Part shown: in pieces, positions 1-64,000 of the stretch | How the letters are laid out: every line of letters starts with the position of its first letter | Numbering within the stretch: the stretch's first letter is position 1 | IMG/VR virus record: IMGVR_UViG_3300023174_000040 | Coordinates: 62,001-126,000 of that record | Strand: one strand, 5' to 3' | DNA length: 64,000 nt | Made by a program: the position numbers and the translations under genes | Notes under the pieces: model-generated | Databases searched by the model: none | The model's input: the letters and a program-made list of their open reading frames with translations, nothing else | Told to the model about the DNA's origin: nothing

Positions 1-696
1 AGTTGTTATACTCTCATATGTTATAACACAGAAGGTTTATCAGATGGAGATGTAATAAGCATAAGAATTAAATTATATAATCAGGACAGAACTTATGGTA
101 ATTCTTACGCAAGCAGTTGTGATTCTTTTTTACAATATTCTACTTTATTAAGCCCAACACAGCCAAGAGCAGAGTATGTAGAAAAGATACTAAATATTCC
201 TGTTTATCAATCAACAAGCATACCCAGAACAGACAGTGTGACAGACTTTAGTTTAGTTGCTAATACTTTAGATGCGTCATATCCAGAATATTTATATTTG
301 TGGATTATTCATCCAAAAGAATATATGTTTTTAGATGAAAATATATATATTAGAATAGAATATACAAAAAACAATGGTTTAAATTGGAATTTTTTAATTG
401 ACGCCTATTCTTCTGGGGGATGGCACAGCTTCATCAACTATGGTTGGGTATTTTTTGATTTAAAATCACAAATATTTTATACTCAATATGAACGTGCATC
501 ATCACAGGAAAATCATAATTCTCCAATAAGTTATTGTGATACTGTTCAGTTTAGATGCGCCACAGTAGACAAAAGTGGAGAGGTCGAATCTTTATCTAAT
601 TGGACTTATTCAAATGTTTTTTCTACTTTAAGCCGTTTTGGAGAAGACTGTTCCAATCAAGTTGAATCTAAAAGCCTATACATCTCTTTTGACTAA
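1..696 (+). CDS. hypothetical protein, 5'-truncated
   Basis: The frame of ORF 238..696 stays open back to base 1, so the true start lies upstream of the window. Confidence 0.75.
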   Translation, partial: SCYTLICYNTEGLSDGDVISIRIKLYNQDRTYGNSYASSCDSFLQYSTLLSPTQPRAEYVEKILNIPVYQSTSIPRTDSVTDFSLVANTLDASYPEYLYLWIIHPKEYMFLDENIYIRIEYTKNNGLNWNFLIDAYSSGGWHSFINYGWVFFDLKSQIFYTQYERASSQENHNSPISYCDTVQFRCATVDKSGEVESLSNWTYSNVFSTLSRFGEDCSNQVESKSLYISFD

Positions 697-705
697 GGAT
701 TTTTT

Positions 706-3700
706 ATGAATTTTGATCATTATGTTAAAAATTTATTTTTATTAAAAAAAGACGAAAATATAAAAAGTATTTCTGTTGGAGTAAAAACCATCTCTGGACA
801 ACCGTCCGAAGAAGAAGCAATAGTTTATTTTGTTGAAAAAAAAATTGATGAAAAAAAAATAGATCCTGATAAAATAATTCCAAAAACTTTAAAAATTAAT
901 GGCAAACAATATAAAACAGATGTTGTAGAAGGTAATTTTGAACTTATTGATTGTTATGCCTATAGCGATACTCAAAAACAATCTAATTATCTATGGTGTA
1001 CTGATTGTGAAAATCCTCCAGAATCTATACGTGCTCATAGAAAAAAAACAAGACCTTTAATAGGTGGAATTAGTATTGGAAATTCAACAATAGCAGGCGT
1101 AGGTTCAAATCTAACGGCTGGTGGTTATGGTTCTGCTGGTACATTAGGTTTAATTGCTATAGATAAAAGAGATGGCTGTGCAGTTGGAATAACTTGTGCC
1201 CACGTAGTTTGTTCTGATTATTTAATATCTAACGAAAAAAATAATGTAAATAATACAGCTGAACAAATTATTAATCAGCCAGCTTATTTTGACTGTCCTG
1301 GTGATATTTGCTCTGATACAGCTATTGGAAAAATAAAAAGACATTCCATAGCAAGTGCAAATCCAGATTATGAAAACTATATTGATTGTGCTTTAGTTTC
1401 AATAAATAATGGTTTATTAGATGAATCTTCTTTCGGTCAATTAGGATTTTCTTCACAAGAGTTAGATTGGGCCACAGAAGCAGAATGTAATAGTTTAATT
1501 ACCTCAAATATAAAATTATATAAAAGTGGTAGAACTACAGGCGCTATAGGAGGTGATGATTGTCCTATAGTTCCTTTTGCATTAAATGCATCATTAACGA
1601 CAGTAGCCCCTGCACAATATAAATATCCTAGTATTCTTTATCAGGGAGGTATAATTTTTAGGTATGCAGCAAATTCACCAGTGCCCGACCGCTGGGGCCA
1701 ACCGATGCCGAAAGAAGGGGTTGCAGTTGGGGGAGACTCTGGATCTGCTTTGATTGGGGATTTTAATGGAGTAAAAAAAATAGTCGGCATAATTTATGCG
1801 GCAGGCTCACAATATGATTATCAAGCAAATTTGAAAGTGGGTGTTTATGGCATAGCGTATCCAATATATAAACTGGCAGAAATTATGAATGTGGAACCAC
1901 TATCACAAACTCCTGGTAGAAATACTATAAATTATAGTAATTCAGAAAATTGGACATATAAAACTTTTGATTCTGATGAACCTTTTATTATTTTTGAAGG
2001 CAAAAAATATTGGCAGATAGGAACAGCAATAACTAGTGATACGCCCAAATTAAAATATGAAAAACCAACGACCAGTTTTTCTACAGAAACTTTTAAAATC
2101 TTTAAATTTTTAGATTCTAATTCTGCTAATTATTCCATACGAGATTATATGGGAGATCAATATAGTACTTTTACTACAAATGCATTTATAAACTATGTTC
2201 AAACAGTAGGAACTAATGGAGCCCCCAGTTATTATGGTACTTATGACCAATCTGGAAATGTTTTTGAATGGATAGACTCTTATGAAGCAAGTTTAGATGA
2301 TGTTAATACTGTGGGAATAAAACAAAGAGGTGGAAGTTTTGATTCTTTTTTTGACGAAATAGATAAAAATTATTATAGAATATTAGATGGAGCTTCTGAT
2401 AATTATTCTGTAGTTATCCCAAACGGAGGAGAAAGAATAAAAGGTGGACCAACGGTAGACGCAGGATTTAGACTATCTAGTAAAACCAATCCATTAAATT
2501 ATTTATTTAGAATTAATGAATTAACCAATGAGTTTGTGAATGTATCAGATGCTTCCAATCAGCCAGATTCAGATACTGGATTAGGAGTGGTTTCTTATAA
2601 TTATAGTATAATGAAATACACTGTGACTAATCAGGAGTATGTTGAATTTTTGAATTCAATAGACCCAGAGGGAACTAATTCAAGAAAGACATATCATATT
2701 GGAATGACATACGGGATAATAGATCAAAATTCTTATTCAATATTAACTAATAGCAGTAAACCAGGCGGTATAGATTTTATTAGCACCAATGGTAATGGAA
2801 ATAAATACAAAGTAAAATTAAATATGGCAAATAAACCAGCTATTTATGTTAGTTGGTATAGTGCTGCAAGATTTGCTAATTGGCTACACAATAGAGTTGA
2901 CAATCCTGATTCAATCGAAACAGAGACTGGCGCTTATAATCTTAATGGTATTTATTACAATGGATCTTCAAACCCCCCAGAGGCAAATTTTGAAGCAAGA
3001 TATAGAATACCAACAGAAAATGAGTGGTATAAAGCAGCATACTATAGTCCCATTAAAAATGTTTACCACAAATATGCAATGCAAAATAATAATATTCCTA
3101 GCAAGGTTTTTACAGCAATGTCTTATCAGCTATACAGGTTTACATTATTTGGATATGGATTATCTGATAAGGTTGTTTCTGGAAATGGTATGGAATTATT
3201 TCATCATTATAAATTTTATAGTAGCTATTTTCCAGAATATAATACGGGTACTTCTAGAATAAAGGGTGTTGAAGATTTGATTGATTCTGATGAAAATGAT
3301 GTTGGCACTGGGGTAGAGATTATATCTTCAAGTAATAATTCATTATTTTATACTCCAAATCAAATAAATTGTTTTAATAAAAATAAAAATATTTATATAT
3401 ATATGAATGAAAATTCCTCTCCTATAGCAACAATAAATTACGCAGAACCACTGGAAAAAACAGGTTTTGGATGGGATGGTATTTCTGGTGTCAATTTGAA
3501 AAATGGAAGCTTTAATGAATTTACATTTGTTACTATTAAAGATGGTATTAAAATTCAATATGATAGTTTTTTCAATAATCAAAATTTACATTTTTTAAAT
3601 TGGTCACAAGATTTTATTTCAGTAGAAATTTTACCAAAACCAATAAACTACAATAGATCATCAAATATCAAGAACGATTTTGGTAATTGGGGAATATTAA

Positions 3701-3735
3701 GAAGTGTCGTCAACAATAATATTTGGAATAATTAA
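706..3735 (+). CDS. trypsin-like serine protease fused to a circularly permuted FGE/SUMF1-like domain
   Basis: Protease motifs TCAHV, YIDCALV, GDSGSAL; FGE motifs YGTYDQSGNVFEW, RGGSF, GFRL, KYTVTNQEYVEFLN, VSWYSAARFANWL, RIPTENEWYKAA. Confidence 0.8.
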   Translation: MNFDHYVKNLFLLKKDENIKSISVGVKTISGQPSEEEAIVYFVEKKIDEKKIDPDKIIPKTLKINGKQYKTDVVEGNFELIDCYAYSDTQKQSNYLWCTDCENPPESIRAHRKKTRPLIGGISIGNSTIAGVGSNLTAGGYGSAGTLGLIAIDKRDGCAVGITCAHVVCSDYLISNEKNNVNNTAEQIINQPAYFDCPGDICSDTAIGKIKRHSIASANPDYENYIDCALVSINNGLLDESSFGQLGFSSQELDWATEAECNSLITSNIKLYKSGRTTGAIGGDDCPIVPFALNASLTTVAPAQYKYPSILYQGGIIFRYAANSPVPDRWGQPMPKEGVAVGGDSGSALIGDFNGVKKIVGIIYAAGSQYDYQANLKVGVYGIAYPIYKLAEIMNVEPLSQTPGRNTINYSNSENWTYKTFDSDEPFIIFEGKKYWQIGTAITSDTPKLKYEKPTTSFSTETFKIFKFLDSNSANYSIRDYMGDQYSTFTTNAFINYVQTVGTNGAPSYYGTYDQSGNVFEWIDSYEASLDDVNTVGIKQRGGSFDSFFDEIDKNYYRILDGASDNYSVVIPNGGERIKGGPTVDAGFRLSSKTNPLNYLFRINELTNEFVNVSDASNQPDSDTGLGVVSYNYSIMKYTVTNQEYVEFLNSIDPEGTNSRKTYHIGMTYGIIDQNSYSILTNSSKPGGIDFISTNGNGNKYKVKLNMANKPAIYVSWYSAARFANWLHNRVDNPDSIETETGAYNLNGIYYNGSSNPPEANFEARYRIPTENEWYKAAYYSPIKNVYHKYAMQNNNIPSKVFTAMSYQLYRFTLFGYGLSDKVVSGNGMELFHHYKFYSSYFPEYNTGTSRIKGVEDLIDSDENDVGTGVEIISSSNNSLFYTPNQINCFNKNKNIYIYMNENSSPIATINYAEPLEKTGFGWDGISGVNLKNGSFNEFTFVTIKDGIKIQYDSFFNNQNLHFLNWSQDFISVEILPKPINYNRSSNIKNDFGNWGILRSVVNNNIWNN

Positions 3736-3736
3736 A

Positions 3737-6700
3737 ATGAAAAGATATAATATAGCTTTAAAAAACAAATCAGATCAAGATAATTTTTGCAACGAAATGG
3801 TCTCTGTTGGGGCTACTAATAATTATGTTCCAGATAGATCTTGTGAACTTCTATCAAAATTTAAACACACATCAAATGCTACATTTATATTAACTGATGA
3901 TGAAGTAAAAAAATTGGAAAAAGATCCCAGAGTTTTAGCAATAAACCAACCATTTGCAGATAAAAATTATTTAATATTAACATGCGAACAACAAATAGAG
4001 GATGAAATTAAAAAATCTGAACCTCTTGGAATATTCAAATCTGATAGATTTTTTAAATATGAAAATCCTACAAAAAATCATCTTGATGCAATAAAAGAAT
4101 TAAAAAAAAGAATTTATAACCAACCAAATCAATCAATAAACACTATTCAATCATTGACATTAGAAGATAAAGAACTCACAATACAAAATTTGCCTGGTGG
4201 AGCAGATGTTGATATTATTATTTTTGATGAAGGACATCTAGATCCGGATAATCCAGAATATTCTATTAAAATTAATGGTATTGATAAAAGTAGAGTATTT
4301 CAAATAGACTGGTTTTCTCTTTTAGATACTGGAGTTTTTCCATCACGCACTGAAGATTTTCAGTATCCATATGGACCGACATATGCGGATCCCCCATACA
4401 GGAACCACGCATCTCATTGTGCAGGAATAGCAGCTGGAAAATTATTTGGATGGGCAAAAAAAGCAAATATTTATACCCTTTCTTATGGTTGGGTTGATAA
4501 TACAGGAAATTGGATAGGTCCAGAAGCGATACTAGAGTTTCATAACAACAAACCTATAAATCCTAGACACGGGAATAAAAATCCTACTATCGTAAACATG
4601 AGTTTTGGTTTTGCTGCATATAAGCCTATTAATAAAATTACTAAGGTCGTATATAGGGGAGTAACATATAATGCACCGAACGGAGGTTTCACTGGCGAAC
4701 AATTAGCTAATTATGGATTAATATCTTTTAATTCTTATATAATACATGGTGTAAGAGGTGATGCAACGATAGATAGTCAAATACAAGCAATGCTAGATGC
4801 AGGAATAATTTTAGTGGGAGCAGCTGGGAATTATTTTCATAAAATAGATGTGGTAGGAGGAGCTGATTATAATAATCATTACTATTATTTAGCGGACGGT
4901 CAAGAGCGAACAGAATACTATCATAGAGGATCTGGACCCACCTCAAATAATGGAGTAATTTGCGTAGGTAGTTTGTCTAATTATTTTAATGGATCTGAGG
5001 AATATAAGTCTGTTTTTAGTGAGACTGGACCTGGAGTGGATGTATATGCTCCGGGTGAAAATATTGTAAGTTGTATAGCAGGAAAATTTTCAGACAACAG
5101 TGATAAAGGCTATGACGGAGCCTGGTCCTCTTCTTATGTAGAACATCCAGATAATCCCAATTATAGAATAAGAAGAATGAGTGGAACAAGCATGGCTTGT
5201 CCTCAAGTTGTTGGAGCTTTGGCTTGCTATGCAGAGTCAAATAGAGAATTAACTCCAGAACAGGCAATGAATTTTATAAAAGATAATGCTATTTCTGCTA
5301 TAACAAGCGTAGGTTCAAATTATAATGATTTTAGAAATTTGCAAGGCGGAACAAATAAAATATTACATTATCCAAATATTAGTATAGCTACTTCTCTCTC
5401 AATCTTGACCAACGCTAGTTTTGAAACAACTACAGACGGAACTACCTCGCAATATATACCGGGATGGACTACGTATGGAGTTGCTAAATCTTCCATTTCT
5501 GTTGAGATTATTGACGGAGGCCCGGCACTAAAAATTTCCAGCACGAGCAAGGCATTCTGCTTTGAATTACCAATAGACCCTGCCCAAGACTATATTTTAA
5601 GCTTTAGAGCCAAAGCCAGTAATGCTAGACCGAAGGTAGAGTTTAATCCTACGTCTCCCTCACAATTCTGGATACCAGAACCAACACAATCTAATTTTGA
5701 CTGGAGGAATTTTACATTTACATGGTCCGCCTCAGCGAGAGGCAATGTAAAGGAAGTATGGATTGCTCTGCTACTGGAATGGGTTGGAAATGGGGCGACT
5801 GTATGGTTCAAGGATGTGAAATTAGAGCCTGTTGGCGGAGGCATCAATTCCATACCGAATTCTACCTTCTCGGAAACCGTGATAGAAACAACCGTGCCGA
5901 ATGGTTGGTCTATATATTCCGGAGTAGCGACAGTTTCGTTGGACCAGACCCAATCGACAAACAAATCTAGGAGTCTCAAGGTTAGCGGCGTCGGCCAGCC
6001 TGTAAGGATAGCTCAATCATTCAATTTGGATTCTGTCAAAACTCAAGGGATAAAGAGAGTAAAAATTTCTGCGTGGGGAAAATCAAATGGGCTCGGAAGT
6101 GATCGAGTAAAATTAGAAGTTTATGGAGCTAACACATCCTCTCCGACTATTTTAAATCTTTCCGGTGACACTGATTGGACAAAAGGAGAGATCATATTGA
6201 ATGTTGATCTCCAAAGTTCGTACCTTTTATTGTGGGTAAATGCTCCGAGACCGTTTTTGGGCGATGCATGGTTCGATGATATTCGTATAGAGGCTGTTGA
6301 AGATTCAGAGGTCGTGAATCTCCTTTCCAACCCTTCATTTTTACCTTCTGTTGCAAATCCTAATATTCCTGATTATTGGGGAGTTTGGGGAGATGCCACT
6401 TTAGGTATAGATCCTTGGACGCTTGATTTTTTTAGTATTGTAGATGAAATAAGTCCTGTAGCTTCTGCTGGCGTAATCAAAATAAGATATCCTTCTACAG
6501 GAAATTTTGTTCCAAAACCAGGCTCCAATCAACTTTCAATGTACTTGCTCACTGGCTCTCCACTATCGTTGGTTCCCGGAACCTATACTTTTTCAATTTA
6601 CGCAAAAGCGGATCGTTCAAATACTATTATTAATATCCAGCATCCATCAAAATTTTTTGCTACGGCACAGGTTGGTACAGAATGGCAGAGAATAACCGCT

Positions 6701-8389
6701 ACAAGTACGGACTTTGCTCTATTGCCATCAATTCATATTCAAGATCCAAATAGCACGGTTTGGTTTTCAGCTCCTCAGTTAGAAGCGGGCTCTAATGCTA
6801 CATCGTTCCGAAAGCCACCAGGCCAAGGAATTACTAGTAACCCAAGTCTCTCAAGTAATGTTTCTGCTACGCTAAAATCTACTATTCGAAACCATACTAT
6901 TAGTAAAATATACAGAGAAAGAGCAGCAAACGTAGTTCAACCGCTAACCATATATACAGAATATGATTATGTTCTAAATGAAACTAATGTTAGGGCAAGA
7001 TTGATCTGGTCTGGCAATGGTCAGACAACCATTCAGTGGAAACTCATAAGTGCTAATGGCACAGATTTAACAACAATACAATCAATAAATTTGAGTAAGC
7101 CAGGAATACACACATTCAATGTACCCATTTCTGGGTTGTCGGCTGGGGTCATTACAATTCAGGCTACGGCCTATTCTTCTGGTTCAGTAGTCGGCATGGC
7201 TTCAAATAACTTCAGAAAACTTAACAACGTGGCACGAGATGTTCGAGTGAATCGTTTCACTAGAAGTTTAAGAGTAAATAATGAACCATTTATTCCACTG
7301 TTTCTTCCAATCAACCCTACCGATGTTACAGATTGGCATTTGAATAGGTTTAAGACAGCAGGTTTTAATTGTTTAGTGGGAACACCAGGAACTCTACTTC
7401 AATCTGAAATTATAAACAACTCTGTACCACTCTCAAAAATTAATAACATAAATCAGCAGTTAGATAAATTGCATGCAGCAGGCATGGGTTTATTTTGGCC
7501 AATCCAATGGTCTCTCAATGACTGGTGGAATAATAAAAATTTTTATGATGGAAATATTTCGGGTTTAGCCAATACATATCAATGGATAGTCTCTACGTTT
7601 AAAAATCATCCCGCTATCTTGGGATGGTATATCATGGACGAACCTAGTGTATCTGATTGGGAAACCAACAGTGGTTTCTCTGAGTCAAATGTGAAAGATC
7701 TATGGCTTGCTGTTAAGACCTCCGATCCCGGCCGTCCGGCATACGTTAATTGGAATCATTCTTGGCAAATATCTCCTTATGGAGGATTTGAATGTACTGA
7801 CATATTGAGCCATGATGACTATTCTTTATCGGGAGAGACTTTTGATTATGGGGAATTATTATCTAATGTCAGGATGGTAAATAATTCTCAAGTAGGTCGA
7901 AAACCAACGTTCGAATTTATTTCGGGGTCGTATGACGAAGTTTTAATGAGACCATCTGCTGCGGCCCTGCGTGTTCATGCTTGGTTACATCTTGTTCACG
8001 GAACAAGAGGTTTTGGTTATTGGTCCAAGATTCCTATGGATCCTCAGGTATGGGCCGAAATGAGGACTTTCAATGAAAACTCTGCGGACTTACACAATCT
8101 TATTCTAGGAAATCCTGATGCTGTTTTGAGAACATCTAGTATTCCAAGTTCAACTATTCAGTATGCCATGTGGACGGTGGATGATTTTGCGTATTTGATC
8201 GCCGTGAATACTGCTTACTGTGATCAAACATTGAATATTGATGTCGCAAGCTTCTGCGAAAGGACGGTATCATCTGCAATTAAGCTTTATAGTTCAGGTA
8301 GTATTAATTCGGTTGATGGCATATTGAATGATAATATTGGACCATTAAATTATTGTGTTTATCGTTTCGTACTGGAACCAGGGACTTGA
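3737..8389 (+). CDS. S8 subtilase with carbohydrate-binding-like domains and a C-terminal glycoside-hydrolase-like domain
   Basis: Subtilisin motifs VDIIIFDEG, HASHCAGIAAG, AAGN, SGTSMACP; repeated N.SFE / WFDD.R.E galactose-binding-like segments; HPAILGWYIMDEP; ATG 3737 preferred to 3704. Confidence 0.85.
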   Translation: MKRYNIALKNKSDQDNFCNEMVSVGATNNYVPDRSCELLSKFKHTSNATFILTDDEVKKLEKDPRVLAINQPFADKNYLILTCEQQIEDEIKKSEPLGIFKSDRFFKYENPTKNHLDAIKELKKRIYNQPNQSINTIQSLTLEDKELTIQNLPGGADVDIIIFDEGHLDPDNPEYSIKINGIDKSRVFQIDWFSLLDTGVFPSRTEDFQYPYGPTYADPPYRNHASHCAGIAAGKLFGWAKKANIYTLSYGWVDNTGNWIGPEAILEFHNNKPINPRHGNKNPTIVNMSFGFAAYKPINKITKVVYRGVTYNAPNGGFTGEQLANYGLISFNSYIIHGVRGDATIDSQIQAMLDAGIILVGAAGNYFHKIDVVGGADYNNHYYYLADGQERTEYYHRGSGPTSNNGVICVGSLSNYFNGSEEYKSVFSETGPGVDVYAPGENIVSCIAGKFSDNSDKGYDGAWSSSYVEHPDNPNYRIRRMSGTSMACPQVVGALACYAESNRELTPEQAMNFIKDNAISAITSVGSNYNDFRNLQGGTNKILHYPNISIATSLSILTNASFETTTDGTTSQYIPGWTTYGVAKSSISVEIIDGGPALKISSTSKAFCFELPIDPAQDYILSFRAKASNARPKVEFNPTSPSQFWIPEPTQSNFDWRNFTFTWSASARGNVKEVWIALLLEWVGNGATVWFKDVKLEPVGGGINSIPNSTFSETVIETTVPNGWSIYSGVATVSLDQTQSTNKSRSLKVSGVGQPVRIAQSFNLDSVKTQGIKRVKISAWGKSNGLGSDRVKLEVYGANTSSPTILNLSGDTDWTKGEIILNVDLQSSYLLLWVNAPRPFLGDAWFDDIRIEAVEDSEVVNLLSNPSFLPSVANPNIPDYWGVWGDATLGIDPWTLDFFSIVDEISPVASAGVIKIRYPSTGNFVPKPGSNQLSMYLLTGSPLSLVPGTYTFSIYAKADRSNTIINIQHPSKFFATAQVGTEWQRITATSTDFALLPSIHIQDPNSTVWFSAPQLEAGSNATSFRKPPGQGITSNPSLSSNVSATLKSTIRNHTISKIYRERAANVVQPLTIYTEYDYVLNETNVRARLIWSGNGQTTIQWKLISANGTDLTTIQSINLSKPGIHTFNVPISGLSAGVITIQATAYSSGSVVGMASNNFRKLNNVARDVRVNRFTRSLRVNNEPFIPLFLPINPTDVTDWHLNRFKTAGFNCLVGTPGTLLQSEIINNSVPLSKINNINQQLDKLHAAGMGLFWPIQWSLNDWWNNKNFYDGNISGLANTYQWIVSTFKNHPAILGWYIMDEPSVSDWETNSGFSESNVKDLWLAVKTSDPGRPAYVNWNHSWQISPYGGFECTDILSHDDYSLSGETFDYGELLSNVRMVNNSQVGRKPTFEFISGSYDEVLMRPSAAALRVHAWLHLVHGTRGFGYWSKIPMDPQVWAEMRTFNENSADLHNLILGNPDAVLRTSSIPSSTIQYAMWTVDDFAYLIAVNTAYCDQTLNIDVASFCERTVSSAIKLYSSGSINSVDGILNDNIGPLNYCVYRFVLEPGT

Positions 8390-8504
8390 CGACACCTTCC
8401 ATGTCTAGCGTAAATGACCTCGATGGAAAAACATAAACAGACTGAGGCAAGTCAAGTGTGATATTTATGGGAAATTACTGTAACTAACAAACTATATTAT
8501 TTGG

Positions 8505-9170
8505 ATGCAAAACAAAGTTTGTTTTTTAATACCATCAACTTCAAATAAGTGCGATTATAAAAGTGTAGAATCTTCTACTTTATATTCCGAGTACTATAAA
8601 TCCATTAAAAAATTTGATATTGAAAAGTATAATTTTTTGATTGGCTTTGATAGCGATGATATCTTTTACAAAAATAATTTAGAAGAACTAAAGAAGTTGC
8701 TTCCAAATAACTTTGATTATTTTTTTATAGATAATCCTAAAAAAAGTTATGTTGAAATAGTCAATAAATTATCAATTATAGCTAAGAATTTCTACAATGC
8801 TGATTATCTTTTTGTGAATGGGGATGATCTCAATCTATCTAGATTAGATTTCATAGATTCTTTTATTGAATATATTAACTCCAATAAGCAGATAGGATTG
8901 GGACATGCCCAAGACTGCTCTAGCGTCTATGGTATTTGCACCAACCCTTTTGTTAGCATGGAACATGTCAACAGGTTAGGTTATTTTTATCCTAATGAAA
9001 TCAAGAATTGGTATTGCGATGATTGGATTCATTTACTATATCAAAAATTAGATAAAGTTATAAAAACAGAAGATTGCATAATAAAAAACAAAGTTATAGC
9101 AAGATATGATATTTTTAGTGTAAAAAATAGGTTAGATATTTTGGTTAATGAGGCATTTTCTAAGTTTTGA
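8505..9170 (+). CDS. GT-A fold glycosyltransferase-like protein
   Basis: FLIPST start, IGFDSDD, YLFVNGDD, NWYCDDWI resemble the GT2-like proteins of large phages. Confidence 0.6.
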   Translation: MQNKVCFLIPSTSNKCDYKSVESSTLYSEYYKSIKKFDIEKYNFLIGFDSDDIFYKNNLEELKKLLPNNFDYFFIDNPKKSYVEIVNKLSIIAKNFYNADYLFVNGDDLNLSRLDFIDSFIEYINSNKQIGLGHAQDCSSVYGICTNPFVSMEHVNRLGYFYPNEIKNWYCDDWIHLLYQKLDKVIKTEDCIIKNKVIARYDIFSVKNRLDILVNEAFSKF

Positions 9171-9326
9171 AATATATTCTGTGTTGTCATTTGTTTTTTT
9201 TTGAAAAAGTTTCTGGACTTTTTGTTTCTTTTGGGTACAGTTGACTGTTGCGACGATTGATCGTGTCAAGAGAGGTTAGAGTCTTATTGGGTTTCCCGCT
9301 GAAACGGAACCTTTTTAATCCTTTAA

Positions 9327-9345
9327 GTTTCTTTTTGGTACGGTT
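9327..9345 (+). promoter_or_regulatory. 19-nt conserved motif GTTTCYYTYYGGTACGGTW (candidate phage promoter)
   Basis: gtttctttttggtacggtt lies 66 nt upstream of ATG 9411; a degenerate copy is at 9224-9243. Confidence 0.65.
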
Positions 9346-9410
9346 GTTGGTCGTGCGACAGTCCTCATGTGAGGCTGGCACAAAGAATAGTTTTTAAAAG
9401 AGGTGTAATT

Positions 9411-9689
9411 ATGGCTCGTCCTAAGAAGTATGTTCGTGGTCGTCGTGCTGGTAAGAAGAGTGTTGATATGGAAACGTTCCTCACTACGGTTGCCAAGGTG
9501 GCTGCTGCTGGTGGTACGCAGTCGGAAGTTGCCGATAAACTCGGTCTGACCGCTGGTGCTGTCAGCCTGCGTTGCAAGGCTCTCCGTGATCGTGGTGTCA
9601 AGGTTCCGAAGTTCACCAAGGCTGGTACTGTCGGTCGCCGTATTGACGTTGCCGCCTGTAATGCTATTCTGGCCGCTGCGGCTGGTTGA
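9411..9689 (+). CDS. small basic helix-turn-helix DNA-binding protein
   Basis: GTQSEVADKLGLTAGAVSLRCKALR HTH pattern; aagagg RBS; paralog of 12547..12816. Confidence 0.75.
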   Translation: MARPKKYVRGRRAGKKSVDMETFLTTVAKVAAAGGTQSEVADKLGLTAGAVSLRCKALRDRGVKVPKFTKAGTVGRRIDVAACNAILAAAAG

Positions 9690-9696
9690 TCGTTAC

Positions 9697-9759
9697 AGCA
9701 GAGGTGGGGAGCCTGCAACAAGGTGGTTGTGGAACAGGTTCAATTCCTGTTATCTGCTT
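9697..9759 (+). ncRNA. compact tRNA-like element
   Basis: AGCAGA/TCTGCT closing stem, AACAGG-TTCAATT-CCTGTT T-arm and GCAAC/GTTGT hairpin; no canonical D-arm or anticodon loop. Confidence 0.35.
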
Positions 9760-9792
9760 AAGACCCGCCCTAAATTGATTAGGGCGGGTCTT
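9760..9792 (+). terminator. intrinsic terminator hairpin
   Basis: aagacccgccctaa / ttagggcgggtctt inverted repeat followed by atctttt. Confidence 0.7.
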
Positions 9793-9815
9793 ATCTTTTA
9801 ATAAATCGAGATTTT

Positions 9816-10265
9816 ATGCTTAGTGATAAAATAAAAGTATTTCAAAATTGTGCAGGAATTAATTTCGCAAAAGACGGGTATTTATCCCCGGCTCTTATCG
9901 CTGAATATACAGATTCTGAAATCAATGTATATTCAGCAGATTTTAATTCGCCTGATGATAAAGAAAAATTTGCCGACTTTATCAGATATCAGATAATTGA
10001 AAAACAACTTGTTGAGTATCTTTTTGTTGCTGAATCTTGGATGAGTCTTTATGAAAAAGATGGATCTTTTGTTAAAAAGATAGAAGCAATAACAATGACT
10101 CACTGCAGCAAGTTTCTTCCATATGAAACAGGCTATTATTCGGAAATAGAAAGATTTTCCGAAGATACTGCTATTCTTAAAGAATGGGTTGAATTTGGTA
10201 AAACATATGGTAGTGAAGGTAATTTTTCTAATTTATTTCTTAAATGTTCTCACGAATGGAATTGA
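9816..10265 (+). CDS. hypothetical protein
   Basis: 149-aa ORF co-oriented with its neighbours. Confidence 0.7.
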   Translation: MLSDKIKVFQNCAGINFAKDGYLSPALIAEYTDSEINVYSADFNSPDDKEKFADFIRYQIIEKQLVEYLFVAESWMSLYEKDGSFVKKIEAITMTHCSKFLPYETGYYSEIERFSEDTAILKEWVEFGKTYGSEGNFSNLFLKCSHEWN

Positions 10266-10282
10266 ATAATAAAGGAATCATA

Positions 10283-11368
10283 ATGTCTGTGATCGAATCT
10301 GCCAATCTGTATTATAAAGAAGGCGCCAGTGACAAAGTTTATCACGCTACCATTGAAGATATTAGCAATGGGTATGTTGTGAATTTTAGTTATGGACGTA
10401 GGGGAAGTGCCTTGAAAACAGGTAGTAAAACCCAAAGTCCAACTACTCTCGAAGATGCCAAGACTATTTTTAATAATCTTGTAAAAGAAAAAACGAGCAA
10501 GGGATATAGGTTTGTTGAAAATGCCAATCCCTCTGAAATTCCTGTTGTGAGTGATGATCTGCCTGATACTCCCAATGAGATACAGTGCGTTCTCTTAAAT
10601 CCAATTAGTCAAGATGAAGCTGAAAAGCTTATTAATGATGATAATTGGGCTCTCCAGCACAAACTTGATGGTGTCCGGTTTATGCTGGGCAAGGAAAAGG
10701 ATCAGTCTCCCCACGGAATTAATCGTAAAGGCAAAAGGATCAGCATTCCTACTGTGATTTGGAATGTTGTCACTAAGTTTGATGATAATTTCTTAGTTGA
10801 TGGTGAACTAATTGGTGAGACTTTGCACGTTTTTGACATTCTCGAATATCGTAGCGAATGTCTCAGGAAGAAAAGTTTGATTGAGAGGATGAAATATCTC
10901 AAGACTTTGTTTAAGTACATTGAATCTGAGAATATTATTCATACTCCTCTTTATCTTGAAAAGAAAGAAAAGCGTGAGGTTTATGACAGTTTGCTTAAAG
11001 AAAACAAAGAAGGAGTTGTCTTTAAGCATATTGATGCTCACTATAATATTGGTCGCCCTGCAAGTGGCGGAAACTATTTGAAGTACAAGTTCTATAGCAC
11101 TTGTAGTTGCGTGGTAACTGATATTAATAAAAAGCGTAGTGCCGCTATTGGTCTTTATAAGGGAAAGAAACTTGTGAAGGCTGGTAACGTAACCATTCCT
11201 GTTAATTTCGATGTGCCGAATGTGGGCGAAATCGTAGAGGTAAAATACCTCTACGCCAGAAAGCAATCTGGTTCTCTGTATCAACCTATTTATTTGGGTG
11301 TTAGGAATGACATCTCAAAAGAAGAGTGCCAGCAAACACAATTAAAGTTTAAAGCAGAAGAAGAATGA
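10283..11368 (+). CDS. lig: WGR-domain ATP-dependent DNA ligase
   Basis: N-terminal WGR-like SDKVY...FSYGRRG; adenylation motif QHKLDGVR, VDGE, FDIL, EGVVFK, LKYKF; OB fold with EVKYL and YLGVRND. Confidence 0.9.
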   Translation: MSVIESANLYYKEGASDKVYHATIEDISNGYVVNFSYGRRGSALKTGSKTQSPTTLEDAKTIFNNLVKEKTSKGYRFVENANPSEIPVVSDDLPDTPNEIQCVLLNPISQDEAEKLINDDNWALQHKLDGVRFMLGKEKDQSPHGINRKGKRISIPTVIWNVVTKFDDNFLVDGELIGETLHVFDILEYRSECLRKKSLIERMKYLKTLFKYIESENIIHTPLYLEKKEKREVYDSLLKENKEGVVFKHIDAHYNIGRPASGGNYLKYKFYSTCSCVVTDINKKRSAAIGLYKGKKLVKAGNVTIPVNFDVPNVGEIVEVKYLYARKQSGSLYQPIYLGVRNDISKEECQQTQLKFKAEEE

Positions 11369-11539
11369 TCAGTCTTTCTTTTTGAGGCTTTCATTCTCTA
11401 TCTGCAGTTTTCTGATTTGGCTTTCAAGTTCGTTGATTCCTCTTATGATTCGGAGAATTTGATCCCTTTTCTCTTCTTCATATGTGTTTGTTGCGATTCT
11501 TTTTAGTTCGCTCATATCCTGTGGCAAAATAGCTGGCAT
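11369..11539 (-). CDS. small hypothetical coiled-coil protein
   Basis: Likely coding part (MPAILPQ...) of ORF 11369..11689. Confidence 0.35.
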   Translation of the reverse strand: MPAILPQDMSELKRIATNTYEEEKRDQILRIIRGINELESQIRKLQIENESLKKKD

Positions 11540-11591
11540 ATAATTCCTTTTTGTTAAAAATCTTCCTAAAAATAAGATAGTAAAAACAAAA

Positions 11592-11610
11592 GTTTCTTTT
11601 TGGTACGTTG
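11592..11610 (+). promoter_or_regulatory. conserved 19-nt motif copy
   Basis: gtttctttttggtacgttg upstream of 11646. Confidence 0.6.
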
Positions 11611-11645
11611 AAGACTCGACCTCTCCACGGACGGAACTAATAATT

Positions 11646-12398
11646 GTGATATACAAAAACAAAAGCAAAGCAATCAAAGAAACTGGCATTAGTTACTTGG
11701 GCAGCGTCAATATGACTGCCAAGCATTCTAAGGCATTTAAATATAACGAACTTACATATTCTTTGTATTTATCTCCTGCAAACACATCTGGATTTGAAGT
11801 TTGTGCAGGAAGAACAAAAGAATGCACAATTGCTTGTTTGCACGAATCTGGACTTAATCGCATAGATCAGAAGCAGAATAATATCAATAAGTCTAGAATT
11901 GCAAAGACAAGGCTCTTTTTTCAAGAGCGTGATTATTTCATGAGTTGGATGATTGATGAAATTGAATCAACAAGAAGTAAGGCTAAGAAACTTGGATATA
12001 ATTTTAGTGTAAGATTAAATAACACAAGTGATTTATCTCCTGAAATCTTTACACTTGGAGATAAGAATATTCTCGAGATATTTGATGACTGCCAATTTTA
12101 TGAGTATAGCAAGATTTATCGAAGAATTGCCTTAACTAAGAAATATAAAAATTATGATCTAACTTTTTCATATAGTGGAAATAATATTGAAGAATGTCAA
12201 AAGGCAATCAATATCGATAATACTAGAGTGGCTGTGGTTTTTAAAGATAAGTTGCCTGAAAAGTTTATGGATCATGAGGTTATTAGTGGGGATGAATATG
12301 ATATGCGTTATCATGATCCAAAAAACGTAATAATTGGTTTGAAATTCAAAAAGGTTAGAAACGAAATCGATCTTAATAACAATTCTTTTGTTGTCTAA
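11646..12398 (+). CDS. Gp88-like phage protein
   Basis: EVCAGRTKECTIACL, VRLNNTSD, QFYEYSK, YDLTFSYS, VAVVF, GDEYDMR match the GP88 family pattern. Confidence 0.7.
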   Translation: MIYKNKSKAIKETGISYLGSVNMTAKHSKAFKYNELTYSLYLSPANTSGFEVCAGRTKECTIACLHESGLNRIDQKQNNINKSRIAKTRLFFQERDYFMSWMIDEIESTRSKAKKLGYNFSVRLNNTSDLSPEIFTLGDKNILEIFDDCQFYEYSKIYRRIALTKKYKNYDLTFSYSGNNIEECQKAINIDNTRVAVVFKDKLPEKFMDHEVISGDEYDMRYHDPKNVIIGLKFKKVRNEIDLNNNSFVV

Positions 12399-12546
12399 AT
12401 ATAAGTGTCCGCCACACACAACAGAAAAATCTCAAGAATCCACAGAAGAAAATTTTTTTCTAGATAGCCCCTTGTCTTTTGTTTTTTGTTGTGTATCGTT
12501 GATCTGAAGAGCATATCTGTGTGGTATGCGAAAGAACTAGAGACAA

Positions 12547-12816
12547 ATGGAGGATTTCACCATGTCCAAGAAAACAGCCGGCGATAAGAGAACATACGTC
12601 ACCATTGAGAATTTCCTCAGAGCGTATGAGAATCCTGCTTTTGGCTCTATTGGTGAAGTGGCAGACCATCTTGGCCTCAAGCCTAGTGCCGTGAGCCAAA
12701 GAGCTAGTAAGTTACGCCAGAAAGGTGTTGACCTTCGTAAGTTCAGTGGCAGTGGTCGCCCAAATGTTGTTGAAAAAGCAAACGAAATTCTGAAGCTGAT
12801 TCGCAGCAAGAAGTAA
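12547..12816 (+). CDS. small basic HTH DNA-binding protein
   Basis: SIGEVADHLGLKPSAVSQRASKLRQKGVDLRKF; paralog of 9411..9689. Confidence 0.75.
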   Translation: MEDFTMSKKTAGDKRTYVTIENFLRAYENPAFGSIGEVADHLGLKPSAVSQRASKLRQKGVDLRKFSGSGRPNVVEKANEILKLIRSKK

Positions 12817-12838
12817 GTTTGTAAAATAACTGAAATCC

Positions 12839-12888
12839 AATCCCCCATTGGTCATCTTAATTGCGACCAATGGGGGATTATTTTTTTT
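12839..12888 (+). terminator. intrinsic terminator
   Basis: aatcccccattggtc / gaccaatgggggatt followed by a T-run. Confidence 0.8.
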
Positions 12889-12956
12889 AGCATTGACAGA
12901 TCACCATTATTTTTGGTAGGCTCAAAGGTTTATTTGTTGCTCAAAGTCCCTGCCGT

Positions 12957-12975
12957 GTTTCTTTTTGGTACGGTT
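12957..12975 (+). promoter_or_regulatory. conserved 19-nt motif copy
   Basis: gtttctttttggtacggtt upstream of ATG 13003. Confidence 0.65.
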
Positions 12976-13002
12976 GTCCCCTGTCCCGACAAAGAGGAAA
13001 AA

Positions 13003-13116
13003 ATGTCTACAACTACTGCCCCTGTAAAAACGCCAGTTAGAAGCCCCGATAAGACACCCAGCAGCGATCCTTTTAAGAGTCCGAAACCAACTGTGATGCC
13101 CGAACCAAAAAACTAA
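13003..13116 (+). CDS. small Pro/Thr-rich peptide
   Basis: gagga RBS before ATG 13003; MSTTTAPVKTPVRSP. Confidence 0.55.
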   Translation: MSTTTAPVKTPVRSPDKTPSSDPFKSPKPTVMPEPKN

Positions 13117-13117
13117 T

Positions 13118-14131
13118 ATGTATAATAATTCTTTGCATGTGAATCCTGGTATTAGAAATTTTTGGACTAATCTCAGGAAGAATGATTCTGAATTTCATGT
13201 ATTCAAGAAAAATAGGAATCTAGTATATTTCGGTCACGATCTCAGTAAGAGTAGTTACGAGTTTGTTCAAGATAGAATGAACAATCTTGGGATAAAGTTT
13301 GACCATAATAATTTGACGATGAGTTTCCTTAAAGCCCTTGAAGTTGAAAAGGGCAAAGAAGAAGTTCTTAGGGATCTTGCAATCAAGGCAGTTTGTGAAG
13401 CATTTGAAATTCCAGAAGATTTGCTTGATGCGAGTCTCAATGATGATGAAAATATTGAAGTAAATAATACCGAAGAAAACTTCCCTGAAAATGTAGATTA
13501 TGATTCTCTTGATCAAAATATCAAAGATCTGATCAATAAAAGGATCTTGATCAATTCAATTATCCAAGGTGCCAGCATTCATGCTTTTTATACAATGCAC
13601 CATCTTGTGAAAAATGAATTGGATGAAGTATCCCCTGAATTGATTAAATTGTATGATGAAATCAGTGTGGGTACAGTTTTTTCTTATTGGAAGATTGACT
13701 ATTCAGCTATAGTTGATAAGATGGATCCCTCCATGCTGGTTCAGGGTAGTTCTAAGGTGGAATACGAAGAAGATTCAGATGAACCTTCTGTTGTTGCGGC
13801 CGCTAGAACATTTGCAGTTCTTTGCCAAGAATTAGTGAAGGGTGCAATTGAATGTATTGCACTTCATGGCAGCAGAGATATTTCGGAAGAAGAACTCAAA
13901 ATTGTTTATAGTTTTGCTGATAAAAGAAGCGACGAACCAAGATATATCCAAATTGGTTCAGAAGTTTGGCGTAAAATTCTTTGCCTGATCAAGCAGTATA
14001 GAGAAAATGAAAAGATTTCTCTTCCTGAGTTCATCATGAAAATCTGTGTTCTTGAGCCAAATGATATTGAAAATTTCTTTGAGTTCTTTATGTCTGGTGA
14101 GAATGATAAAGCTATTGCCCTCCTAGATTGA
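13118..14131 (+). CDS. hypothetical phage protein
   Basis: 337-aa ORF starting right after the previous stop; no motif recognised. Confidence 0.8.
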   Translation: MYNNSLHVNPGIRNFWTNLRKNDSEFHVFKKNRNLVYFGHDLSKSSYEFVQDRMNNLGIKFDHNNLTMSFLKALEVEKGKEEVLRDLAIKAVCEAFEIPEDLLDASLNDDENIEVNNTEENFPENVDYDSLDQNIKDLINKRILINSIIQGASIHAFYTMHHLVKNELDEVSPELIKLYDEISVGTVFSYWKIDYSAIVDKMDPSMLVQGSSKVEYEEDSDEPSVVAAARTFAVLCQELVKGAIECIALHGSRDISEEELKIVYSFADKRSDEPRYIQIGSEVWRKILCLIKQYRENEKISLPEFIMKICVLEPNDIENFFEFFMSGENDKAIALLD

Positions 14132-14141
14132 TTTGAGGGAG

Positions 14142-14160
14142 GTTTCTTTTTGGTACGGTA
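14142..14160 (+). promoter_or_regulatory. conserved 19-nt motif copy
   Basis: gtttctttttggtacggta upstream of 14211. Confidence 0.65.
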
Positions 14161-14210
14161 GAGTGTTGTCAGCGACGGACAAATAAAATTTTTACAAGGA
14201 GATCCATAAT

Positions 14211-16397
14211 ATGAAGATCAACACGAACGGTTCTAATCTCAAGACTAATAACTTTAATGCCGAATCCATTGAATTTGGAATTGGCGATGTTAGCACTATC
14301 ATTGATATCCTCCGAAATAGGCTTTATGCAAATCCTATTAGGACCTTGACCCAGGAATATCTTTGCAATGCACGGGATAGCCACCGTGATTCAGGCAATA
14401 GTGATACTCCGGTTTCTGTTACGCTTCCCACCAAGTTGGATAGCGTTCTTAAGATCAGGGATTATGGTACTGGTCTTAGTCCGGAACGTGTCAAGGATGT
14501 TTTCGTCAATTATGGAAGCAGCACAAAACGTGCCGATAATGTCCAAACTGGTGGTTTCGGTATCGGAGCCAAAAGTGCGTGGGCATACACCGATAGTTTT
14601 ACCATTCTTAGTTACTACAATGGTAAGCTTCGTTCATATATTGCCCATACCGGCAAGAATAGCAATGGTACTCTTGAACTCATTAGTGAGGATGACACCA
14701 ATGAACCCAATGGTGTCGAAGTTCAGATTCCAATTCGTGAGTCCGATATTGAACAGTTTGTCTATGCTGTTTATCGATGCACTTTCTTTTGGGATGTAAA
14801 GCCGGAATTGAAGGGAATCACCAAACTGGAGATTCCTGCTTCTTGGCTAGATTCTAGCAAGAATATTTCATTCAAGAACGGCAATTGGTTTATCCTTCAT
14901 AAGGATGATTTCATCAAGCGTCTTTTTGATTCTTATCACGCTGACATCTTTGTCCTTATTGATAAGATCCCATATAGCATCAATAAATTTGCATCTCATG
15001 AACTTTCTGCCAATGTAAATGCTCTCAGGAATTCTTCATATGCAACTCATATGAGTTTTGTTGAAGTTGATAACGGAATTCTTGAAATCAGTGCTACTCG
15101 TGAAAGTGTTAGCGACAAGGATGATAGCAAGAAGAAGGTAAATGATATTTGCGGTGAGGCCATCAAGAGTCTTGTATCTTGTGTTGATGATGAACTTGGC
15201 AAGGATTTTGCCACTATTGAAGAATATATCAAGTTCTACTTTAGTGTGAAGTGTATCTTTAACTTTGCATCACTTCCAACAAAGATTGAGTTTACCTTCA
15301 AGAAGGGTGGTTTTGATTATAAGTATAATAGCGGTCGTCTTGTTTCTACGAGTTTTGATGGTTGCCGTATCAATAAGTATCACCTCAAGCAACAGAAAAC
15401 TCGAAGCGTATTGAAGATTGAGGAAAACCATCCTATTGAGATTGATCAAGCCTTGAAGTCTTGTTTTATTCTTGATGATGGTCGAAACCCAAGATATACT
15501 ATCAAAGAAAAGATCAAGAAGTATTTTGCGGATAACCAGAGTGTTACTGCGGTATATTGCATCGAAGGTTATAACACCGATCAGCAAAAGCGTTTCACAG
15601 AACATCTTGGTGCTAAATATATGCTTGATCTTCCCCACAACAGGGTGAGTTACAAGCAAAAGAGAGAGGCTGGCAAGATTAGTTATCGGGAGATTATGCT
15701 TAGTAGTGCCTACAGCAGCAAGAAATTGGCTTCTGGCACTAAGAAGGATGTTACTCTCGATGAAATCGAAAGTTCATCTAATGAATTCGTTGTCGTTCCT
15801 TTCTCGGGCGACGAAATGTATCACGATGAAACTTTTGAAGATAATGTCAAGTTTATCATCAATCACGGCAAATATACCGTGATCAAGTGTTCTAAGAAGG
15901 ATTACGCCTTGATCGTTGGTTCTGCAGACAATGTTCATACTTACGAAGATGTAATTGAGAGTTTTCCTGATTATATCGAAGTGGATGATAAGGTTATTGA
16001 GAACTTTGTTTATCGTCAAGCAAGCAACACTCTTGATTTTATGAGGAAGTTCATTGATAGGGTCGAATGTCCCAAACTCAGGGAATACTTTGAAATCAAG
16101 GGTGGAATCAAGGAAACGGGTAGGGGCGGAATTCCGCCTGCTGCTCGTGCGGATATCCCCGACCGTATCATCAGCCTCTACCCACAGTATGCCACAATTA
16201 ATGGCAATCTTGATAAGATGAATAAATTGGAGAATGAAATCAACTCAAAGTATCCGCTTCTGAGGTGCATCTCGACCGGCATGAATTATGGTTATGGATA
16301 TTATGGTCACGGTCATGATCGTGATGAGGTTGGCCGTAAGAATAAGGAAATGAATGATCTTGTATTCTATATCAATAATAAGTCCAAGGTGAACTAA
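14211..16397 (+). CDS. rIIA: rIIA-like protein with an N-terminal GHKL (HSP90-like) ATPase domain
   Basis: LYANPIRTLTQEYLCNARDSH, IRDYGTGL, GGFGIGAKS, NGVEVQIP. Confidence 0.8.
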   Translation: MKINTNGSNLKTNNFNAESIEFGIGDVSTIIDILRNRLYANPIRTLTQEYLCNARDSHRDSGNSDTPVSVTLPTKLDSVLKIRDYGTGLSPERVKDVFVNYGSSTKRADNVQTGGFGIGAKSAWAYTDSFTILSYYNGKLRSYIAHTGKNSNGTLELISEDDTNEPNGVEVQIPIRESDIEQFVYAVYRCTFFWDVKPELKGITKLEIPASWLDSSKNISFKNGNWFILHKDDFIKRLFDSYHADIFVLIDKIPYSINKFASHELSANVNALRNSSYATHMSFVEVDNGILEISATRESVSDKDDSKKKVNDICGEAIKSLVSCVDDELGKDFATIEEYIKFYFSVKCIFNFASLPTKIEFTFKKGGFDYKYNSGRLVSTSFDGCRINKYHLKQQKTRSVLKIEENHPIEIDQALKSCFILDDGRNPRYTIKEKIKKYFADNQSVTAVYCIEGYNTDQQKRFTEHLGAKYMLDLPHNRVSYKQKREAGKISYREIMLSSAYSSKKLASGTKKDVTLDEIESSSNEFVVVPFSGDEMYHDETFEDNVKFIINHGKYTVIKCSKKDYALIVGSADNVHTYEDVIESFPDYIEVDDKVIENFVYRQASNTLDFMRKFIDRVECPKLREYFEIKGGIKETGRGGIPPAARADIPDRIISLYPQYATINGNLDKMNKLENEINSKYPLLRCISTGMNYGYGYYGHGHDRDEVGRKNKEMNDLVFYINNKSKVN

Positions 16398-16408
16398 GGA
16401 GATAAGCC

Positions 16409-16750
16409 GTGATCAAAGAAATATGGACAATCATTTGTGGTGGAAGAAGCTTTGATAAGAACGATGAATTTTTTCAAACTAAACATACTTTTAGACTTGA
16501 AAAATATAAAGATAAAATCGAATGTGATATATTTAAGAACTACTACAAGGTCAAAGAAAATTTAATGTCCTTGATGAAGGAATTGAATGTCTTGGAGGAT
16601 AGGATCAACGACAAATATCCGCTGATGCTGTGTGCGGGCATAAGCCCGAAAGGTTCCTTCCGGTACGGTATGACACCAGAGCAGGTGGACGAGGAAAACG
16701 AAAAGATTCTGAAAGAATTGATCTTTTATATTAACTCTAAGAAATCATGA
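16409..16750 (+). CDS. hypothetical protein resembling the rIIA C-terminus
   Basis: LNVLEDRINDKYPLM...KELIFYINSK vs rIIA MNKLENEINSKYPLL...NDLVFYINNK. Confidence 0.65.
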   Translation: MIKEIWTIICGGRSFDKNDEFFQTKHTFRLEKYKDKIECDIFKNYYKVKENLMSLMKELNVLEDRINDKYPLMLCAGISPKGSFRYGMTPEQVDEENEKILKELIFYINSKKS

Positions 16751-18072
16751 AATACTATCTTCTTTCTAATTCAATTGTTATAAATACTTCGGGTCAAACT
16801 TATACCATTAGCAATAATGACTATAGGTATGATAAGATTAAGACATACCTGAATGAAGGTAAGTTTGAATTGGTTGCGGATGCTATTAATCCTACCAAGA
16901 ATCTCAATAAAGATGGTTTCACGGTTATTGATGGACTTGTCCATTATGGCAAGGATCCTATCCCGAGCATATTGGGTAATCAGTTTCTTCTCTTCAAAGA
17001 AACAAGTTGGGTATTCAAAAGTCTTTTCAACTTCTGGTATAATCTGAAGAATAGGGTCGATGATCATGCTGCCTCTGAAATGATCCAGGCTCTTATTGAG
17101 AACAGTGCCTATCCTGTTACCGAGGATGGGTTCTATCTGATTTATTCAAACAACAATTCAGATCAGACAAATAGTGTTTTGAATAAAAAGAATCAATCTG
17201 ATTCTCATATTCATTTTTATAATATTGCTAATTGTCCCGAGAAATATTTCACAGCATTTAGCAATCGTAAAAATCTTGATGAGGTTCTTGAGAGTGTTTT
17301 CGGATTTAGTGCTAAGAAACTCAAGAAACTTGCACTGCAGAATATTTTCAAGCCTGATAATAATTTCTTGGACTATAGGTTTTTCTTTTTTGGAGAAGCC
17401 TTCAAGGATGCTCTTCATGCAGACAATCTTTATGAAGTTATTGAAAAGAATATCTTTAACGTTGACTTCGGAGATATTGCCGGCTATGGCGGTTTGAATA
17501 GTTTTATTAAAGATTACACAAGAGAAAAAGATGGATCTTACAATCAAAAGAAAATCCTTAATTTTCTCAAGAGTTCAACCCGTCAGGCCGCATTCATTGA
17601 AATCGGGGATCAATACCCAAGGTTGAAGGAAACCATTAACCTGGACGTTCAACAGGTTGGTCTTGTAAACAACGCAGATGAAATCCTTAACTATCTTAAC
17701 AAGGAAACTGCCAAGTTGCAGGATCCCGAATTCGATCTTAAAATCAAGGAAAATTTTCCTGACTTTTGGAGTCTCAATGAACATGAAGTTGACGATATGA
17801 GATTGTTGATGCCCAATACAAATTACGATCTCAAAGAGTGGACTAATATTATGCAGAACTGCATCCACGGTTATGCCGATAATGTTTTGAAGGCTAAGAC
17901 AGTTGTATTTGCAATCATGGACAAGAATACTAATGAAATGATTTATAATGTTGAAGTTGCAAGAAAGAACATTGTTCAGTTCAAGGCTCGTGGAAATAAT
18001 GAACCCAAAAAGGCAGATATGAAAAAGATTTGCAGCCTGTTGGCAGATCGTGGTTTGCTTTTCAAAGAGTGA
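16747..18072 (+). CDS. rIIB-like N-terminus fused to a PcfJ-like C-terminal domain
   Basis: Follows rIIA; LFNFWYNL...YPVTEDGFYLIY is rIIB-like; LKEWTNIMQNCIHGY...IVQFKARGNNEP is PcfJ-like. Confidence 0.6.
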   Translation: MKYYLLSNSIVINTSGQTYTISNNDYRYDKIKTYLNEGKFELVADAINPTKNLNKDGFTVIDGLVHYGKDPIPSILGNQFLLFKETSWVFKSLFNFWYNLKNRVDDHAASEMIQALIENSAYPVTEDGFYLIYSNNNSDQTNSVLNKKNQSDSHIHFYNIANCPEKYFTAFSNRKNLDEVLESVFGFSAKKLKKLALQNIFKPDNNFLDYRFFFFGEAFKDALHADNLYEVIEKNIFNVDFGDIAGYGGLNSFIKDYTREKDGSYNQKKILNFLKSSTRQAAFIEIGDQYPRLKETINLDVQQVGLVNNADEILNYLNKETAKLQDPEFDLKIKENFPDFWSLNEHEVDDMRLLMPNTNYDLKEWTNIMQNCIHGYADNVLKAKTVVFAIMDKNTNEMIYNVEVARKNIVQFKARGNNEPKKADMKKICSLLADRGLLFKE

Positions 18073-18296
18073 TGGATAAACGAGCGTCAGCGATGAAAAC
18101 AACCGAATTAGAATTAACAAAAACTGAACTTCGTTATTTAGCCGACTTGGTTATCAACAACATACAAGATGGTAATTATTGGGGCAATAAAGATCAATTT
18201 ACCAAAAATCAAAACAAAGTTTTTTCCAAATTGTGTGAAATTGGTATTGAGTTTGGTTTTGATATAGACTCATGGGTGACTAGGGAGCATTATTAA
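18072..18296 (+). CDS. hypothetical protein
   Basis: Start overlaps the upstream stop (alternative start 18093). Confidence 0.6.
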   Translation: MDKRASAMKTTELELTKTELRYLADLVINNIQDGNYWGNKDQFTKNQNKVFSKLCEIGIEFGFDIDSWVTREHY

Positions 18297-18308
18297 AGTT
18301 AAACAATA

Positions 18309-18566
18309 ATGGCTAAAAAAAATAAACTCATGGCGGGCTCCAAAAAACAATTGGAGGCTCTTAAGGCAAAATACGGTCATAGCATCAATCATGTTGATGT
18401 TACCCTCCCAATGACTTACAACGAAGTCCTGAGTTATTTTGGGCCTCCATGCGAAGAATACGAGCCTCTGTGTGGCTGTTGTCGTGCTTGGGTTGAATGG
18501 CAAACCTCCGGCCAGAGAGTCACCATCACTCTTGAAAGAGACGAAGTCATAAAAATGATATATTGA
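18309..18566 (+). CDS. hypothetical protein
   Basis: 85-aa ORF with C..Y.PLCGCC. Confidence 0.7.
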   Translation: MAKKNKLMAGSKKQLEALKAKYGHSINHVDVTLPMTYNEVLSYFGPPCEEYEPLCGCCRAWVEWQTSGQRVTITLERDEVIKMIY

Positions 18567-18597
18567 TTAAATGTATTAAATGTGCTATAATAAGCAC

Positions 18598-18825
18598 ATG
18601 CCAAAATACTATGTAAAATATAAAAATAAATCACTCATCACAGACCAATCAGATCCAGAAGAGGCAGCATATTGCCTTATTCTTATATTGGGTCCACAAT
18701 GGATATGCAGCCATTCAGACTACATTCATGTTGATGAACGTGGATTCAGAACAGAAGAAGCAGAAAATAAATTTGAATTTACAAGTTTATTAGAAAAAGT
18801 TTATAGAAAAAGGTATCCAGAGTGA
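18598..18825 (+). CDS. hypothetical protein
   Basis: ORF track 18580..18825; start at MPKYY. Confidence 0.6.
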   Translation: MPKYYVKYKNKSLITDQSDPEEAAYCLILILGPQWICSHSDYIHVDERGFRTEEAENKFEFTSLLEKVYRKRYPE

Positions 18826-18840
18826 TCTGGATACCTTTTT
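18807..18840. terminator. bidirectional terminator between convergent genes
   Basis: aaaaaggtatccaga / tctggataccttttt. Confidence 0.75.
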
Positions 18841-18848
18841 TTTTTAAT

Positions 18849-19097
18849 TTATTCATCGCTTTTGTAAATATTTTCTGCGAATGGGTTGTTTACTGCGACA
18901 ACCTTAACGTTATTATCTCCTATTGTAAGCATTCTAAAACGCTTAATTAATTGGTCTCTATTTGGCTCATCTTTTAGAGCAAACACAGCAATGTTCGAAT
19001 TGCTTGGCCAAGGAATTTTTTTGTTTATTCTTGAAACATAATAAACAAATGTTTCTTTATCCTTGCTTGAATCCACAATCTCTAAGTTATTGTTCAT
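18849..19097 (-). CDS. hypothetical protein
   Basis: 82-aa ORF; ggagg upstream on the minus strand. Confidence 0.6.
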   Translation of the reverse strand: MNNNLEIVDSSKDKETFVYYVSRINKKIPWPSNSNIAVFALKDEPNRDQLIKRFRMLTIGDNNVKVVAVNNPFAENIYKSDE

Positions 19098-19236
19098 CTT
19101 TACCTCCTTGATAAAAGTTTGAACTACATAGTATTTATCCTTCTGATAATAATTTTGAAATTTACTCTTTACTAAAATAAAATTTTACACTATAATATTT
19201 CAAGAACTCATTAATTTAAAAAGAAAGAAAGAAAAT

Positions 19237-19527
19237 ATGAGCAAAGTTAAACAGTGTTCACCATGTGGATATCAAGTATTACTTGAACTTTTAAGTGCCC
19301 AAGAAATGCTTGGCACAAAGATTATTTTAAATGAAGCCTCAAAGACAATGCGGGATTTCCAGGCAATTGTATTAGCGGTTGGACCAATGCTTAAAGAAGA
19401 TTATGGTTTTAAGGTCGGTGACAGAGTATTGCTATCTGGCACTGGCGTACCAGTCCCAAATTATGATGATAGTGAAAGAGATAAGGTTCTAATGGAACCA
19501 CAATCAATAAAAGCAGTTCTTTCTTGA
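19237..19527 (+). CDS. groES: co-chaperonin GroES-like protein
   Basis: GTKIIL...AIVLAVGP...FKVGDRVLL...IKAVL. Confidence 0.8.
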   Translation: MSKVKQCSPCGYQVLLELLSAQEMLGTKIILNEASKTMRDFQAIVLAVGPMLKEDYGFKVGDRVLLSGTGVPVPNYDDSERDKVLMEPQSIKAVLS

Positions 19528-19586
19528 TTTTTGATTTAAAAAAGACTATATTAAACTTTAACAATTTTTTAAAAAAGGAGTAAAAA

Positions 19587-19997
19587 ATGATTGATGTTTC
19601 TAATGTTAATGATGCGCTACCAATTTTAATGAAAGATGATTCAACGTTTGAATCACTTAAATCAGATTTCCCAGATATCCTTGCGGATTTAGTTACGTTT
19701 AGAACAAATCCAAACTGCAGTTGCAGAGGAAGAGTGGTCAAGTTCTTTACAACTAAATTAGAGGAATCCCCGGGAGTACTTAACAAGTATATTAAAGACC
19801 CTAATTCTCTAAATACTGAGCTTCAAAAAATAAAAACTCAGAGAATTGACAATAATTACTCAGGCAGAATTTTGACTGTCAGCAAGGGAGATGAGGCTTG
19901 GAAGACTTTTGCACAAGAAATTACAAGTGGTGGCAAGTATTTCCGTGCATTTAGTGTTGTTGAAAATGGAGATTCCCTAAAAGTATATTTTCTATGA
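19587..19997 (+). CDS. hypothetical protein
   Basis: aggag RBS; NPNCSCRG. Confidence 0.75.
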   Translation: MIDVSNVNDALPILMKDDSTFESLKSDFPDILADLVTFRTNPNCSCRGRVVKFFTTKLEESPGVLNKYIKDPNSLNTELQKIKTQRIDNNYSGRILTVSKGDEAWKTFAQEITSGGKYFRAFSVVENGDSLKVYFL

Positions 19998-20281
19998 TTT
20001 TCTTAATCTATTTAATAACTTGTTTGGGAGTTGCTTATGGTTGGAGCGATACTGATGCAAGTGTTCCTTTTAGGAACATGGTGGCAAAAGTTCCATACAT
20101 AAGGACAGCTTTATTGTGTCATGAATGCAGTAGTTTCTGGATCAGTTTATTTGTGAGTTTGTTTATCAATCCCCTCCAAGATGCTACATATCCAGGAGTG
20201 AGCAATATTTTTTCTGCTTTTTGTGGATTTTTTATAAATTTATATTTTGTCAGAAAAAAAATAATTCCATACAAGGATTAA
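19994..20281 (+). CDS. small membrane protein (DUF1360-like)
   Basis: Hydrophobic segments and LLCHECSSFW. Confidence 0.6.
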   Translation: MIFLIYLITCLGVAYGWSDTDASVPFRNMVAKVPYIRTALLCHECSSFWISLFVSLFINPLQDATYPGVSNIFSAFCGFFINLYFVRKKIIPYKD

Positions 20282-20325
20282 TTTTACCGACAGCATAAAT
20301 ATTATAAAGGAAAATTATAATATTT

Positions 20326-20922
20326 ATGCTGTCTTATTTTGAATTCTATAGCGAGCAAGGAAATCCAATAGTACAGAAGGGTCTGTTTAACAGAGCCACC
20401 AGTTTTAAATTATTGGATGAAGTAAATAAGCCGAAGCCCATATATGCCTCTAGGTGGATGATAAGAAGGGATATAGAGGCTGTTACTGAAATAGCCTGTC
20501 GTGGCAAGGCCCAATCTGAAAAGAAGCGAATAAAGAGAGATTTGGAAGATTCTTTAAGCGATCCTAATATGCTCGGATTGGTTTGTGAAGATAAAGATGG
20601 AGAAATAATAGGTTTTGTCATCTTTGCTTCAACAAATACATTTTATCAAATCTTGATTTTAAACACAAAAAAGGATGCAAAAAAAGTAATCGAAAGTTTA
20701 CTCTCTAGAATATTCGAAAAACTCGGCAGCCAAGGCACCCCAAGACAAAAATGTAAAGTGGTTGTAAAAGATAATAAAAATAGTCCATCTTGGTGGTATA
20801 AATTATTAAAGGATTACGGGTTCGATGGAAGAGAAGTAGGTGAACAATGGATGTTTACATACTATAGTCAAAAGGGTTTTGGAGATGACTTTGCTCAAGG
20901 ACTCCTTGAAGACAATAGTTAA
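20326..20922 (+). CDS. GNAT/RimI-like acetyltransferase-fold protein
   Basis: RWMIRRDIEAV, GLVCEDKDGEIIGFVIF, LLKDYGF. Confidence 0.55.
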   Translation: MLSYFEFYSEQGNPIVQKGLFNRATSFKLLDEVNKPKPIYASRWMIRRDIEAVTEIACRGKAQSEKKRIKRDLEDSLSDPNMLGLVCEDKDGEIIGFVIFASTNTFYQILILNTKKDAKKVIESLLSRIFEKLGSQGTPRQKCKVVVKDNKNSPSWWYKLLKDYGFDGREVGEQWMFTYYSQKGFGDDFAQGLLEDNS

Positions 20923-20929
20923 AGAAATC

Positions 20930-20948
20930 CTTTCCCTCCGGTACGGTT
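20930..20948 (+). promoter_or_regulatory. conserved 19-nt motif copy
   Basis: ctttccctccggtacggtt upstream of 20968. Confidence 0.65.
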
Positions 20949-20967
20949 CCTGTTCAGGAGAGAAGCC

Positions 20968-21507
20968 GTGCAAATTCTAGAAAACTATAAATTCAAATCA
21001 AAGTCTAGCGAAGTCTTTGTTAAAGACTATTCATTTAATAAATTCGTGAAAGACTTCCCTGAATTCTCTGATTTACTACTCAGAATGAAAACTCATCTGA
21101 AAAATAATCATAAATATTATCTTGTGGATCTAATCATTAAAGACCACAAGAAAAATCAAAAGACTTGTGTCGATGTTCGCTATCATGTTGATGGTGAATA
21201 TGAAAGCAATAATCAATATTGTCTTTGGGTTAGTGGGCCAAATAGAACTTTGTTCCCTAAAGAACAATTTAATTTAGAGAGTTTTCCAAGTTCAAGAAAC
21301 GACCAGAATAATTTTTTGGAATTGTTCCTCAAAGATAAGGAATCTTTCGAAGTGCCAGAGGAAACTTTTGTTGTATACTCCAGCAAAGATCCCCATAAAG
21401 GTGTGGTTTGCGAAAAGGATGGCCGACGAATCTTTGTGCGTTTAATGGCAACAGATTACATAAAGCCAAAGAATTTCATCAAGAAGGGTTTCTCTCAGGT
21501 ACGGTAG
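20968..21507 (+). CDS. putative 2OG-Fe(II) oxygenase-fold protein
   Basis: HVDG (HxD), distal H in DPHKG, and RIFVR. Confidence 0.5.
   Translation: MQILENYKFKSKSSEVFVKDYSFNKFVKDFPEFSDLLLRMKTHLKNNHKYYLVDLIIKDHKKNQKTCVDVRYHVDGEYESNNQYCLWVSGPNRTLFPKEQFNLESFPSSRNDQNNFLELFLKDKESFEVPEETFVVYSSKDPHKGVVCEKDGRRIFVRLMATDYIKPKNFIKKGFSQVR
21488..21506 (+). promoter_or_regulatory. conserved 19-nt motif copy
   Basis: gtttctctcaggtacggta followed by a gtctct/agagac hairpin; upstream of 21547. Confidence 0.6.
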
Positions 21508-21546
21508 TCTCTTGTTAGAGAGACTCAAAAAACAATAGAGAGAAAC

Positions 21547-21711
21547 ATGAAAGATAAAGATTGGATCGACCAGAAGGTTCTTGAAAAGGTCATTAAGAAG
21601 AATTACGTTAATAACAAGAATAGTTTTTGCAGCGAGTGCGGTGCGTATACAAAGGAAAAGGTTTGTAGGGATTGCCTTGTTGAAAATGAATACTTGGAGT
21701 ATGTAAAGTAA
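21547..21711 (+). CDS. small CxxC-CxxC protein
   Basis: 54-aa ORF read by hand (CSECG...CRDC), below the ORF track cutoff. Confidence 0.55.
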   Translation: MKDKDWIDQKVLEKVIKKNYVNNKNSFCSECGAYTKEKVCRDCLVENEYLEYVK

Positions 21712-21718
21712 AGTAATT

Positions 21719-22348
21719 ATGTACGATAGTTTTAAATATCTTTATCCGCCTCGCCCGGAAAATGCCCTGCCGCCGGATAGAATCCCGGTGTTTGAAAAGT
21801 CGGGGTATACTGGGCAATACAAGAAGAATGGCACTTGTAGCATCTTTGCAATCAATCATCCCAAAGATTTTATTGCAATGACTCGCCACAATGATAACCA
21901 TAAACAGTGGGAATTTTCCAACTATTTTAGGGATTGTTTCACAAAGTATCTTCCGGCCGATAAGTGGCACGTTCTTGTTGGTGAAGTAATTCACAGCAAA
22001 ACAACCAGCATCAAAGACACTGTTTATATCTTTGATATTATCGTATATAACTCCGAAGAACTTTATGGAAAGACTTTTACTGAACGGCAGAATCTTCTGA
22101 GGGATATTTTCCATCCTGAAAATAAAAAAGAAGAATACAGCCACTTTGAAATTGAGCCAAGATTTTGGCTTGCAAAAAATATCGAAGAAGGTATCCTAGA
22201 TCTCTTCAACAATATCAAAGATAAAGATGTTGATGAAGGCTTTGTGTTAAAAAAGAGAGATAGCGTCCTAAAGGATTGTGCTGGTCAAAAAAGCAATAAT
22301 AGTTGGCAAATAAAATTCCGTCATCCTTCAAGGAAGTATAGGTTCTAA
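21719..22348 (+). CDS. ATP-dependent ligase-family nucleotidyltransferase (adenylation domain only)
   Basis: Motif I QYKKNG, LVGE, IFDII, EGFVLK, WQIKFR; no OB domain. Confidence 0.7.
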   Translation: MYDSFKYLYPPRPENALPPDRIPVFEKSGYTGQYKKNGTCSIFAINHPKDFIAMTRHNDNHKQWEFSNYFRDCFTKYLPADKWHVLVGEVIHSKTTSIKDTVYIFDIIVYNSEELYGKTFTERQNLLRDIFHPENKKEEYSHFEIEPRFWLAKNIEEGILDLFNNIKDKDVDEGFVLKKRDSVLKDCAGQKSNNSWQIKFRHPSRKYRF

Positions 22349-22349
22349 A

Positions 22350-23072
22350 ATGCTTGAGTTTTACAAGAACAGCGATATTCGGGAAGAACTCAAGAATATT
22401 CTCAGCGATAGGCAACTGATCAGTTCGCTCTTTAGAAGCGTTCCTGAACTTGAGTCAATTGGTTTCTCTGTAACCAATGAGTATGACGATAGCAACTATT
22501 ATGATAGTGTAAGACTTGAAAGCGTCAATGGTTATTCTTGGAATCCTTATGAAGATGATTATGATGATGATTATGATTCAAGCAATAGCCCTACCGGCAA
22601 GAAGTTAGACGAGGAAATTGCACGGGCTTGTGCGAGTTTAATTGAAGAAGTAGGCAAAGATTTTGGATACGGAGATGAAAACTCTCTTCTAAGATCGGAT
22701 TACACCTCGCCCAGTTCTACAACTAAGCCCTACAGAGAATTTAATAGGTTTATTCTCGATCTTGCTGCTGGAAATAAGCTAAAGGACGAATCTATTCTGG
22801 CTAAGATCGCATCAAAATTTGATCCAAAGTGGGCCTTGTATTACGCCTTTGATCATGGAAGAATGAACAAAGAAATTGAGGACAAGATCTTCCTTAAAAA
22901 GGGAAACATGAGGGAAGCCTACCTTTATAGTGTTCATGTTTTAAAGGATGTTCTTCCAAAGAACATTGAGGATTTTCATATTCTTAATTCTTTTGGAAAG
23001 AAAAAGGAATCCTCTGATCAGGAATATCTTAATAAGTATCTTGAATTCAAGAAAACATTAGTTGTTGAATAA
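22350..23072 (+). CDS. hypothetical protein
   Basis: 240-aa ORF directly after the ligase-like gene. Confidence 0.75.
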   Translation: MLEFYKNSDIREELKNILSDRQLISSLFRSVPELESIGFSVTNEYDDSNYYDSVRLESVNGYSWNPYEDDYDDDYDSSNSPTGKKLDEEIARACASLIEEVGKDFGYGDENSLLRSDYTSPSSTTKPYREFNRFILDLAAGNKLKDESILAKIASKFDPKWALYYAFDHGRMNKEIEDKIFLKKGNMREAYLYSVHVLKDVLPKNIEDFHILNSFGKKKESSDQEYLNKYLEFKKTLVVE

Positions 23073-23425
23073 TTTTCAACCTTATCAAAAAATCTAACTT
23101 CGGCCAAATTTGATCCTACTACTTTTTTGTTTTCATATTCTTTTCCAATAACGATAATATTAACCCCTTGATCAGACAGTAGTTTCTCCATTTCCTCTTC
23201 ACTATCAAATACAAATACGCTATCTACGTGTTTGATGCTGAGGAGAAACTCTTTTCTATTTTCTTCTTTATTGAAAGGTCTATCTTTGCCTTTTAATAAA
23301 GAAACTCTTTGATCGCTATCTATTCCAACGATTAATCTGTCTCCAAGACTCTTTGCATATTCCATAAGTCTAATATGGCCTATATGTAAAATATCATAGC
23401 ATCCGTTAGTCCAAATTGTTTTCAT
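23018..23425 (-). CDS. cytidylyltransferase-family nucleotidyltransferase (RfaE domain II / HldC-like)
   Basis: MKTIWTNGCYDILHIGH, LIVGIDSD, KGKDRPFN, YSTT. Confidence 0.85.
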   Translation of the reverse strand: MKTIWTNGCYDILHIGHIRLMEYAKSLGDRLIVGIDSDQRVSLLKGKDRPFNKEENRKEFLLSIKHVDSVFVFDSEEEMEKLLSDQGVNIIVIGKEYENKKVVGSNLAEVRFFDKVENYSTTNVFLNSRYLLRYS

Positions 23426-24162
23426 GGAGTTGATACTCCAAATTGACTGACTACCTTCAAAGAGCATTGGTTTGCGAATCTTATGCTCTTTTCTATATTC
23501 TTGGTTTTCATATAGCCCACAACAAATGCAGCAAGAAAAGTATCTCCTGCGCCGCAAACATCCCTAATCTCAACTTTCCTTGTTGGATATTTTTTTATTT
23601 TTTGTTTGTGGAAGTGTATTGCCCCATTCTCCCCGTCTGTAACTACTAGGTGGCAACAATCAGGGAATTTTAAGCCTTGAATGTTATTCAGGTATTCTTT
23701 TTGATTTACCTTCAAGAAGTCAATAAAGGATAAATCTTTTGGTTTTCTTTTTGTATCCATGAACCTAACAGCACTGTTTTTGCATATAAGTTCTAAATCA
23801 GGTTCTTGTAAAAACCCTTTGTTATAATCTGATATTACTATTGCATCATATTTTTGATGTTTGTATTTTTTAGTGTTTATTCTTTCGCAACTATCGTGAA
23901 CATCTTCTCTAAAGACTATTGAATTATATCTTGTATCAATAAATCTTCTTTTTATTATCTTTTGTTTATTTGTTATTAAATCCACATCTGCAGAAGGCAA
24001 TAAAGAAAGAATATTTCTAACGACATTTGCCGCCATGCCATCTGTCGAGTTCTTCTTTCCATTATTTTTAAAACACAATGCAGGGGCTTCTGGACATACT
24101 CTTTCGCATGTCCCGTAGATGTATTCGTCAGAGCAGGATTCGCCAACTACTAATATTCTCAT
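23422..24162 (-). CDS. PfkB-family sugar kinase (RfaE domain I / HldA-like)
   Basis: ILVVGE...D.YIYG...RVCPEAP, AIVISDYNKG, LKVN, DVCGAGDTF. Confidence 0.85.
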   Translation of the reverse strand: MRILVVGESCSDEYIYGTCERVCPEAPALCFKNNGKKNSTDGMAANVVRNILSLLPSADVDLITNKQKIIKRRFIDTRYNSIVFREDVHDSCERINTKKYKHQKYDAIVISDYNKGFLQEPDLELICKNSAVRFMDTKRKPKDLSFIDFLKVNQKEYLNNIQGLKFPDCCHLVVTDGENGAIHFHKQKIKKYPTRKVEIRDVCGAGDTFLAAFVVGYMKTKNIEKSIRFANQCSLKVVSQFGVSTP

Positions 24163-24210
24163 ATCCCCATTTTTTGTTGACTATTTTAGTATCCACAGTA
24201 TAATAATAGC

Positions 24211-24555
24211 ATGAAATGCCCAATTTGTCAACAAAAGATGGATCTCGTAGTTACTAGTCACAAAAATAAACCTTTTGTGGATAATAATCTATATCCAAAG
24301 ATGTGTTTTGCTTGCTATAGTGTTCCTAAAACCCTAAAGCAGACTCTAGATAAAGAAGGAAATATAAAAGAACAAATAGAATTGGAATATTCTATAGAAA
24401 ATCTACATTCAGCCCAAGAACTTTTTGATCAAGGTTCTGCTGATAATCTTAATCAGGCAAAAAAATCAGTGCAGAGTGTAAAAGCTTTGAATGTTTTAAA
24501 AGTAAAAAAAGAAACTAAGAAAGATAAACCAAAATTAGACTGCCACTTGATCTAA
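24211..24555 (+). CDS. hypothetical zinc-finger protein
   Basis: CPICQ...CFAC. Confidence 0.65.
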   Translation: MKCPICQQKMDLVVTSHKNKPFVDNNLYPKMCFACYSVPKTLKQTLDKEGNIKEQIELEYSIENLHSAQELFDQGSADNLNQAKKSVQSVKALNVLKVKKETKKDKPKLDCHLI

Positions 24556-26400
24556 GTGCTTATTAATTAGATTTTCTATTTTGGCATAGTCCGACATTCT
24601 ATAGTCTGTGTGCTTTTGGTTCATGCTCTTATTGTTATCGGGATGCAGATAATAATCTTTCAATAATTTGGCTAATTCTTTTTGACCTTCGGTTCCCTTT
24701 TTTTCAAAAATTTCATCAAACATTCTGCTTATAGAATCGTGCCATAATTTACTTACATTTTCTTTACCAAGCATCTTGATCATTCTAAACATGTAATCAG
24801 ATGGCCTGTCGCTTCGCCACCCGTTTTCGTTAAGAAGTATCGCAGAAACTGAGCCCATATTGAACACCGATCCAGCATCCAGGAACTCTTTAACCAGATA
24901 TTCCATATTTTCTCGAGAATCTCTTGCTCGAAGATATTTGCTCCTAAACACTGAGTCAACTTCACTTGGAAGCAAACCTTTAATATTTTCTCTTCCAAGA
25001 ATATTAAGTGTTTCTTTGATATTATCCGAATGAACAATCCAACCCACAATCTCTCCTGGGCTTGTTTTTAATTTACTTATTACTTCAGGCCCTAATAGTT
25101 TTGCCATTTCTGTTTTATTTGTAGACCTTTTTATAATTCCAATTATATGAATCCCTTGCATTTTAGTTAGATTATTTTTACCAATAATATCCACCATTTG
25201 ATATGTATCTAATTTTGTATCAAGCCTGCTATTTCCCGAATGGGACTTTGCTTTCGCCAGTGGCGGCGAATTAGAAATGAGATCATGAATTTGCGATCCA
25301 ACCAATTCGCCCGTATGGTCAGCGACCATTTTCTTAACAGCAGGATTATTGATATTTGATGAATTTATATTCCAAAGAAAATCATGCATATTAAATGAAT
25401 CGAAATTAATATTTAAATCCTTGATCATAGATGCTATCTTGAAAAAATCATCTCTACGATACACTCCGGAGTTATTGTTAATAATTTCCGCTAAATTCCG
25501 GCCTGATATATTTTTCTTTAGATCTTTATCTATTAATGGATTCAAAAATGTGGAACTATCAAATTTTAACCTGATGTTATAACAACTGCTTGCTCCGTTT
25601 GCATATTTCTTTAAAAAGTCATAATATTTCACATCTAATTCTTCAACATGGTTGTCTTCAACATCCATGAATTGATGACTATCTTCTCCCTCATCTAAAC
25701 AATTCACAAATTGATACACTGGTTTATCTTTATCATGGATAATATAAATATTATTTCCTAAGTAGCTTTCATGATAATCTCCATCTGGTGCTGCGGTACA
25801 CCATTGGGTCCCTTTACCATAACTGCATAATATTCTTTTTCTGGCTTTTATTTCATTTTCATCTTTTGGTAATCCGTGTTCTGTTCCACTTCCCAACGCC
25901 GGTAGAAAATAAAGTTTTAAATCAGCGTCTGTGGCAACCAATTCTATTAGCTTATCATCACCCTCTAGTGTCTCGCCACTTTTTCTTAATTTTCTTTCTT
26001 GTCTATTGCTTATCTCTTGACTTGCTTTTATGTATTCTTCAACTTTTTCTTTGATTTCTTGTCCAACCTTAAACCAACCTTTAACTCCTATTTCACTTTT
26101 AGGCAATTTGCCGCTATCAATCATTTTTTTGGCAACATTGATTGAAATTTCCAAATCTTCTTTTCTGTATCTTTTTACGCTCCAATAACCCATTGCAAAA
26201 CTAAACCAATTAAAGTTTTCAAGATTCTTTTCTTTTAAAACCTGAATTATGATATCCTTAGGAGGAAATAATACTATTTGAGGATGAGCATCCAAATATC
26301 TTTTTTCTTCTGGTTTGGCGTATTTTACTAGATTAGCCAGGTACGCATCAAAGTCAGAAGCTATATTTTCGTTTAAAAAGAACCAGTTCTTAAAATTCAT
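24535..26400 (-). CDS. large hypothetical phage protein
   Basis: 621-aa ORF; MNFKNWFFLNE start, GTQWCTA motif, repetitive helical C-terminus. Confidence 0.8.
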   Translation of the reverse strand: MNFKNWFFLNENIASDFDAYLANLVKYAKPEEKRYLDAHPQIVLFPPKDIIIQVLKEKNLENFNWFSFAMGYWSVKRYRKEDLEISINVAKKMIDSGKLPKSEIGVKGWFKVGQEIKEKVEEYIKASQEISNRQERKLRKSGETLEGDDKLIELVATDADLKLYFLPALGSGTEHGLPKDENEIKARKRILCSYGKGTQWCTAAPDGDYHESYLGNNIYIIHDKDKPVYQFVNCLDEGEDSHQFMDVEDNHVEELDVKYYDFLKKYANGASSCYNIRLKFDSSTFLNPLIDKDLKKNISGRNLAEIINNNSGVYRRDDFFKIASMIKDLNINFDSFNMHDFLWNINSSNINNPAVKKMVADHTGELVGSQIHDLISNSPPLAKAKSHSGNSRLDTKLDTYQMVDIIGKNNLTKMQGIHIIGIIKRSTNKTEMAKLLGPEVISKLKTSPGEIVGWIVHSDNIKETLNILGRENIKGLLPSEVDSVFRSKYLRARDSRENMEYLVKEFLDAGSVFNMGSVSAILLNENGWRSDRPSDYMFRMIKMLGKENVSKLWHDSISRMFDEIFEKKGTEGQKELAKLLKDYYLHPDNNKSMNQKHTDYRMSDYAKIENLINKHLDQVAV

Positions 26401-26452
26401 GATACTTTATTTAGATATTTGAGTTTGTTTTTATTCTCTGTATAATAGGGGG

Positions 26453-26689
26453 ATGACCTACACAGAAAAAGAATACGAACTGGCGATGAGATATGTTAAT
26501 GGTGACATAAACGATGTCCAGTTGAATTATTTAGCCGTTCAGGGCAAAACAACTGAAAAAAGAATAAGAGAAATAGCCGAATATGTCAATTTCGTGAGTC
26601 CGTTTTTAATTGCATCCGGACTAATCTTGGCTTTTCTGGCTTTTCACCTAGTCTTTTGTTTTCTATGTGTTGTTTTTAATTTCAAATAA
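26453..26689 (+). CDS. small membrane protein
   Basis: C-terminal hydrophobic helix. Confidence 0.6.
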   Translation: MTYTEKEYELAMRYVNGDINDVQLNYLAVQGKTTEKRIREIAEYVNFVSPFLIASGLILAFLAFHLVFCFLCVVFNFK

Positions 26690-26729
26690 CTAATTTTTTC
26701 CGGGAAATCGTAGACGACCGGCAAACTGC

Positions 26730-27101
26730 TCAGTCTCTTATATTTTCGATATTAAATAGCCAGTTCTTAAAACTCTCTCTCCAATACATAGTAGATGCTA
26801 CCGGACTACTGAGAGTATAGTCCATATTTCTTCCGCTATTCTTTACAAATCCTAATTTTTTGTAGAATCTATTCAAAGCTTCTTTCTTACCTTTATCTGC
26901 TTCTGGTCTGATCACAATAGGCTTACCAACTCTTTTTGCATAATCCTGCAACATTCTGATTATATCTGAACCAACACCACTGTTTTGTTTTTCCTCTGGT
27001 ATTTTGACTGTCTCCAATTCGATTTTATGTTTATCTTCAAATGCAGAAACATTTGCGAACGGGTATTTTTGATTTATTTTGTCCAAAACAAGGTCTAGCA
27101 T
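26730..27101 (-). CDS. GNAT-family acetyltransferase
   Basis: QNSGVGSDIIRML (Q/RxxGxG) and LNRFYKKLGF; real start MLDLV, the upstream part is a shadow of the + strand gene. Confidence 0.75.
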   Translation of the reverse strand: MLDLVLDKINQKYPFANVSAFEDKHKIELETVKIPEEKQNSGVGSDIIRMLQDYAKRVGKPIVIRPEADKGKKEALNRFYKKLGFVKNSGRNMDYTLSSPVASTMYWRESFKNWLFNIENIRD

Positions 27102-27213
27102 AATATTATCTATCTTTTTATTCAAAAAAAATACAGAGATTGCTCTTGACCCTGAACGCCTTTTTGCTACAATGCTCACTGTTCGAGGACGATTTTTAAC
27201 CAAAGGAGTAGAT

Positions 27214-27603
27214 ATGATTAAGTTTCTTAGTTTTGTTTCTTGTTTAGTGGTTTGTGCTGGATCGTATGCCGGCCAGACCAGTATTGATAGCACCGATACA
27301 TCAGTTTCGGTTCTCAGGACCGATAGCATTGCCCCTGCTGCAACAACTGCCGCCCCAGTTGCTATCGCTAATTGCTGCAACACTTGCAATAGTTGTAATG
27401 ATGGTTGCATCAACAACTGTGATAGTTGCTGCAAGAAGCGTGAAAGGGCTTTCAGCCGCTCCCGCACTCATACTGAGAATGTAACCTGCCAGAACTGCCA
27501 GCAGGTTAAAGAGGAGACGGATACCGTTGAGACTAGTCGCAAGCGACTCAATGGTAGTGTAATCAAGAGAAGTCGTAGCCGTACTTCCGTTTCGGTACGG
27601 TAA
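27214..27603 (+). CDS. secreted Cys-rich, basic low-complexity protein
   Basis: aaggag RBS, signal peptide MIKFLSFVSCLVVCAGSYA, CCNTCNSC repeats, RSR-rich tail. Confidence 0.75.
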   Translation: MIKFLSFVSCLVVCAGSYAGQTSIDSTDTSVSVLRTDSIAPAATTAAPVAIANCCNTCNSCNDGCINNCDSCCKKRERAFSRSRTHTENVTCQNCQQVKEETDTVETSRKRLNGSVIKRSRSRTSVSVR

Positions 27604-27617
27604 CTGCTTGTCCCGCC

Positions 27618-27718
27618 ACCCCCTTGCTCGTGTCTCCCGTGTTCAACCCGCACGGTCAACGTAGCATATCACGGTTCTCCTGCACAACCAGATATGCCGA
27701 GACTCCGAGCAAGGGGGT
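27618..27718 (+). ncRNA. candidate structured non-coding RNA (three-way junction)
   Basis: 13-bp outer stem acccccttgctcg/cgagcaagggggt, plus gtctc/gagac, ccgtg/cacgg and gcatatc/gatatgc; follows a motif copy at 27584-27602 and ends in a T-run. Confidence 0.55.
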
Positions 27719-27735
27719 TTTTTATTTTAAAAAAT

Positions 27736-27933
27736 ATGAGAGAATTAAACTCTGAGGACTTGAGTAAGTTCGCAACCAATAACGGTTTCATCCTTAAAAA
27801 AAAAGATGAAGAATATGAACTTTATAGCAAAACAGAAGATAAGGTTCTGCTTTTCAAGAGTGTAAAAGAAACATTTAGAAGAATCTCTGACGAAATTAAT
27901 ACTTTAAAGAAAACGAAAAATGTCCTACATTGA
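27736..27933 (+). CDS. hypothetical protein
   Basis: Start MRELNSE within ORF 27694..27933. Confidence 0.6.
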   Translation: MRELNSEDLSKFATNNGFILKKKDEEYELYSKTEDKVLLFKSVKETFRRISDEINTLKKTKNVLH

Positions 27934-28291
27934 CAACAGTAAGGAAATCAAAGAGACTATTCTCAAGTTGAATAGCCTATGTGAAGCAAATAAAGAAATT
28001 TATATCAATCAACTAGATCACAAGGCTAATCTTAGTTCTGCTCTTTTCAAGATCAAGAATAATCTTGAAAGGCTAGTTAAGAATCCAAAAGACTTGCCAG
28101 AAGTTATTTTCAATTGCTTTGAAATTGCAAAGCCATTGACACCATACTATAGCACCGATCTTGGTAAAAACAAAATTGATCAGCCATTGACCAACGAAGA
28201 AAAATTAGGTTTTCTTGAGAAGTTGGAAAAGTTTCAAGTCACAGATGAAATGAAAGAAAAATATAAAGGAACAGTCAATCAAGGAGGTTAG
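27920..28291 (+). CDS. hypothetical protein
   Basis: 123-aa ORF. Confidence 0.7.
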   Translation: MSYIDNSKEIKETILKLNSLCEANKEIYINQLDHKANLSSALFKIKNNLERLVKNPKDLPEVIFNCFEIAKPLTPYYSTDLGKNKIDQPLTNEEKLGFLEKLEKFQVTDEMKEKYKGTVNQGG

Positions 28292-28292
28292 T

Positions 28293-28487
28293 GTGAACTC
28301 TGATTATCGGGTTGTAAATATTGGTGAGGTCAAGGACTATTTCATTATTCAAGAAGTTTACTATAATGATAATGAAGAAGTAATCAGTGCGACAAATGCA
28401 AGCCCCTGTGGAAATTCAATTGAAGAACTGGTACAATTTGCCGATTGTGTTTTAAAGGCAAGTAAAAAACCAGTCCTAAAATTGTAA
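28293..28487 (+). CDS. hypothetical phage protein (YRV...EVYY family)
   Basis: Resembles 54455..54691. Confidence 0.65.
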   Translation: MNSDYRVVNIGEVKDYFIIQEVYYNDNEEVISATNASPCGNSIEELVQFADCVLKASKKPVLKL

Positions 28488-28541
28488 AGAAGGGGATAAA
28501 AGGTTTAAAGGTTGATTTTGGTTTGATTTAGGTTGATTTTT

Positions 28542-28818
28542 GGCCCAGTAGCTCAATTGGATAAGAGCAACAGCCTTCGTGAAATAGGAGTGCTTAAAGA
28601 GAAATCTTTAATGTAGAATCGCTTAAATTCGGTGAAGGCTTAACTGCTAATACCGAGCCAAGCCTAAGCAATTAGGAAGGTGTAGAGACTTAACAGGCGA
28701 CACCTAAAGTTGAAAGACAATGGTGAAGATAAAGTCCAGACCACAAACAGTAATGGTAGTGAAAACTATAGTGGTACCGCTAAGCTGTAGGTTCCAAGTT
28801 CGATCCTTGGCTGGGTCA
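28542..28818 (+). tRNA. tRNA-Arg(UCU) interrupted by a group I intron
   Basis: Exons 28542-28577 and 28780-28818 join into a cloverleaf (GGCCCAG/CTGGGTC, ACAGC-CTTCTAA-GCTGT, TTCGATC loop). Confidence 0.9.
28578..28779 (+). ncRNA. group I self-splicing intron (202 nt, no ORF)
   Basis: Core motifs aaattcggtgaa, aataccgagcc, gtagagact, aaagtcc; terminal G; P1 CTTC/GGAG with a U-G wobble at U28577. Confidence 0.9.
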
Positions 28819-28876
28819 TTTTGTTTTGTTTTGAAAAAGAGCAAAGTATTTACTATTAATATTTTGTAGTAATCAC

Positions 28877-29016
28877 ACAAGAGTAGCTCAACGGGTAGAG
28901 CGTTTGACTGTCCAAAGCCACTGAATTGAAGCTCAAAAAAGCTGGCAATCTATCGGGTTCAATACCCAAACAGTGGATTAATCAAATGGTTGCAAGTTCG
29001 AATCTTGCCTCTTGTG
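28877..29016 (+). tRNA. tRNA-Asn(GUU) with a 67-nt anticodon-loop insertion
   Basis: ACAAGAG/CTCTTGT acceptor with G73, D- and T-arms intact; removing 28911-28977 restores TTTGA-CTGTTAA-TCAAA. Confidence 0.8.
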
Positions 29017-29017
29017 C

Positions 29018-29281
29018 TTAGTTTTTTCTATCATGATAATCAACAACTTCTCTACACAATTTAACAAATTCTTCTGAACTTAAAGTGTGTTTTGCTAAAT
29101 TGGCCTCCTTGAGAACAAGTTGACAATTATCTAGTGTGTTTTCTCCACCACTGTCAACCAGAGTCTCTAGTGGTGTTGGTTTTTTTATGCCTACTCCTGA
29201 AATGATTGAAAAGAGGAGGATTGAAGTATTAGAAATTCCTGAAGATATTTTGTCTGCTGCTCTTGGTAGCCCATCGGCCAA
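29018..29281 (-). pseudogene. HNH endonuclease C-terminal remnant
   Basis: SGGENTLDNCQLV...AN.AK resembles the HNH tail, but the catalytic His is absent and the 5' part overlaps a + strand gene. Confidence 0.4.
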
Positions 29282-29987
29282 GAATCACAAGAATAAATAC
29301 CCAATCATCAATGATTGGGCTTCTAATCAGGAAGTCGTAAAAGCACATTATGAAAGATACCAGGAAGTTGTAAGCGATAAAAGCAACTTCTTTATCAGAC
29401 CCGTAAGTGCAAACTACACAAACAATATTGCAAAGTCACTTTTGAATAAAAGTAGCCATTGCATTCTTGCACCAATATTATTTGATGCTCCCAATCCTTA
29501 TTGGGAGAGTGATTATCATGATATTTTGAAGAAACATCCTGATTTGGAGAAAAAGCTAATTCTTGTCCATATCAGCGACATGGAGTATGATGAAAGAATT
29601 GAGCAAAAAGAGAAGCATTCTCCAAAGGTTAAAAAGTCTTTATATAATCGTGAAGAGAATTGTTCTTCAAAGGTTGAAGAGCCTGTTTTGAAAGCTAAAG
29701 ATTCTTCTGGATCAGGGACTATTCACGTTCCCATTCGTTCTAAACACCCTGCTCAAGAGAAAACCATGAATCGTGCAGATATGTTGGTCGCCAAGGTCTT
29801 CGGATTGATATCTGCTAATCCAAGCCTTAACAGGAAGGAAATTCATAATCGGTGTGGCAACAATTTTAAGGCTGGGGAGTTGGATACAACTTTGCAAACG
29901 CTTATCGCCCAAGGCCGTATCTACCTTAAAAAGGTCTTGACCCGTGGGCGACCTGCGGAGCGATTCTGGCCGATTGGCTTGGAATGA
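29187..29987 (+). CDS. hypothetical protein with a possible C-terminal winged helix
   Basis: ORF 29136..29987; LNRKEIHNRCG...LQTLIAQGRI. Confidence 0.7.
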   Translation: MPTPEMIEKRRIEVLEIPEDILSAALGSPSAKNHKNKYPIINDWASNQEVVKAHYERYQEVVSDKSNFFIRPVSANYTNNIAKSLLNKSSHCILAPILFDAPNPYWESDYHDILKKHPDLEKKLILVHISDMEYDERIEQKEKHSPKVKKSLYNREENCSSKVEEPVLKAKDSSGSGTIHVPIRSKHPAQEKTMNRADMLVAKVFGLISANPSLNRKEIHNRCGNNFKAGELDTTLQTLIAQGRIYLKKVLTRGRPAERFWPIGLE

Positions 29988-30041
29988 TCTGAGATTACGA
30001 TAAGTGAGCTAGAGTAATGAACGATGAATCTAAGGTGAATC

Positions 30042-30428
30042 ATGAAACCTAAACTAATCGAACTCTTGGAAGAAATCATAGAATCTGCTGATTCTTATTA
30101 CACAGAATCAAATCCAGAAGTTCCAGTAATACTGGAAAAAATAGTTTTTAATGCTGCTAGAGTGATTAAGATATTATCAAAGGATAATAAAAAAATATCT
30201 ATCACAGAAGGTGACACTCTAGCAAACATCCGAACTACAGATTCTTATCGTGAAATGCCAAGTGGTCCGCCGCCTTCTTTATCTAAAAATGCAGAGATTA
30301 AGAGTTTGAAACTTACTGATAAAGAAATTGAGGCGATTGAACTGTCGATGGTTAAGCGACTGGATTTGGATGCTATATACACTCTCCGCAATCTACTTGA
30401 AAGAACAAAGGGAAAACATGAGTTTTGA
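30042..30428 (+). CDS. hypothetical protein with an LTDKEIEAI module
   Basis: ORF track; module shared with 30857..31312. Confidence 0.7.
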   Translation: MKPKLIELLEEIIESADSYYTESNPEVPVILEKIVFNAARVIKILSKDNKKISITEGDTLANIRTTDSYREMPSGPPPSLSKNAEIKSLKLTDKEIEAIELSMVKRLDLDAIYTLRNLLERTKGKHEF

Positions 30429-30567
30429 TGATTGGTTAAACTGTGATCGAAAAGGAGGCTCTTTCTCTGAAAATGTCAAAATTTTCATTGAACAAAAAAA
30501 CACAGATGGCATAATTAGCTTATTATCAGAAGCTTACAAACAAGGATATGATAATGGATGTTTTTGA
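30418..30567 (+). CDS. hypothetical protein
   Basis: Start MSFDDW within ORF 30328..30567. Confidence 0.5.
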   Translation: MSFDDWLNCDRKGGSFSENVKIFIEQKNTDGIISLLSEAYKQGYDNGCF

Positions 30568-30623
30568 AGTTCTTCTAGACCCCCACCAAAACTTGCTTCA
30601 GAGGCTTAACTTACGGAATGTGA

Positions 30624-30857
30624 ATGATGACTAACCTACCAGAAATAGAAAAAATATCAGTAATGAGTCTTAAACCAGATGATATACTGGTTTTTAGTAC
30701 CGATGAAAAAATACCTAGTGCTGATTATGCAAGAATAGACCAAAAAATAACTGACTGGAAGATTCAGAGCAATATAGCAAACAAACATTTGATACTAAAT
30801 TCTCTAAAACTAGAAGTATTGTCAAAAGAACAGGCTCAAAAACTGGAAAATAACTAA
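30624..30857 (+). CDS. hypothetical protein
   Basis: ORF track. Confidence 0.65.
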   Translation: MMTNLPEIEKISVMSLKPDDILVFSTDEKIPSADYARIDQKITDWKIQSNIANKHLILNSLKLEVLSKEQAQKLENN

Positions 30858-31312
30858 TGATTAATGAACCTATTGCATGGGCGGTCATGCAACCCGATTC
30901 TTATTCTGTTTTCGTATCATATGATAAAGCGGTTGCTCATCGTGATATTTGTGCTGGTGGTGATATTATTCCTCTTTATCGTTCACCCAACCCTACCGAT
31001 AAAGAAATTGAACGATTGAAACTTACAGATAAAGAAATTGAGGCGATTGATTGGGCGGAAATGGATGCAATTCTGCAAGCGGCAAACGAAACCTCTCCAG
31101 ATCAGATTCAATTGTGGCAAAAAAGAGCCACCATCCTCCGTAATCTATTAGAAAGAATAATGGATGAAAACATAATACCCACAGATGATTGGAAAAATGT
31201 TGCTTTGAAACTTGGCGAATTATTGTCAACCCAAGGCCCAGAAAAGTATTATACTTTTACTCCAGAACAATGGTTTGAGTGGGCAAAATCTACAATAGAG
31301 GGAAACAAATGA
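30857..31312 (+). CDS. hypothetical protein (EPIAW...IIPLYR and LTDKEIEAI modules)
   Basis: ORF track; stop/start overlap with neighbours. Confidence 0.7.
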   Translation: MINEPIAWAVMQPDSYSVFVSYDKAVAHRDICAGGDIIPLYRSPNPTDKEIERLKLTDKEIEAIDWAEMDAILQAANETSPDQIQLWQKRATILRNLLERIMDENIIPTDDWKNVALKLGELLSTQGPEKYYTFTPEQWFEWAKSTIEGNK

Positions 31313-31494
31313 ACGAAGATAATTTTATAGAATTGTCCGCACCCGTTTCTCTCAAGGATTTGACGAGAGAAGCAGAAGATTATTGTGAAGAACTAGGAGT
31401 TGAATATAATCCTAAAAAAATAATGGTTGGTACAGACTATGGAACTAGAGTAGTTTTATGGTATGATAATGAGGAAAACAATGATAAACAATGA
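31309..31494 (+). CDS. hypothetical protein, paralog of 41565..41750
   Basis: REAEDYCEEL...TDYG shared. Confidence 0.7.
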   Translation: MNEDNFIELSAPVSLKDLTREAEDYCEELGVEYNPKKIMVGTDYGTRVVLWYDNEENNDKQ

Positions 31495-31681
31495 TGAAGA
31501 GTATCAACAAACAATATTTAATATTAATGAACAAAAACAAAGACTTATTCAATATTCTCAAAATTGGGAAAAAGAAGGCTATTCAAAAGAGCAAGTCAAA
31601 AAACTACTAGAGCCATTAGAGTCTTTTCATATAGGGCTTGTTGAAGAAGCCGAAAATTATATGAATGGAAAAAATAAATGA
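31481..31681 (+). CDS. hypothetical protein
   Basis: gagga RBS; MINNDEE. Confidence 0.6.
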   Translation: MINNDEEYQQTIFNINEQKQRLIQYSQNWEKEGYSKEQVKKLLEPLESFHIGLVEEAENYMNGKNK

Positions 31682-31829
31682 AATATTATCTATTCACTAT
31701 ATTTTGTACCCTAATCTTAATGTTTTGGATATATGCTTTAGAAATTAAAGTGAACGATCTAGAAGAAAAAGTAAGAATTCAAAGAGTAGAAATTGATTCA
31801 CTAGTTAAAAATAAGGATTGGGTAGAAAA

Positions 31830-32072
31830 ATGACTAAATACAAAATTTGTAAATTTGTTGATGGTAACGGAAAAGAATGGTATCAAGTCAAGAAAAAAGG
31901 GTGGTTATTTTGGCGTTACTTGGATACATTTGAAAAAATGGCACTACGTTCTTATAGAGTTATTCTTAAACTTTCTAATGTAGAAGAAGCAAACAAATAT
32001 ATCGAAGAAGATAAATGGCGTGATAGATCATGGCAAGCTAAAAAAGTAGAATGTTGGAATTATAATGACTAA
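31830..32072 (+). CDS. hypothetical protein, paralog of 41740..42216
   Basis: KYKICK...EWYQVKKKGWLFW shared. Confidence 0.7.
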   Translation: MTKYKICKFVDGNGKEWYQVKKKGWLFWRYLDTFEKMALRSYRVILKLSNVEEANKYIEEDKWRDRSWQAKKVECWNYND

Positions 32073-32415
32073 AAATCAACCTAAAACATGGTTCATAGAT
32101 TTTGATGGCACTCTTGTGACTCAAAAAAGCCACATGAGTTCAGAAGATTTTATTCTTTCAACTACAAAATCCTTCTTTGAAGAAATAATAAAAGAAGAAG
32201 ACTTTGTAATTATTACCACCGCAAGAACATGCGATGATAAAGAAAGAATAGAAAAATTCCTTAAATATCATAATCTTAAATTTGATCTAATTGTTTGTGG
32301 AATCCCCAAAGGCTCAAGAATTTTAATAAATGACAAAAAGCCAGACGGGACTTTAACTGCTTATGCTCATAATTTAGAAAGAGACAAGGGAATTGATCTT
32401 TCCCTATTTGTTTAA
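32065..32415 (+). CDS. HAD-superfamily phosphatase
   Basis: WFIDFDGTL, IITTAR, RILINDK. Confidence 0.8.
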   Translation: MTKNQPKTWFIDFDGTLVTQKSHMSSEDFILSTTKSFFEEIIKEEDFVIITTARTCDDKERIEKFLKYHNLKFDLIVCGIPKGSRILINDKKPDGTLTAYAHNLERDKGIDLSLFV

Positions 32416-32453
32416 ATGAAAAATGTTGTATAATAAGTCAAAGGATTAAAAAA

Positions 32454-33149
32454 ATGCAAAGAAGAGATTTTCTAAAAACCAGTGCCTTATCATCAGGATT
32501 ATTTTTAAGTAATAATTTATTTAATAATAGTCATCAACCAAAAGATATTGATTTAATAATAGATGCTATAGAAAAACAAGCATCACTAAGTTATGTTCCT
32601 GTTTCTAGCGAATCACCAAAAGTTTTTAAATTATATGATTTTCAAAAAGAAATTATAAGAAATATTTATGAAAATGAACAAGTAATTATTATTAAATCTC
32701 GTCAAATAGGAATGTCAACAATTTTGAGAGCGATTGTAGAAATCAATGAGAAGCAATTTGTAAATTCTTCAAAATATCATTTTGATTTAAAGTATTATTT
32801 GGGCTTGCGTCATGATAGAAATATTTTCAGGAGGGTGGGTGATGAGTCGAGTGTCAAAAACATTTCCAAAGGCGAGAAGGCCATGGGTGTGATTGATGAA
32901 AATATTGCAGTTATTTGTAACCCGTCAGCCCTTATGCCTCTGCCATATATTAAAACTGTTATTGCTGGAAGTATTGATGGGCAAGGCCGTATGAAGTGGG
33001 TATACGATAATGCAGAAAAATACGGTTACAAAGTTTTTGTTTATCCGTATTATAAAACAACGCCTAGTTTAGAACGTTGTTTCTTGTATTTTAAAAAGAA
33101 CTTGTCTAAAAAGCATTGGCAACAAGAGTTTGAGTGCAAGTTTTCTTGA
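32454..33149 (+). CDS. twin-arginine-type leader fused to a terminase-ATPase-like fragment
   Basis: MQRRDFLKTSALSSG; LYDFQKEII, IIIKSRQIGMST, WQQEFECKF. Confidence 0.6.
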   Translation: MQRRDFLKTSALSSGLFLSNNLFNNSHQPKDIDLIIDAIEKQASLSYVPVSSESPKVFKLYDFQKEIIRNIYENEQVIIIKSRQIGMSTILRAIVEINEKQFVNSSKYHFDLKYYLGLRHDRNIFRRVGDESSVKNISKGEKAMGVIDENIAVICNPSALMPLPYIKTVIAGSIDGQGRMKWVYDNAEKYGYKVFVYPYYKTTPSLERCFLYFKKNLSKKHWQQEFECKFS

Positions 33150-33157
33150 GGACAAAA

Positions 33158-33730
33158 ATGAAAATAGAATATAATGAAAATCCATTAGCAAGTAAAGTAT
33201 TTCTTGACGATACTGAAAAACGGTTATTGTTTTGGAAATACAAATGGGACATGATCGGAGACAGTGTTTCTTGGATTGAATTTAACATAAAAGAAAAAAA
33301 AGAAACTAATTTGGATAATATCCAAAATAAATTGGCTGGTATTTCTGAAAAATTTATGGAAACAAAATATGATGAAGAATCTATAAAATATTTTATAGAA
33401 GAACTACAAAGTAGTCATTGTGGAGATTGTGTTTATGAGCCTCAAACTTGTGCAAAATGCTATGCGGAAGAACATCTTGGAATAGATAGCACACCCAACT
33501 TAAAACATTGGGGAGGAACGGCACGTAGGATCATGAGTGCATTTTCTAAAAACTCAACAATAGAACAGGCTATTGATATATTAAAAAATAAAAATTACGA
33601 CTCAGATGAATATAAAGATTCAGATGAATATAAAAATTGGTCTAAAGAACATATCGACAAGTGGAAACAAGAAGATATTTGGGCTATTGAATACTTAGAG
33701 TATTATAAAAAAGAGATATTGAAAAAATAG
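33158..33730 (+). CDS. hypothetical protein
   Basis: HCGDC...CAKC. Confidence 0.7.
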   Translation: MKIEYNENPLASKVFLDDTEKRLLFWKYKWDMIGDSVSWIEFNIKEKKETNLDNIQNKLAGISEKFMETKYDEESIKYFIEELQSSHCGDCVYEPQTCAKCYAEEHLGIDSTPNLKHWGGTARRIMSAFSKNSTIEQAIDILKNKNYDSDEYKDSDEYKNWSKEHIDKWKQEDIWAIEYLEYYKKEILKK

Positions 33731-33772
33731 AATATTATGAAAACTCATTTAGCAAAGAAACAGGAGAATTAA

Positions 33773-34348
33773 ATGTCTAGAGTGGGTATTGATTTAGATG
33801 GTGTTTGTTATGATTTTGCCGGATCTGTGTGGCGATATCTTTCAGATATAGGACACGCATCGGCTGAAATTGCTTCTAAAACAGGGAATCCCTCAGACCC
33901 AGATATTTGGGACTTTTACAAAAAATGGGGTATGGATCTTGATGATTTTTTAAAGCATGTGCATGAAGGAGTAGATAAAGGTTATATTTTCAGAGGGCCA
34001 TGTAGATTAGGAGTTAAAGAATCATTAAATTTACTTTTAGAACATGGTCATACTGTTGTTATAGTAACCGATAGAAGCCAAGGTTCTACTCCTGAATCTG
34101 CAAAGTCTGCAACAACACAATGGCTTTTAGAACATGAACTTCCTTATCACGAACTCCATTTTAGTGTTGACAAAACTGGATTTGATACTGAATATTTTGT
34201 TGAAGATCGTATAAAAAATTATGATGCACTAGAAGCAGCAGGAATAAAAACTTATCTTGTGGATAGACCTTGGAATCAAGAAAAAGACAATAGAAGAAGA
34301 GTTGATGGAATTAGGCACTTTGTTGAAAAAATAATTTTTCAATATTGA
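33773..34348 (+). CDS. 5'(3')-deoxyribonucleotidase (NT5C-like HAD)
   Basis: VGIDLDGV, VIVTDR, WLLEH, YFVEDR, LVDRPWN. Confidence 0.85.
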   Translation: MSRVGIDLDGVCYDFAGSVWRYLSDIGHASAEIASKTGNPSDPDIWDFYKKWGMDLDDFLKHVHEGVDKGYIFRGPCRLGVKESLNLLLEHGHTVVIVTDRSQGSTPESAKSATTQWLLEHELPYHELHFSVDKTGFDTEYFVEDRIKNYDALEAAGIKTYLVDRPWNQEKDNRRRVDGIRHFVEKIIFQY

Positions 34349-34349
34349 A

Positions 34350-34682
34350 ATGACAAAATTTCTAAGTCTAATATTTCTTGTTTTTTTAATTGGGTGCGAA
34401 CCCGGTGAATTTAGACAAGGCAAGGTTATAAATAAAGAGTTCTTAGCCGCACACAATGAAAAAGCGTCTGTGCTTGAGCCAAGTTTTGGATTTGGCTGGG
34501 ATGGTAAACCAAAAATAACTTGGAATATAGTTCAAAAAACTGTATTGATTCCAGACAGATTTTTAATTACAATAATGATACAAGACAAATCAGGCTGGTG
34601 GGGTGAAAAGATCTACTTGAGTAAAGAAGAATATGATTCTTTTACTTTAGGAGATCATTACCCTCATTTTGAAAAACCATGA
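34350..34682 (+). CDS. putative lipoprotein
   Basis: Lipobox-like FLIGC. Confidence 0.65.
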   Translation: MTKFLSLIFLVFLIGCEPGEFRQGKVINKEFLAAHNEKASVLEPSFGFGWDGKPKITWNIVQKTVLIPDRFLITIMIQDKSGWWGEKIYLSKEEYDSFTLGDHYPHFEKP

Positions 34683-35121
34683 AATTATGAAAACCTTAAT
34701 AGACTTTTTACCAGTAATTGCAATATTTTTAATATTGCTTTGGGCTTTGCGTTTACCAAGTTGTAGTCTTTATGATTATCTAAATGGAATAAAACCAAAT
34801 TCTATTAATGAAAAACAAAAACAAGGCGTTGTTGTGCATTGTAAAACTTGTAATGCAACGGGAGAGACCAATCAAGATGTTAATTTATTAATGTCTGAGG
34901 CGTCGTTTGCTATTTGGTATAATATTCATGTAAATTCAAACAAATGTGAAATTTGTTCAAAAAATAAACTTTGTGATGTTGCTCAACAAAAATATGATGA
35001 AATTATGGAAAAGTATAAAGAACTCGGACCAAAAATTGAAAAAGCAGTTTGTCCCGACTGTATGGGAATGGGAACTTACACCCAGTTTGATGGATATAGA
35101 TTTGGAAGAGAAAAATTATGA
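34669..35121 (+). CDS. membrane-anchored protein with DnaJ-type CxxCxGxG motifs
   Basis: CKTCNATG, CPDCMGMG. Confidence 0.65.
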   Translation: MKNHEIMKTLIDFLPVIAIFLILLWALRLPSCSLYDYLNGIKPNSINEKQKQGVVVHCKTCNATGETNQDVNLLMSEASFAIWYNIHVNSNKCEICSKNKLCDVAQQKYDEIMEKYKELGPKIEKAVCPDCMGMGTYTQFDGYRFGREKL

Positions 35122-35152
35122 ACGAACAAAACACTAAGAAAAGAAGATTCAA

Positions 35153-35653
35153 ATGAGATATTCAAATGACGTTATGGGAATGGTCAACTTCCCTGTTGAT
35201 TCTGAGGAATACAAATCCTCCGATGAAGGCGGAATGTTTGTTCAATTATGGTGCATAGAAGAAGAATTGCATTCTTGTGGAATTTGTTGTGGATATGATA
35301 GTATATTCACCACAAGGTCAGAAGTTTTAGTTGGAACAGAAACAGAAAAAAATACTGATAATTTTCATGAAATTGAAGAGGGCAAAAACCCTGTTGATTG
35401 GGAACAAAAGTTTTACTTAACAGAAAAATTGTTTGATAGACCTCTTGAAACTTGTGATGTTTGTAGATGTTCTTCAATTCCCCTAATTGCTTGTGTTACA
35501 ATGGGTAGCACAGGATGGAGTGGTTGGGATGGTGACGAATATTGGCGTTGTAAATATGAAGATTTAAATGACGCTGGACAAACAATATACAATTCACTTA
35601 AATCCGCATACCCAAAATCTAAACTTTTACTTGTAACTTGGTTGGACACATGA
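35153..35653 (+). CDS. hypothetical protein
   Basis: ORF track; LLLVTWLDT C-terminus. Confidence 0.7.
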   Translation: MRYSNDVMGMVNFPVDSEEYKSSDEGGMFVQLWCIEEELHSCGICCGYDSIFTTRSEVLVGTETEKNTDNFHEIEEGKNPVDWEQKFYLTEKLFDRPLETCDVCRCSSIPLIACVTMGSTGWSGWDGDEYWRCKYEDLNDAGQTIYNSLKSAYPKSKLLLVTWLDT

Positions 35654-36006
35654 AAATGAAAAAAATTAAAAGAAAACAAATAAAAGAATTAATAACCTCT
35701 GTGAGTCCTTGGGATTTGTCTGGAAGTCCAGAAGATATTTGTAAAAATTTAAGAACAACTCAAGATGCTTATTTAGAAGATCGAAATGATGTTATTGAAT
35801 CATGTTGGTCTTGGGAAAGTACTGCTTATAGTGATCATGGAGAATTTGAGTTAGTTATTACTAGACTAGAAAACGATAAAGAGTATAATGCTAGAGTTAA
35901 AGAGTTAATGAAAATTAAGGAAAAGAAGAAAGCCGATAAACAAAAGCAAGATGAATATGAACTACAGGAATATTTGAAACTAAAAAATAAATTTGATAAG
36001 GAATAA
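35650..36006 (+). CDS. hypothetical protein
   Basis: ORF 35638..36006; ATG overlaps the upstream stop. Confidence 0.7.
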   Translation: MKMKKIKRKQIKELITSVSPWDLSGSPEDICKNLRTTQDAYLEDRNDVIESCWSWESTAYSDHGEFELVITRLENDKEYNARVKELMKIKEKKKADKQKQDEYELQEYLKLKNKFDKE

Positions 36007-36187
36007 TATGAACTGGGAATGTAATCGTTGTGGCTATAGAGTTCAACCTGTTAAAGAGGTCGAACCTGATGGAATGGCTTGGCCTGCTGGTCGGGCTTGC
36101 TCTAGATGTCTGGGCGAAATGGTATATCGCCCAATTTATAAAGGTTTGGAGGTTTTCTTAAAATGTATAAAACAATATCGGATTTAG
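35993..36187 (+). CDS. small zinc-ribbon protein
   Basis: CNRCG...CSRC. Confidence 0.6.
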   Translation: MIRNNMNWECNRCGYRVQPVKEVEPDGMAWPAGRACSRCLGEMVYRPIYKGLEVFLKCIKQYRI

Positions 36188-36399
36188 GTAAAAAAAGTGG
36201 ATGGAACGCTAGAGTATTTCAGTGGGAAGATTCTGATGAAGTAAGGCGTATGCTTCCAAATCCACAGGATCATTCAAAATGGTACTATGTAGATTTTTAC
36301 ATGACGAATGATTATACTAACGGCACTCGTATAGAAGGAACAAAAGAAGATCTACAAAGAATAGTAGACATGTTAAATATTGCAATTAAAAGAACTTAA
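36163..36399 (+). CDS. hypothetical protein
   Basis: ORF track. Confidence 0.6.
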   Translation: MYKTISDLGKKSGWNARVFQWEDSDEVRRMLPNPQDHSKWYYVDFYMTNDYTNGTRIEGTKEDLQRIVDMLNIAIKRT

Positions 36400-36400
36400 A

Positions 36401-36688
36401 ATGAAAAATAAAATTTTCTTATTGTTAGTCCTTTGTTTTATTGGATGTAATAGTACAAATAAAAAATTCTACAAATACTCTGTTAAATTAACCAGACCAG
36501 ATGGAGTTGTTCATAAAACTTTTATTATAGAAAGTACGAGTCTACCTATAATACATTCCGCCTATGGTGGGCAGTCTGAATTTTTTGAAGCAGAAAAATA
36601 TAATGGAAAATGGACAGGAGCATGGAACAGACATTTGGCTCCTGTTGGTTGGCTTGTTGAAATTGAACCGCTGATGGAGAATCAGTAA
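36401..36688 (+). CDS. putative lipoprotein
   Basis: MKNKIFLLLVLCFIGC. Confidence 0.65.
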   Translation: MKNKIFLLLVLCFIGCNSTNKKFYKYSVKLTRPDGVVHKTFIIESTSLPIIHSAYGGQSEFFEAEKYNGKWTGAWNRHLAPVGWLVEIEPLMENQ

Positions 36689-37002
36689 TGAACTACGAAG
36701 AAGCAGTGAAATATAGTTTCTCTATTCCTTGGAAACTTGATGTTTGCCATGTTGGAGAAAGATGTTGGTGCAGACTAATCCTGCCAACTGAGGTTATTAA
36801 ATACACTCAAAAATATAGTACTGGAGAAGAAGAAACTGAACGAGAGATAGAGATAATGCCAGATGGCAGTATAGACAAAGAAACAGCAGAATACTTTGTT
36901 GATTTACACAATGAAAAACTTAAAAGAGACAAGCTCGTATCCGAAGGTATTGTAAAAGTTATAGAAACTCCTATTAACCAAGATTATGGAGAATCTCAAT
37001 AA
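36688..37002 (+). CDS. hypothetical protein
   Basis: CHVGERCWC, PDGSIDKETAEY. Confidence 0.7.
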   Translation: MNYEEAVKYSFSIPWKLDVCHVGERCWCRLILPTEVIKYTQKYSTGEEETEREIEIMPDGSIDKETAEYFVDLHNEKLKRDKLVSEGIVKVIETPINQDYGESQ

Positions 37003-37331
37003 TGTTTAAAAATGACCACTCAGCAGTTCTTGGTTTTATAATCGGGGTACTTAGTGTGCCTCTTATGATGGGAGTATTATCTATTTTCATTAAAGATGAC
37101 AAAATTAATGAAATAGAATATAAATTTCAAGACACTCTAGAATTTATAGACAAAGATACAGGAGAAACTATTGAGAGATTTGACAACGTAGAATTTAGAG
37201 TCTTAGGCCCAGAGGGTTATATGTATATGGTTAAAATGATAACAGGCCCATCACCAGAAGTTTTGGTCATGAATCAATTTCCGCCAAATACTTATCTGAG
37301 ATTTTATCAAACACCAGAGAAAGTAAAATGA
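37002..37331 (+). CDS. hypothetical membrane-anchored protein
   Basis: N-terminal hydrophobic helix. Confidence 0.65.
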   Translation: MFKNDHSAVLGFIIGVLSVPLMMGVLSIFIKDDKINEIEYKFQDTLEFIDKDTGETIERFDNVEFRVLGPEGYMYMVKMITGPSPEVLVMNQFPPNTYLRFYQTPEKVK

Positions 37332-37772
37332 ACTTAATAAGCGAATTAGGAAACAAAACAGAAAAATGAGTAAATACTTTGTTCTTGAAAAAGATGATAA
37401 ATTTTTAGTTTGCGAAATTTTGGATTTTGGTTCTGAATTTCCTAACTCTTTTTCAACAAAAGAAGAAGCAGAAGAGATGCTTAAAATTAAAGAGCAAAGT
37501 GACAAAATTGCTAAAGATGTCGAGAGAATATTCAATGAACCATGATGATATTTGGACAAAATCTCTCCAATTAAAAAAAGCAAGAAGAGAGCATATGTCA
37601 AAATGTATGGATAGTTATGATTCTAATATACACGATCCAGCATTAAAACAATTACAAGAAGAGTGTGAAAAATTGGGACACAAATTTGTTTTTCAACAAT
37701 TTACTGTTGGGCATTATGCGTATTACTCTTGTGATTATTGTGGTTTTGCAAAAATAGAAAAAGGATAAGAAA

Positions 37773-37991
37773 ATGAATTTCATATCAACATTTATTCAGA
37801 GTTTCATAGTATCGGTAGCATTTTTTGTGTTATTTATTTCAACTATAGGTCCAATAATTGCTAAAACTTTTAATTGGCACGGAGATGATCCTACTGCCTT
37901 ATTTGGACCAGAATGGATTTGGAACTGGGGTTTCTTTTTAACTATAGTTTTGTTCTTTATTGTAGCCTTATTTATTGAAAGGTCGAGGTAA
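37773..37991 (+). CDS. small two-helix membrane protein
   Basis: Two hydrophobic segments. Confidence 0.6.
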   Translation: MNFISTFIQSFIVSVAFFVLFISTIGPIIAKTFNWHGDDPTALFGPEWIWNWGFFLTIVLFFIVALFIERSR

Positions 37992-38233
37992 ACCATGCCA
38001 AAGTGTATTATCGGACCAAATGGAGTAGCACATGGCTTAATGTGCAAAGATGGCAAATTATGTGGACAAAAAGGAAATATTCTACAAAGTTATTTAAAAG
38101 ATTCTAAGACAAAATCAGATCTACTCCTTATAGGTCCAATGTCATATGTTTCAAAAAAACCTTTATGGCCAATTTTGTGAATTCGCTATTTTACAAAAAA
38201 AGAAGATATTCAAAAATTAGTGGAGTAAAAAAC

Positions 38234-39193
38234 ATGATAACAATATTTGATGACAATAGAAATTTTTATCCTTATGAATTAATGAACTTCCCAGAAGGTG
38301 AAAGTTTTGTTAAACTAAATATTAATTCAAAAAACCCTGTAAATATACTTTGGAAGTATGAGAATGACCAAGAATTATTTGTTTTGGGTTTAATTATTGA
38401 TGTTATTTGTCACGATGGGGGTGTACTTAAAAATCTTTATATTCCTTATTTTCCTCACGCAAGACAAGATAGAAACACATCAAAAAATCAACCTTTTTCA
38501 CTAAGAGTATTTGTTGGATGTTTGAAGGAAATTCTTTTTGGCTACCTTACGAATGGGCCGTATCTGGAAAAAATAAAAATTCATAGTTTAGATATTCACT
38601 CTGGCGTTTTGAGTTCTCTAATTAACAATAATCCTTACTTAGTATGGCTATCAAACCCAGAGTTATTTAAATCATTAGATTCTTGTGAATTAATTCAGCA
38701 TTTTAATTTTAGCCATATAAATTGTATAATTTGCCCAGATAAAGGAGCGAAAGATAGATCAACACAATGGGCAGATAAATTAAACTTGCCAATTTTATAT
38801 TGCGAAAAAACAAGAGATCCAAGTACTGGTAGATTAAGTGATCCTGTTATTGTTAATATGGAAAATTTAAGGTCTGAATGGGCATACCTTCTAGTTGATG
38901 ATATTGGCACAGGATTTGGAACTCATATTCAATTGGCTAATTTTATTAAATCTAAAATTAATGTTCCAATAGAAATTTTTGTTTCTCATGCTGGATTTTC
39001 TAATGGAATCGAACCAGTATTAAATGTTTTTGATAGAATTTATACAACAAACAGTCTGGTCAAGGGACACAACAAAATATTAGACTTGCAAAGACAAAAC
39101 AACCCGCTACAATGGGGGAGTATATTTGTTGTTGATGTTGAAAAAATCTTTGAAAAACAAATGCAAGAGCGGCGAGGAGCAGACCATGAATAA
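38234..39193 (+). CDS. prs: ribose-phosphate pyrophosphokinase-like protein (candidate Adps)
   Basis: NFPEGES, IPYFPHARQDR, LDIHS, CPDKGA, KTRD, LLVDDIGTGFGT, VSHAGF. Confidence 0.9.
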   Translation: MITIFDDNRNFYPYELMNFPEGESFVKLNINSKNPVNILWKYENDQELFVLGLIIDVICHDGGVLKNLYIPYFPHARQDRNTSKNQPFSLRVFVGCLKEILFGYLTNGPYLEKIKIHSLDIHSGVLSSLINNNPYLVWLSNPELFKSLDSCELIQHFNFSHINCIICPDKGAKDRSTQWADKLNLPILYCEKTRDPSTGRLSDPVIVNMENLRSEWAYLLVDDIGTGFGTHIQLANFIKSKINVPIEIFVSHAGFSNGIEPVLNVFDRIYTTNSLVKGHNKILDLQRQNNPLQWGSIFVVDVEKIFEKQMQERRGADHE

Positions 39194-39644
39194 AACCGAC
39201 AACGAGCCGTCTCCTGGTTCTCACGGGTGGTATCGCATTGTCGTCGATAGTCAAACAGGCAAAGTCATCAGGCGAGAAGACTGCGGCGATTCTCCGCTAA
39301 AGGTTGAACGTGAAGCAAACGACGATGACGACAAATCGCACACGCTGATAGCGTCCGCTGTGGTTTCTCTTGTCGCCTCTCTTGTTACTTCGGCGTGTTT
39401 TATTTCTTGCCAACGGCAGGACGTTGACGGCCGACTTCATCCGGCTCTCTTGAAACTGACGGACCAACAGAACGACCTAAACATCCATGACATCCAGTTG
39501 GAGCGGCTGTGGAGCAATATTGTTCTCACCACAATCTCGGCCGCTTTGTCCCGTAGACCTCAAGCCAAGACGAAATCAAGCGTCTGCGACTTACCCACTT
39601 GGAGCGGCAGGTGCCTGATATTAGCCAAACTTATAAATTATTAA
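39186..39644 (+). CDS. hypothetical protein on a GC-rich patch
   Basis: MNKTDNEPSPGSHG start; about 53% GC in a sampled 60-nt line. Confidence 0.5.
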   Translation: MNKTDNEPSPGSHGWYRIVVDSQTGKVIRREDCGDSPLKVEREANDDDDKSHTLIASAVVSLVASLVTSACFISCQRQDVDGRLHPALLKLTDQQNDLNIHDIQLERLWSNIVLTTISAALSRRPQAKTKSSVCDLPTWSGRCLILAKLINY

Positions 39645-39877
39645 ATATTGCTCTTGAGAAAAGCTTAATAATTAGAGATTGTCGGCAGGTTTTCTGCGAT
39701 GAAAAATTGTATAATGAAATTTATGATATAATACAACACACTACTACCATTGACACACTAGATCAAATGGCAGATGAAGTGCATTGTTTGGCAAATAACG
39801 GTTATATTGATGATGATGCGGAGCGTTTTTTGATAATGAAAATTAGTGATCAAAAAATTTCACTTTCTAATACTTAA
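39599..39877 (+). CDS. hypothetical protein
   Basis: ORF track. Confidence 0.55.
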   Translation: MERQVPDISQTYKLLNIALEKSLIIRDCRQVFCDEKLYNEIYDIIQHTTTIDTLDQMADEVHCLANNGYIDDDAERFLIMKISDQKISLSNT

Positions 39878-39895
39878 AACAAAAAGGAGTTATAA

Positions 39896-41521
39896 ATGAA
39901 CACTTTGCCAATTTTACTCAGCGACAGTTACAAACAATTTCATTGGATGATGTATCCAAAAGGAATTACTAAATTGTATAGTAATATGACCCCAAGAAAT
40001 TTTAAGCACCTTAAAACAGATCGTGCATTATTTTTTGGGCTGCAATATTATATTAAGGAATACCTTATCACACAATGGAACGAAAACTTTTTCAAAAAAC
40101 CAAAAGAAGAAGTTGTTAAAGAATTTAAAAGATTTCATAAACATTTTAGTAACTATGATATGCCAACAGAGCATATTGAAAAATTGCATGATTTAGGCTA
40201 TATGCCAATTCTTATCAAAGCATTACCAGAAGGTAGTCTTGTTGAAGAAAAAGTGCCATTTTTTACTATCACAAACACCCACCCAGACTTTGCTTGGTTG
40301 GTTAACTTTCTTGAAACTCAAATGAGTACAAGTATTTGGGATTTTTGTGTTGTAGCAACCATTGCTTATGAATATCGTAAAATATTAAATAAATGGGCAA
40401 ATAAAACTTGCGATAATAGAAATTTTGTTCAATGGCAAGGTCATGATTTCGCACAACGAGGAAGAAGTAGCCAAGAAAGCACACTAAACCAAGCAGGACA
40501 TTTGCTTAGTTTTACCGGCACTGATACCATTCCCAGTGTTTTAATGCTGGAAAAATATTATAATGCCAATATGGAAAAAGAGTTAATCGCAAGTAGTGTC
40601 CCGGCTACAGAACACAGCATTATGACTAGTTATGGAAAAGAAAATGAAATTGATGCTTTTGAAAGAATCTTGGATCAATTTCCAACTGGTATTGTGAGCA
40701 TAGTTAGCGACAGTTTTGATCTGTGGCAAGTATGCACTAGTTTTTGTACTCAACTTAAGGATAAAATCTTAAGCAGAGATGGAAAAATGGTCATCAGACC
40801 TGACAGTGGAGATCCTGCTGATATCGTGTGCGGATTAAATATACTTAAATTTGATAATTTTAAAAAAGCCGAAGAATGTTTTCATTTTCATATAGATAAT
40901 GGTAAAAATCTGTTTATAGTTGATGACAAGTGCTACAAGGTTAAAATTCATTCTGGTAGTGAGTTTATCTACGAGCCATATAATCTAAACCCTTCGGAAA
41001 AGGGAGTTGTAGAACTTCTTTGGGACGTTTTCGGTGGTACAATTAACAGTAAGGGATATAAGGAACTAGATTCTCATATCGGAGTAATCTACGGCGATAG
41101 CATTAGCCGAGAAAGAGCAGAAGATATTTGCTCTAGGCTAGAAAAGAAAGGTTTCGCTAGTAATAATATCGTTTTTGGCATAGGAAGTTACACATATAAT
41201 TATAACACTAGAGATAGTCTTGGTATTGCTGTTAAAAGCACCTATTGCGAAGTAGATGGTATTCCTAGGGAGATTTTCAAAGACCCTGTAACGGATGACG
41301 GCGTTAAAAAGAGTGCAAGAGGATTACTGAAAATAGACTCAAATGAAAATAGAGACTATATTCTTAAAGATTGTGTTTCTAAAGAAGAAGAAACTCAAGG
41401 TTATTTGAAGCCAGTGTTTTCTGACGGCAAACTTTTAGTAGATGATGAATTGAGTGTCATTAGAACAAGAATAAACCATGCAGAACTCTGGCTCTGTCCA
41501 GCGATTAAAGATGAACAATGA
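39896..41521 (+). CDS. nadV: nicotinamide phosphoribosyltransferase-family protein (candidate Namat)
   Basis: LLSDSYKQFH, FFGLQY, HDFAQRG, FTGTDT, VPATEHS, SIVSDSFD, VIRPDSGDP, IYGDSI, FGIGS, KDPVTDDGVKKSARG. Confidence 0.95.
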   Translation: MNTLPILLSDSYKQFHWMMYPKGITKLYSNMTPRNFKHLKTDRALFFGLQYYIKEYLITQWNENFFKKPKEEVVKEFKRFHKHFSNYDMPTEHIEKLHDLGYMPILIKALPEGSLVEEKVPFFTITNTHPDFAWLVNFLETQMSTSIWDFCVVATIAYEYRKILNKWANKTCDNRNFVQWQGHDFAQRGRSSQESTLNQAGHLLSFTGTDTIPSVLMLEKYYNANMEKELIASSVPATEHSIMTSYGKENEIDAFERILDQFPTGIVSIVSDSFDLWQVCTSFCTQLKDKILSRDGKMVIRPDSGDPADIVCGLNILKFDNFKKAEECFHFHIDNGKNLFIVDDKCYKVKIHSGSEFIYEPYNLNPSEKGVVELLWDVFGGTINSKGYKELDSHIGVIYGDSISRERAEDICSRLEKKGFASNNIVFGIGSYTYNYNTRDSLGIAVKSTYCEVDGIPREIFKDPVTDDGVKKSARGLLKIDSNENRDYILKDCVSKEEETQGYLKPVFSDGKLLVDDELSVIRTRINHAELWLCPAIKDEQ

Positions 41522-41564
41522 AATTTGGCAACGATATTTAAAAAAAGAAAGAGAAAGATTTTAG

Positions 41565-41750
41565 ATGAATGAGGAAGAAGCCTGGGGCTGGGCATATAAT
41601 AATCCAACTCTTAGCAAGCTAATAAGAGAAGCCGAAGACTTTTGCGAAGAATTACGTAAGCCTTTAGACTACACAAAAATAAAAATCAGTACAGATTACG
41701 GAAGAAAGGTAGTTATGTATTATGAAGAAGAGGAAGAAAATGAAATATAA
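41565..41750 (+). CDS. hypothetical protein, paralog of 31309..31494
   Basis: REAEDFCEEL...TDYG. Confidence 0.7.
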   Translation: MNEEEAWGWAYNNPTLSKLIREAEDFCEELRKPLDYTKIKISTDYGRKVVMYYEEEEENEI

Positions 41751-42216
41751 AATTTGTAAACTAATGGGCTGGGATGGCAGTGAGTGGTATCAAGTTAAGA
41801 AAAAAGGTTGGTTATTTTGGAATTGGGTTGGGAAATGTGAAGGCCCAATAGAATTGCCGTTATTTGTTGAGTTAAAATTTTCTACTTTTGAAGACGCTGC
41901 GAAGTGGATAGAACAACATGAAAAATTGATTAATAATAGAAAACCAAAAATATTAGAAGAAGTTACATATAATGAATCAGTTGAACAGGCAAGTCGTTTA
42001 GGCTATATCAACAATCATAAATATGGAACGGAAAAAGTGGAAAAAGATTTTGCAGACACAGAGACTCTGATACTGCTGGAATTAGTTCAATTAAAAATTG
42101 CCGTAAGGTCTTTGCTGGATGATGTTAACGAAAGATACCCAGATAAAAATCCAAGAGAATGGACTTGCAAACATATGCAATTACTGGATGACTTAATACA
42201 GAAGGACGTTGTGTAA
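41740..42216 (+). CDS. hypothetical protein, N-terminal half paralogous to 31830..32072
   Basis: KYKICK...WYQVKKKGWLFW. Confidence 0.65.
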   Translation: MKYKICKLMGWDGSEWYQVKKKGWLFWNWVGKCEGPIELPLFVELKFSTFEDAAKWIEQHEKLINNRKPKILEEVTYNESVEQASRLGYINNHKYGTEKVEKDFADTETLILLELVQLKIAVRSLLDDVNERYPDKNPREWTCKHMQLLDDLIQKDVV

Positions 42217-42493
42217 GAAAGGCCAACAACAGATGAAAATTCCTCATTCAAGAACAAGAGAGCAAATTATAATTTCAATGTGTTTTACTTATCGCCATGA
42301 TTATGGTCTTGCTAAAAGTCCCGGTGTTAGTGGAATGATTAGTGGCGGAATGACCGAAGAACAAAGAAAACTTTTGTATAATCAAATGGCTCAAATATTT
42401 GATAATGATATTGCTCCATATGTAGACTTGAAATGTTTTGGTGAAAATATTCCATGTTCAACTAAAAAATTTCGTGATCAACCATTTCACTAG
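42209..42493 (+). CDS. hypothetical protein
   Basis: MCFTYRHDYGL...LYNQMAQIFDNDIAP. Confidence 0.65.
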   Translation: MCKKGQQQMKIPHSRTREQIIISMCFTYRHDYGLAKSPGVSGMISGGMTEEQRKLLYNQMAQIFDNDIAPYVDLKCFGENIPCSTKKFRDQPFH

Positions 42494-42519
42494 TTCCAAA
42501 ATGATATGTGGAGAAAACA

Positions 42520-42822
42520 ATGAACACACTAATTAATGTGCTAGGAGGTATCAATATTATTCTAGCCGTCATGAGTTTTTTGCCATGTTTAATGGGAGGA
42601 CTAATGATATTTGATGCTCCTGGCTCAACAGAAAAAATATCGAATCATATAGTATCATTTTTGTTTTTAAGTTTTCCAGTAGTTTGTTTAGTTTGTGGAA
42701 TAATGTCTTTGTTTGTTAATAATAAATACCCCATTTATTTTGCACTATTTCCTATAGTTGAAGGAACAACATTCGTTTCAATATTGTATTTAATTTCATG
42801 GCAACGGAAAAGAATTAAGTGA
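42520..42822 (+). CDS. three-helix membrane protein
   Basis: Hydrophobic; FDAPGS motif. Confidence 0.7.
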   Translation: MNTLINVLGGINIILAVMSFLPCLMGGLMIFDAPGSTEKISNHIVSFLFLSFPVVCLVCGIMSLFVNNKYPIYFALFPIVEGTTFVSILYLISWQRKRIK

Positions 42823-42859
42823 AATAATAGGCCTAAACACATTACTTTAGAGGAATAAC

Positions 42860-43780
42860 ATGGATGAAAAAATCAAAATCACCACAGAAGGTAAATCTGT
42901 AGTTGCTACTCATAAAAATAAAGTTATTCGCAAATGGGATACTTTTTTCTACTTTAGCACAAAACTAGTGCTTCAATCACTTTCTCGGCCTTGGCATGAA
43001 AAGCAATTAACTGAAGAAGAATTTAAATCTAAAAATCCTCTCTTTTCTTTTGTTAAAAAAGATGTTTTATCAAAAGTATATCGTGCCTACTTAATAAAAA
43101 ATAATTACAGTTCTTTTAAAGAAGAATATGGAATAACCGCCTCTACCGCTAGAAAAATCATAAATTCAAAAATGAAGGAGATTTGGGTTGTAGACCCATA
43201 TCTTTTTACAAAGTTTTGTTTTAATTTAAAAAGAAAACCAAGCGCCGATAAAGTTCATAGACTCAGTGAGACAGTAGATCTATTAAAGCAAGTTAAAATA
43301 AAAAATCATTTACCTTTGGTTTTTTATTTTGGAGTCAAAGAATCCGAACTACCTTCTTTATTTGGTGAAGATTCTTGGAAAGAAATTTCCAAAAACAGTG
43401 AGTATAGAAACCATGTTTTGTGCAAAAGAGTTTGTAATATTTCTGCTGACTCTTTTTTGCCGCAAAATAGGTTAGAGTATGCTAAAAGATTCAAAGAATT
43501 TAACAAAATAAAAAAAACCGGTGCCCTAGAAAAATTTTATTACGAAAGCAATTTTGAATTGATTTATATTGTTTGTAACATATTTAAAATAAAAGAAATA
43601 AAAGATATCTGTAGTTCAAAATGCTTTGGTTTGCCTCTATGGGGTCAAGTTAACTCTAGTGATCACTATAATTTATTTGTATGTATAAAAGATTTCCTAG
43701 ATCTAGCTAAGAAGCATAAATATAAATACGATATCAATTGGACGAGAGAACAATGGGAAAAAACATTAAAAACCTCATAG
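42860..43780 (+). CDS. hypothetical protein
   Basis: 306-aa ORF with gagga RBS. Confidence 0.75.
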   Translation: MDEKIKITTEGKSVVATHKNKVIRKWDTFFYFSTKLVLQSLSRPWHEKQLTEEEFKSKNPLFSFVKKDVLSKVYRAYLIKNNYSSFKEEYGITASTARKIINSKMKEIWVVDPYLFTKFCFNLKRKPSADKVHRLSETVDLLKQVKIKNHLPLVFYFGVKESELPSLFGEDSWKEISKNSEYRNHVLCKRVCNISADSFLPQNRLEYAKRFKEFNKIKKTGALEKFYYESNFELIYIVCNIFKIKEIKDICSSKCFGLPLWGQVNSSDHYNLFVCIKDFLDLAKKHKYKYDINWTREQWEKTLKTS

Positions 43781-43782
43781 AT

Positions 43783-43895
43783 GTGGCCAAAATAACGGCC
43801 AAAGTGAATTTTCCCGCTCGGTACATTTATGGTAATTTTAAGCCAAAATACTAGAAAATTTCCCGCTCGGGAAAGTGGCCAAAATAACGGCCAAA
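43783..43895. repeat. intergenic direct-repeat cluster
   Basis: Perfect 21-nt gtggccaaaataacggccaaa at 43783-43803 and 43875-43895 flanking two tttcccgctcgg copies, one of which forms the hairpin tttcccg-ctc-gggaaa. Confidence 0.85.
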
Positions 43896-43916
43896 TAATG
43901 GAGCTTGGAACAAAAA

Positions 43917-44219
43917 ATGAGTGACGTTCCTGAATTAGACCGTTTAATCGAAGAAAACGAAAATTTTCGATGCAATATGAAATGGCGTCGAAGAGACAGA
44001 TCTTCTAAACTCTTTATGTTATTCATGATTTTACTTTTTCCAGTATATTTTTTTAATATTTTTATTTTTGGTGTAGAAGTTGCATCGATATTAATGGTTG
44101 TACTTTTTATTTTATCTCTTTCGCCATTAATTTACGAATGTTCACTTGATATATTTGAAGGTCTTCTTAAAGATAGTTATAAAAATATGGACATGACTAA
44201 AAAGTATAATAGAAAGTGA
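43917..44219 (+). CDS. two-helix membrane protein
   Basis: ORF 43905..44219. Confidence 0.65.
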   Translation: MSDVPELDRLIEENENFRCNMKWRRRDRSSKLFMLFMILLFPVYFFNIFIFGVEVASILMVVLFILSLSPLIYECSLDIFEGLLKDSYKNMDMTKKYNRK

Positions 44220-44321
44220 AGATCTTTACAAAATAAAATTTTTGATTATACTCACCTATTATGTTCCCGATCGGTATTGTTTTCGTTGTTTACAGGACGG
44301 AAATGGGGTAGAGTTGCTCCA

Positions 44322-44390
44322 GATGGCCTAAATGTTCCCGTTCGGGAACACATCAGGCTCGAGAAGACCAAGGAATTCGAGGAAACCATC
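44322..44390 (+). ncRNA. candidate structured RNA 5' of the tRNA-His-like gene
   Basis: gatgg/ccatc, cct/agg, tgttccc/gggaaca and ctcga/tcgag helices in a GC-rich intergenic segment. Confidence 0.35.
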
Positions 44391-44392
44391 AT

Positions 44393-44492
44393 GGTGAATG
44401 TAGCGTAGTGGTAGCGTGAGGGAAGTTCCGAACTGCGACAGCAGAGTAGGCAAACAAATGCCCTTGTGGTGGTTCGATTCCACCCATTCGCC
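44393..44492 (+). tRNA. tRNA-His-like gene with an aberrant, expanded anticodon arm
   Basis: G-1:C73, GTGAATG/CATTCGC acceptor and GGTGG-TTCGATT-CCACC T-arm; the anticodon loop is replaced by about 38 nt with no GTG. Confidence 0.6.
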
Positions 44493-44511
44493 CTGACCAA
44501 AGAAAAAAACA

Positions 44512-44700
44512 ATGACCGAAAAATTTACTGAATTCAAAGAAAGGCTATCTTCTATTGTTAAGGAAGAATATGCAAACGATTGGTTGCAAACCCCAAATAA
44601 AGCTTTTAACGGTAAAAAACCTATTGATTTAATTAATGAAGGAAATTTTGATCCTTTGTTTGAAATGCTGTATAGATTAGAGAGTGGAATACCGGGATAA
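44512..44700 (+). CDS. antitoxin Xre/MbcA C-terminal-like small protein
   Basis: WLQTPNKAFNGKKPIDLI resembles the DUF2384 toxin-binding domain. Confidence 0.5.
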   Translation: MTEKFTEFKERLSSIVKEEYANDWLQTPNKAFNGKKPIDLINEGNFDPLFEMLYRLESGIPG

Positions 44701-44760
44701 ACAAAAGCAGAACCAAAATGATATCTGACTATCAAGTTGAAGCTGAAATAGAGCCGTGAG

Positions 44761-45645
44761 GTGAAAATGACTAGTTACTCAGAAAAATATCACCAGTTCA
44801 TCTCAAACGTTACTTATGAGGATGTTGATTGTTTCATTAAAAATGGAACTATGATTAATGGGGAAAAGCCCAACAATATTCAAAAGATAGCTTTGTTTTC
44901 AATTATTAAGACAGAACCATATTATGCTTACTGCTATGCTAGGGATGTAATTAAAGACCGGTGGATTGAAGTTGAAGAAATCATAAAGAATAGCCGTCCA
45001 GAATATATCCATCATTATGCCAAAGATGTTATCAAGGGACGGTGGATTGAGTGCGAAGAGATTATCAAGAGTGATCCCCAGTATGCTTATCTTTATTCCA
45101 GAGATGTAATTAAAAATCGTTGGAATGAAGCAGAAGAGATTATTAAGACTGACCCATATTATGCCTATCTCTATGCTAGAGATATAATTAAAGATCGCTG
45201 GATTGAAGCAGAAAAAATTATTAAAACTAGTCCTGCATATGTTTACTATTACACCAAAGATGTCCTAAAAGATAGATGGATTGAAGCTGAGAGAGTTCTA
45301 ATCCACTATATGTATCTTTACGCCAAAGATATAATTAAAGGCAGATGGATCGAATCAGAAGGGATTATTAAAACTGATCCACGATATGCCTATTATTATG
45401 CTAGAGACGTAATCGAAGGTCGCTGGGTTGACGCAGAAGAAACCATAAAAACTAGTCCAGAGTATGCCTGTGGTTACGCTAAAGATGTAATTAAAGGAAG
45501 ATGGATTGAAGCAGAAGAAGTCATCAAGACTAGTCCAGAATTTCTTTATCAATATGCAGTCGAAGTAATCAAAGGAAGATTATCAGAAGAACTTGAAAGT
45601 GTTTTTGAAACACTCGAGTTTCCTTCCGGTACGGTTGGAGAGTAG
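44761..45645 (+). CDS. tandem-repeat (about 25-aa) helical solenoid protein
   Basis: About 9 copies of P.YAY.YARDVIKGRW.EAE.IIK. Confidence 0.85.
   Translation: MKMTSYSEKYHQFISNVTYEDVDCFIKNGTMINGEKPNNIQKIALFSIIKTEPYYAYCYARDVIKDRWIEVEEIIKNSRPEYIHHYAKDVIKGRWIECEEIIKSDPQYAYLYSRDVIKNRWNEAEEIIKTDPYYAYLYARDIIKDRWIEAEKIIKTSPAYVYYYTKDVLKDRWIEAERVLIHYMYLYAKDIIKGRWIESEGIIKTDPRYAYYYARDVIEGRWVDAEETIKTSPEYACGYAKDVIKGRWIEAEEVIKTSPEFLYQYAVEVIKGRLSEELESVFETLEFPSGTVGE
45618..45636 (+). promoter_or_regulatory. conserved 19-nt motif copy
   Basis: gtttccttccggtacggtt upstream of 45679. Confidence 0.65.
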
Positions 45646-45678
45646 CGAACCTCCTAAACCTCCCATTAAATAATTAAT

Positions 45679-45939
45679 ATGCCTAAATTTGAAATTACTA
45701 TTGAGCGTGAAGTCCCTAGTGTTAGGGAACGTGCCAAGATTGTGGTAATTGCAGATAGCGTAGAAGATATTAAAGATAACTTTGATCTCGATATGATTAA
45801 TGATGATGATATTGAACTTGAGTGGGAAGAGGTTATGGAGGGTCACGGTGGATTTCCCTGTGATTATGATATTCATAGCATCGACCCCGTGGATGACTCA
45901 GTTGAGGCAGATATTGAACTAACTGATTCTGACGAATAA
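45679..45939 (+). CDS. acidic hypothetical protein
   Basis: D/E-rich 86-aa ORF. Confidence 0.7.
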   Translation: MPKFEITIEREVPSVRERAKIVVIADSVEDIKDNFDLDMINDDDIELEWEEVMEGHGGFPCDYDIHSIDPVDDSVEADIELTDSDE

Positions 45940-45951
45940 TAAAACAAACAA

Positions 45952-45970
45952 GTTTCCTTCCGGTACGGTT
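45952..45970 (+). promoter_or_regulatory. conserved 19-nt motif copy upstream of the Tas-like operon
   Basis: gtttccttccggtacggtt upstream of ATG 46005. Confidence 0.65.
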
Positions 45971-46004
45971 GAGAGTAGTCTCCATAAAACAAAAGAAACA
46001 AAAC

Positions 46005-46367
46005 ATGAAAACAGTTACTAAAAAGCAAGTAATGATTGGTAATTTGGAAGTTGTTGGTGACGTTCATCTTCTTGAGCAGTGTCACGGCTGCTTGAGTCTT
46101 AATTGGCAGGGAAATGTTGAACGTGTATTGACGCCCACTACAACCAATACGTTCAACGTGCCTCCCGGCAAACGATGGTACGAGCCTATCGACAAGGGCG
46201 GAATCCCGCTGTATGGGTTTAACGAAGCCGGGAATGTAATTTGTTGTATGGTTCTTTTAGCCAAGGGTGAACAAGACCATAAGGGCAACAAGTACAATAG
46301 CGATGTTATTTTGGTTGCACCAGCCGAACGAACAGATACTTGGGGCTGGGACGTTTTGCAGAAGTAG
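46005..46367 (+). CDS. hypothetical protein
   Basis: Start MKTVTKK within ORF 45969..46367. Confidence 0.7.
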   Translation: MKTVTKKQVMIGNLEVVGDVHLLEQCHGCLSLNWQGNVERVLTPTTTNTFNVPPGKRWYEPIDKGGIPLYGFNEAGNVICCMVLLAKGEQDHKGNKYNSDVILVAPAERTDTWGWDVLQK

Positions 46368-46401
46368 TGATCCCCATAATTTCATAGAAAGATAAAATAA
46401 T

Positions 46402-47328
46402 ATGTCAAAGGAAAGTGCAACAAAGAAGAAGTGTCCCACTTGCGGCAAGGGCATTTCAAGCAAGAAGATTGCAGATAGCCTAATGCCAGATAGCCTGACA
46501 AGTCTTGGGACTGTTGCTAGGCTCAATAAAGATCTCACTAATAAGATCAAGACCCTCACCAAGGATGAAGTGAGGTATATTGTCGATTACTATTATATGA
46601 TTCAAGAGAATCGTAAGCGAAGCACTAATCAGATCACCGCTTTTGGCAAGGATAAAGAGCCTCATGAACTCTTTAGTTTCTTGAACGATCAAACAGAAGT
46701 TCTTGAAACTCAAATCAAACGGGCTATGGATCACTGGACTGATAGTTTTTTGATTGCAAAGATTTTGAAGGATAAGGTTTACGGAATCGGTCCTGTGATT
46801 ACTGCTGGTCTTGTTGCTCATATTGACATCAATAAGGCAAAGACCGCTGGTGCTATTTGGCGTTATGCTGGTCTTGATCCCACAAGTAAGTGGGAAAAGG
46901 GTCAAAAGCGTCCCTGGAACGCCAGCCTTAAAACCCTGTGCTGGAAGGTTGGACAGAGTTTCATGAAGTTCTCTGGTAAGGAAGAGTGCTTCTATGGTAA
47001 GCTTTACAAGTCCCAGAAGGAGTTTCTTGTAAAAAAGAACCTTGAAGGCGGATTCAAGGAACTTGCTGATTCTGTCTTGAATTCAAAGAACTTCAAGAAC
47101 AAGGAAGTTATCGCTAAGTATAAGAGTGGAATTCTGCCAGATGGTCATGTGGATGCTATGGCAAGGCGTTGGGTGGTTAAGTTGTTCCTGAGTAATGTCC
47201 ATGAACTTTGGTGCAAGGTTGAGGGAATTGATTGCCCCAAGCCTTATGTCATGGCTCATTTGGGACACACCCATCATATCATTCAGCCAAATCTTTTGGA
47301 TATTGATGAGTATTTGAAGAAGGATTAA
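46402..47328 (+). CDS. Nop-domain / IS110-related RNA-binding protein, TasA-like (no RuvC or HNH domain)
   Basis: Coiled coil, then VYGIGPVITAGLVAHIDI...GAIWRYAGLDP...WNASLKTLCW...HVDAMARRWVVKLFL (Transposase_20/Nop-like); no N-terminal DEDD RuvC domain and no IS110 SG serine motif; linked to 36-nt dual-repeat arrays. Confidence 0.8.
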   Translation: MSKESATKKKCPTCGKGISSKKIADSLMPDSLTSLGTVARLNKDLTNKIKTLTKDEVRYIVDYYYMIQENRKRSTNQITAFGKDKEPHELFSFLNDQTEVLETQIKRAMDHWTDSFLIAKILKDKVYGIGPVITAGLVAHIDINKAKTAGAIWRYAGLDPTSKWEKGQKRPWNASLKTLCWKVGQSFMKFSGKEECFYGKLYKSQKEFLVKKNLEGGFKELADSVLNSKNFKNKEVIAKYKSGILPDGHVDAMARRWVVKLFLSNVHELWCKVEGIDCPKPYVMAHLGHTHHIIQPNLLDIDEYLKKD

Positions 47329-47331
47329 AAC

Positions 47332-47490
47332 ATGAATTACTATATTGAAAAGCATGATATGGAAATTATTCTTGATGCTTTAGAATGTCTGAGTGAACAT
47401 ATCAAGACTAATAACAATAGTCCATATCCTTGGACTGTTGAAGATGTTGATGCACTTTTTCAAAGTTTTGATAATAGCAGGTCAGAGTAA
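47332..47490 (+). CDS. small hypothetical protein
   Basis: 52-aa ORF read by hand (MNYYIEKHD...). Confidence 0.5.
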   Translation: MNYYIEKHDMEIILDALECLSEHIKTNNNSPYPWTVEDVDALFQSFDNSRSE

Positions 47491-47536
47491 CAGATTATTG
47501 AAAAACTGTTTAAGTCAATGTCTGGGTAAGTAAACA

Positions 47537-47848
47537 ATGAATAAAAAGTTAAATTTTTTTAAAGATTTCACTTTAGGCGATGTCCTAAACAGTATAAATG
47601 AAAAATTTTTAGTTGATATGTCTAAAGATGAAGAAGAATACTTTCTCTGCCAAATAGAAATAGATAAAGTCGAACAGAATGATGTTGGAATTTTTGATGG
47701 AAAAAATTGTATGCGTTGTCTTTCCTCAAAAGATGTTCTTAAATTAATTGATCATATTTTAACAAAAGTCAAGAGTGAACCAGGTTTCTTGATTTTAACA
47801 TGCGTCATGAGTGAACCAGAAGCCCAGATAGGTTTATTGATAACATGA
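47537..47848 (+). CDS. hypothetical protein whose 3' end is TIGR-like repeat DNA
   Basis: ORF track; the last ~30 codons overlap the satellite array. Confidence 0.55.
   Translation: MNKKLNFFKDFTLGDVLNSINEKFLVDMSKDEEEYFLCQIEIDKVEQNDVGIFDGKNCMRCLSSKDVLKLIDHILTKVKSEPGFLILTCVMSEPEAQIGLLIT
47756..47829 (+). repeat. two-unit satellite TIGR-like array
   Basis: ATTTTAACA-aaagtcaag-AGTGAACC-aggtttcttg-ATTTTAACA-tgcgtcatg-AGTGAACC-agaagcccag-AT. Confidence 0.85.
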
Positions 47849-47926
47849 AAAAATAGTAGAGATCCGGCCGATTCCTTTTACCATTCGGCCCGAGAATAAA
47901 GAAACAAAAAGAAAACCTTAAAAATT

Positions 47927-48382
47927 ATGAATACTATTAAAATAGCCGCTGAAAAAGACTTGAATGTTGTAAATAAAATTTTTGAATGTTGGGACTTTCT
48001 TAAACTTTATGGATTTGTTCACGAGTTTGATGAAGATGAAGAGCAAATTTTAAAGTTTCTAACCGAGACTAAAAAGACTATTGAGAATTTATCAAACAAC
48101 CCAATTCAGACATTGATGGAATCCGATCCACATAATGAAGTTGTAGAAATTAATTTAAGCGGAAACAACGACCCGCTCAAAAGTTTTGTTCAAAATTTAG
48201 AAGATACTAATAAGAACAAAGTATTTTTCTTTTATGCGGATGTTTACGACCAAGTTCCAAATTTTGATTGGCCTAAAATTTGGGAAAAAATTGCCAAAAA
48301 TACAATCGAAGCACTACTGATGGAAAAGTATGAAGTAAAGTGGATGACCGGCGGATACGTTGGCAAATTTCCGGTTGAATAA
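47927..48382 (+). CDS. hypothetical protein
   Basis: ORF track. Confidence 0.7.
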   Translation: MNTIKIAAEKDLNVVNKIFECWDFLKLYGFVHEFDEDEEQILKFLTETKKTIENLSNNPIQTLMESDPHNEVVEINLSGNNDPLKSFVQNLEDTNKNKVFFFYADVYDQVPNFDWPKIWEKIAKNTIEALLMEKYEVKWMTGGYVGKFPVE

Positions 48383-48488
48383 AACCACATCGTCTGACTT
48401 GTGGTCAAAGATTGGAATTGTTTGGAACAATGTTATAAGTTAGACACCAGGTGATCTTTGAAAATCTTTAAATAAAGGAAAAGAAAAA

Positions 48489-48794
48489 ATGAACAATAAG
48501 ACTGGTTCAATGGTTTATGCTAAGATTACAGGTCGAGGTGAGTTTCCTATTGATATGTTAAGGTATGATTTGTGTAGTCCTGCAACAGAAGAAGATAGCA
48601 ATTTGATTCGCAGGACATTTTATGGTCTTAATTATAACTGGATTGTGATTGTTAAGCGACCTTTGCTTGAACGACGGCTTAAGAACAATCCTGTTTTTAC
48701 TTATGGTCGTTGGCAGAGTTTTGGTTGTAATATTGTTGAAGTTAATTCTTGTTACGAAAGTCGGATGGTAAAACCGGAAGTAATTGCCGGGTAA
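48489..48794 (+). CDS. hypothetical phage protein
   Basis: GRGEFPIDMLRYD...GRWQSFG. Confidence 0.75.
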   Translation: MNNKTGSMVYAKITGRGEFPIDMLRYDLCSPATEEDSNLIRRTFYGLNYNWIVIVKRPLLERRLKNNPVFTYGRWQSFGCNIVEVNSCYESRMVKPEVIAG

Positions 48795-48813
48795 TTTAAA
48801 ACTGGAGAAAAAA

Positions 48814-49140
48814 ATGCTAACCGAAATTAGTGTTGTTGCAAGCGATGATGAAACTTTTGAAAAGTATGGTGACGAAATAGACTTTAACATTGAAGTTGAA
48901 TGGGACGAATCAACAATAAGTTGGGAAAGTGATATTTGGAATACTTACGTTGGACCAACTGGAATTTTAGAAGAGTTTGTTGATGCTAAACTTAAGCAAG
49001 CCAAGTTAGATGGCGAACTTATGCCCCTGACTGAAGATCTTGAAAAGTTTGCAATCAAGAAACTGAGGGAGGGATGGCTTAAGGCCACAAATACATCAAA
49101 TGGCTATAGTGGTGAAATCTTAGATATGTATGAAGAATAA
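48814..49140 (+). CDS. acidic hypothetical protein
   Basis: ggaga RBS. Confidence 0.7.
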   Translation: MLTEISVVASDDETFEKYGDEIDFNIEVEWDESTISWESDIWNTYVGPTGILEEFVDAKLKQAKLDGELMPLTEDLEKFAIKKLREGWLKATNTSNGYSGEILDMYEE

Positions 49141-49767
49141 ATGATAAAACAAGCAATGAACGAGTTGTCTATTGAAGAAATTCAAAAAAATTTGAATTTT
49201 ACTGTCCCCAATATCACAGATTTTGTAGAAAAATACAAAAATCATTTTGAAGAATTTCTAAAAGATCCGACAGAACTTGTCACAAAAATAATTCGTGCAA
49301 TAGTGTCTAAAAAAAATTATGAGCATTTAGCAGAAGAATTAGATTTGCCGCCTTCATATGTTTATAGTATTGGCGTAATGATGAAAAATAATTCAGAATT
49401 TATAAAAAATTCTAATTCATTTGAGTCTATGCTTTGTTCTTTTTCAAAAAATATAAATTACGAATCTTTTTTACATTCAACAAAAGCAAAAAAAGAAAGC
49501 GAATTTATAATCAATATTTACAATTTTGAATTTCCAGATTGGTTTGACGAATCTGAACCATTGGTGATAACTTATCCTTGTGATATTTCTAATTACTTTG
49601 AATTACAAGATAATTTACATTTGAGGATTTTTGAAAACAATCATTGGGAATGTCCTTTGAGAAATCAAACTGGAGATAAACATCATTACATTACTGCTGA
49701 AACCAATCTTCAAAAAGAAGAAATGTTGCAATTTTTATTGTTGGGCTGTAAATATTTATTTTATTGA
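49141..49767 (+). CDS. hypothetical protein
   Basis: ORF track. Confidence 0.7.
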   Translation: MIKQAMNELSIEEIQKNLNFTVPNITDFVEKYKNHFEEFLKDPTELVTKIIRAIVSKKNYEHLAEELDLPPSYVYSIGVMMKNNSEFIKNSNSFESMLCSFSKNINYESFLHSTKAKKESEFIINIYNFEFPDWFDESEPLVITYPCDISNYFELQDNLHLRIFENNHWECPLRNQTGDKHHYITAETNLQKEEMLQFLLLGCKYLFY

Positions 49768-49779
49768 GAAGAAAAATTT

Positions 49780-50184
49780 ATGAATATCGGAAAACTTATT
49801 AAAGAAAATCGCAAAAAATTAAATATGACCCAAAAAGAGTTGGCACAAACTCTTGGAATTAGTCATATCACAGTTTGCAGATGGGAAACTAATTTTATAG
49901 TTCCAACAAATTATAACTGGATAGTTCTACAAAATTTATTCGGACTACGAAAAGACAATTTAATAATGCCAACTAAAGGCTTTACACCAGTAAAAGTTAG
50001 AATTATTAAGCCTTTGAAAAAATTCAAGAAAATAAATAAAACCGCTGAAAGAAACAAACAAATTATCGAAAATTATAAAAAAGGAATACCAATAGACAAT
50101 TTAGCAAAATTCTACTCCATAAAGGAAAGTACAATAAAAAGTATTCTACTTAGTCAAAAAATAAAATTAAATGTAAGAGAATAA
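49780..50184 (+). CDS. XRE/Cro-family HTH transcriptional regulator
   Basis: IKENRKKLNMTQKELAQTLGISHITVCRWE; second HTH-like tail IDNLAKFYSIKESTI. Confidence 0.85.
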   Translation: MNIGKLIKENRKKLNMTQKELAQTLGISHITVCRWETNFIVPTNYNWIVLQNLFGLRKDNLIMPTKGFTPVKVRIIKPLKKFKKINKTAERNKQIIENYKKGIPIDNLAKFYSIKESTIKSILLSQKIKLNVRE

Positions 50185-50211
50185 GATTTTGATTCCCAGC
50201 CAGTGGCTGGG

Positions 50212-50840
50212 ATTTTAACAAGAGTCAAGAGTGAACCAGAAGCCCAGATTTTTTCATTTTGCCGGAGTGAACCAACCTGATTGATTTTAACAAGGACGAG
50301 AAGTGAACCATTATTAACGATTTTAACATGAACGTTGAGTGAGTCATCAGACTGGATTTTTACATACTGCCGGAGCGAACCAAGCCCGACGATTTTAACA
50401 AGGTGATCAAGTGAACCAGCGATGGTGATTTTTAACAAAAGAACCATCATTCGATATTTAACAAGGTAGTTGAGTGAACCAATGTGAGAGATTTTGCATG
50501 TATAGTGAGTGAACCTTCGACCCGGATTTTAACACTGATCAAGAGTGAACCTAGCCCTTCGATTTTAACAAGGTAGTTGAGTGAACCACAGTCGGGAATT
50601 TTAACAAATTTGGTGAGTGAACCATCATTCGATATTTTAACAAGGTAGTTGAGTGAACCACAGACCCGGATTTTAAACAGTGATCAACAGTGAACCAATT
50701 TGCTTGATTTTAACAAGGTGAAAGAGTGAACCTAGTGCCGGTATTTTAACAATGTGCGAGAGTGAACCAAATAAGAAGATTTTAACATGATGGTTTAGTG
50801 AACCTAGCTGTGCGATTTTAACAATGTGCGAGAGTGAACC
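50212..50840 (+). repeat. TIGR-like tandem interspaced guide RNA array (18 units, 36-nt period)
   Basis: Alternating ATTTTAACA and AGTGAACC blocks separated by variable 9-nt and 10-nt segments; one unit partly deleted. Confidence 0.88.
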
Positions 50841-50891
50841 AAAAAATTCTACTTGAAAAAAGTTTAAAAGTGTGTTAAAGTGAAAAACCAA

Positions 50892-50910
50892 GTTTCCCTC
50901 CGGTACGGTT
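50892..50910 (+). promoter_or_regulatory. conserved 19-nt motif copy
   Basis: gtttccctccggtacggtt just downstream of the array. Confidence 0.65.
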
Positions 50911-51024
50911 GGAGGGAACTTTGTGAGCGTGACTTGGGGCTGCCTCTCCTAAATCTATAGTCCGTAAAAAGTGTAAAAATAATCAGTGCAGAATAACCCA
51001 CAAACACTCAAAGGAGAAATTAAA

Positions 51025-51369
51025 ATGAAATGGACAAATTGTTATACGCAAGAAAGTGCCAAGTATATTGCTAACTGCCCTACTATTGCAAGGGCTTATG
51101 GATATTCCACCAATTATAAGCCTAATCAATCATACAAAATTTTAGAATTTAAAAATGGTCTTGGAGATATTTGGTGTGAAATACAAATAAAAGGTATTTT
51201 CTTTAATAAATGTTTTAAGTGTTGGCATCCGTCTGAATATGGCCCAACATCTTTTATACCATCCTTCAAAAGTAAAGAAGATATTAAAGATTTTTTCATT
51301 GCTCTTGAAAAAGAATATAGTAATTATAAATTAAAAAACACAATTACAATTCAAGAATCATCAATGTGA
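51025..51369 (+). CDS. hypothetical protein
   Basis: aaggag RBS. Confidence 0.7.
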   Translation: MKWTNCYTQESAKYIANCPTIARAYGYSTNYKPNQSYKILEFKNGLGDIWCEIQIKGIFFNKCFKCWHPSEYGPTSFIPSFKSKEDIKDFFIALEKEYSNYKLKNTITIQESSM

Positions 51370-51381
51370 ACTCCAAAATAA

Positions 51382-51466
51382 GCTGAAGTGGCGAAACTGG
51401 CGAAACGCAGGGGACTTAAAATCCCCCACATTAGAAACACTGCGGGTTCGAATCCCGCCTTCAGCA
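51382..51466 (+). tRNA. tRNA-Leu(UAA)
   Basis: GCTGAAG/CTTCAGC acceptor, GGGGA-CTTAAAA-TCCCC anticodon arm, long variable arm, TTCGAAT loop. Confidence 0.95.
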
Positions 51467-51482
51467 CTGTAAATAAAAACAA

Positions 51483-51842
51483 GGGGGCGTAAAGGTATCG
51501 ACTGGATAAAAAGATTTATAACTGCATGTCGAGGTTAGTCGAACGGCCTCGTTAAAATTCGACTAAAGCCTTAACTGGCACTGTTAATTACGCAATGGCT
51601 GCCTGATAAAAAGGGCAACCACGAATCTAGGAAGCTAATGTTGGATGCGTCCTAAAATTCGTCGTCAAATCCAACTGGTTTTCTGGTGGTCAACTTACCT
51701 GAAAACGAGAAAATAGGTTGAGAGATTTTAAAGACTTTTGTTTATTGTAATCTTTAAAATCTATTTGAACAATAAACCAAACATGTGAAGAAGTTATATT
51801 TTGATTTATTTCAGGACAGGAGTTCGACTCTCCTCGCCTCCA
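51483..51842 (+). ncRNA. ssrA: tmRNA; tag (A)GTVNYAMAA*
   Basis: 5' GGGGGCG pairs with 3' CGCCTCC-A, G-U at position 3, T-arm caggag-ttcgact-ctcct; tag ORF ggc act gtt aat tac gca atg gct gcc tga. Confidence 0.92.
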
Positions 51843-51867
51843 TTTATAATTTCAACTAAAGGAAAAC

Positions 51868-52074
51868 ATGAAAAAAATCGTTAATAACAACAACAATCTA
51901 AAAATAAAAAAGATCGTTGGTTCTACCCTTTGCTTTTTGATTTTATCTTCTGCCGTTATTGCAATTGCAGGTATTTGGGGTGGATTGACAGGAGAAATTG
52001 TTTGGCAATGTCTCCTTACATTTGGTGTAGCAGGATCATCAATTGCCTTGGGTGCTGCTGTCTACTTTAAATAA
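51868..52074 (+). CDS. two-helix membrane protein
   Basis: aagga RBS; hydrophobic. Confidence 0.7.
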   Translation: MKKIVNNNNNLKIKKIVGSTLCFLILSSAVIAIAGIWGGLTGEIVWQCLLTFGVAGSSIALGAAVYFK

Positions 52075-52078
52075 TATA

Positions 52079-52176
52079 GGTTGATTTCCCGACTTTAAAT
52101 AATCTGGATTGGTCAAAGGGGTTTGACTGTAAATCAAATGCTATTAGCTTCGCAGGTTCGAATCCTGCATCAACCA
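52079..52176 (+). tRNA. tRNA-Tyr(GUA) with an enlarged D-loop
   Basis: GGTTGAT/ATCAACC acceptor, TTTGA-CTGTAAA-TCAAA, long variable arm; about 16 extra nt in the D-loop. Confidence 0.85.
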
Positions 52177-52324
52177 GTTTATTTTTCCTCTGCCCTCTCC
52201 CTAGTGCCTCTCTCGCCCCACCGTTGGCCCTCTCCCGCCCGTTTCCCGCTTCTCGTTCCACAGACTCCATGAGCAGCAAAAACCTTCACAGTCACCTTTT
52301 TAAGAAGCTCTTTTAAGGGAAAAA

Positions 52325-52573
52325 ATGAAACCTATTGAAGTTGGATTTGATGGAAGTTTTCAGATATGGTCAAAACACTTACCATCTAAAACCACAGACA
52401 TAAGACTGGCAGAGTTGCCAACATCTGAAAACTTTTCAGAATCATCGAATCCAAATTTTCAATTACCCAATACATTTTTATGGATCAGATCAGAAGATCC
52501 AAGGTTATTATACAGAAACAAGGATGGCACACTTTATAATGTTAATTTTGAGTCTATAGCAAAATCTGTTTGA
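52325..52573 (+). CDS. hypothetical protein
   Basis: ORF track. Confidence 0.6.
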   Translation: MKPIEVGFDGSFQIWSKHLPSKTTDIRLAELPTSENFSESSNPNFQLPNTFLWIRSEDPRLLYRNKDGTLYNVNFESIAKSV

Positions 52574-52824
52574 ATCAACCACTAAACAAGAAAGGACTTT
52601 TTGTTGTGAGTTCTGTTAAAGCCAGTAAGTCAGTAAGGAATTGGGTTGTTGCAACATACTGCGATTATGGTCAAGAGAATAAAAAGAGAGTTCTTAGACT
52701 TAGTTATAGTCTAAAATCAAGTAAGGGTGCTTGGGATAAACTCAAGAATTATTTCAGCAAGAATGGTTATCGTTGTTGGCAAGAGGATAAAAAGGGAAAT
52801 ATCCTAAACGACAGTAGGTCATAG
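52570..52824 (+). CDS. hypothetical protein
   Basis: ORF track (TTG start). Confidence 0.55.
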   Translation: MNQPLNKKGLFVVSSVKASKSVRNWVVATYCDYGQENKKRVLRLSYSLKSSKGAWDKLKNYFSKNGYRCWQEDKKGNILNDSRS

Positions 52825-52827
52825 ATC

Positions 52828-53502
52828 ATGGAACATTTACAACAAAAATATTGTTTTTCATTATTAAAAAAATTCAATATTCCTATTGAAACAATAATAG
52901 ATGTGGGAGTATTTGTTGACACTCCTGTTTTAAGAAGTTTTTTCCCAGATAAAACTCACATATTATTTGAACCAATAGAAGAATTTCGGCCAATTATAGA
53001 AAATACATACAGAGATATTCAACACAAACTTTATAGTTTTCCTTTATATGAAGAAGACTGTGAAGTGAAAATGAAAATTAGTCTTGATGAAAATAAAAAA
53101 ATTAAACATTCAAGAATAACAAAAGAAGATTGTAAAAATTTTCGTGTAATGCAGGCTAAAAAGCTAGATTCAGTACTAAAAGACACCGATTTTAAAAAAC
53201 CTTACTTTCTAAAATTAGATGTCGATGATGCCGAATTAGAAATATTAAAAGGTGCAGTTGAAACTCTAAAATACTGTTCTGTTATACAGATAGAGATGCA
53301 CCCGAGAGATTTTCTGGAACGTTCTAATTTTATAGAACAACATGGTTTTAAATTGTTTGACATAGTGGATAATATTTACTATGAGGGACAATTAAGACAA
53401 TTCGATATGTTTTTTGTAAAAAGAGATATTTTAATAGAATATAATAGAGATTTTGAGAGTATGAAACTATTTGATCCAAATCTGTGGAAATCATTTAGAT
53501 GA
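52828..53502 (+). CDS. FkbM-family methyltransferase
   Basis: IIDVGV, LFEP, KLD, FLKLDVDDAELEILKGA, IQIE. Confidence 0.85.
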   Translation: MEHLQQKYCFSLLKKFNIPIETIIDVGVFVDTPVLRSFFPDKTHILFEPIEEFRPIIENTYRDIQHKLYSFPLYEEDCEVKMKISLDENKKIKHSRITKEDCKNFRVMQAKKLDSVLKDTDFKKPYFLKLDVDDAELEILKGAVETLKYCSVIQIEMHPRDFLERSNFIEQHGFKLFDIVDNIYYEGQLRQFDMFFVKRDILIEYNRDFESMKLFDPNLWKSFR

Positions 53503-53539
53503 AGTAGTATAATCCATCAAGGAAGATGGAGGTAGTAAT

Positions 53540-53791
53540 ATGAAGTACGGAAACTGTCTTTTTGGTGCATTTGTTTTATTGTGGACCGAAAGAAAAAATA
53601 ATCCACGATTTATAGTTAGGTACAGACCAGAGACCAGAATCCCGCACTTTATGGTAATTACCAAGGACTGTCTTTATCATTACAAGACTATTAAAGATAT
53701 TTTGCCTTGGCCACTATGCTATATTGTTTTCTTGGGAGAGTTTCAAAAACTTGAGCACGATAAAGAATACTTATTTCAAAAAAGAATATGA
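53540..53791 (+). CDS. hypothetical protein
   Basis: GNCLFGA...IPHF. Confidence 0.7.
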   Translation: MKYGNCLFGAFVLLWTERKNNPRFIVRYRPETRIPHFMVITKDCLYHYKTIKDILPWPLCYIVFLGEFQKLEHDKEYLFQKRI

Positions 53792-53855
53792 AGAAATGTA
53801 TTGAAGTTTCTTGTAGTTTCTTGTATATTTGCTATTGAATTCAAGGAGTAATTAA

Positions 53856-54296
53856 ATGAAAAAAATAGTTGCAAAAAAGTGGATTAAGGCTCTTAGAAGT
53901 GGAAAATATAAACGAGGAGAAGGTTTTCTCAAGCACTTCAACAGCAGGAATCAACCAAGGCACTGTTGTTTGGGAGTTCTTTGTGAGTTATATAATGAGT
54001 CAATGAAAAATAATCACAAGAAAACTCTTGCGGTTAAAACCTCTAATAGTGGTCGGCCTGCCCACGCCGACCGTCCCGAAAATGGATATGTTATATTCGG
54101 TGGCAAATATGGTAATTTGCCTGCTAATGTAAGAAGGTGGGCAGGAATGAAAGACTCTAATGGTGGGTTTACTTACATAGGAAAAGATCAATATGGTGAG
54201 TATAAAAAATTTGAGAGTCTATCTATATTAAATGATACTGGTAAGACATTCAAAACTATTGCTAACATTATTGAAAATAATATAGAGAGCATATGA
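53856..54296 (+). CDS. conserved hypothetical phage protein
   Basis: KKWIKALRSGKY...HCCLGVLCE...LNDTGKTFKTIANIIE. Confidence 0.8.
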   Translation: MKKIVAKKWIKALRSGKYKRGEGFLKHFNSRNQPRHCCLGVLCELYNESMKNNHKKTLAVKTSNSGRPAHADRPENGYVIFGGKYGNLPANVRRWAGMKDSNGGFTYIGKDQYGEYKKFESLSILNDTGKTFKTIANIIENNIESI

Positions 54297-54437
54297 GAGA
54301 CCTATCGCCAGAAGATATCAACGATTTGGACTGATGAGTTTGAATATATCATTCCAGATGGAAGTATAGATAAAGAAACGGCTGAATATGATTTACATAA
54401 TAGATCAGTAAAAGATTACAAGCATTACAAAAATTAA
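54293..54437 (+). pseudogene. decayed paralog of 36688..37002
   Basis: Encodes IPDGSIDKETAEYDLHN with no intact 5' frame. Confidence 0.55.
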
Positions 54438-54454
54438 GAATTAGGATTATATTA

Positions 54455-54691
54455 ATGAGTTGGAACTATCGAGTCATTAAAAAAGCAACCAAGATTCCTG
54501 GGGGAGGAATTGATATTACTTATATTGTGCATAATGTATATCATGATGAAAATCTAGACATTGTAAACATTGGTAAAATATCACTTCCCGTGTCAGATAA
54601 TGTCGAAGGATTAAAGCACAACTTGAAGAAAATGCTAGAGGCTTGTAAAAAGTCAGTTATTGACTATAATACTGGAGAAGAAGTGAATTAA
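54455..54691 (+). CDS. hypothetical phage protein (WNYRV family)
   Basis: Resembles 28293..28487. Confidence 0.7.
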   Translation: MSWNYRVIKKATKIPGGGIDITYIVHNVYHDENLDIVNIGKISLPVSDNVEGLKHNLKKMLEACKKSVIDYNTGEEVN

Positions 54692-54819
54692 CACTCACCT
54701 TTGAGTTGATCGCCAAGGGTAACGTTCTGTGCCTCTAATTCCTATGATCCTGCTATATGCTGGTTCGCTATGGTTCAATGCACAATAATGGGGGCGTTTT
54801 TTAATACAAAGTAAACAAT

Positions 54820-55083
54820 ATGAAAAATTTTAATTGTGGAAAATTTACTTTTGTTGTTTCTTCTCAACAAGCAGATGAAATAAAAAAACAACTAGTAAAT
54901 CTTGGTACTGATGAGAGCACTATTGACATAAAATTTGCATCGGGGCCAGAACAATATTTAGTAAAAATTGGCTCTAATAATTGCAATTTTGAATTTCCTG
55001 AGCCGTTAAAACATTTTTTTTATGACAATGAATGGACTAGTTTTAGAAAAATAATAAAATTATCAGATGGAACATATTTGTAA
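54820..55083 (+). CDS. hypothetical protein
   Basis: ORF track. Confidence 0.65.
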   Translation: MKNFNCGKFTFVVSSQQADEIKKQLVNLGTDESTIDIKFASGPEQYLVKIGSNNCNFEFPEPLKHFFYDNEWTSFRKIIKLSDGTYL

Positions 55084-55091
55084 AGGATAAT

Positions 55092-55361
55092 ATGAAAAAA
55101 TATAAAAGTATTGAAGTTCACGAAGATACATTTTGCGATATCTGTGGGAACTCATGCAAAGATAAATTGGGTAACTATGAAAGTGCATCCCTAAGTGCAG
55201 ATTGGGGATATTCTAGTGGTAAAGATGGAACCAGATATGACATTGATCTATGCGAAAAATGTTTTGATGAAACAATAGAGTTCTTGAAAAGCAAGACATC
55301 TCCATCTTTGCCATTAGATCCCCTTCCCCTGAAGGGTCACGACGCCCACAATGGATTCTAA
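55092..55361 (+). CDS. zinc-binding hypothetical protein
   Basis: CDICG...DLCEKCF. Confidence 0.7.
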   Translation: MKKYKSIEVHEDTFCDICGNSCKDKLGNYESASLSADWGYSSGKDGTRYDIDLCEKCFDETIEFLKSKTSPSLPLDPLPLKGHDAHNGF

Positions 55362-55746
55362 TATGCTCAATAAAGAAGCTGCACTTAATAGTTTTGTAGA
55401 AGTCAAGAAGATTCACCTTGATGTTTTACTTTGGGAAAGTAAGCCAAAGAGGCCGAGCGAAAAACTTTCTAAAACATTTGCTTTTGTGAGAATATTTATA
55501 AATGATTCTCTTGTTCACAAGTATGGACCAAAAGAACAATATCTAATGGAGAGAATCGGTGGAGAAGAAGAACAACGTTTATCATACATAGATGATTGTA
55601 AAGAATACCTGATAAAAGTTGGTTTTATAGATCCAAGATTCAGTGCAATTCAACATCTAACCCTCGATAATGACTTTTGCGAATGGAAAAATATACCTTT
55701 TTCTTCTAACATTAATGAAGTTAAACTAAAGAGGGAATTGGTTTAA
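55351..55746 (+). CDS. hypothetical protein
   Basis: ORF track. Confidence 0.65.
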   Translation: MDSNMLNKEAALNSFVEVKKIHLDVLLWESKPKRPSEKLSKTFAFVRIFINDSLVHKYGPKEQYLMERIGGEEEQRLSYIDDCKEYLIKVGFIDPRFSAIQHLTLDNDFCEWKNIPFSSNINEVKLKRELV

Positions 55747-55786
55747 ATATTTGATATGAAGATCTAAAAATCAAGACCACCAGAAT

Positions 55787-56116
55787 ATGAACGATATGCT
55801 AAAAGAAAAAATAAGTGAAAAGCCAGTCAGGATGATTGAAAAGGCTTGCTATTTCAATCAAATGAGGTCAGATGGAGACACTTGGCGTATTCATGGCGTT
55901 GTGGATGGAACGGAATTGATGCCTAGTCGCCCAATCGGTTTCGATAAAGATAAAAATATATTCGAAACCAAGAACACAATTTACAAGGTTGTTTCTTGGG
56001 GTACTATGACCAAGTGCATTGACGAAGAATTCTGGAAGCAAGTAGAAGCTGATATTAAAGAGATTAGGCAGCGACTTAATAGCTACCACAATTTAAAAAG
56101 GTTCAGTCTTGATTAA
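55787..56116 (+). CDS. hypothetical phage protein
   Basis: IFETKNTIYKV motif. Confidence 0.65.
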   Translation: MNDMLKEKISEKPVRMIEKACYFNQMRSDGDTWRIHGVVDGTELMPSRPIGFDKDKNIFETKNTIYKVVSWGTMTKCIDEEFWKQVEADIKEIRQRLNSYHNLKRFSLD

Positions 56117-56762
56117 GATTATCAAAGAAATTGTTTCAAAAGAAACTCATTGCTATGTTGCCGTAAGCATGGGTGTCGATAGCGTATCTTCTTTATTTTG
56201 GTTGAGAAGCAAGGGATACAACATTACTCCATTGCACTTTAATCATAATCTAAGAGAACAGAACCATGCCATGGAAAATAAGTTCCATGAACTTTGTGGT
56301 AAATTAGGATTAAAAGGTATTGTGGGCAGAGGTGAAAACTTAAAAACAGAAAAAGATTGCAGAGATGCCCGCTTAAATTTTTATAAAGAGGTTGTGGATT
56401 ACGAAGGTTATGTAATCACTGCTCATCATCTCAATGATTATGTGGAAAGCTATTTAATTAATTGTTTTCGTGGACAACCCAATCACAATCCTTTTGAATT
56501 AATTAGCGAGTTCGATGGATTCAAGATCATCCATCCTTTTCTATTAAGTAAGAAAAAAGATTTTCAAGAGTACGTTGACAGGAATAAATGGAACTGCTAT
56601 ACTGTGGAGGACGAAACCAATAAGGTTGTCAAAGGAAGCAGAAGAAATTGGATTCGTCAAATAATCATTCCAGAAATGAAAAAACAAAAGTTAAGTCTAG
56701 AAAAATATTGTTCAAGGAGAATTGAAAAGAACTTGAAGAATAAGACGGTAATTCTAGACTAG
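56109..56762 (+). CDS. tilS: tRNA(Ile)-lysidine synthetase, catalytic domain only
   Basis: VAVSMGVDS (PP-loop), HFNHNLR, RDARLNF, ITAHHLNDYVESYL, HPFL, EDETN, RNWIR. Confidence 0.9.
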   Translation: MIKIIKEIVSKETHCYVAVSMGVDSVSSLFWLRSKGYNITPLHFNHNLREQNHAMENKFHELCGKLGLKGIVGRGENLKTEKDCRDARLNFYKEVVDYEGYVITAHHLNDYVESYLINCFRGQPNHNPFELISEFDGFKIIHPFLLSKKKDFQEYVDRNKWNCYTVEDETNKVVKGSRRNWIRQIIIPEMKKQKLSLEKYCSRRIEKNLKNKTVILD

Positions 56763-56778
56763 CACAGTTGGTTAATTT

Positions 56779-57042
56779 CCGAAGGTAGCAAAACGGTTAA
56801 TGCAACAAACTCATGAATTTTCGTGCCATACGATTGGAAACTTCGTATGGGATGTCGTCAAATTCGGTGAAACCTAAATGCGTGAGCATATGGCAATGCC
56901 GAGCGAAGCCCGTAAGGGAACGTGTAGAGACTTAACGGCGACCACCTAAATCGTAAGATATGGTGAAGACAAAGTCCAAGGAGTGGTGAAAATCACACAA
57001 ACTTGAATTTGTAGACTGTGGGTTCGAATCCCACCCTTCGGA
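56779..57042 (+). tRNA. tRNA(CAU), probably Ile2, interrupted by a group I intron
   Basis: Exons 56779-56814 and 57006-57042 give CCGAAGG/CCTTCGG-A and ACAAA-CTCATAA-TTTGT; lies 16 nt after tilS. Confidence 0.88.
56815..57005 (+). ncRNA. group I self-splicing intron (191 nt, no ORF)
   Basis: aaattcggtgaa, caatgccgagc, gtagagact, aaagtcc; terminal G; P1 CATGAA/TTCGTG with a U-G wobble at the 5' splice site. Confidence 0.9.
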
Positions 57043-57046
57043 CGTA

Positions 57047-57087
57047 ACACGAGGCCGCTTGACAATATCAAGCGGCCTCGTGTCTTT
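57047..57087 (+). terminator. intrinsic terminator
   Basis: 16-bp inverted repeat acacgaggccgcttga / tcaagcggcctcgtgt followed by tttt. Confidence 0.8.
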
Positions 57088-57205
57088 TAATAGCTCTTAA
57101 GGACATAAATTATGATTTGATTTCATAATTTATATAGTATTTAGCCCTCCATTTTATGCGTTGTATTATACTTGAAAAACTTACCACCCAAGCTATAATA
57201 AATCC

Positions 57206-57682
57206 ATGTCTCAAAAAAAAATACAAACTGAAGAACCTGATGAACACTGGTCTTTTTTAGATTTTAAAGATAAAGTTGTTTTGGATTTGGGTTGTGGCAA
57301 ATTTTATTCATCAATATCCACCGCCCAGTGGTTTTTGAATAAAGGCGCACTTAAGGTTATTGGTGTAGATTTAAGTAAAGAAAATATTGATAACGATAGG
57401 TTTGTATCTTATGCCAAGGCAATAAGATCCTCAAAAGATCTGGAATATTTTTTAAAATATGAGCCAGAAGTAATTAAGTGTGATATAGAGGGTGCCGAGA
57501 TATACTTTAGAGATATTCCCTCTTTGCCTTCTGTCAAGCAAATCGCTTTTGAGTATCACTGTCCTGCTACAAAGAAGGTTTGCGAAGAATCTTTCATTAG
57601 ATGGGGTTTTGAAAACATAGTTCAGTACCAACTTTTTAACGAGAGTACGGACAGAATTGGAGTATACTATGCTTCCAAATAA
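57206..57682 (+). CDS. class I SAM-dependent methyltransferase-like protein
   Basis: VLDLGCG, VIGVD, IKCDIEGAE. Confidence 0.7.
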   Translation: MSQKKIQTEEPDEHWSFLDFKDKVVLDLGCGKFYSSISTAQWFLNKGALKVIGVDLSKENIDNDRFVSYAKAIRSSKDLEYFLKYEPEVIKCDIEGAEIYFRDIPSLPSVKQIAFEYHCPATKKVCEESFIRWGFENIVQYQLFNESTDRIGVYYASK

Positions 57683-57950
57683 ATCAGTCTTAATCTTATC
57701 TTCTTCTTTGGTTCTTGGCATCCTTTTTGTTTTCTTTTTGGAAACTAGGATATCTAGATCCACTATAGAAGAAAAACAAGCACTTTATCAAAGTGGTTTA
57801 AAAGAGGGCAAACTAGCCTTCTCTGCGAAAGAAAACATGTTTCCAATTGATGATAATATGGTTTATACCAATTGCACAACCTTCTTAAAATCAAAAGAAG
57901 AAGTTGAAGGATTTATAGAGGGATATACTTCTTTTTCAAAATCTAATTAA
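57657..57950 (+). CDS. membrane-anchored hypothetical protein
   Basis: N-terminal hydrophobic helix. Confidence 0.6.
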   Translation: MEYTMLPNKSVLILSSSLVLGILFVFFLETRISRSTIEEKQALYQSGLKEGKLAFSAKENMFPIDDNMVYTNCTTFLKSKEEVEGFIEGYTSFSKSN

Positions 57951-58744
57951 TTTTTTATTATATCTTTGACTTCTATCTTTCCAAAGTAGGTATTGGGATC
58001 AGAGGCGTAATTGTTGGCCAAGTGATATGAATAGCACAATTCGCTTATTTGATTGTTTTCTATTCTAATCATGGGAGTTTTACCTAATCCCCACATAGGA
58101 TAAGAAGCAGCATTTTCTCTTGATGTATCTAGCTTAGTAAAATTTGGAGTTATGCTTTCTTTTAGTTGTTTCTTCGGCATAATCCAAAAAGCATGATATG
58201 GTTGTGATAAAGTCATGAAAGATTTACCATTAACTGATGTTGTATTGATTGATTGTTGACTGGTAATGTCAGTTACGAATTTCTTTCCATTGTGATGTTC
58301 AACTCTAATAAAAGATGGAACACGTCCCAATTTCCATAATTCATCAAAATTTGATATGTATTCATTGAATGCATCGTAGGTCACCAACATATCATCTTCA
58401 ACATACATGAAATAATCATAATTATCAATATTATCTATAAAGTGTTTTCTGTGCACCCATGTTAAATGATAAGGATGCTCTAAATTATGCACACATACTT
58501 TAGCGTTTAAATTTACATGTTTATTAGAATCTACAATAATATCAACATCTGCTTTGTAGGTAGCGTAATTATTCAATAATTGTTTTACGTAATCTATCCT
58601 TTTTTCAACATAGTGAAATGCAATGCAAACTAATATTTTAGATTTTACTTCCATGTGTTTATGTATTATTTTATAAAATTTTTTAAAAACCATCAAACTT
58701 GCACCTAAAGTTTCTTTTTGGTACGGTCTGGTCGCAGCCTCCAA
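57947..58744 (-). CDS. glycosyltransferase-like hypothetical protein
   Basis: YDYFMYVEDD DxD-like motif; real start probably downstream of the ORF-track start. Confidence 0.55.
   Translation of the reverse strand: MEAATRPYQKETLGASLMVFKKFYKIIHKHMEVKSKILVCIAFHYVEKRIDYVKQLLNNYATYKADVDIIVDSNKHVNLNAKVCVHNLEHPYHLTWVHRKHFIDNIDNYDYFMYVEDDMLVTYDAFNEYISNFDELWKLGRVPSFIRVEHHNGKKFVTDITSQQSINTTSVNGKSFMTLSQPYHAFWIMPKKQLKESITPNFTKLDTSRENAASYPMWGLGKTPMIRIENNQISELCYSYHLANNYASDPNTYFGKIEVKDIIKN
58710..58728 (+). promoter_or_regulatory. conserved 19-nt motif copy
   Basis: gtttctttttggtacggtc upstream of ATG 58768. Confidence 0.65.
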
Positions 58745-58767
58745 CCAAAAATCAAAGGACTACAGAT

Positions 58768-59040
58768 ATGAAGATTGTTGCTGCTTTTATCCTGATGATC
58801 GTTGCTTGTGCTTCGGTTCACACTTCTTATGCTTCTGATCCCATCAAGATTAGCGACTCTGATATTAATAAGATTTTGAAGGCGAAGGAAATTGTTCGGG
58901 GAATGGTGAACTATCCCGATACCCTTGTTTTTCATGAGTTCGCCACCAAGGTTAATGGCAATACTGTGACGCTCAAGTTTACTGCGAAGAACGCATATGG
59001 AGTGTCTGAGACTCATACCAAGGACATTAAGGTTGACTGA
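58768..59040 (+). CDS. small secreted protein
   Basis: Signal peptide MKIVAAFILMIVACAS; FTAKNAYG. Confidence 0.75.
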   Translation: MKIVAAFILMIVACASVHTSYASDPIKISDSDINKILKAKEIVRGMVNYPDTLVFHEFATKVNGNTVTLKFTAKNAYGVSETHTKDIKVD

Positions 59041-59082
59041 AGTTGGCATAATTAACTTTCTACAAAATTAGCCCGCAAGATC

Positions 59083-59120
59083 CGCTAGGCCCATAGAGAA
59101 ATTTATGGGCCTAGCGTTTG
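59083..59120 (+). terminator. terminator hairpin
   Basis: cgctaggcccata / tatgggcctagcg followed by ttt. Confidence 0.65.
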
Positions 59121-59136
59121 GGCATTTATACCTATC

Positions 59137-59640
59137 ATGAAAATTGAAAAAGATTGGATTACAAAGGCTGGTCTTAGAGCCATTGTAATATTTAACCAAA
59201 ATGGACAATATCGCTGTGGTTATGTGGGTGTAGAAAAAGATAGCGGCTACTATGGGGTGGAAAACACTGATATTGATGAATACTTAACTGTTCATGGTGG
59301 TGTTACATTTTCTAGCCATTTAAACGGCCTGCCGGAAAATATTTGGTGGATCGGTTATGATTGTGCCCACAGCGGCGATCTTGTTAAATGGACAGATTCT
59401 TGGTCAAAGGGAGTAGAACGCTCCTTGAAATACTGTGTAAAAGAATGTGAAAGCCTTGCACTTCAGCTTTCCTATATTCCAATGAAAAATTATTTTTATG
59501 CCATTAATATTTCAAAAGGCAAACTTCCAGAAGATATGCACAAACAAATGCTTCTTCTTTCATTGGAAGCTCCCAATGGTTGCTTTTTAAAAGATTACTT
59601 TGTAAAATCTTACTTTCAATTTATTGGAGAAAAAGTTTGA
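59137..59640 (+). CDS. conserved hypothetical phage protein
   Basis: RCGYVGV...VHGGVTF...WIGYDCAH. Confidence 0.8.
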   Translation: MKIEKDWITKAGLRAIVIFNQNGQYRCGYVGVEKDSGYYGVENTDIDEYLTVHGGVTFSSHLNGLPENIWWIGYDCAHSGDLVKWTDSWSKGVERSLKYCVKECESLALQLSYIPMKNYFYAINISKGKLPEDMHKQMLLLSLEAPNGCFLKDYFVKSYFQFIGEKV

Positions 59641-60143
59641 ACAAGAGAGTTGCTAAAACTTTTCATCAACTGATGAAAAATGGCTGGTCTCCAGTAAGTT
59701 ACAAACATCATCCTGAGCATATCAAGAAAGCAATAAGTCTTGCTCACTTTCGGCCTGCTGCCAAACAGTGCTTTGCAAATAGTCAAAAACTATTAACCGA
59801 CCAGAATATAATTGAACTATTGTATGCGGAAGGTATTGTGGTTGGATTAAGTGGTATTTTTATTGAGCATGCTTGGGTAATAGATTCAAATGGTATCAAT
59901 CATGATATTACTTTGGACCCTGCTCCTAAAATAATTTGCAATCAAATTTTTTCTACCAAAGAGATTTACGCAAATATGGTGAAAACTGGTTGTTATACAC
60001 CATTGGATCAAAATTGGCTTGATATTATGAAGACCGCATGTTATTTTGGTGTTCCTACAAATCTTCCTCTAGGGGAAGTAGAAGAAAAAGTTAAAAATCA
60101 ATTTCAATTTCTCAAAGATATGAACCAAGAAATAGTGAAGTAA
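59637..60143 (+). CDS. hypothetical protein
   Basis: CFANS...YAEG...IEHAW. Confidence 0.7.
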   Translation: MNKRVAKTFHQLMKNGWSPVSYKHHPEHIKKAISLAHFRPAAKQCFANSQKLLTDQNIIELLYAEGIVVGLSGIFIEHAWVIDSNGINHDITLDPAPKIICNQIFSTKEIYANMVKTGCYTPLDQNWLDIMKTACYFGVPTNLPLGEVEEKVKNQFQFLKDMNQEIVK

Positions 60144-60144
60144 A

Positions 60145-60240
60145 ATGGAACACCTAAAAGACTTAAAGATTCTTCCTACCGATTATTTTGAGTATGGAGG
60201 ACAAATTGAACGATGGAAAGGTGAACTACCCACCCCCTAA
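60145..60240 (+). pseudogene. short ORF apparently truncated by the TnpB element
   Basis: MEHLKDLKILPTDYFEYGGQIERWK runs into the element end at 60221 and stops within it. Confidence 0.45.
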
Positions 60241-61430
60241 AGGGAGTGGGCTTCAAGTTTCATAGCCTTGTCTAACGACAACGACTCCACTTGTTTTTGT
60301 TTATTGAGCGACTTGGTTCCCAAACCACTCATATTCAAACCTTGTTTTAGTATGTTGAGACTGGCGTTGTGGTCTCGGTCAATGTTCTTCCCACAAACGC
60401 ACTTCCATTCACGATCTTTCAGCGATAATTCTTGATTGATGTATCCACAATCAAAGCAAGTTTTACTGCTTGGGAAAAATCGGTCTATCTTAATCAGTGT
60501 TCGTCCATACCATTCTGCTTTGTAGGATAGTTGACGAACGAATTCTCCCCAACCGCAATTCATCACCGATTTTGCCAACTTATGATTACTCATCATGCCC
60601 TTTACATTAAGGTCTTCTACGCATATGATTTGGTTTTCGTCAATCAACTTTCTGGAAAGTTTATGCAAGAAGTCCGTTCTATTGTTGGTGATTTTTTCAT
60701 ATATCTTGGCTACTTTAAGTCTTTGTTTTCCTCTGGTGGTTCCTCCTTTTGTCTTTTTGCTCAATTGTCTTTGGTTGTATTTTAACTTTTTCTCTAACTT
60801 GTGGTAGTGTTTAGGGTTGTCAAAAACTTCGGCGTTGGAGCAAACAGCAAAGCTTTTGATGCCCAAATCAACACCTATTTTGTTTTTGTTTTTCTTGAGT
60901 TTATTTTGCTCAACTTCACAAGTAAGTGAAACAAAATACTTGTTTGTTGAAGTCTTGGATATGGTGATGAACCTTATCTCACCAAATTCACGATGGATGT
61001 TTAGTCTGATTCCTTCCTTGAATTTGGGAAAATATATTCTGTCATTCTTGACAGAGATGTGTTGTGGAACTCTGAAACTTTGCTTTTTGTGTTTTGACTT
61101 GAAGATTGGAAACTTGGTTTCTTTCCTGAAAAACTTGTTGTATGCTGTGTCCAAGTCACGCAATGTGTGTTGCAATGTTTGGCTGTTGACTTCCCTAAGC
61201 CAGTTGTATTCGGTCTTCTTTTTAACCTTGGTCAGTTCGTTGGCACAATCGTAGTAGTTCAATGTCTTCTTGTTGTCTAAATACTCTTCTTTTCGTCTGT
61301 TCAAGAAATAATTCCACACGAACCTTCTGCAACCAAAGTGTTGACTCAGTTTTTCTTTTTGGTCTTTTGTGGGTAGTAGTTGAAACTTAAACGATTTGAG
61401 CATACAATGGTATGTATGCAGGTCAGTCCA
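60221..61430 (-). mobile_element. TnpB-only IS200/IS605-family (IS1341-like) element
   Basis: Right end reads ...gaagcccactccctttagggggtgggtagttcac on the minus strand; left boundary is approximate; no tnpA. Confidence 0.75.
60237..61403 (-). CDS. tnpB: RNA-guided endonuclease TnpB
   Basis: N-terminal HTH_OrfB-like region, RuvC IGVDLG / VEDL / DRDHNA, zinc finger CFDCG...CVCG. Confidence 0.95.
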   Translation of the reverse strand: MLKSFKFQLLPTKDQKEKLSQHFGCRRFVWNYFLNRRKEEYLDNKKTLNYYDCANELTKVKKKTEYNWLREVNSQTLQHTLRDLDTAYNKFFRKETKFPIFKSKHKKQSFRVPQHISVKNDRIYFPKFKEGIRLNIHREFGEIRFITISKTSTNKYFVSLTCEVEQNKLKKNKNKIGVDLGIKSFAVCSNAEVFDNPKHYHKLEKKLKYNQRQLSKKTKGGTTRGKQRLKVAKIYEKITNNRTDFLHKLSRKLIDENQIICVEDLNVKGMMSNHKLAKSVMNCGWGEFVRQLSYKAEWYGRTLIKIDRFFPSSKTCFDCGYINQELSLKDREWKCVCGKNIDRDHNASLNILKQGLNMSGLGTKSLNKQKQVESLSLDKAMKLEAHSL

Positions 61431-61490
61431 AATTTATACGGGAATTATGGTTTTTGTAGATTTTACTGGGTACGGTTGTTTTGAGAAGTA

Positions 61491-61509
61491 GTTTCCCTCC
61501 GGTACGGTT
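61491..61509 (+). promoter_or_regulatory. conserved 19-nt motif copy
   Basis: gtttccctccggtacggtt upstream of 61531; a degenerate copy is at about 61460-61477. Confidence 0.65.
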
Positions 61510-61530
61510 TGAGACTGCGGGGACACCAAA

Positions 61531-61971
61531 ATGAAAATCATTTTCTTAGATGTTGATGGGGTTCTAAACACTCCAAAAACAATAAAAAAGTTTGGTTTTG
61601 ATTTTATTGATAACATTCTTGTGGCTCTTGTCGCAAGAATCGTCAGAGAAACAGAAGCAAAAATTGTTCTTTCTTCAACTTGGAGAGTTCAAGAAAAAGA
61701 TAAAAATATTGTTATTCAAGCACTCAGTCAACATGGACTTGAACTTTTTGATTGCACTCCTGTAATTGAAAGGTCAGGAGGATGGACAGAAGGTGGATGG
61801 GTCAGGAGAAATGAAGAAATACAGGCATGGCTAAATAACAATCAAGCACAAAAGTTTGCAATATTAGATGATTTTGATGATGCTTGTATTGAAGGAAGTT
61901 TTTTTCAAACCGATGAAAACATAGGATTGACCGTTCCGATTACAGAAAAAATTATTGAACACCTAAAATAA
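61531..61971 (+). CDS. HAD phosphatase (Swiss-army-knife RNA repair-like)
   Basis: IIFLDVDGVLN, IVLSSTWR, FAILDD. Confidence 0.85.
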   Translation: MKIIFLDVDGVLNTPKTIKKFGFDFIDNILVALVARIVRETEAKIVLSSTWRVQEKDKNIVIQALSQHGLELFDCTPVIERSGGWTEGGWVRRNEEIQAWLNNNQAQKFAILDDFDDACIEGSFFQTDENIGLTVPITEKIIEHLK

Positions 61972-61975
61972 TATT

Positions 61976-62404
61976 ATGAAAAATCCAATGAAAAAGTCAG
62001 AAATTTTGGCGAGTCTTAAAAAGAATTATCCCAACACTGGATTCATTACTATCTCTTATGAGGGAAGTGGAGATAGTTTCAATGATTTCTACGACTGCAA
62101 TGCCTATGCTAAGTGTAGTTTGAAAAATCCTAAACTTTTGGATAGTTTTAGTGAAAAAGGCCGACCGCAAAGTGAAGACCTTAAAGATATAAGCAAAGAT
62201 CTTCATGAGACTAAAAACATTCTGGATAGTTGTATTTGGAGTGTTCTTGAGAGTCATGATGAAGTGAATTTTAACAACGATGGTTGCGAGGGCGAAATTA
62301 CATTTGATCTAGATAATGATAAGATCATTGTTTATAATCGTTACCGTGTAACAGAAACAGTGGACTCTCCTGACTACGAATACAAGGCAGGTGATTTTGA
62401 ATAA
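61976..62404 (+). CDS. hypothetical protein (DUF6878-like)
   Basis: ISYEGSGDS...NNDGCEGEI. Confidence 0.65.
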   Translation: MKNPMKKSEILASLKKNYPNTGFITISYEGSGDSFNDFYDCNAYAKCSLKNPKLLDSFSEKGRPQSEDLKDISKDLHETKNILDSCIWSVLESHDEVNFNNDGCEGEITFDLDNDKIIVYNRYRVTETVDSPDYEYKAGDFE

Positions 62405-63119
62405 TATAAATCCGGCTCCAGGCGTCATTAACGCAAATTATCTTAACAACAACAATCACTCAACCAATAATTATAAAATGAATAATACTAAAGCGGCTCC
62501 CAAACTTTCCCCTAGTCAAGAAGCACTTGTAGCCGCCCTTAATGAAGGAAAGCGAAACAAGGATCTTGAAAAGATTATCCTTGAGGATGCTCAGTGCTGT
62601 GTTGATTATGCAAGGTATATAATCAAGGGTCGTTGGCCGGAAGCAGAAGATATCATTGTTAATGCCTCCCTTAATACTAAGGTGCTTGGAGAAAAGTCTT
62701 GGGGTCGTACCAAGACTTTAGTTTATGTTTATGCGAACTTGATTAAAGATCGCTTCCATAAAGCAGAAGAAAAGATGACTAATGATAAGAGTTGGTATGG
62801 GCATAATTACGCCTACACTAAACTTATTCTTAGGCTTAAGGGTGAAATTGTAGATTTCAATAAGCCCGGTATTGTTGTGTGGCTGATGGATGATATTAAT
62901 AAGGGTAAAATTGGCAAGCGAATCAAGACTGAAAAGAAGTGGGAAATTCTCGATCAACTCTACAAGAGAATTACCTTGTTCGCTTTTAGCCACCCAGGGG
63001 ATCGTAATATTAAGAAATATGTCAATGAGCAGAAAAAGTTCAAGCAATCTATGATGCTCGAACTTCGTCGGCAAGATAAAGATATGACTGTCGAACAGTT
63101 GATTGAAAAGTTGAAGTAA
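62391..63119 (+). CDS. hypothetical protein with one copy of the YAR.IIKGRW.EAE module
   Basis: DYARYIIKGRWPEAEDII matches the repeat unit of 44761..45645. Confidence 0.7.
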   Translation: MILNNINPAPGVINANYLNNNNHSTNNYKMNNTKAAPKLSPSQEALVAALNEGKRNKDLEKIILEDAQCCVDYARYIIKGRWPEAEDIIVNASLNTKVLGEKSWGRTKTLVYVYANLIKDRFHKAEEKMTNDKSWYGHNYAYTKLILRLKGEIVDFNKPGIVVWLMDDINKGKIGKRIKTEKKWEILDQLYKRITLFAFSHPGDRNIKKYVNEQKKFKQSMMLELRRQDKDMTVEQLIEKLK

Positions 63120-63200
63120 TGGAATATCCTGACTTACAACCTTGGTTTGATAATCCCTCTGATGAATATCATGAGTTGGTTTGTGTAGAAGAATTTCCAT

Positions 63201-64000
63201 ATGATGAATAAGCGTGGAACCACCCTTGTTGAACTGCTGGTTAGCGTAACCATCATTGCAGTTTTATCTGGGCTGGTTCTCAGTGCTGTTCAAGCAACAA
63301 GAAAGTCTGCTGGTTACGTTGTTCATCTAAATTGGCTTAGACAGCGTAAATTAGATAATGCTCCCTATAGCAAGACATTAAAAATAGTCTTTATCGGTAA
63401 TAGCCATACATATTTCTCTGATATTCCAGGGGTTATTGTTGAGTTCGCAAAAACAGTAGGAGTGGAAATAAAGACTAAGGTAGTTGTTGTTGGGGGTCAA
63501 TCTTTAGAGGGTCATTGGAGTGGCCCTGATGCTCAAAACGCAATAACAAGTGAATTGAGTAATTTTGTTGTATTGCAAGATATTAGTCAGCGACCATATA
63601 CAGACCCGGATTTATATCAAGAATATGTAAAGAAATTCTGTGATCTGATCGACAATAAATCTGTTCCGATATTATACTTAGTTTGGGCACATAAAACTAA
63701 TTTATGGGTTCAAGGAAGTTTAACTGCTCAAGCTGTTCAAGCTATGAAAGACAATACCTATAGCGAAGTTTGTTTTGTTGGCGAAGCATGGAAAATAGTT
63801 CGTAATGAAAAACCAGATCTTGAATTATTTCTTGATGAAGTTCATGAAAATCCTACCGGGGCTTATTTGACAGCATGTGTTTTTCACAGTATAATTCATA
63901 GATTAGATCCAAGGGGATTGCCTTGCGAAGTTACTACTGAATCGGGGTCTACGGTTAGCGTTAGTCCTGAACTTGCAAATTATTTTCAAACAGTTGCTTG
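63201..64000 (+). CDS. prepilin-type N-terminal methylation motif fused to an SGNH/GDSL hydrolase; 3'-truncated
   Basis: Translated by hand (absent from the ORF track): RGTTLVELLVSVTIIAVL...AVQATR, FIGNSHT, VVLQD, DEVH; open to the window end. Confidence 0.85.
   Translation, partial: MMNKRGTTLVELLVSVTIIAVLSGLVLSAVQATRKSAGYVVHLNWLRQRKLDNAPYSKTLKIVFIGNSHTYFSDIPGVIVEFAKTVGVEIKTKVVVVGGQSLEGHWSGPDAQNAITSELSNFVVLQDISQRPYTDPDLYQEYVKKFCDLIDNKSVPILYLVWAHKTNLWVQGSLTAQAVQAMKDNTYSEVCFVGEAWKIVRNEKPDLELFLDEVHENPTGAYLTACVFHSIIHRLDPRGLPCEVTTESGSTVSVSPELANYFQTVA

What the first reader, a model, noticed from the sequence alone, without database searches (positions are those of the whole stretch)
47756..47829. 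Satellite two-unit guide array hidden inside the 3' end of a CDS
Seen: two perfect repeat units lie about 430 nt after the Tas-like gene, inside ORF 47537..47848. The segment gagtgaaccagaagcccagat is identical to unit 1 of the main array, and aaagtcaag differs by one base from agagtcaag. Inference: the array may once have been adjacent to the tas gene and then been split by insertion of the 47.8-50.2 kb gene block. Alternatively this is a separately expressed mini-array.
Basis: partly seen in the sequence, partly recalled or inferred. Interest (0 to 1): 0.72.

Follow-up and report, generated by a model that had tools for sequence, protein, structure and literature searches.

The report
Displaced two-unit TIGR guide array
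Two guide-RNA units of a jumbo phage's TIGR-Tas system sit 2.4 kb away from the main array because recombination between related phages pasted them over the end of a neighbouring gene; this shows how such arrays get rearranged, but it is not a new kind of system.

Summary
Two perfect 36-nt TIGR units lie at 47756-47829, 428 nt after a bona fide tas gene. Their last 21 nt are identical to unit 1 of the main array (50211-50849).

The "CDS" around them is not a normal gene end. ORF 47537-47848 is a conserved 104-aa phage gene cut after codon 73. Four full-length homologues share a different, conserved C-terminus, and every relative stops aligning exactly at 47756.

In the closest relative (L009, Tas 99%), the same two units (X, Y) are the first two units of one contiguous array. 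The window's main array instead starts with an X/Y hybrid unit, as in two other relatives (L029, run X11).

The satellite lies where the match to L009 ends, ahead of an array head of the X11/L029 type. It is best read as an L009-type array head left at a recombination joint with 1-2 nt of microhomology on each side.

Independent assemblies and runs from 2018 to 2025 carry the identical structure, so it is not an assembly artefact.

Unit X has both edge repeats, and Tas keeps the Y/H processing dyad. Expression as a mini-array is therefore plausible, but it is untested because no RNA run was listed.

It is a new member of a known kind and of moderate interest.

The parts
46402..47328 (+). tas gene, 308 aa. 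TasA-type: coiled coil plus Nop domain with no recognisable nuclease domain. It carries the Y282/H289 pre-tigRNA processing dyad.
   Evidence: NCBIfam NF052498 TIGR_Tas_endo scores 184.8 bits against a cut-off of 100. PDB matches are TasH at E=1.1e-16 and TasR 9mty at 7.9e-12. Y282 and H289 align with SpTasH Y289 and H296. There is no His in residues 1-87, and most homologues are 260-290 aa.
47332..47490 (+). Small ORF (52 aa) between tas and the truncated gene. L009 and L029 have a 55-56 aa counterpart.
47510..47528 (+). Intergenic motif TTAAGTCAATGTCTGGGTA, 8 nt before the ATG of the truncated gene. It may be a phage promoter and is the only copy in this TIGR locus.
   Evidence: There are 5 copies on the + strand of the 323-kb record, none spanned by a long ORF. 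One search shows the L009 copies that precede ORF142 and the array; its counterpart of this copy reads GTCCGGGTA. The promoter function is inferred.
47537..47755 (+). Intact first 73 codons of an ORF104-family gene (called A1 in this report).
   Evidence: 219 of 219 nt are identical to L009 9145-9363. Identity is 97.3% to L017 and L018 and 83% to L014, and all alignments end at 47756.
47756..47829 (+). Satellite array: units X and Y plus a 3-nt partial edge repeat. It replaces about 79 nt of the native gene with about 72 nt.
   Evidence: It is 96% identical to L009 10885-10959, the first two units of L009's contiguous array.
47828..47844 (+). Remnant of the native 3' end of the ORF104-family gene: ATAGGTTTATTGATAA against ATAGTTTTATTTGATAA in relatives.
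   Evidence: The local alignment scores 12. That score is reached by 0.085% of random segments of this genome.
47537..47848 (+). Chimeric ORF of 103 aa. The last 30 codons are read-through of the array units and the out-of-frame tail.
47927..50184 (+). Variable cassette block B. It holds five ORFs of 151, 101, 118 (or 108), 208 and 134 aa; the last is an HTH regulator.
   Evidence: The block is absent from L009, L010 and L029. ORF151 occurs alone in L024 and L026, and ORF118 occurs alone in X11.
50185..50210 (+). Degenerate remnant of unit 0 (GATTTTGATTCCCAGCCAGTGGCTGG). It starts directly after the stop codon of the HTH gene.
   Evidence: compare L029 unit 0, spacer B GTGGCTGA. It is shared with X11, from 50183 onward.
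50211..50246 (+). Main-array unit 1, an X/Y hybrid. Its spacer A is that of X with one change, and its spacer B is that of Y.
50211..50849 (+). Main TIGR array: 17 regular units plus one degenerate unit at 50427-50455.
50892..50925 (+). Stem-loop GTTTCCCTCC-N8-TGGAGGGAAC followed by TTTGTG after the array. It looks like a terminator, and the element is repeated at 45608 and 45942.
   Evidence: (family D7). The consensus terminator scan did not pick it up.

Best explanation
The satellite is the head (first two units, X and Y) of a TIGR array of the type seen in the sister phage L009. It was left at a recombination joint between two closely related jumbo-phage genomes.

Junction 1 (47755|47756) joins codon 73 of an ORF104-family gene to the edge repeat of unit X. 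Junction 2 (about 47827-47830) joins the partial edge repeat after unit Y to the last ~17 nt of an ORF104-family gene. That second gene comes from a genome carrying cassette block B and its own array, whose head is a unit-0 remnant plus an X/Y hybrid unit. Both junctions have only 1-2 nt of microhomology, which points to illegitimate recombination or template switching. Two events, or one double switch, would be enough.

The ORF's last 30 codons are not a conserved protein end. They stay open because the 36-nt period equals 12 codons and two of the three reading frames have no stop in the repeats.

Function is inferred, not shown. The units share the strand of tas, 235 nt downstream of the intergenic motif that precedes the truncated gene, so they are probably transcribed with that gene. 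Tas here is TasA-type and keeps the Y282/H289 processing dyad. It could cut out a 36-nt guide X, which has edge repeats on both sides. It could probably also cut out guide Y, whose 3' edge is truncated as in terminal units. Neither spacer pair is present in the main array. A TasA-type protein would be expected to bind DNA and repress rather than cleave.
For: - **Identity of the system.** NF052498 scores 184.8 bits against a cut-off of 100. PDB matches are TasH at 1.1e-16 and TasR at 7.9e-12. The 36-nt dual-repeat array is shown.
- **Truncation of the gene.** Four full-length homologues conserve the C-terminus NVFKVIKTDPSSDYNIGVVLTFYSLKPYSFI. The window shares only residues 1-73. Nucleotide alignments to L009, L014, L017 and L018 all stop at 47756.
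- **Source of the units.** L009 10885-10959 holds X and Y, 96% identical to the satellite, as the first units of a contiguous array.
- **The main array has its own head.** Window unit 1 (AGAGTCAAG/GAAGCCCA) is identical to the unit in L029. It also occurs, with the original spacer A, in X11. Neither relative's contig shows a satellite.
- **Mosaic structure.** The left flank is about 99% identical to L009, with A1 at 219/219. In tas, X11 differs from the window at 21 of 948 nt, more than L009 does (98.9% identity). X11 nevertheless shares the window's unit-0 remnant and its spacer B of unit 2 (ACCTGATT), whereas L009 has ACCTGCTT there.
- **Tail remnant.** The tail resembles the native gene end (0.085% of random segments score as well) but has 2 differences in 17 nt, against 0 in 219 for A1.
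- **Not an artefact.** Identical fused ORF, satellite, block B and main array occur in ENA ERZ27247972 and Logan SRR7812574, and the short ENA ERZ28576314 contig (1,509 nt) holds the fused ORF and satellite. Contigs of runs X2 (2019) and X3 (2025) bridge both junctions with 0 differences.
- **Processability.** One- to three-unit arrays are processed if they have full edge repeats (PMC12045711, read). The catalytic residues are Y289 and H296 in SpTasH (PMC13421893), which align to Y282 and H289 here. TasA acts as an RNA-guided repressor (bioRxiv 10.64898/2026.09.09.750476).
Against: - No genome with either parental arrangement was found. The missing forms are an intact ORF104 gene followed by block B, and A1 fused to X-Y-unit 2 without block B.
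- The order and number of events are therefore inferred, and the tail homology rests on 17 nt.
- A 72-nt patch copied from an L009-like array into a block-B genome would give the same sequence.
- Expression and processing are untested. No RNA run was listed.
- The consensus scans show neither a sigma-70 promoter nor a terminator specific to the satellite.
- No target for guides X, Y or X/Y was found in the phage's own 323 kb above the level of mismatched-pair controls.
- All carriers of the satellite are nearly identical, so its conservation says nothing about selection.
Confidence: 0.7

Rival explanations
1. One reading: one contiguous array once followed tas, and the 2.4-kb block 47830-50210 was inserted as a unit into it. 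This would leave two units behind and duplicate the 21-nt target.
For: - The array overlaps the tas stop codon in L010 and L036.
- X and Y are contiguous with unit 2 in L009.
- An exact 21-nt direct repeat flanks the block.
Against: - The satellite is joined to a truncated ORF104-family gene, not to tas.
- L009 has the same two genes plus another block upstream of an unsplit array.
- The main array begins with its own unit-0 remnant and an X/Y hybrid, both shared with relatives that lack a satellite.
- A remnant of the ORF104 3' end follows unit Y.
- The Pfam and PHROG scans gave no recombinase match to the block's genes, and two of its genes occur singly elsewhere.
Confidence: 0.1
2. An intragenomic patch: replication slippage or template switching within one genome copied 72-74 nt of its own array head into the ORF104-family gene 2.4 kb upstream. 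The main array later lost 36 nt by a loop-to-loop deletion, which produced the X/Y hybrid.
For: - The inserted length (about 72 nt) is close to the replaced length (about 79 nt), and both junctions have 1-2 nt of microhomology.
- Loop-to-loop 36-nt differences are common among these arrays.
Against: - The hybrid unit with the same A-to-G change (AGAGTCAAG) is also in L029. That would need a parallel deletion plus a parallel substitution, or a later exchange.
- The tail differs more from relatives than A1 does.
- Native ORF104 sequence has no significant similarity to the units that could have guided a conversion (p = 0.3-0.55).
Confidence: 0.15
3. An RNA-templated insertion: a 72-nt two-unit processing intermediate of the pre-tigRNA was copied into a break in the ORF104-family gene.
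For: - The insert is 71-74 nt, which equals two units, and both ends lie at the same phase inside an edge repeat.
- Processing intermediates of 72 and 108 nt are reported (PMC12045711).
Against: - No reverse transcriptase (PF00078) was found in the 323-kb record, which is 64% complete.
- The boundaries fall after position 1-2 of the 10-nt edge repeat, whereas processing is described as occurring in the middle of the edge repeat.
- A phase match of this kind is expected in roughly 1 of 10 random copies, and the AT microhomology explains the boundaries as well.
Confidence: 0.03
4. An assembly artefact, or a genuine protein-coding C-terminus that resembles the repeat by chance.
For: The window comes from a metagenome assembly, and the ORF is open through the units.
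Against: - Contigs from four other data sets (two ENA assemblies and Logan contigs of runs X2, 2019, and X3, 2025) carry it. Logan's SRR7812574 contig also carries it but may come from the source sample. The contigs of X2 and X3 bridge both junctions without a difference.
- Both units match the repeat pattern with 0 mismatches, against 0.05 matches expected in the whole window.
- The homologues' C-terminus is different and conserved.
Confidence: 0.02

Closest known systems
Dual-repeat TIGR-Tas systems, TasA class (Faure et al. 2025, PMC12045711; Xu et al. 2026 preprint 10.64898/2026.09.09.750476)
   Same: - The Tas protein has a Nop domain and passes the curated NCBIfam model.
- The array has a 36-nt period with alternating edge (GATTTTAACA) and loop (AGTGAACCA) repeats and spacers of 9 and 8 nt.
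- The loop repeat carries UG...CCA as described for box D and box C.
- The Y/H processing dyad is present, and the system is phage-borne.
- Published loci can have arrays upstream, downstream or on both sides of tas, and occasionally inside the tas coding sequence.
   Different: - The extra array has only two units.
- It is not in tas or in an intergenic leader. It overwrites the 3' part of an unrelated neighbouring gene.
- It duplicates, in unfused form, the spacers of the main array's first unit.
- Comparison with relatives shows it to be a recent recombination product rather than a conserved second array.
Sister phage locus L009 (IMGVR_UViG_3300027963_000035, Tas 99% identical)
   Same: It has the same tas, small ORF and ORF104-family gene (first 219 nt identical), the same repeat type and many shared units. 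X and Y are present and 96% identical to the satellite.
   Different: - The ORF104-family gene is intact (104 aa).
- A different three-gene block lies between it and the array.
- X and Y are the first two units of one contiguous array.
- There is no satellite anywhere in the 251-kb record.
Relatives L010 (IMGVR_UViG_3300027741_000022) and L036 (Logan SRR30597360), Tas 92-93% aa identity
   Same: They share the repeat sequences and the orientation.
   Different: The array begins on the tas stop codon (GAT TGA ACC...), with no genes between tas and the array and no satellite.
CRISPR mini-arrays and solitary repeat-spacer units in phages
   Same: Both are short guide arrays carried away from the main locus, and minimal arrays can be processed by an effector supplied in trans.
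   Different: The chemistry and architecture differ: two short alternating repeats, split spacers and a Nop-domain effector. Nothing here indicates that the satellite was selected for a function.

Membership tests
TIGR-Tas system | A Tas protein with a Nop-type RNA-binding domain | tested here: met
   NF052498 scores 184.8 bits (cut-off 100) and covers profile positions 1-214 of 215. PDB TasH E=1.1e-16 and TasR 9mty 7.9e-12. phrog_4285 2.5e-36.
TIGR-Tas system | An array of two alternating 8-12-nt repeats separated by ~9-nt spacers, with a unit of about 36 nt | tested here: met
   The edge repeat is 10 nt, spacer A 9 nt, the loop repeat 9 nt and spacer B 8 nt. Spacing is 36 nt. There are 18 pattern matches against 0.05 expected.
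TIGR-Tas system | Box D (UG) and box C (CCA) motifs in both repeats, covarying between edge and loop | tested here: inconclusive
   The loop AGUGAACCA carries UG...CCA as published. The edge GAUUUUAACA ends in ACA and has U where the loop has G. This could be a compensated G-C to U-A pair, but the register was assigned by eye only.
TIGR-Tas system | Transcription and processing into 36-nt tigRNAs | not testable with these tools
   No RNA run holding this sequence was listed.
Dual-repeat Tas with autonomous processing | A Y/H dyad in the C-terminal loop of the Nop domain (SpTasH Y289 and H296) | tested here: met
   The HMMER alignment places Y282 and H289 of this protein on Y289 and H296 of SpTasH.
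TasA (nuclease-lacking class) | No HNH or RuvC domain N-terminal to the coiled coil and Nop domain | tested here: met
   Pfam gives no nuclease hit. There is no His in residues 1-87 and only one CxxC. Most homologues are 260-290 aa and cover 85% of the query. No structure was predicted.
Functional minimal TIGR array | Full edge repeats on both sides of a unit (required for processing of 1-3-unit arrays, PMC12045711) | tested here: met
   This is met for unit X: its 5' edge is tATTTTAACA, a variant also used at 50633 and 50742, and its 3' edge is GATTTTAACA. Unit Y has a full 5' edge, but only 5 of 10 positions of its 3' edge match, as at the natural end of the main array.
Conserved protein-coding C-terminus | Homologues keep this C-terminus | tested here: not met
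   Four homologues conserve a different 31-residue C-terminus, and identity ends at residue 73.
Mobile element inserted into an array | A coherent element with a recombinase and a target duplication that recurs elsewhere | tested here: not met
   The Pfam and PHROG scans gave no recombinase match. ORF151 and ORF118 occur singly in other phages. The left end of the block was not found in any other viral contig.
CRISPR array | A single 25-36-nt repeat separated by spacers of similar size | tested here: not met
   The array has two different 9-10-nt repeats and 8-9-nt spacers.

The most novel reading that the evidence does not exclude
The satellite may not be inert debris. It could be a newly seeded, independently transcribed two-guide array that keeps the ancestral guides X and Y, which the main array lost by fusion. 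Its exact two-unit, in-phase boundaries would then reflect the way TIGR units are copied to new places, for instance through a two-unit pre-tigRNA intermediate or a Tas-bound segment. That would give a first natural clue to how TIGR arrays arise and expand, which the field lists as unknown.
Probability: 0.07. Interest if true: 0.8.

Novelty: new member of a known kind. Interest (0 to 1): 0.4.

Why it matters
TIGR-Tas systems were described only in 2025. Both founding papers say it is unknown how the arrays emerge, expand and rearrange, and they suggest that the very short repeats protect the arrays from recombination.

This locus and five relatives give a dated natural series of states:
- an array abutting tas;
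- gene cassettes wedged between tas and the array;
- units lost or exchanged in 36-nt steps at the 9-nt loop repeats, which creates hybrid guides;
- one case in which two units were moved to a new place, where they destroyed the end of a neighbouring gene.

The series shows that these arrays do recombine, and that a spacer pair can be broken up and reassorted. It also offers a simple test case for whether a two-unit array outside the main locus is processed and used. For annotation, it warns that ORFs running into TIGR arrays are read-through, not protein.

Tried and rejected
- **RNA evidence.** Two run searches (kind any, kind rna) listed no RNA run, so expression could not be tested.
- **Self-targets.** All 19 spacer pairs were searched in both possible strand geometries, with gaps of 0-6 nt and up to 2 mismatches, against the 323-kb phage record. 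This gave 14 hits, all with 2 mismatches. Controls with mismatched spacer pairs gave 12-23 hits. No target was found.
- **Guided gene conversion.** Similarity between the native ORF104 3' part and the units looked suggestive by eye, but it is not significant (p = 0.30, 0.55 and 0.35 against random genome segments).
- **Reverse transcriptase.** None was found in the record, which weakens the RNA-templated idea.
- **Search for a pre-event ancestor.** None of these searches found one:
  - the exact left end of block B in viral contigs (0 hits);
  - the X-unit pattern in metagenome contigs (only the window's own contig, L009's contig and L029);
  - all contigs encoding the exact ORF151 or the exact Tas (only the same arrangement);
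  - homologues of ORF208 in viral contigs (none).
- **Satellites in relatives.** None occurs in the whole records of L009 and L010.
- **Consensus scans.** The promoter and terminator scans gave nothing above shuffled expectation near the satellite. The hairpin at 47863-47892 has no T tract.
- **Tandem Repeats Finder.** It does not report the two-unit satellite at score 30. Pattern search is needed to find it.
- **Steps not run.** I did not predict a structure or a complex, because sequence evidence already settled the class of the Tas protein.

Full report
**Setting**

The window is bases 62001-126000 of a 323-kb IMG/VR virus record from lake water. CheckV estimates it to be 64% complete. It encodes a tRNA-Leu and a tmRNA.

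**1. The observation**

Two 36-nt units lie at 47756-47829.
- Unit X consists of tATTTTAACA, AAAGTCAAG, AGTGAACCA and GGTTTCTT.
- Unit Y consists of GATTTTAACA, TGCGTCATG, AGTGAACCA and GAAGCCCA, followed by GAT.

Both match the repeat pattern of the main array (50211-50849) without a mismatch. With up to 2 mismatches the pattern has 18 matches in the window, against 0.05 expected. It has no other match in the 323-kb record.

The 21 nt at 47809-47829 are identical to 50229-50249. Spacer A of X differs by one base from spacer A of main-array unit 1. The tas ORF ends at 47328, and the units lie inside ORF 47537-47848.

**2. The system**

ORF 46402-47328 (308 aa) passes the curated NCBIfam model NF052498, "TIGR-Tas system RNA-guided endonuclease", at 184.8 bits against a cut-off of 100. 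It matches solved TasH (E=1.1e-16) and TasR 9mty (7.9e-12) over its Nop domain.

In that alignment, Y282 and H289 fall on SpTasH Y289 and H296. PMC13421893 names these as the catalytic residues for pre-tigRNA maturation.

The protein has no nuclease-domain hit in Pfam. It has no histidine in its first 87 residues. Most of its 2,288 homologues are 260-290 aa. I therefore class it as TasA-type with a short N-terminal extension.

The array fits the published dual-repeat architecture (PMC12045711): a 10-nt edge repeat, a 9-nt spacer A, a 9-nt loop repeat with UG...CCA and an 8-nt spacer B.

**3. The "CDS"**

The L009 homologue of ORF 47537-47848 is 104 aa long. Including it, four full-length homologues share the C-terminus NVFKVIKTDPSSDYNIGVVLTFYSLKPYSFI. 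The other three come from other metagenomes. One lies in a phage contig (L014) whose 16-kb locus shows no array and no tas-like gene.

The window protein is identical to L009's through residue 73 and then reads ILTKVKSEPGFLILTCVMSEPEAQIGLLIT, which is the translation of the units. At the DNA level, alignments to L009, L014, L017 and L018 all stop exactly at 47756.

The reading frame stays open because 36 nt equal 12 codons and two of the three frames have no stop in the repeats. The same read-through happens to an unrelated ORF at the array head of L029. The gene is therefore truncated and fused. The units are not hidden in a conserved protein end.

**4. Where the units come from**

Six genomes can be compared.

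| Genome | Tas similarity to window | Between tas and the array | Array head | Satellite |
|---|---|---|---|---|
| Window | - | orf52, truncated ORF104, block B (5 ORFs) | unit-0 remnant, then X/Y hybrid AGAGTCAAG/GAAGCCCA | yes |
| L009 | 99% aa | orf55, intact ORF104, a different 3-gene block, leader | X, then Y, then unit 2 | none in the 251-kb record |
| L029 | 98.5% nt | orf56, about 800 nt of other sequence, same leader as L009 | full unit 0, then X/Y hybrid identical to the window's | none on the 3-kb contig |
| X11 (Logan contig) | 97.8% nt | orf52, then ORF118 only | same unit-0 remnant, then hybrid with the original spacer A (50222 G>A) | none on the contig |
| L010 | 93% aa | nothing | array starts on the tas stop codon | none in the 188-kb record |
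| L036 | 92% aa | nothing | array starts on the tas stop codon | none on the 5.7-kb contig |

Sources: L009; L029; X11; L010, L036; whole records of L009 and L010.

In L009, X (AAAGTCAAG/GTTTCCTT) and Y (TGCGTCCATG/GAAGCCCA) are 96% identical to the satellite.

The 24 nt read from 47827 onward contain ATAGGTTTATTGATAA. This resembles the native gene end ATAGTTTTATTTGATAA. Only 0.085% of random genome segments score as well. About 72 nt of array therefore replace about 79 nt of gene, and the real end of an ORF104-family gene follows.

**5. History**

The window matches L009 at about 99% up to 47755, with the last 219 nt identical. On the right side, it shares its unit-0 remnant, the hybrid unit and spacer B of unit 2 (ACCTGATT) with X11 and L029 rather than with L009. 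The tail has 2 differences in 17 nt, against 0 in 219 for A1.

I read the locus as a mosaic of two related genomes with the satellite at the joint:
- an L009-like parent supplies everything up to and including its array head X-Y;
- a block-B parent supplies the ORF104 tail, block B and its own array.

Both junctions share only 1-2 nt (CATA|TTTT and GAT|AGG), which indicates illegitimate recombination or template switching.

I cannot tell a single double switch from two successive events. I also cannot exclude that a 72-nt patch was copied into a block-B genome. No parental form was found.

Block B is not a mobile unit. The Pfam and PHROG scans gave no recombinase match. ORF151 occurs alone in two other phage contexts, and ORF118 occurs alone in X11.

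**6. It is not an artefact**

The same fused ORF, satellite, block B and main array occur in ENA ERZ27247972 (60-kb contig) and Logan SRR7812574. The 1,509-nt ENA ERZ28576314 contig holds the fused ORF and the satellite.

Logan contigs of run X2 (2019) and run X3 (2025) cross both junctions with no difference. The lineage has therefore kept this structure for years.

**7. How it probably works (inferred)**

The units lie on the tas strand, 235 nt downstream of an intergenic motif, TTAAGTCAATGTCTGGGTA. That motif has five + strand copies in the record, none of them spanned by a long ORF. L009 has related copies ahead of ORF142 and ahead of its array. In the window the main array has none; it abuts the stop codon of the HTH gene.

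If the motif is a promoter, the satellite is the first TIGR sequence on that transcript.

Arrays of one to three units are processed if the edge repeats are complete. Unit X has both edges. Unit Y has a truncated 3' edge, as terminal units do. Tas keeps the processing dyad.

The guides X and Y are not in the main array, which has only their hybrid. A TasA-type effector would be expected to bind and repress rather than cut.

None of this could be tested. No RNA run was listed, and no target was found in the phage itself above control level.

**8. Comparison with what is known, and verdict**

Published TIGR loci can have arrays on either or both sides of tas, and sometimes inside tas. A second array as such is therefore not new.

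What is particular here is a two-unit copy that overwrites the end of an unrelated gene and can be traced to a recombination joint.

The papers state that array emergence and expansion are unexplained, and they suggest that short repeats limit recombination. This family of loci shows otherwise:
- 36-nt loop-to-loop gains or losses occur;
- blocks of units are exchanged;
- spacer A and spacer B of a unit are inherited separately.

I rate the locus as a new member of a known kind and of moderate interest.

Noticed in passing
window 50211-50849 compared with L009 10848-11530 and L029 2898-3059: Related arrays differ mostly by changes whose breakpoints lie in the 9-nt loop repeat. As a result, spacer A and spacer B of a unit are inherited separately. 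About 8 units are shared whole between the window and L009, about 3 share only spacer A, and about 4 share only spacer B. L009 and L029 differ from each other by two 36/37-nt loop-to-loop indels at the array head. This was counted by eye from the parsed units and not tested statistically.
   Followed up: partly
window 50427-50455 and 50454-50669: The main array contains a degenerate, shortened unit (GATTTTTAACAAAAGAACCATCATTCGAT). It also repeats spacers: spacer A AGGTAGTTG occurs three times with three different spacers B, ATGTGCGAG occurs twice, and spacer B TCATTCGA occurs twice. This suggests internal duplication.
   Followed up: no
L010 8890-8925; L036 3695-3730: In the 92-93% Tas relatives, the first loop-repeat-like sequence of the array overlaps the tas stop codon (GAT TGA ACC ...). 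The array therefore starts inside the end of tas.
   Followed up: partly
window 51382-51467 and 51483-51842: A phage-encoded tRNA-Leu(TAA) and a tmRNA (tag GTVNYAMAA) lie about 550 nt downstream of the TIGR array. The tmRNA is conserved in L010 (91%) and L036 (84%). If Tas cuts the satellite out of the truncated gene's mRNA, the result would be a non-stop message. That link is speculation.
   Followed up: no
window 47510-47528; G000:C1 47797, 167185, 182099, 238184; L009 9459-9485 and 10818-10840: The intergenic motif TTAA-N(1-7)-TCTGGGTA(C/A)G has five + strand copies in the 323-kb record, none spanned by a long ORF. In L009, related copies precede the cassette gene ORF142 and the array. It may be a phage promoter or an RNA start.
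   Followed up: partly
window 45608-45645, 45942-45978, 50882-50919: A stem-loop element (GTTTCC[C/T]TCCGGTACGGTTGGAGGGAAC) is repeated three times. Each copy lies after a gene or after the array, and it looks like a shared terminator. The copy after the array is 100% identical in L009.
   Followed up: no
window 44761-45645: A 294-aa ORF is built of 78-nt (26-codon) tandem repeats of 61-70% identity. It is also present in L009, L010 and L029.
   Followed up: no
window 47200-47500: A patch with 46 differences from L009 lies within a flank that is otherwise about 99% identical. It covers the 3' end of tas and the small ORF52/55. This is another sign of mosaic exchange.
   Followed up: no
G000:C1:137408-137710 (outside the window): A full-length distant paralogue of the ORF104-family gene (29% identity over 104 aa) lies elsewhere in the same phage record.
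   Followed up: no
window 47765-47796: Within unit X, spacer A pairs with the end of spacer B plus the next edge repeat (11 bp including 2 G-U pairs) in the predicted RNA fold. Its meaning is unknown.
   Followed up: no
window 56976-57043: ARAGORN reports a tRNA-like gene with an undetermined anticodon. Similar sequence is present in L009 and L010.
   Followed up: no
L036 3865-3990 compared with window 50597-50669: Some spacers recur between lineages whose tas genes are only 88% identical, with point substitutions (TCATCAGA/AGATAGTTG/CAGAAACG against TCATTCGA/AGGTAGTTG/CAGACCCG). The spacers seem to drift like ordinary sequence rather than being replaced.
   Followed up: no

Follow-up and report, generated by a model that had tools for sequence, protein, structure and literature searches.

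The dual-repeat TIGR-Tas systems (Faure et al. 2025, PMC12045711), which include SpTasH of Salicola phage CGphi29 and the TasA systems, are the closest described counterparts of the locus studied here, with which they share a Nop-domain Tas protein, two repeats with common end motifs, a conserved processing histidine and a phage-borne setting without adaptation genes. A dual-repeat TIGR array consists of two alternating 8–12-nt repeats and 9-nt spacers and gives rise to 36-nt tigRNAs (PMC12045711). Published TIGR arrays carry edge repeats at both ends, and the loop of the tigRNA makes no base-specific contacts. The origin, expansion and spacer gain of these arrays were an open question in the founding paper (PMC12045711) and are also open in a 2026 survey of 6,685 arrays. 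Two further comparisons are informative. Box C/D snoRNAs and IS110 bridge RNAs resemble our system in the symmetric Nop-domain dimer, the two guide segments and the box C/D-like frame (PMC12045711), but guide RNA methylation or recombination and do not form long regular arrays of short units. CRISPR arrays, like the array described below, consist of tandem guides, have units that are lost, duplicated and exchanged at the repeats, and are mosaic between close strains. In contrast with CRISPR, the array studied here has 10-nt repeats of two alternating kinds, a guide that is split in two and would read both DNA strands, no Cas1/Cas2, no PAM, and new units without clear polarity towards the leader end.

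The window analysed in this work, a stretch of 64,000 nt from the IMG/VR virus record IMGVR_UViG_3300023174_000040, contains an array at 50195–50841 that is likely the main part of the dual-repeat TIGR array of a large freshwater phage, served by a Tas protein and changing unit by unit, with occasional re-pairing of half-spacers. This is a known kind of system. The original prediction had started from words repeated among the spacers, which we confirm, and had read them as a combinatorial shuffling of half-guides, which is only partly supported. Relatives whose flanking sequences are 96–98% identical to those of the window provide a natural experiment on the evolution of TIGR arrays.

Tas protein and genomic setting

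The locus comprises the following features:

46402–47328, + strand: tas gene coding for a 308-aa Nop-domain TIGR-associated protein, with matches to NF052498 and TasH.
47756–47829, + strand: detached proximal array fragment of 74 bp, made of a loop with a B half, one full unit, and an edge with an A half.
47830–50194, + strand: 2.37-kb cassette of five ORFs between the array pieces, flanked by copies of units a and b.
50195–50841, + strand: main dual-repeat TIGR array, 18 units with a 36-nt period, with edge and loop repeats assigned from array ends and a linkage test.
50889–50923, + strand: hairpin after the array with 13-nt arms, an inverted repeat with no T-run on the + strand and not called by the terminator scan.

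The Tas protein matches the NCBIfam family NF052498 (TIGR_Tas_endo, named “TIGR-Tas system RNA-guided endonuclease”) over residues 57–270 with 184.8 bits, well above the cut-off of 100 (E 2e-54), and its residues 101–297 match TasH of Salicola phage CGphi29 (PDB 21kl, E 1e-16 with phmmer). Its H289 aligns with SpTasH H296, and the H296A mutant of SpTasH has been described as catalytically inactive in pre-tigRNA processing. Unlike TasH, its nearest solved relative, the protein has no HNH motif: inspection of residues 1–87 found no histidine, a single CxxC and no HNH catalytic motif, and the family search matched neither HNH nor RuvC, so that the N-terminal nuclease typical of TasH and TasR was not found. 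Judging from its sequence, Tas is apparently a nuclease-less, TasA-like protein which, lacking a nuclease motif, would most likely bind or repress its targets rather than cut them.

The original prediction had also stated that the window contains neither cas1 nor cas2, and the same is true of the entire 323,267-bp record (64% complete according to CheckV), in which searches for cas1 (TIGR00287) and cas2 (TIGR01573) gave no match while the controls were positive. The absence of both genes from the record and the 10-nt repeats of two kinds set the locus apart from CRISPR-Cas. What had been proposed as a guide array with split spacers proved to be a dual-repeat TIGR array with a tas gene upstream. 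It is also larger than the span 50400–50840 first reported, since it extends over 50195–50841 and includes the detached fragment.

Whereas the arrays of three relatives (L003, L013 and L020) open directly at the tas stop codon with a repeat of the GTGAACCA type, the main array lies here 2.9 kb downstream of tas and is separated from its proximal piece by the five-gene cassette. The proximal fragment is 96% identical to units 1–3 of the array of L002 and runs into the 3′ end of an ORF at 47537–47848. The DNA of the cassette has no match in the L002 and L003 genomes, and a single one of its ORFs (48489–48794) has a distant protein match (52%) elsewhere in the L002 genome. Another, at 49780–50184, codes for an HTH regulator (phrog_8, RstR family). 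Among the copies of units a and b on the two sides of the cassette, the proximal one resembles the L002 allele and the distal one the L016 allele, and the split array looks like the product of recombination, as after a single crossover between two array alleles. A contig (X6/X2) that had been considered a candidate for a new chimeric unit turned out to correspond to the window’s own proximal fragment. A tRNA-Leu gene (anticodon TAA, 51382–51467) and a full-length phage-borne tmRNA (51483–51845, Rfam RF00023, 139.6 bits, tag GTVNYAMAA) are found just downstream of the array; the L013 array is likewise followed by a tmRNA.

Edge and loop repeats

Parsing of the sequence revealed a tandem array of 18 units on the + strand, built on two distinct alternating 10-nt repeats, GAGTGAACCA and GATTTTAACA, as in dual-repeat TIGR arrays. 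Each unit is composed of an edge repeat (G)AGTGAACCA, spacer A, a loop repeat (G)ATTTTAACA and spacer B, the variable stretches between the two repeats being 8–9 nt each, similar to the 8-nt spacers of SpTIGR. The period is 35–37 nt throughout the main array, with the exception of one broken unit of 27 nt. The first edge is degenerate (CCCAGCCA) and the 3′ end of the array is GTGAACCA. We parsed 11 arrays in total, those of the window (W), L002, L003 and eight metagenome contigs, and in 11 of 11 the edge and loop repeats are alike in starting with GA and ending with (C/A)CA, that is, they share a terminal box C/D-like motif. They differ in this respect from the TasR repeats, which begin with UG and end with CCA, whereas those found here begin with GA and end with CCA or ACA. 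A search of the array against Rfam matched no family.

Array ends and linkage concur in the assignment of the two repeats: the edge repeat is GTGAACCA and the internal loop is GATTTTAACA. Wherever the ends of a related array are intact, a repeat of the GTGAACCA type is found at both. In the linkage test, which covered 200 units and 333 distinct half-spacer contexts from the 11 arrays, pairs of contexts with a common exact 9-mer kept the loop partner while having an unrelated edge neighbour 38 times and showed the reverse 0 times, these pairs not being independent events; the loop partner was conserved in 57 of the 74 classifiable pairs. The opposite register, with ATTTTAACA as edge repeat, is ruled out by the same two lines of evidence. 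The 38-to-0 asymmetry may reflect an edge preference of the recombination mechanism or selection against chimeric guides. With GTGAACCA as the edge, the partner of a half-spacer sits across the loop, and the neighbour across GTGAACCA belongs to the next tigRNA. Comparison of the related arrays also showed that the ATTTTAACA loop repeat is variable in both length and sequence, in contrast to the invariant GTGAACCA edge, and this variability fits a loop devoid of base-specific contacts. More distant arrays, in the IMG/VR contigs L006 and L007, keep the GTGAACCA-type edge with a loop repeat that differs from unit to unit, and include small pieces separated by coding-like sequence.

If the locus works like its published TIGR-Tas homologues, the + strand would be transcribed and cut within the edge repeat between GAGUG and AACCA, yielding a 36-nt tigRNA composed of AACCA, spacer A (8 nt), GAUUUUAACA, spacer B (8 nt) and GAGUG. 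SpTasH uses 8-nt spacers and has A as fifth nucleotide, which fits a 5′-AACCA followed by the spacer. The Tas dimer would place A and B on opposite strands of a single 16–18-bp site, which the apparently nuclease-less protein would most likely bind or repress. The 8-nt 3′ overhangs that have been reported imply that one target strand reads A and then the reverse complement of B. The relatives show that units undergo duplication, deletion, replacement and transfer between the array variants of phages with 96–98% identical flanks, a minority of events breaking in the loop repeat or inside a spacer and leaving chimeric units or scars. Conservation of particular A-B pairs between lineages speaks for information in the variable parts, which those of iterons or partition-site repeats, acting as DNA sites for a binding protein, would lack. 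In relation to this last reading, an HTH gene does adjoin the array, but within a cassette that is absent from relatives having the same array.

Whole-unit turnover and re-pairing of halves

The units of the window that bear on the reuse of half-spacers, named by their A and B spacers, are:

50411–50437, + strand: broken unit 7, 27 nt instead of 36, a 9-nt deletion having removed spacer B together with the beginning of the following edge.
50438–50473, + strand: unit TCATTCGAT/AGGTAGTTG, first copy, the same A-loop-B unit as 50617–50652.
50509–50544, + strand: unit TCGACCCGG/CTGATCAAG, paralogue of 50653–50689.
50545–50580, + strand: unit AGCCCTTCG/AGGTAGTTG, a true re-pairing of the spacer B of the duplicated unit with an unrelated spacer A.
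50617–50652, + strand: unit TCATTCGAT/AGGTAGTTG, second copy, a whole-unit duplication.
50653–50689, + strand: unit CAGACCCGG/GTGATCAAC, paralogue of 50509–50544.
50726–50833, + strand: three terminal units, the first and third with the same spacer B, ATGTGCGAG, and different A spacers.

All the repeat counts on which the original prediction was built are correct. The word AGGTAGTTG occurs at 50464–50472, 50571–50579 and 50643–50651, ATGTGCGAG at 50752–50760 and 50824–50832, and (A)TCATTCGAT at 50447–50455 and 50625–50633; TGATCA is found in three half-spacers, GACCCGG in two and TGCCGG in three. This redundancy is far beyond chance. When letters were shuffled inside the 35 half-spacers, 0.009 exact 9-mer duplicate pairs were expected against the five observed (0 of 2000 shuffles reached five), and with duplicates collapsed nine 6-mers remained common to at least two half-spacers, compared with 1.9 expected.

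The edge/loop register changes what these words mean. The three downstream partners formerly attributed to AGGTAGTTG do adjoin it, yet on the far side of the edge repeat, and are therefore part of the next tigRNA, as the 38-to-0 linkage indicates. Two of the three copies of AGGTAGTTG belong to a duplicated whole unit; TCATTCGAT, listed among the reused words, is not re-paired and has AGGTAGTTG as its partner both times. The pair also occurs in L002 and, with one mismatch in each half, in L020. Only the third copy of AGGTAGTTG is re-paired, with an A half, AGCCCTTCG, that differs from TCATTCGAT at 9 of 9 positions. An identical unit in a contig from another lake and a close variant (AGCCCGACG/AGGTAGTTA) in L002 mark this re-pairing as an established one. 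The TGATCA and GACCCGG families are not shuffled halves either: they sit together, with fixed pairing, in the units 50509–50544 and 50653–50689, which differ at 2 of 9 positions in each half and are the product of a whole-unit duplication followed by divergence, the source of both families. The two units with ATGTGCGAG have A halves that differ at 6 of 9 positions, and all three terminal units are identical in L002. A sequence one mismatch away from ATGTGCGAG, ATGTGAGAG, occupies slot A of the unit at 50474–50508, so that the ATGTG[A/C]GAG family is present in both slots within the window. The reused half-spacers are, in summary, one whole-unit duplication, one diverged pair of paralogues and a few true re-pairings.

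Comparison with close relatives shows how the array changes. The Tas proteins of the window and L002 are 99% identical, with flanks 96–98% identical, and the two arrays have a backbone of 12 common units in which about three bases differ overall. What sets them apart is one extra unit close to the start, a gap of two units, the replacement of two units by two unrelated ones and of two units by three; these gains, losses and replacements occur in mid-array. A contig from a further lake shows a third mosaic, i-s-k, in which L002’s unit s stands between unit i and W’s unit k. L003 and L018 have a common downstream flank and many common units in scrambled order, and L003 contains an internally duplicated block of five units, with one unit exchanged for another. 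All these relatives are metagenome contigs that could be strain chimeras, and our search among deposited phages found no near relatives. The turnover takes place in whole 36-bp units and is much faster than point change, and what is inherited and exchanged is the 36-nt tigRNA unit, not the half-spacer. New units show a weak and inconsistent tendency towards the leader end. In L013, the first two units, directly 3′ of the tas stop codon (L013:2181–2252), are identical, a tandem duplication at the leader end.

Re-pairing of halves does occur. Among 148 distinct 8+8 unit types, 42 type pairs have a common exact 8-mer; in 27 of them the partner half is related (at most 2 mismatches), in six it is intermediate and in nine it is unrelated (at least 5 of 8 positions differ), as compared with 0–1 unrelated-partner pairs in controls with reversed or complemented sequences. 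One event is directly legible in unit 7 of L002, whose A half corresponds to that of W unit 6 and whose B half corresponds to that of W unit 8, with the loss of the two intervening units: this is one loop-to-loop deletion, helped by the AGGT common to the sequences after the loops. Loop-repeat junctions do, then, create chimeric guides now and then. Untidier events have left scars, such as unit 2 of L020 with its two loops; the second scar is the broken unit 7 of the window, whose 9 missing nucleotides are present after 50441 in a contig from another lake. Re-pairing is consequently real but a minority mode, accounting for about one fifth of the type pairs with a common 8-mer. Aligning the related arrays, the check that had been proposed for the shuffling idea, thus uncovered some re-pairing of halves, but identified the whole A-loop-B unit as the main module across the 11 arrays. 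Similarly, duplication and short-repeat recombination have both reshaped the array as envisaged, with re-pairing confined to the smaller share.

Swapped guides, targets and competing explanations

Two guides occur as X/Y in one lineage and as Y/X in another, namely ACCTGCTTG/AGGACGAGA and TCAGACTGG/TACTGCCGG. The former is found with ACCTG(A/C)TTG as spacer A and AGGACGAGA as spacer B in W, L002, L016 and L018 (twice), and swapped, as AGGACGAAA/ACCTGCTTG, in L003. The latter is found in W and L002 and swapped, as TACTGCCGG/TCAGACTGT, in L010, L014 and L015. Given the published geometry, an A/B swap would specify the same duplex read from the other strand, meaning that the same target can be encoded in both orders. 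Crossing over at the edge or loop repeats does not turn X/Y into Y/X. The swapped guides suggest that the two orders arose independently from one target, or else that half-spacers changed slots and selection then acted on them. They constrain any model of adaptation and provide a directly testable prediction of binding.

Our searches for targets covered the phage genomes themselves. No self-target was found in the 323-kb genome at up to 2 mismatches of 18, in both registers and four geometries, and when the guides of the 11 arrays were compared with the W, L002 and L003 genomes (8 nt, a gap of 0–2, 8 nt), the 14 one-mismatch hits did not stand out from the 10–19 obtained with wrong geometries. 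A tiled target, represented by a 28-nt composite site derived from one exact reverse-complement pair of half-spacers, was also considered and is absent from the viral and genome collections. The spacers have a G+C content of 48%, compared with 35–36% for the phages, which may reflect a target richer in G+C or the need for stable 8-bp duplexes. Short palindromes, uncommon in a genome of 35% G+C, abound among the half-spacers at 50400–50700 (TGATCA three times, CCGG in five half-spacers).

Several explanations for the reused half-spacers compete with that of unit-wise turnover accompanied by occasional re-pairing. If half-spacers were themselves the shuffling module, the array would diversify mainly by re-pairing at the short repeats and would need no acquisition. 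Such a mechanism finds support in the nine type pairs with unrelated partners, in the fact that AGGTAGTTG, ATGTGCGAG and ACCTGCTTG each have at least two unrelated partners, in the presence of the ATGTG[A/C]GAG family in both slots and in the loop-to-loop deletion that separates W from L002. We nevertheless hold it to be quite improbable: the loop partner is conserved in the large majority of cases and the reverse linkage never occurs, most of the examples first cited dissolve in the correct register, the W and L002 replacement units at the same array position have no half in common, and 168 of the 206 half-spacer families are singletons. Such singleton sequences cannot originate from shuffling, and some source is still required for them; this number and the two swapped guides, which cannot be made at the repeats, leave the claim of shuffling “rather than acquisition” unsupported. 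Even less credible, to the point that we give it hardly any weight, is an assembly artefact of a repetitive array in a mixed phage population. It is true that all sequences are short-read metagenome contigs and that several array variants coexist in the same lakes. However, two contigs from two other studies, one of 528 nt and one of 294 nt, show 0 differences to 50126–50653 and 50242–50535, respectively, so that the arrangement is no accident of assembly, at least up to the third AGGTAGTTG; independent re-assembly covers only 50126–50653, and an independent contig sought for 50654–50896 was not found. In addition, the duplicated unit and the three terminal units are also present in L002, which comes from another sample, and the exact repeats are shorter than 45 nt.

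The remaining alternative, which we consider unlikely, though less so than the other two, is that the shared halves belong to independent guides against targets with a common 8–9-bp half-site, for instance sites that derive from a repeated motif, or from different alleles, of the host or of a rival element. Selection on targets would explain both the reuse of halves and the A/B swaps, since the swapped guides in other phages specify the same duplex and do not derive from recombination at repeats. Both kinds of AGGTAGTTG-bearing units are conserved in several lineages, as expected for established guides and not for fresh chimeras, and the paralogous units differ in A at spacer positions 1–2, SpTasH being known to tolerate a mismatch at position 1 of spacer A. 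On the other hand, a search of the three phage genomes revealed no target, tiled sites should produce reverse-complement relations between half-spacers but these occur no more often than by chance (21 versus 15–17 in controls), and the chimeric unit of L002, where two units of W are missing, resembles the product of a simple deletion. Unit-wise turnover with occasional re-pairing remains our preferred explanation of the array.

A more speculative proposal, which we regard as rather doubtful, is that TIGR arrays acquire new guides from DNA and do so without regard to orientation. Such uptake would also fit the extra units located directly after the leader in L016 and in a contig (X8) from another lake, as well as the duplicated first unit of L013. 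If true, each half-unit (box C, 8 nt, box D) would derive from the 5′ half of one protospacer strand, and the swapped guides would offer a first handle on the adaptation step. In a weaker variant, half-spacers would switch between slot A and slot B, both orders being maintained by selection.

As for expression, none of the RNA runs searched holds the locus, and no promoter stands out for the main array. Just before it, a hairpin (50196–50212, CCCAGCC..GGCTGGG) followed by ATTTT (to 50216) is formed by the decayed first edge and the first spacer; the L002 edge at this place is intact. The structure resembles a terminator for the HTH gene and could terminate read-through into the main array. Published dual-repeat arrays have a rho-independent terminator after the final edge, whereas the hairpin with 13-nt arms that follows the array in the window lacks a T-run and was not called as a terminator. 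Beyond this hairpin, a 51-bp stretch (50917–50967) shows 3 differences to deeper contigs (8–26x) from three other lakes; searched as exact words in the genome and viral collections, this stretch returned nothing. The flanks of the matching contigs are G+C-rich, unlike the phage, and the stretch may be shared with another organism. Upstream of tas, the ORF at 44761–45645 gives many staggered matches of 67–75% to its L002 homologue (over 44902–45580), indicating internal tandem repeats.

Follow-up and report, generated by a model that had tools for sequence, protein, structure and literature searches.

A probable dual-repeat TIGR-TasA locus of a large freshwater phage and its module-wise array turnover

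Introduction

What does a large phage do with a tandem array in which two short repeats alternate between short variable segments, and does such an array belong to a known kind of RNA-guided system? The array considered here lies in a 64-kb stretch of DNA (the window) that is AT-rich (35% GC) and phage-like and that belongs to a large freshwater phage represented by a 323-kb contig, IMGVR_UViG_3300023174_000040. Lake and freshwater metagenomes contain the window sequence; a megablast search of positions 48000-53000 returned zero matches among GenBank phages.

In CRISPR-Cas systems, repeats of 25-36 nt alternate with spacers of ~30 nt in the company of cas genes. Thousands of arrays of another type, TIGR arrays, have been catalogued since 2025. 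TIGR-Tas was described in that year by Faure et al. in Science (PMC12045711): its arrays alternate between two repeats of 8-12 nt, named edge and loop, which are separated by 9-nt spacers, and the members studied use 36-nt tigRNAs for tandem-spacer targeting, in which each of the two spacers pairs with a different strand of the DNA target with no PAM requirement (PMC12045711). TasA has been described as an RNA-guided repressor (bioRxiv 10.64898/2026.09.09.750476).

We conclude with high confidence that the locus is a dual-repeat TIGR-TasA of this phage, for which we propose RNA-guided DNA binding and repression. It is an uncharacterised new member of an already known class and otherwise ordinary. 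Its value is comparative: freshwater metagenomes contain several arrays with the same repeats, some near-identical and others more distant.

Results

A nuclease-free Tas protein is encoded 5' of the array

The protein partner of the array is encoded by the following gene:

46402..47328, + strand: tasA, 308 aa, with a Nop-type RNA-binding domain and a coiled coil

In phmmer searches of the PDB, the tasA product matched TasH (21kl_A, E=1.1e-16) and TasR (9mty_A, E=7.9e-12), and homologues of similar size number more than 2,288. An AlphaFold model based on 32 homologues is all-helical with a pLDDT of 86, residues 1-40 being of low confidence; compared with the PDB using Foldseek, its top 11 matches were chains of TasH or TasR, with E-values of 5e-8 to 4e-5, the next being the IS621 recombinase at E=1.6e-2. 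Furthermore, Y282 and H289 align with the catalytic Y289 and H296 of SpTasH, the residues that process pre-tigRNA in that protein (PDB 9W03, 9W04, 21KL), and H289 is invariant among the 32 homologues. Judged by its sequence and predicted fold, the 308-aa ORF is a Tas protein.

The N-terminus consists of ~40 disordered residues with a single CxxC, the first long helix of the model begins at residue 54, and the alignment with TasR begins at query residue 68, which corresponds to TasR residue 125. Such an N-terminus is too short for an HNH or RuvC domain, and we therefore assign the protein to TasA; the Pfam scan of the protein likewise returned zero nuclease families. We also considered an IS110 recombinase. 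The protein falls into PHROG 4285, annotated 'transposase' (E=2.5e-36), and matches the Pfam family Transposase_20 (PF02371). The latter match lies narrowly under the cut-off and covers residues 126-162 only, PF01548 is absent and the fold match to IS621 is weak, and we rejected this identity.

The array is built of 36-nt dual-repeat units

The array and the elements around it are as follows:

50195..50841, + strand: main TIGR array of 18 modules, each with an edge AGTGAACCA, a first spacer (S1, 9 nt), a loop ATTTTAACA and a second spacer (S2, 9 nt)
50203, 50239, 50275, 50311, 50347, 50383, 50419, 50447 and 50482, + strand: starts of S1 in modules 1-9
50517, 50553, 50589, 50625, 50661, 50698, 50734, 50770 and 50806, + strand: starts of S1 in modules 10-18
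50833-50841, + strand: full edge repeat that closes the main array (array end)
47756..47827, + strand: proximal array fragment, made up of a loop, the S2 aaagtcaag, an edge, module m1 (ggtttcttg / tgcgtcatg), an edge and the orphan S1 gaagcccag
50861..50887, + strand: degenerate repeat-like remnant (AGTTTAAAA, 9 nt, AGTGAAAAA), conserved in the related contig L013
50887..50924, + strand: downstream stem-loop with a 12-13 bp stem (-17 kcal/mol, z -1.9), without a U tract on the + strand

An earlier note on this DNA had placed an array of paired short spacers at 50212-50840, and there is indeed an array with a 36-nt period at this position (Tandem Repeats Finder periods 36, 72, 108 and 145). When up to 2 mismatches are allowed, the 64-kb window contains 18 matches to the pattern ATTTTAACA-N9-AGTGAACC against 0.05 expected (at most 1 in 100 shuffles); 16 of these matches fall in the main array and 2 in a second cluster at 47756-47827. 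Each 36-nt unit comprises a 9-nt edge, a 9-nt spacer, a 9-nt loop and a 9-nt spacer, the arrangement of a dual-repeat array. The variable segments that the note had listed are all present as written, including the deleted unit, and its notion of short paired guides holds; its sizes of 9 and 10 nt give way to 9+9 nt, the first base of its 10-mers being the A of the conserved CCA (A in 14 units, T in 4).

The repeats are conserved far more strongly than the spacers. Across 76 distinct units, G occupies position 9 in ~87% of cases in both spacers, positions 1-8 are almost information-free, and the GC content of the spacers is 47-48%, compared with 35% for the genome. Within the main array, modules 8 and 13 are identical, module 7 (S1 at 50419) is broken by a 9-bp deletion, of which the intact version is found in run X8 from another lake metagenome and in contig L035, and several repeats deviate from the consensus (AGTGAGTCA, AGCGAACCA, ATTTTTTCA and ATTTTGCA). 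The 5' edge of module 1 is degenerate: where the array of L013 starts with the 5'-truncated edge GTGAACCA, that of the window starts with the degenerate copy CCCAGCCA, in keeping with the truncated edge at the start of dual-repeat arrays.

The proximal fragment represents two more units of the same array, one of them a complete module (m1), and overlaps the 3' end of the ORF at 47537-47848. This 103-aa ORF reads through the fragment, such that its final ~30 residues are encoded by repeat units; over residues 1-83 its conservation in L013 is 92%. It is a candidate for a real gene fused to the array. Downstream of the main array, 74 nt at the stem-loop are 100% identical in L013. That contig also carries, at 9514-10887, a 457-aa PcfJ-like ORF (PF14284, E=7.5e-25) between the last edge repeat and the downstream hairpin, which the window does not have.

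A CRISPR-Cas identity was considered and rejected: both repeats and spacers are 9 nt long, an Rfam scan of the window found zero CRISPR direct-repeat families, and Pfam and PHROG searches of the ten flanking ORFs found zero Cas families. An array of promoters was a further candidate, the minus-strand sequence TGTTAAAAT resembling an extended -10 element; a promoter scan found 18 sites, compared with 18.2 for shuffled sequences, and this candidate was likewise dismissed.

Spacer co-conservation sets the guide register

The edge AGUGAACCA carries the UG...CCA boxes that have been described for TasR repeats (PMC12045711). The loop AUUUUAACA has U/ACA in place of the canonical UG/CCA boxes: compared with the edge, U replaces G at positions 2 and 4 and A replaces C at position 7, differences that are consistent, on our reading, with a compensatory G-C to U-A change.

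We then compared ten arrays sharing these repeats (those of the window and of contigs L013, L014, L025, L028, L029, L030, L032, L034 and L035), the relatives being drawn from viral and metagenome scans. Among informative cases, adjacent spacers were co-conserved across the loop ATTTTAACA in 49 of 91 and across the edge AGTGAACCA in 20 of 118. Fisher's test gives an odds ratio of 5.7 with p = 2e-8, a p value that is optimistic because reciprocal comparisons were counted twice. In addition, distant arrays had only loop-spanning spacer pairs in common. Taken together, the boxes, the truncated start and full closing edge of the array, the co-conservation and the sharing between distant arrays indicate that AGTGAACCA is the edge, the predicted cut site, and ATTTTAACA the loop. 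Read in this way from the sequences, the working guide is edge, S1 (9 nt), loop, S2 (9 nt), edge.

The co-conserved pairs fix the register and thereby determine which spacers are to be combined in target searches. The pairs listed in the earlier note prove to be half a unit out of register, the true pair being the spacer after AGTGAACCA and the next spacer after ATTTTAACA; the listed pairs lie on either side of the edge, not of the loop, and their composites combine spacers from two different guide RNAs. More generally, spacer co-conservation provides a means of distinguishing edge from loop repeats from sequence alone.

The tasA-array association in relatives and the split array of the window

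The gene and the array occur together in related contigs. In L014, the 3' end of a gene for a 93%-identical TasA lies 20 bp 5' of a 46-module array, and in L013 a 99%-identical TasA is encoded 5' of the array. Contigs L016 and L017 encode 47%-identical homologues followed by same-strand arrays with their own repeat sequences, and L001 encodes a 43%-identical homologue with one motif match ~260 bp downstream on the same strand. The gene-array association is thus conserved across diverged homologues. The arrays of L016 (6790-7030) and L017 (6790-7070) are short and use a different repeat set, with the edge AATGAATCA and loop variants ending ...CA; they begin immediately after a hairpin 3' of the gene for the TasA homologue.

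In the window, the array is split, with the following elements at the break:

47828..50194, + strand: array-splitting insert of 2.4 kb with five ORFs, absent in L013
49780-50184, within the insert: ORF for an HTH_3 protein (Pfam/PHROG)
47809-47829 and 50229-50249: 21-bp direct repeat flanking the insert, consisting of edge repeat and spacer
50194..50213, + strand: terminator-like hairpin (-14.8 kcal/mol, z = -3.2), then UUUU

In L013, the proximal fragment and the main array are contiguous. TIGR arrays may thus act as hot spots for the insertion and deletion of gene cassettes. The hairpin that the earlier note had seen immediately 5' of its array is real, and it owes its terminator look to the UUUU that follows. 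Its left arm is the degenerate, 5'-truncated first edge CCCAGCCA (50195-50202), and its right arm is the first spacer, the S1 gtggctggg (50203-50211); the aligned array start of L013, edge and spacer together, reads GTGAACCA gtggctgag. The hairpin may insulate the main array from upstream transcription, and the main array, lying 2.4 kb from tasA behind this hairpin, may be poorly transcribed.

These features raise the possibility of a TIGR array that, though genuine, is in decay or silent here, cut off from tasA and with little present function, as the 2.4-kb insert, the hairpin-UUUU directly 5' of the array, the deviating repeats and the 9-bp deletion in module 7 would suggest. Against this, the array of the window recurs without a single difference in contigs from two other freshwater studies (X2 and X3), the repeats have been kept far more strictly than the spacers, tasA is intact with 97.8% nucleotide identity to its L013 counterpart, and modules 2, 4 and 5, despite their degenerate repeats, are kept unchanged in L013 and L035. 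We therefore regard decay or silence as unlikely, and a working dual-repeat TIGR-TasA as the better reading.

Arrays change by whole two-spacer modules

Between the window and L013, the flanks are 96-98% identical and the array only ~80%. Similarly, L014 and L032 are 98.7% identical downstream and ~74% across the array, with about one third of their modules in common. Modules are thus gained and lost as whole units between phages whose flanks are 96-99% identical; judged from these comparisons, the units of change are modules, not single spacers or bases, and they change much faster than the genome around them.

Two modules were found with their spacers in exchanged positions. The first is tcagactgg / tactgccgg in the window and L013 and tactgccgg / tcagactgt in L025 and L029; the second is acctg[a/c]ttg / aggacgaga in the window, L013 and L032 and aggacgaaa / acctgcttg in L014. 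In the opposite, edge-spanning register, the related arrays contained zero such swaps, against these two loop-spanning ones, and the expected number of related or swapped pairs arising by chance among 134 modules is 0.006. With S1 and S2 exchanged, a guide still specifies the same duplex, now read from the opposite strand; guides with swapped spacers are functional in TasR (PMC12045711). That both swapped modules specify the same duplex as their counterparts provides indirect support for tandem-spacer recognition. Ordinary unequal crossing-over keeps S1 spacers in S1 slots and S2 spacers in S2 slots, which leads us to suggest either selection for the same target or acquisition that is blind to orientation.

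Among 30 related module pairs, the differences at spacer positions 1 to 9 numbered 5, 5, 4, 3, 4, 13, 2, 11 and 10. Positions 4, 5 and 7 are critical in TasR, as seed and nickase positions (PMC12045711). Substitutions appear rarest at these same three positions, a match that is only suggestive because the module pairs are non-independent.

In the 46-module array of the 188-kb relative L014 (6880-8600), several modules have been duplicated as a segment, and the copies now differ by 1-3 substitutions that are confined to the spacers; the array of L028 opens with a perfect tandem duplicate of one module. These duplicates point to duplication followed by mutation as one route to new modules.

We also put forward, tentatively and with more doubt than conviction, that TIGR arrays take up complete modules, two spacers at a time, from double-stranded DNA targets and in either orientation, and that conserved modules mark real targets shared by this phage group. 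If so, TIGR arrays would have an unrecognised adaptation process. The exchanged spacer slots, the module-wise gains and losses and the scarcity of substitutions at positions 4, 5 and 7 are consistent with this idea. The swapped modules, being hard to explain by ordinary recombination, bear on how spacers are gained and on whether spacer targets are real, questions that the field calls open.

The same turnover weighs on a second alternative, in which the array is a DNA-level element, that is, iterons or a centromere-like array with neutral linkers, bound for example by the adjacent HTH protein. Two short conserved blocks alternating at 18-bp spacing would suit such an element, and the 3' end of the HTH_3 gene is 20 bp 5' of the main array. 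We reject this reading because the HTH gene is part of the cassette missing from L013, whose array is intact. Moreover, the constant companion of the array is the gene for the Tas homologue, the linkers have a GC content of 47-48% in a genome of 35%, and swapped modules would make no sense for neutral linkers. The earlier note had named neutral drift of a DNA protein-binding repeat as an outcome that would overturn its interpretation, and drift is contradicted by the replacement of linkers as whole two-spacer modules between flanks that are 96-99% identical. All this leaves a protein-bound DNA element very improbable.

Finally, the 36-bp period could be a 12-residue protein repeat, on either strand or in an alternative code, given that 36 nt make 12 codons and that ORFs of 98 and 72 aa cross parts of the array on the minus strand, but we give this next to no credence. 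On the + strand, two frames have TAA or TGA within the conserved blocks and the third has stops in the spacers, and the 35- and 37-nt units break every frame. The minus-strand ORFs are about as long as chance predicts with 6 variable codons per unit, the genome gives no sign of another code, and zero frames are open through all units in several related arrays.

Target searches in the window, viral contigs and genomes

The earlier note had proposed targets composed of one spacer and the reverse complement of its partner; this is the published TIGR-Tas rule (PMC12045711), and the Tas protein is present. From the published 8-nt 3' overhang, we derive that one target strand has the sequence of S1 and then that of the reverse complement of S2.

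The window was searched with the arrays masked, gaps of 0-2 allowed and shuffled partners as the control. In the corrected register, the matches at 0, 1, 2 and 3 mismatches numbered 0, 0, 1 and 3, against 0, 0, 0.18 and 2.7 for shuffled partners. The best of them, for module 3 at 56608-56626 (minus strand, 2 mismatches, 1-bp gap), lies inside a TilS-like gene; its DNA is not conserved in the homologous genes of L096 and L097, and we attribute the match to chance. The absence of a convincing self-target, noted before by eye, thus holds within the 64-kb window. Composites in the register of the earlier note, which serve here as mis-paired controls, gave zero window matches at up to 2 mismatches and counts equal to those of the controls; three such units scanned against viral contigs gave 0, 4 and 1 matches, zero of them in the phage's own or related contigs.

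The corrected composites were also taken beyond the window. In viral contigs, module 3 gave 51 matches, which fall in unrelated genes sharing the peptide DE[ITN][KN][KQ]V and were discounted as a codon-usage artefact, and modules 5 and 8 gave 3 and 6 matches, which is the chance level; except for the TilS site, the scans with modules 3, 5 and 8, the three most conserved, gave zero matches in the phage's own or related contigs. Among 185,579 genomes, module 5 had 64 matches scattered over all phyla in unrelated contexts, the two in a single Rhodopirellula MAG being the same repeated sequence. No result of the analysis bears on the planctomycete hosts that the earlier note had named as candidates. 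In 0.86 Mb searched with the 134-137 distinct modules of related arrays, there were zero independent matches at up to 1 mismatch.

The comparison of composite matches with shuffled controls, by which the earlier note had proposed that its reading be judged, thus gave no enrichment in the window, viral contigs and genomes, the searches outside the window covering 6 of ~19 composites. This agrees with the statement of the TIGR-Tas authors that false positives are numerous with short spacers and that the natural targets are still to be established. The predicted targets of the four most widely conserved modules, GAAGCCCAG+CCGGCAAAA, ACCTGMTTG+TYTCGTCCT, TCAGACTGK+CCGGCAGTA and TCATTCGAW+CAAYTACCT, are the first candidates for target hunting.

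Other features of the window

The TilS-like ORF (56109-56762) encodes a phage-borne tRNA(Ile)-lysidine synthetase-like PP-loop protein, with PF01171 detected in its homologues, and belongs to a family that is common across large phage contigs (382 homologues at E<=1e-20). Just downstream of it lies the second of two group I introns found with Rfam (28567-28760 and 56805-56998), and an unusual tRNA-like call at 56976-57043 overlaps this intron. Positions 51382-51845, ~0.5 kb 3' of the array on the same strand, encode a tRNA-Leu(UAA) and a tmRNA of full length (139.6 bits; tag GTVNYAMAA), and a 294-aa ORF at 44761-45645 has internal repeats and gives multiple overlapping tblastn matches onto one region of contig L007. 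In the related phage contig L096, homologues of TasA and TilS are accompanied by a TnpB/IS605 OrfB-like protein (PF01385, PF07282), encoded at 6283-7449.

Discussion

How might such a locus work? We infer processing, dimer binding, tandem-spacer targeting and repression from published relatives. In the mechanism that we propose, the array would be transcribed from the + strand, and a TasA dimer would bind the transcript and cut within each edge AGUGAACCA by means of Tyr282 and His289, releasing 36-nt tigRNAs composed of a half-edge, S1 (9 nt), the loop AUUUUAACA, S2 (9 nt) and a half-edge. S1 would then pair with one of the target's strands and S2 with the adjacent stretch of the other strand, a gap of 0-2 bp being tolerated. 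As TasA is without a nuclease, the expected outcome is sequence-specific DNA binding, which would block transcription or occlude a site in the host, in a competing mobile element or in the phage itself. RNA-guided DNA binding and transcriptional repression are, by analogy, the likely mode of action here.

The locus most closely follows the dual-repeat TIGR-TasA systems such as that of Flavonifractor plautii (FpTasA; PMC12045711). Common to both are a solo Nop-domain Tas protein beside two alternating short repeats, 9-nt spacer pairs, a 36-nt unit and a truncated edge at the start of the array; the phage system, known here from sequence, differs in having its own repeat sequences, a loop AUUUUAACA without UG/CCA boxes and an array split by a 2.4-kb cassette. 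The closest solved relative is SpTasH of Salicola phage CGphi29 (PDB 9W03, 9W04, 21KL), by sequence (E=1.1e-16) as well as by fold (E=5e-8). It, too, belongs to a phage-borne dual-repeat system, and the Y/H processing pair is conserved between the two proteins, whereas SpTasH has an N-terminal HNH nuclease, cleaves DNA and uses spacers that total 16 nt. TaTasR (PDB 9MTY) likewise combines a Nop domain and a coiled coil with 9+9-nt spacers and an edge of the form UG...CCA, but bears an N-terminal RuvC nuclease domain that is absent here. A nuclease-free effector is shared with the repressors MbTasA and catalytically dead TasR (bioRxiv 10.64898/2026.09.09.750476); those have stem-loop arrays, occur in CPR bacteria and are without the Y/H loop, in contrast to the dual-repeat phage system described here.

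Further afield, the IS110/IS621 bridge-RNA recombinases possess a related RNA-binding domain (Nop-like, Transposase_20). The phage locus is set apart from them by the absence of a DEDD/RuvC domain, of a single two-loop bridge RNA and of transposon ends, and by guides that are arrayed. With CRISPR arrays it shares the repeat-spacer logic, the processing into unit guides, which is predicted here, and a rapid turnover of variable units between close relatives; it differs from them in lacking cas genes, any known adaptation machinery and, by analogy with its relatives, a PAM, and in using two alternating 9-nt repeats and split 9+9-nt guides that would pair with both strands of the target.
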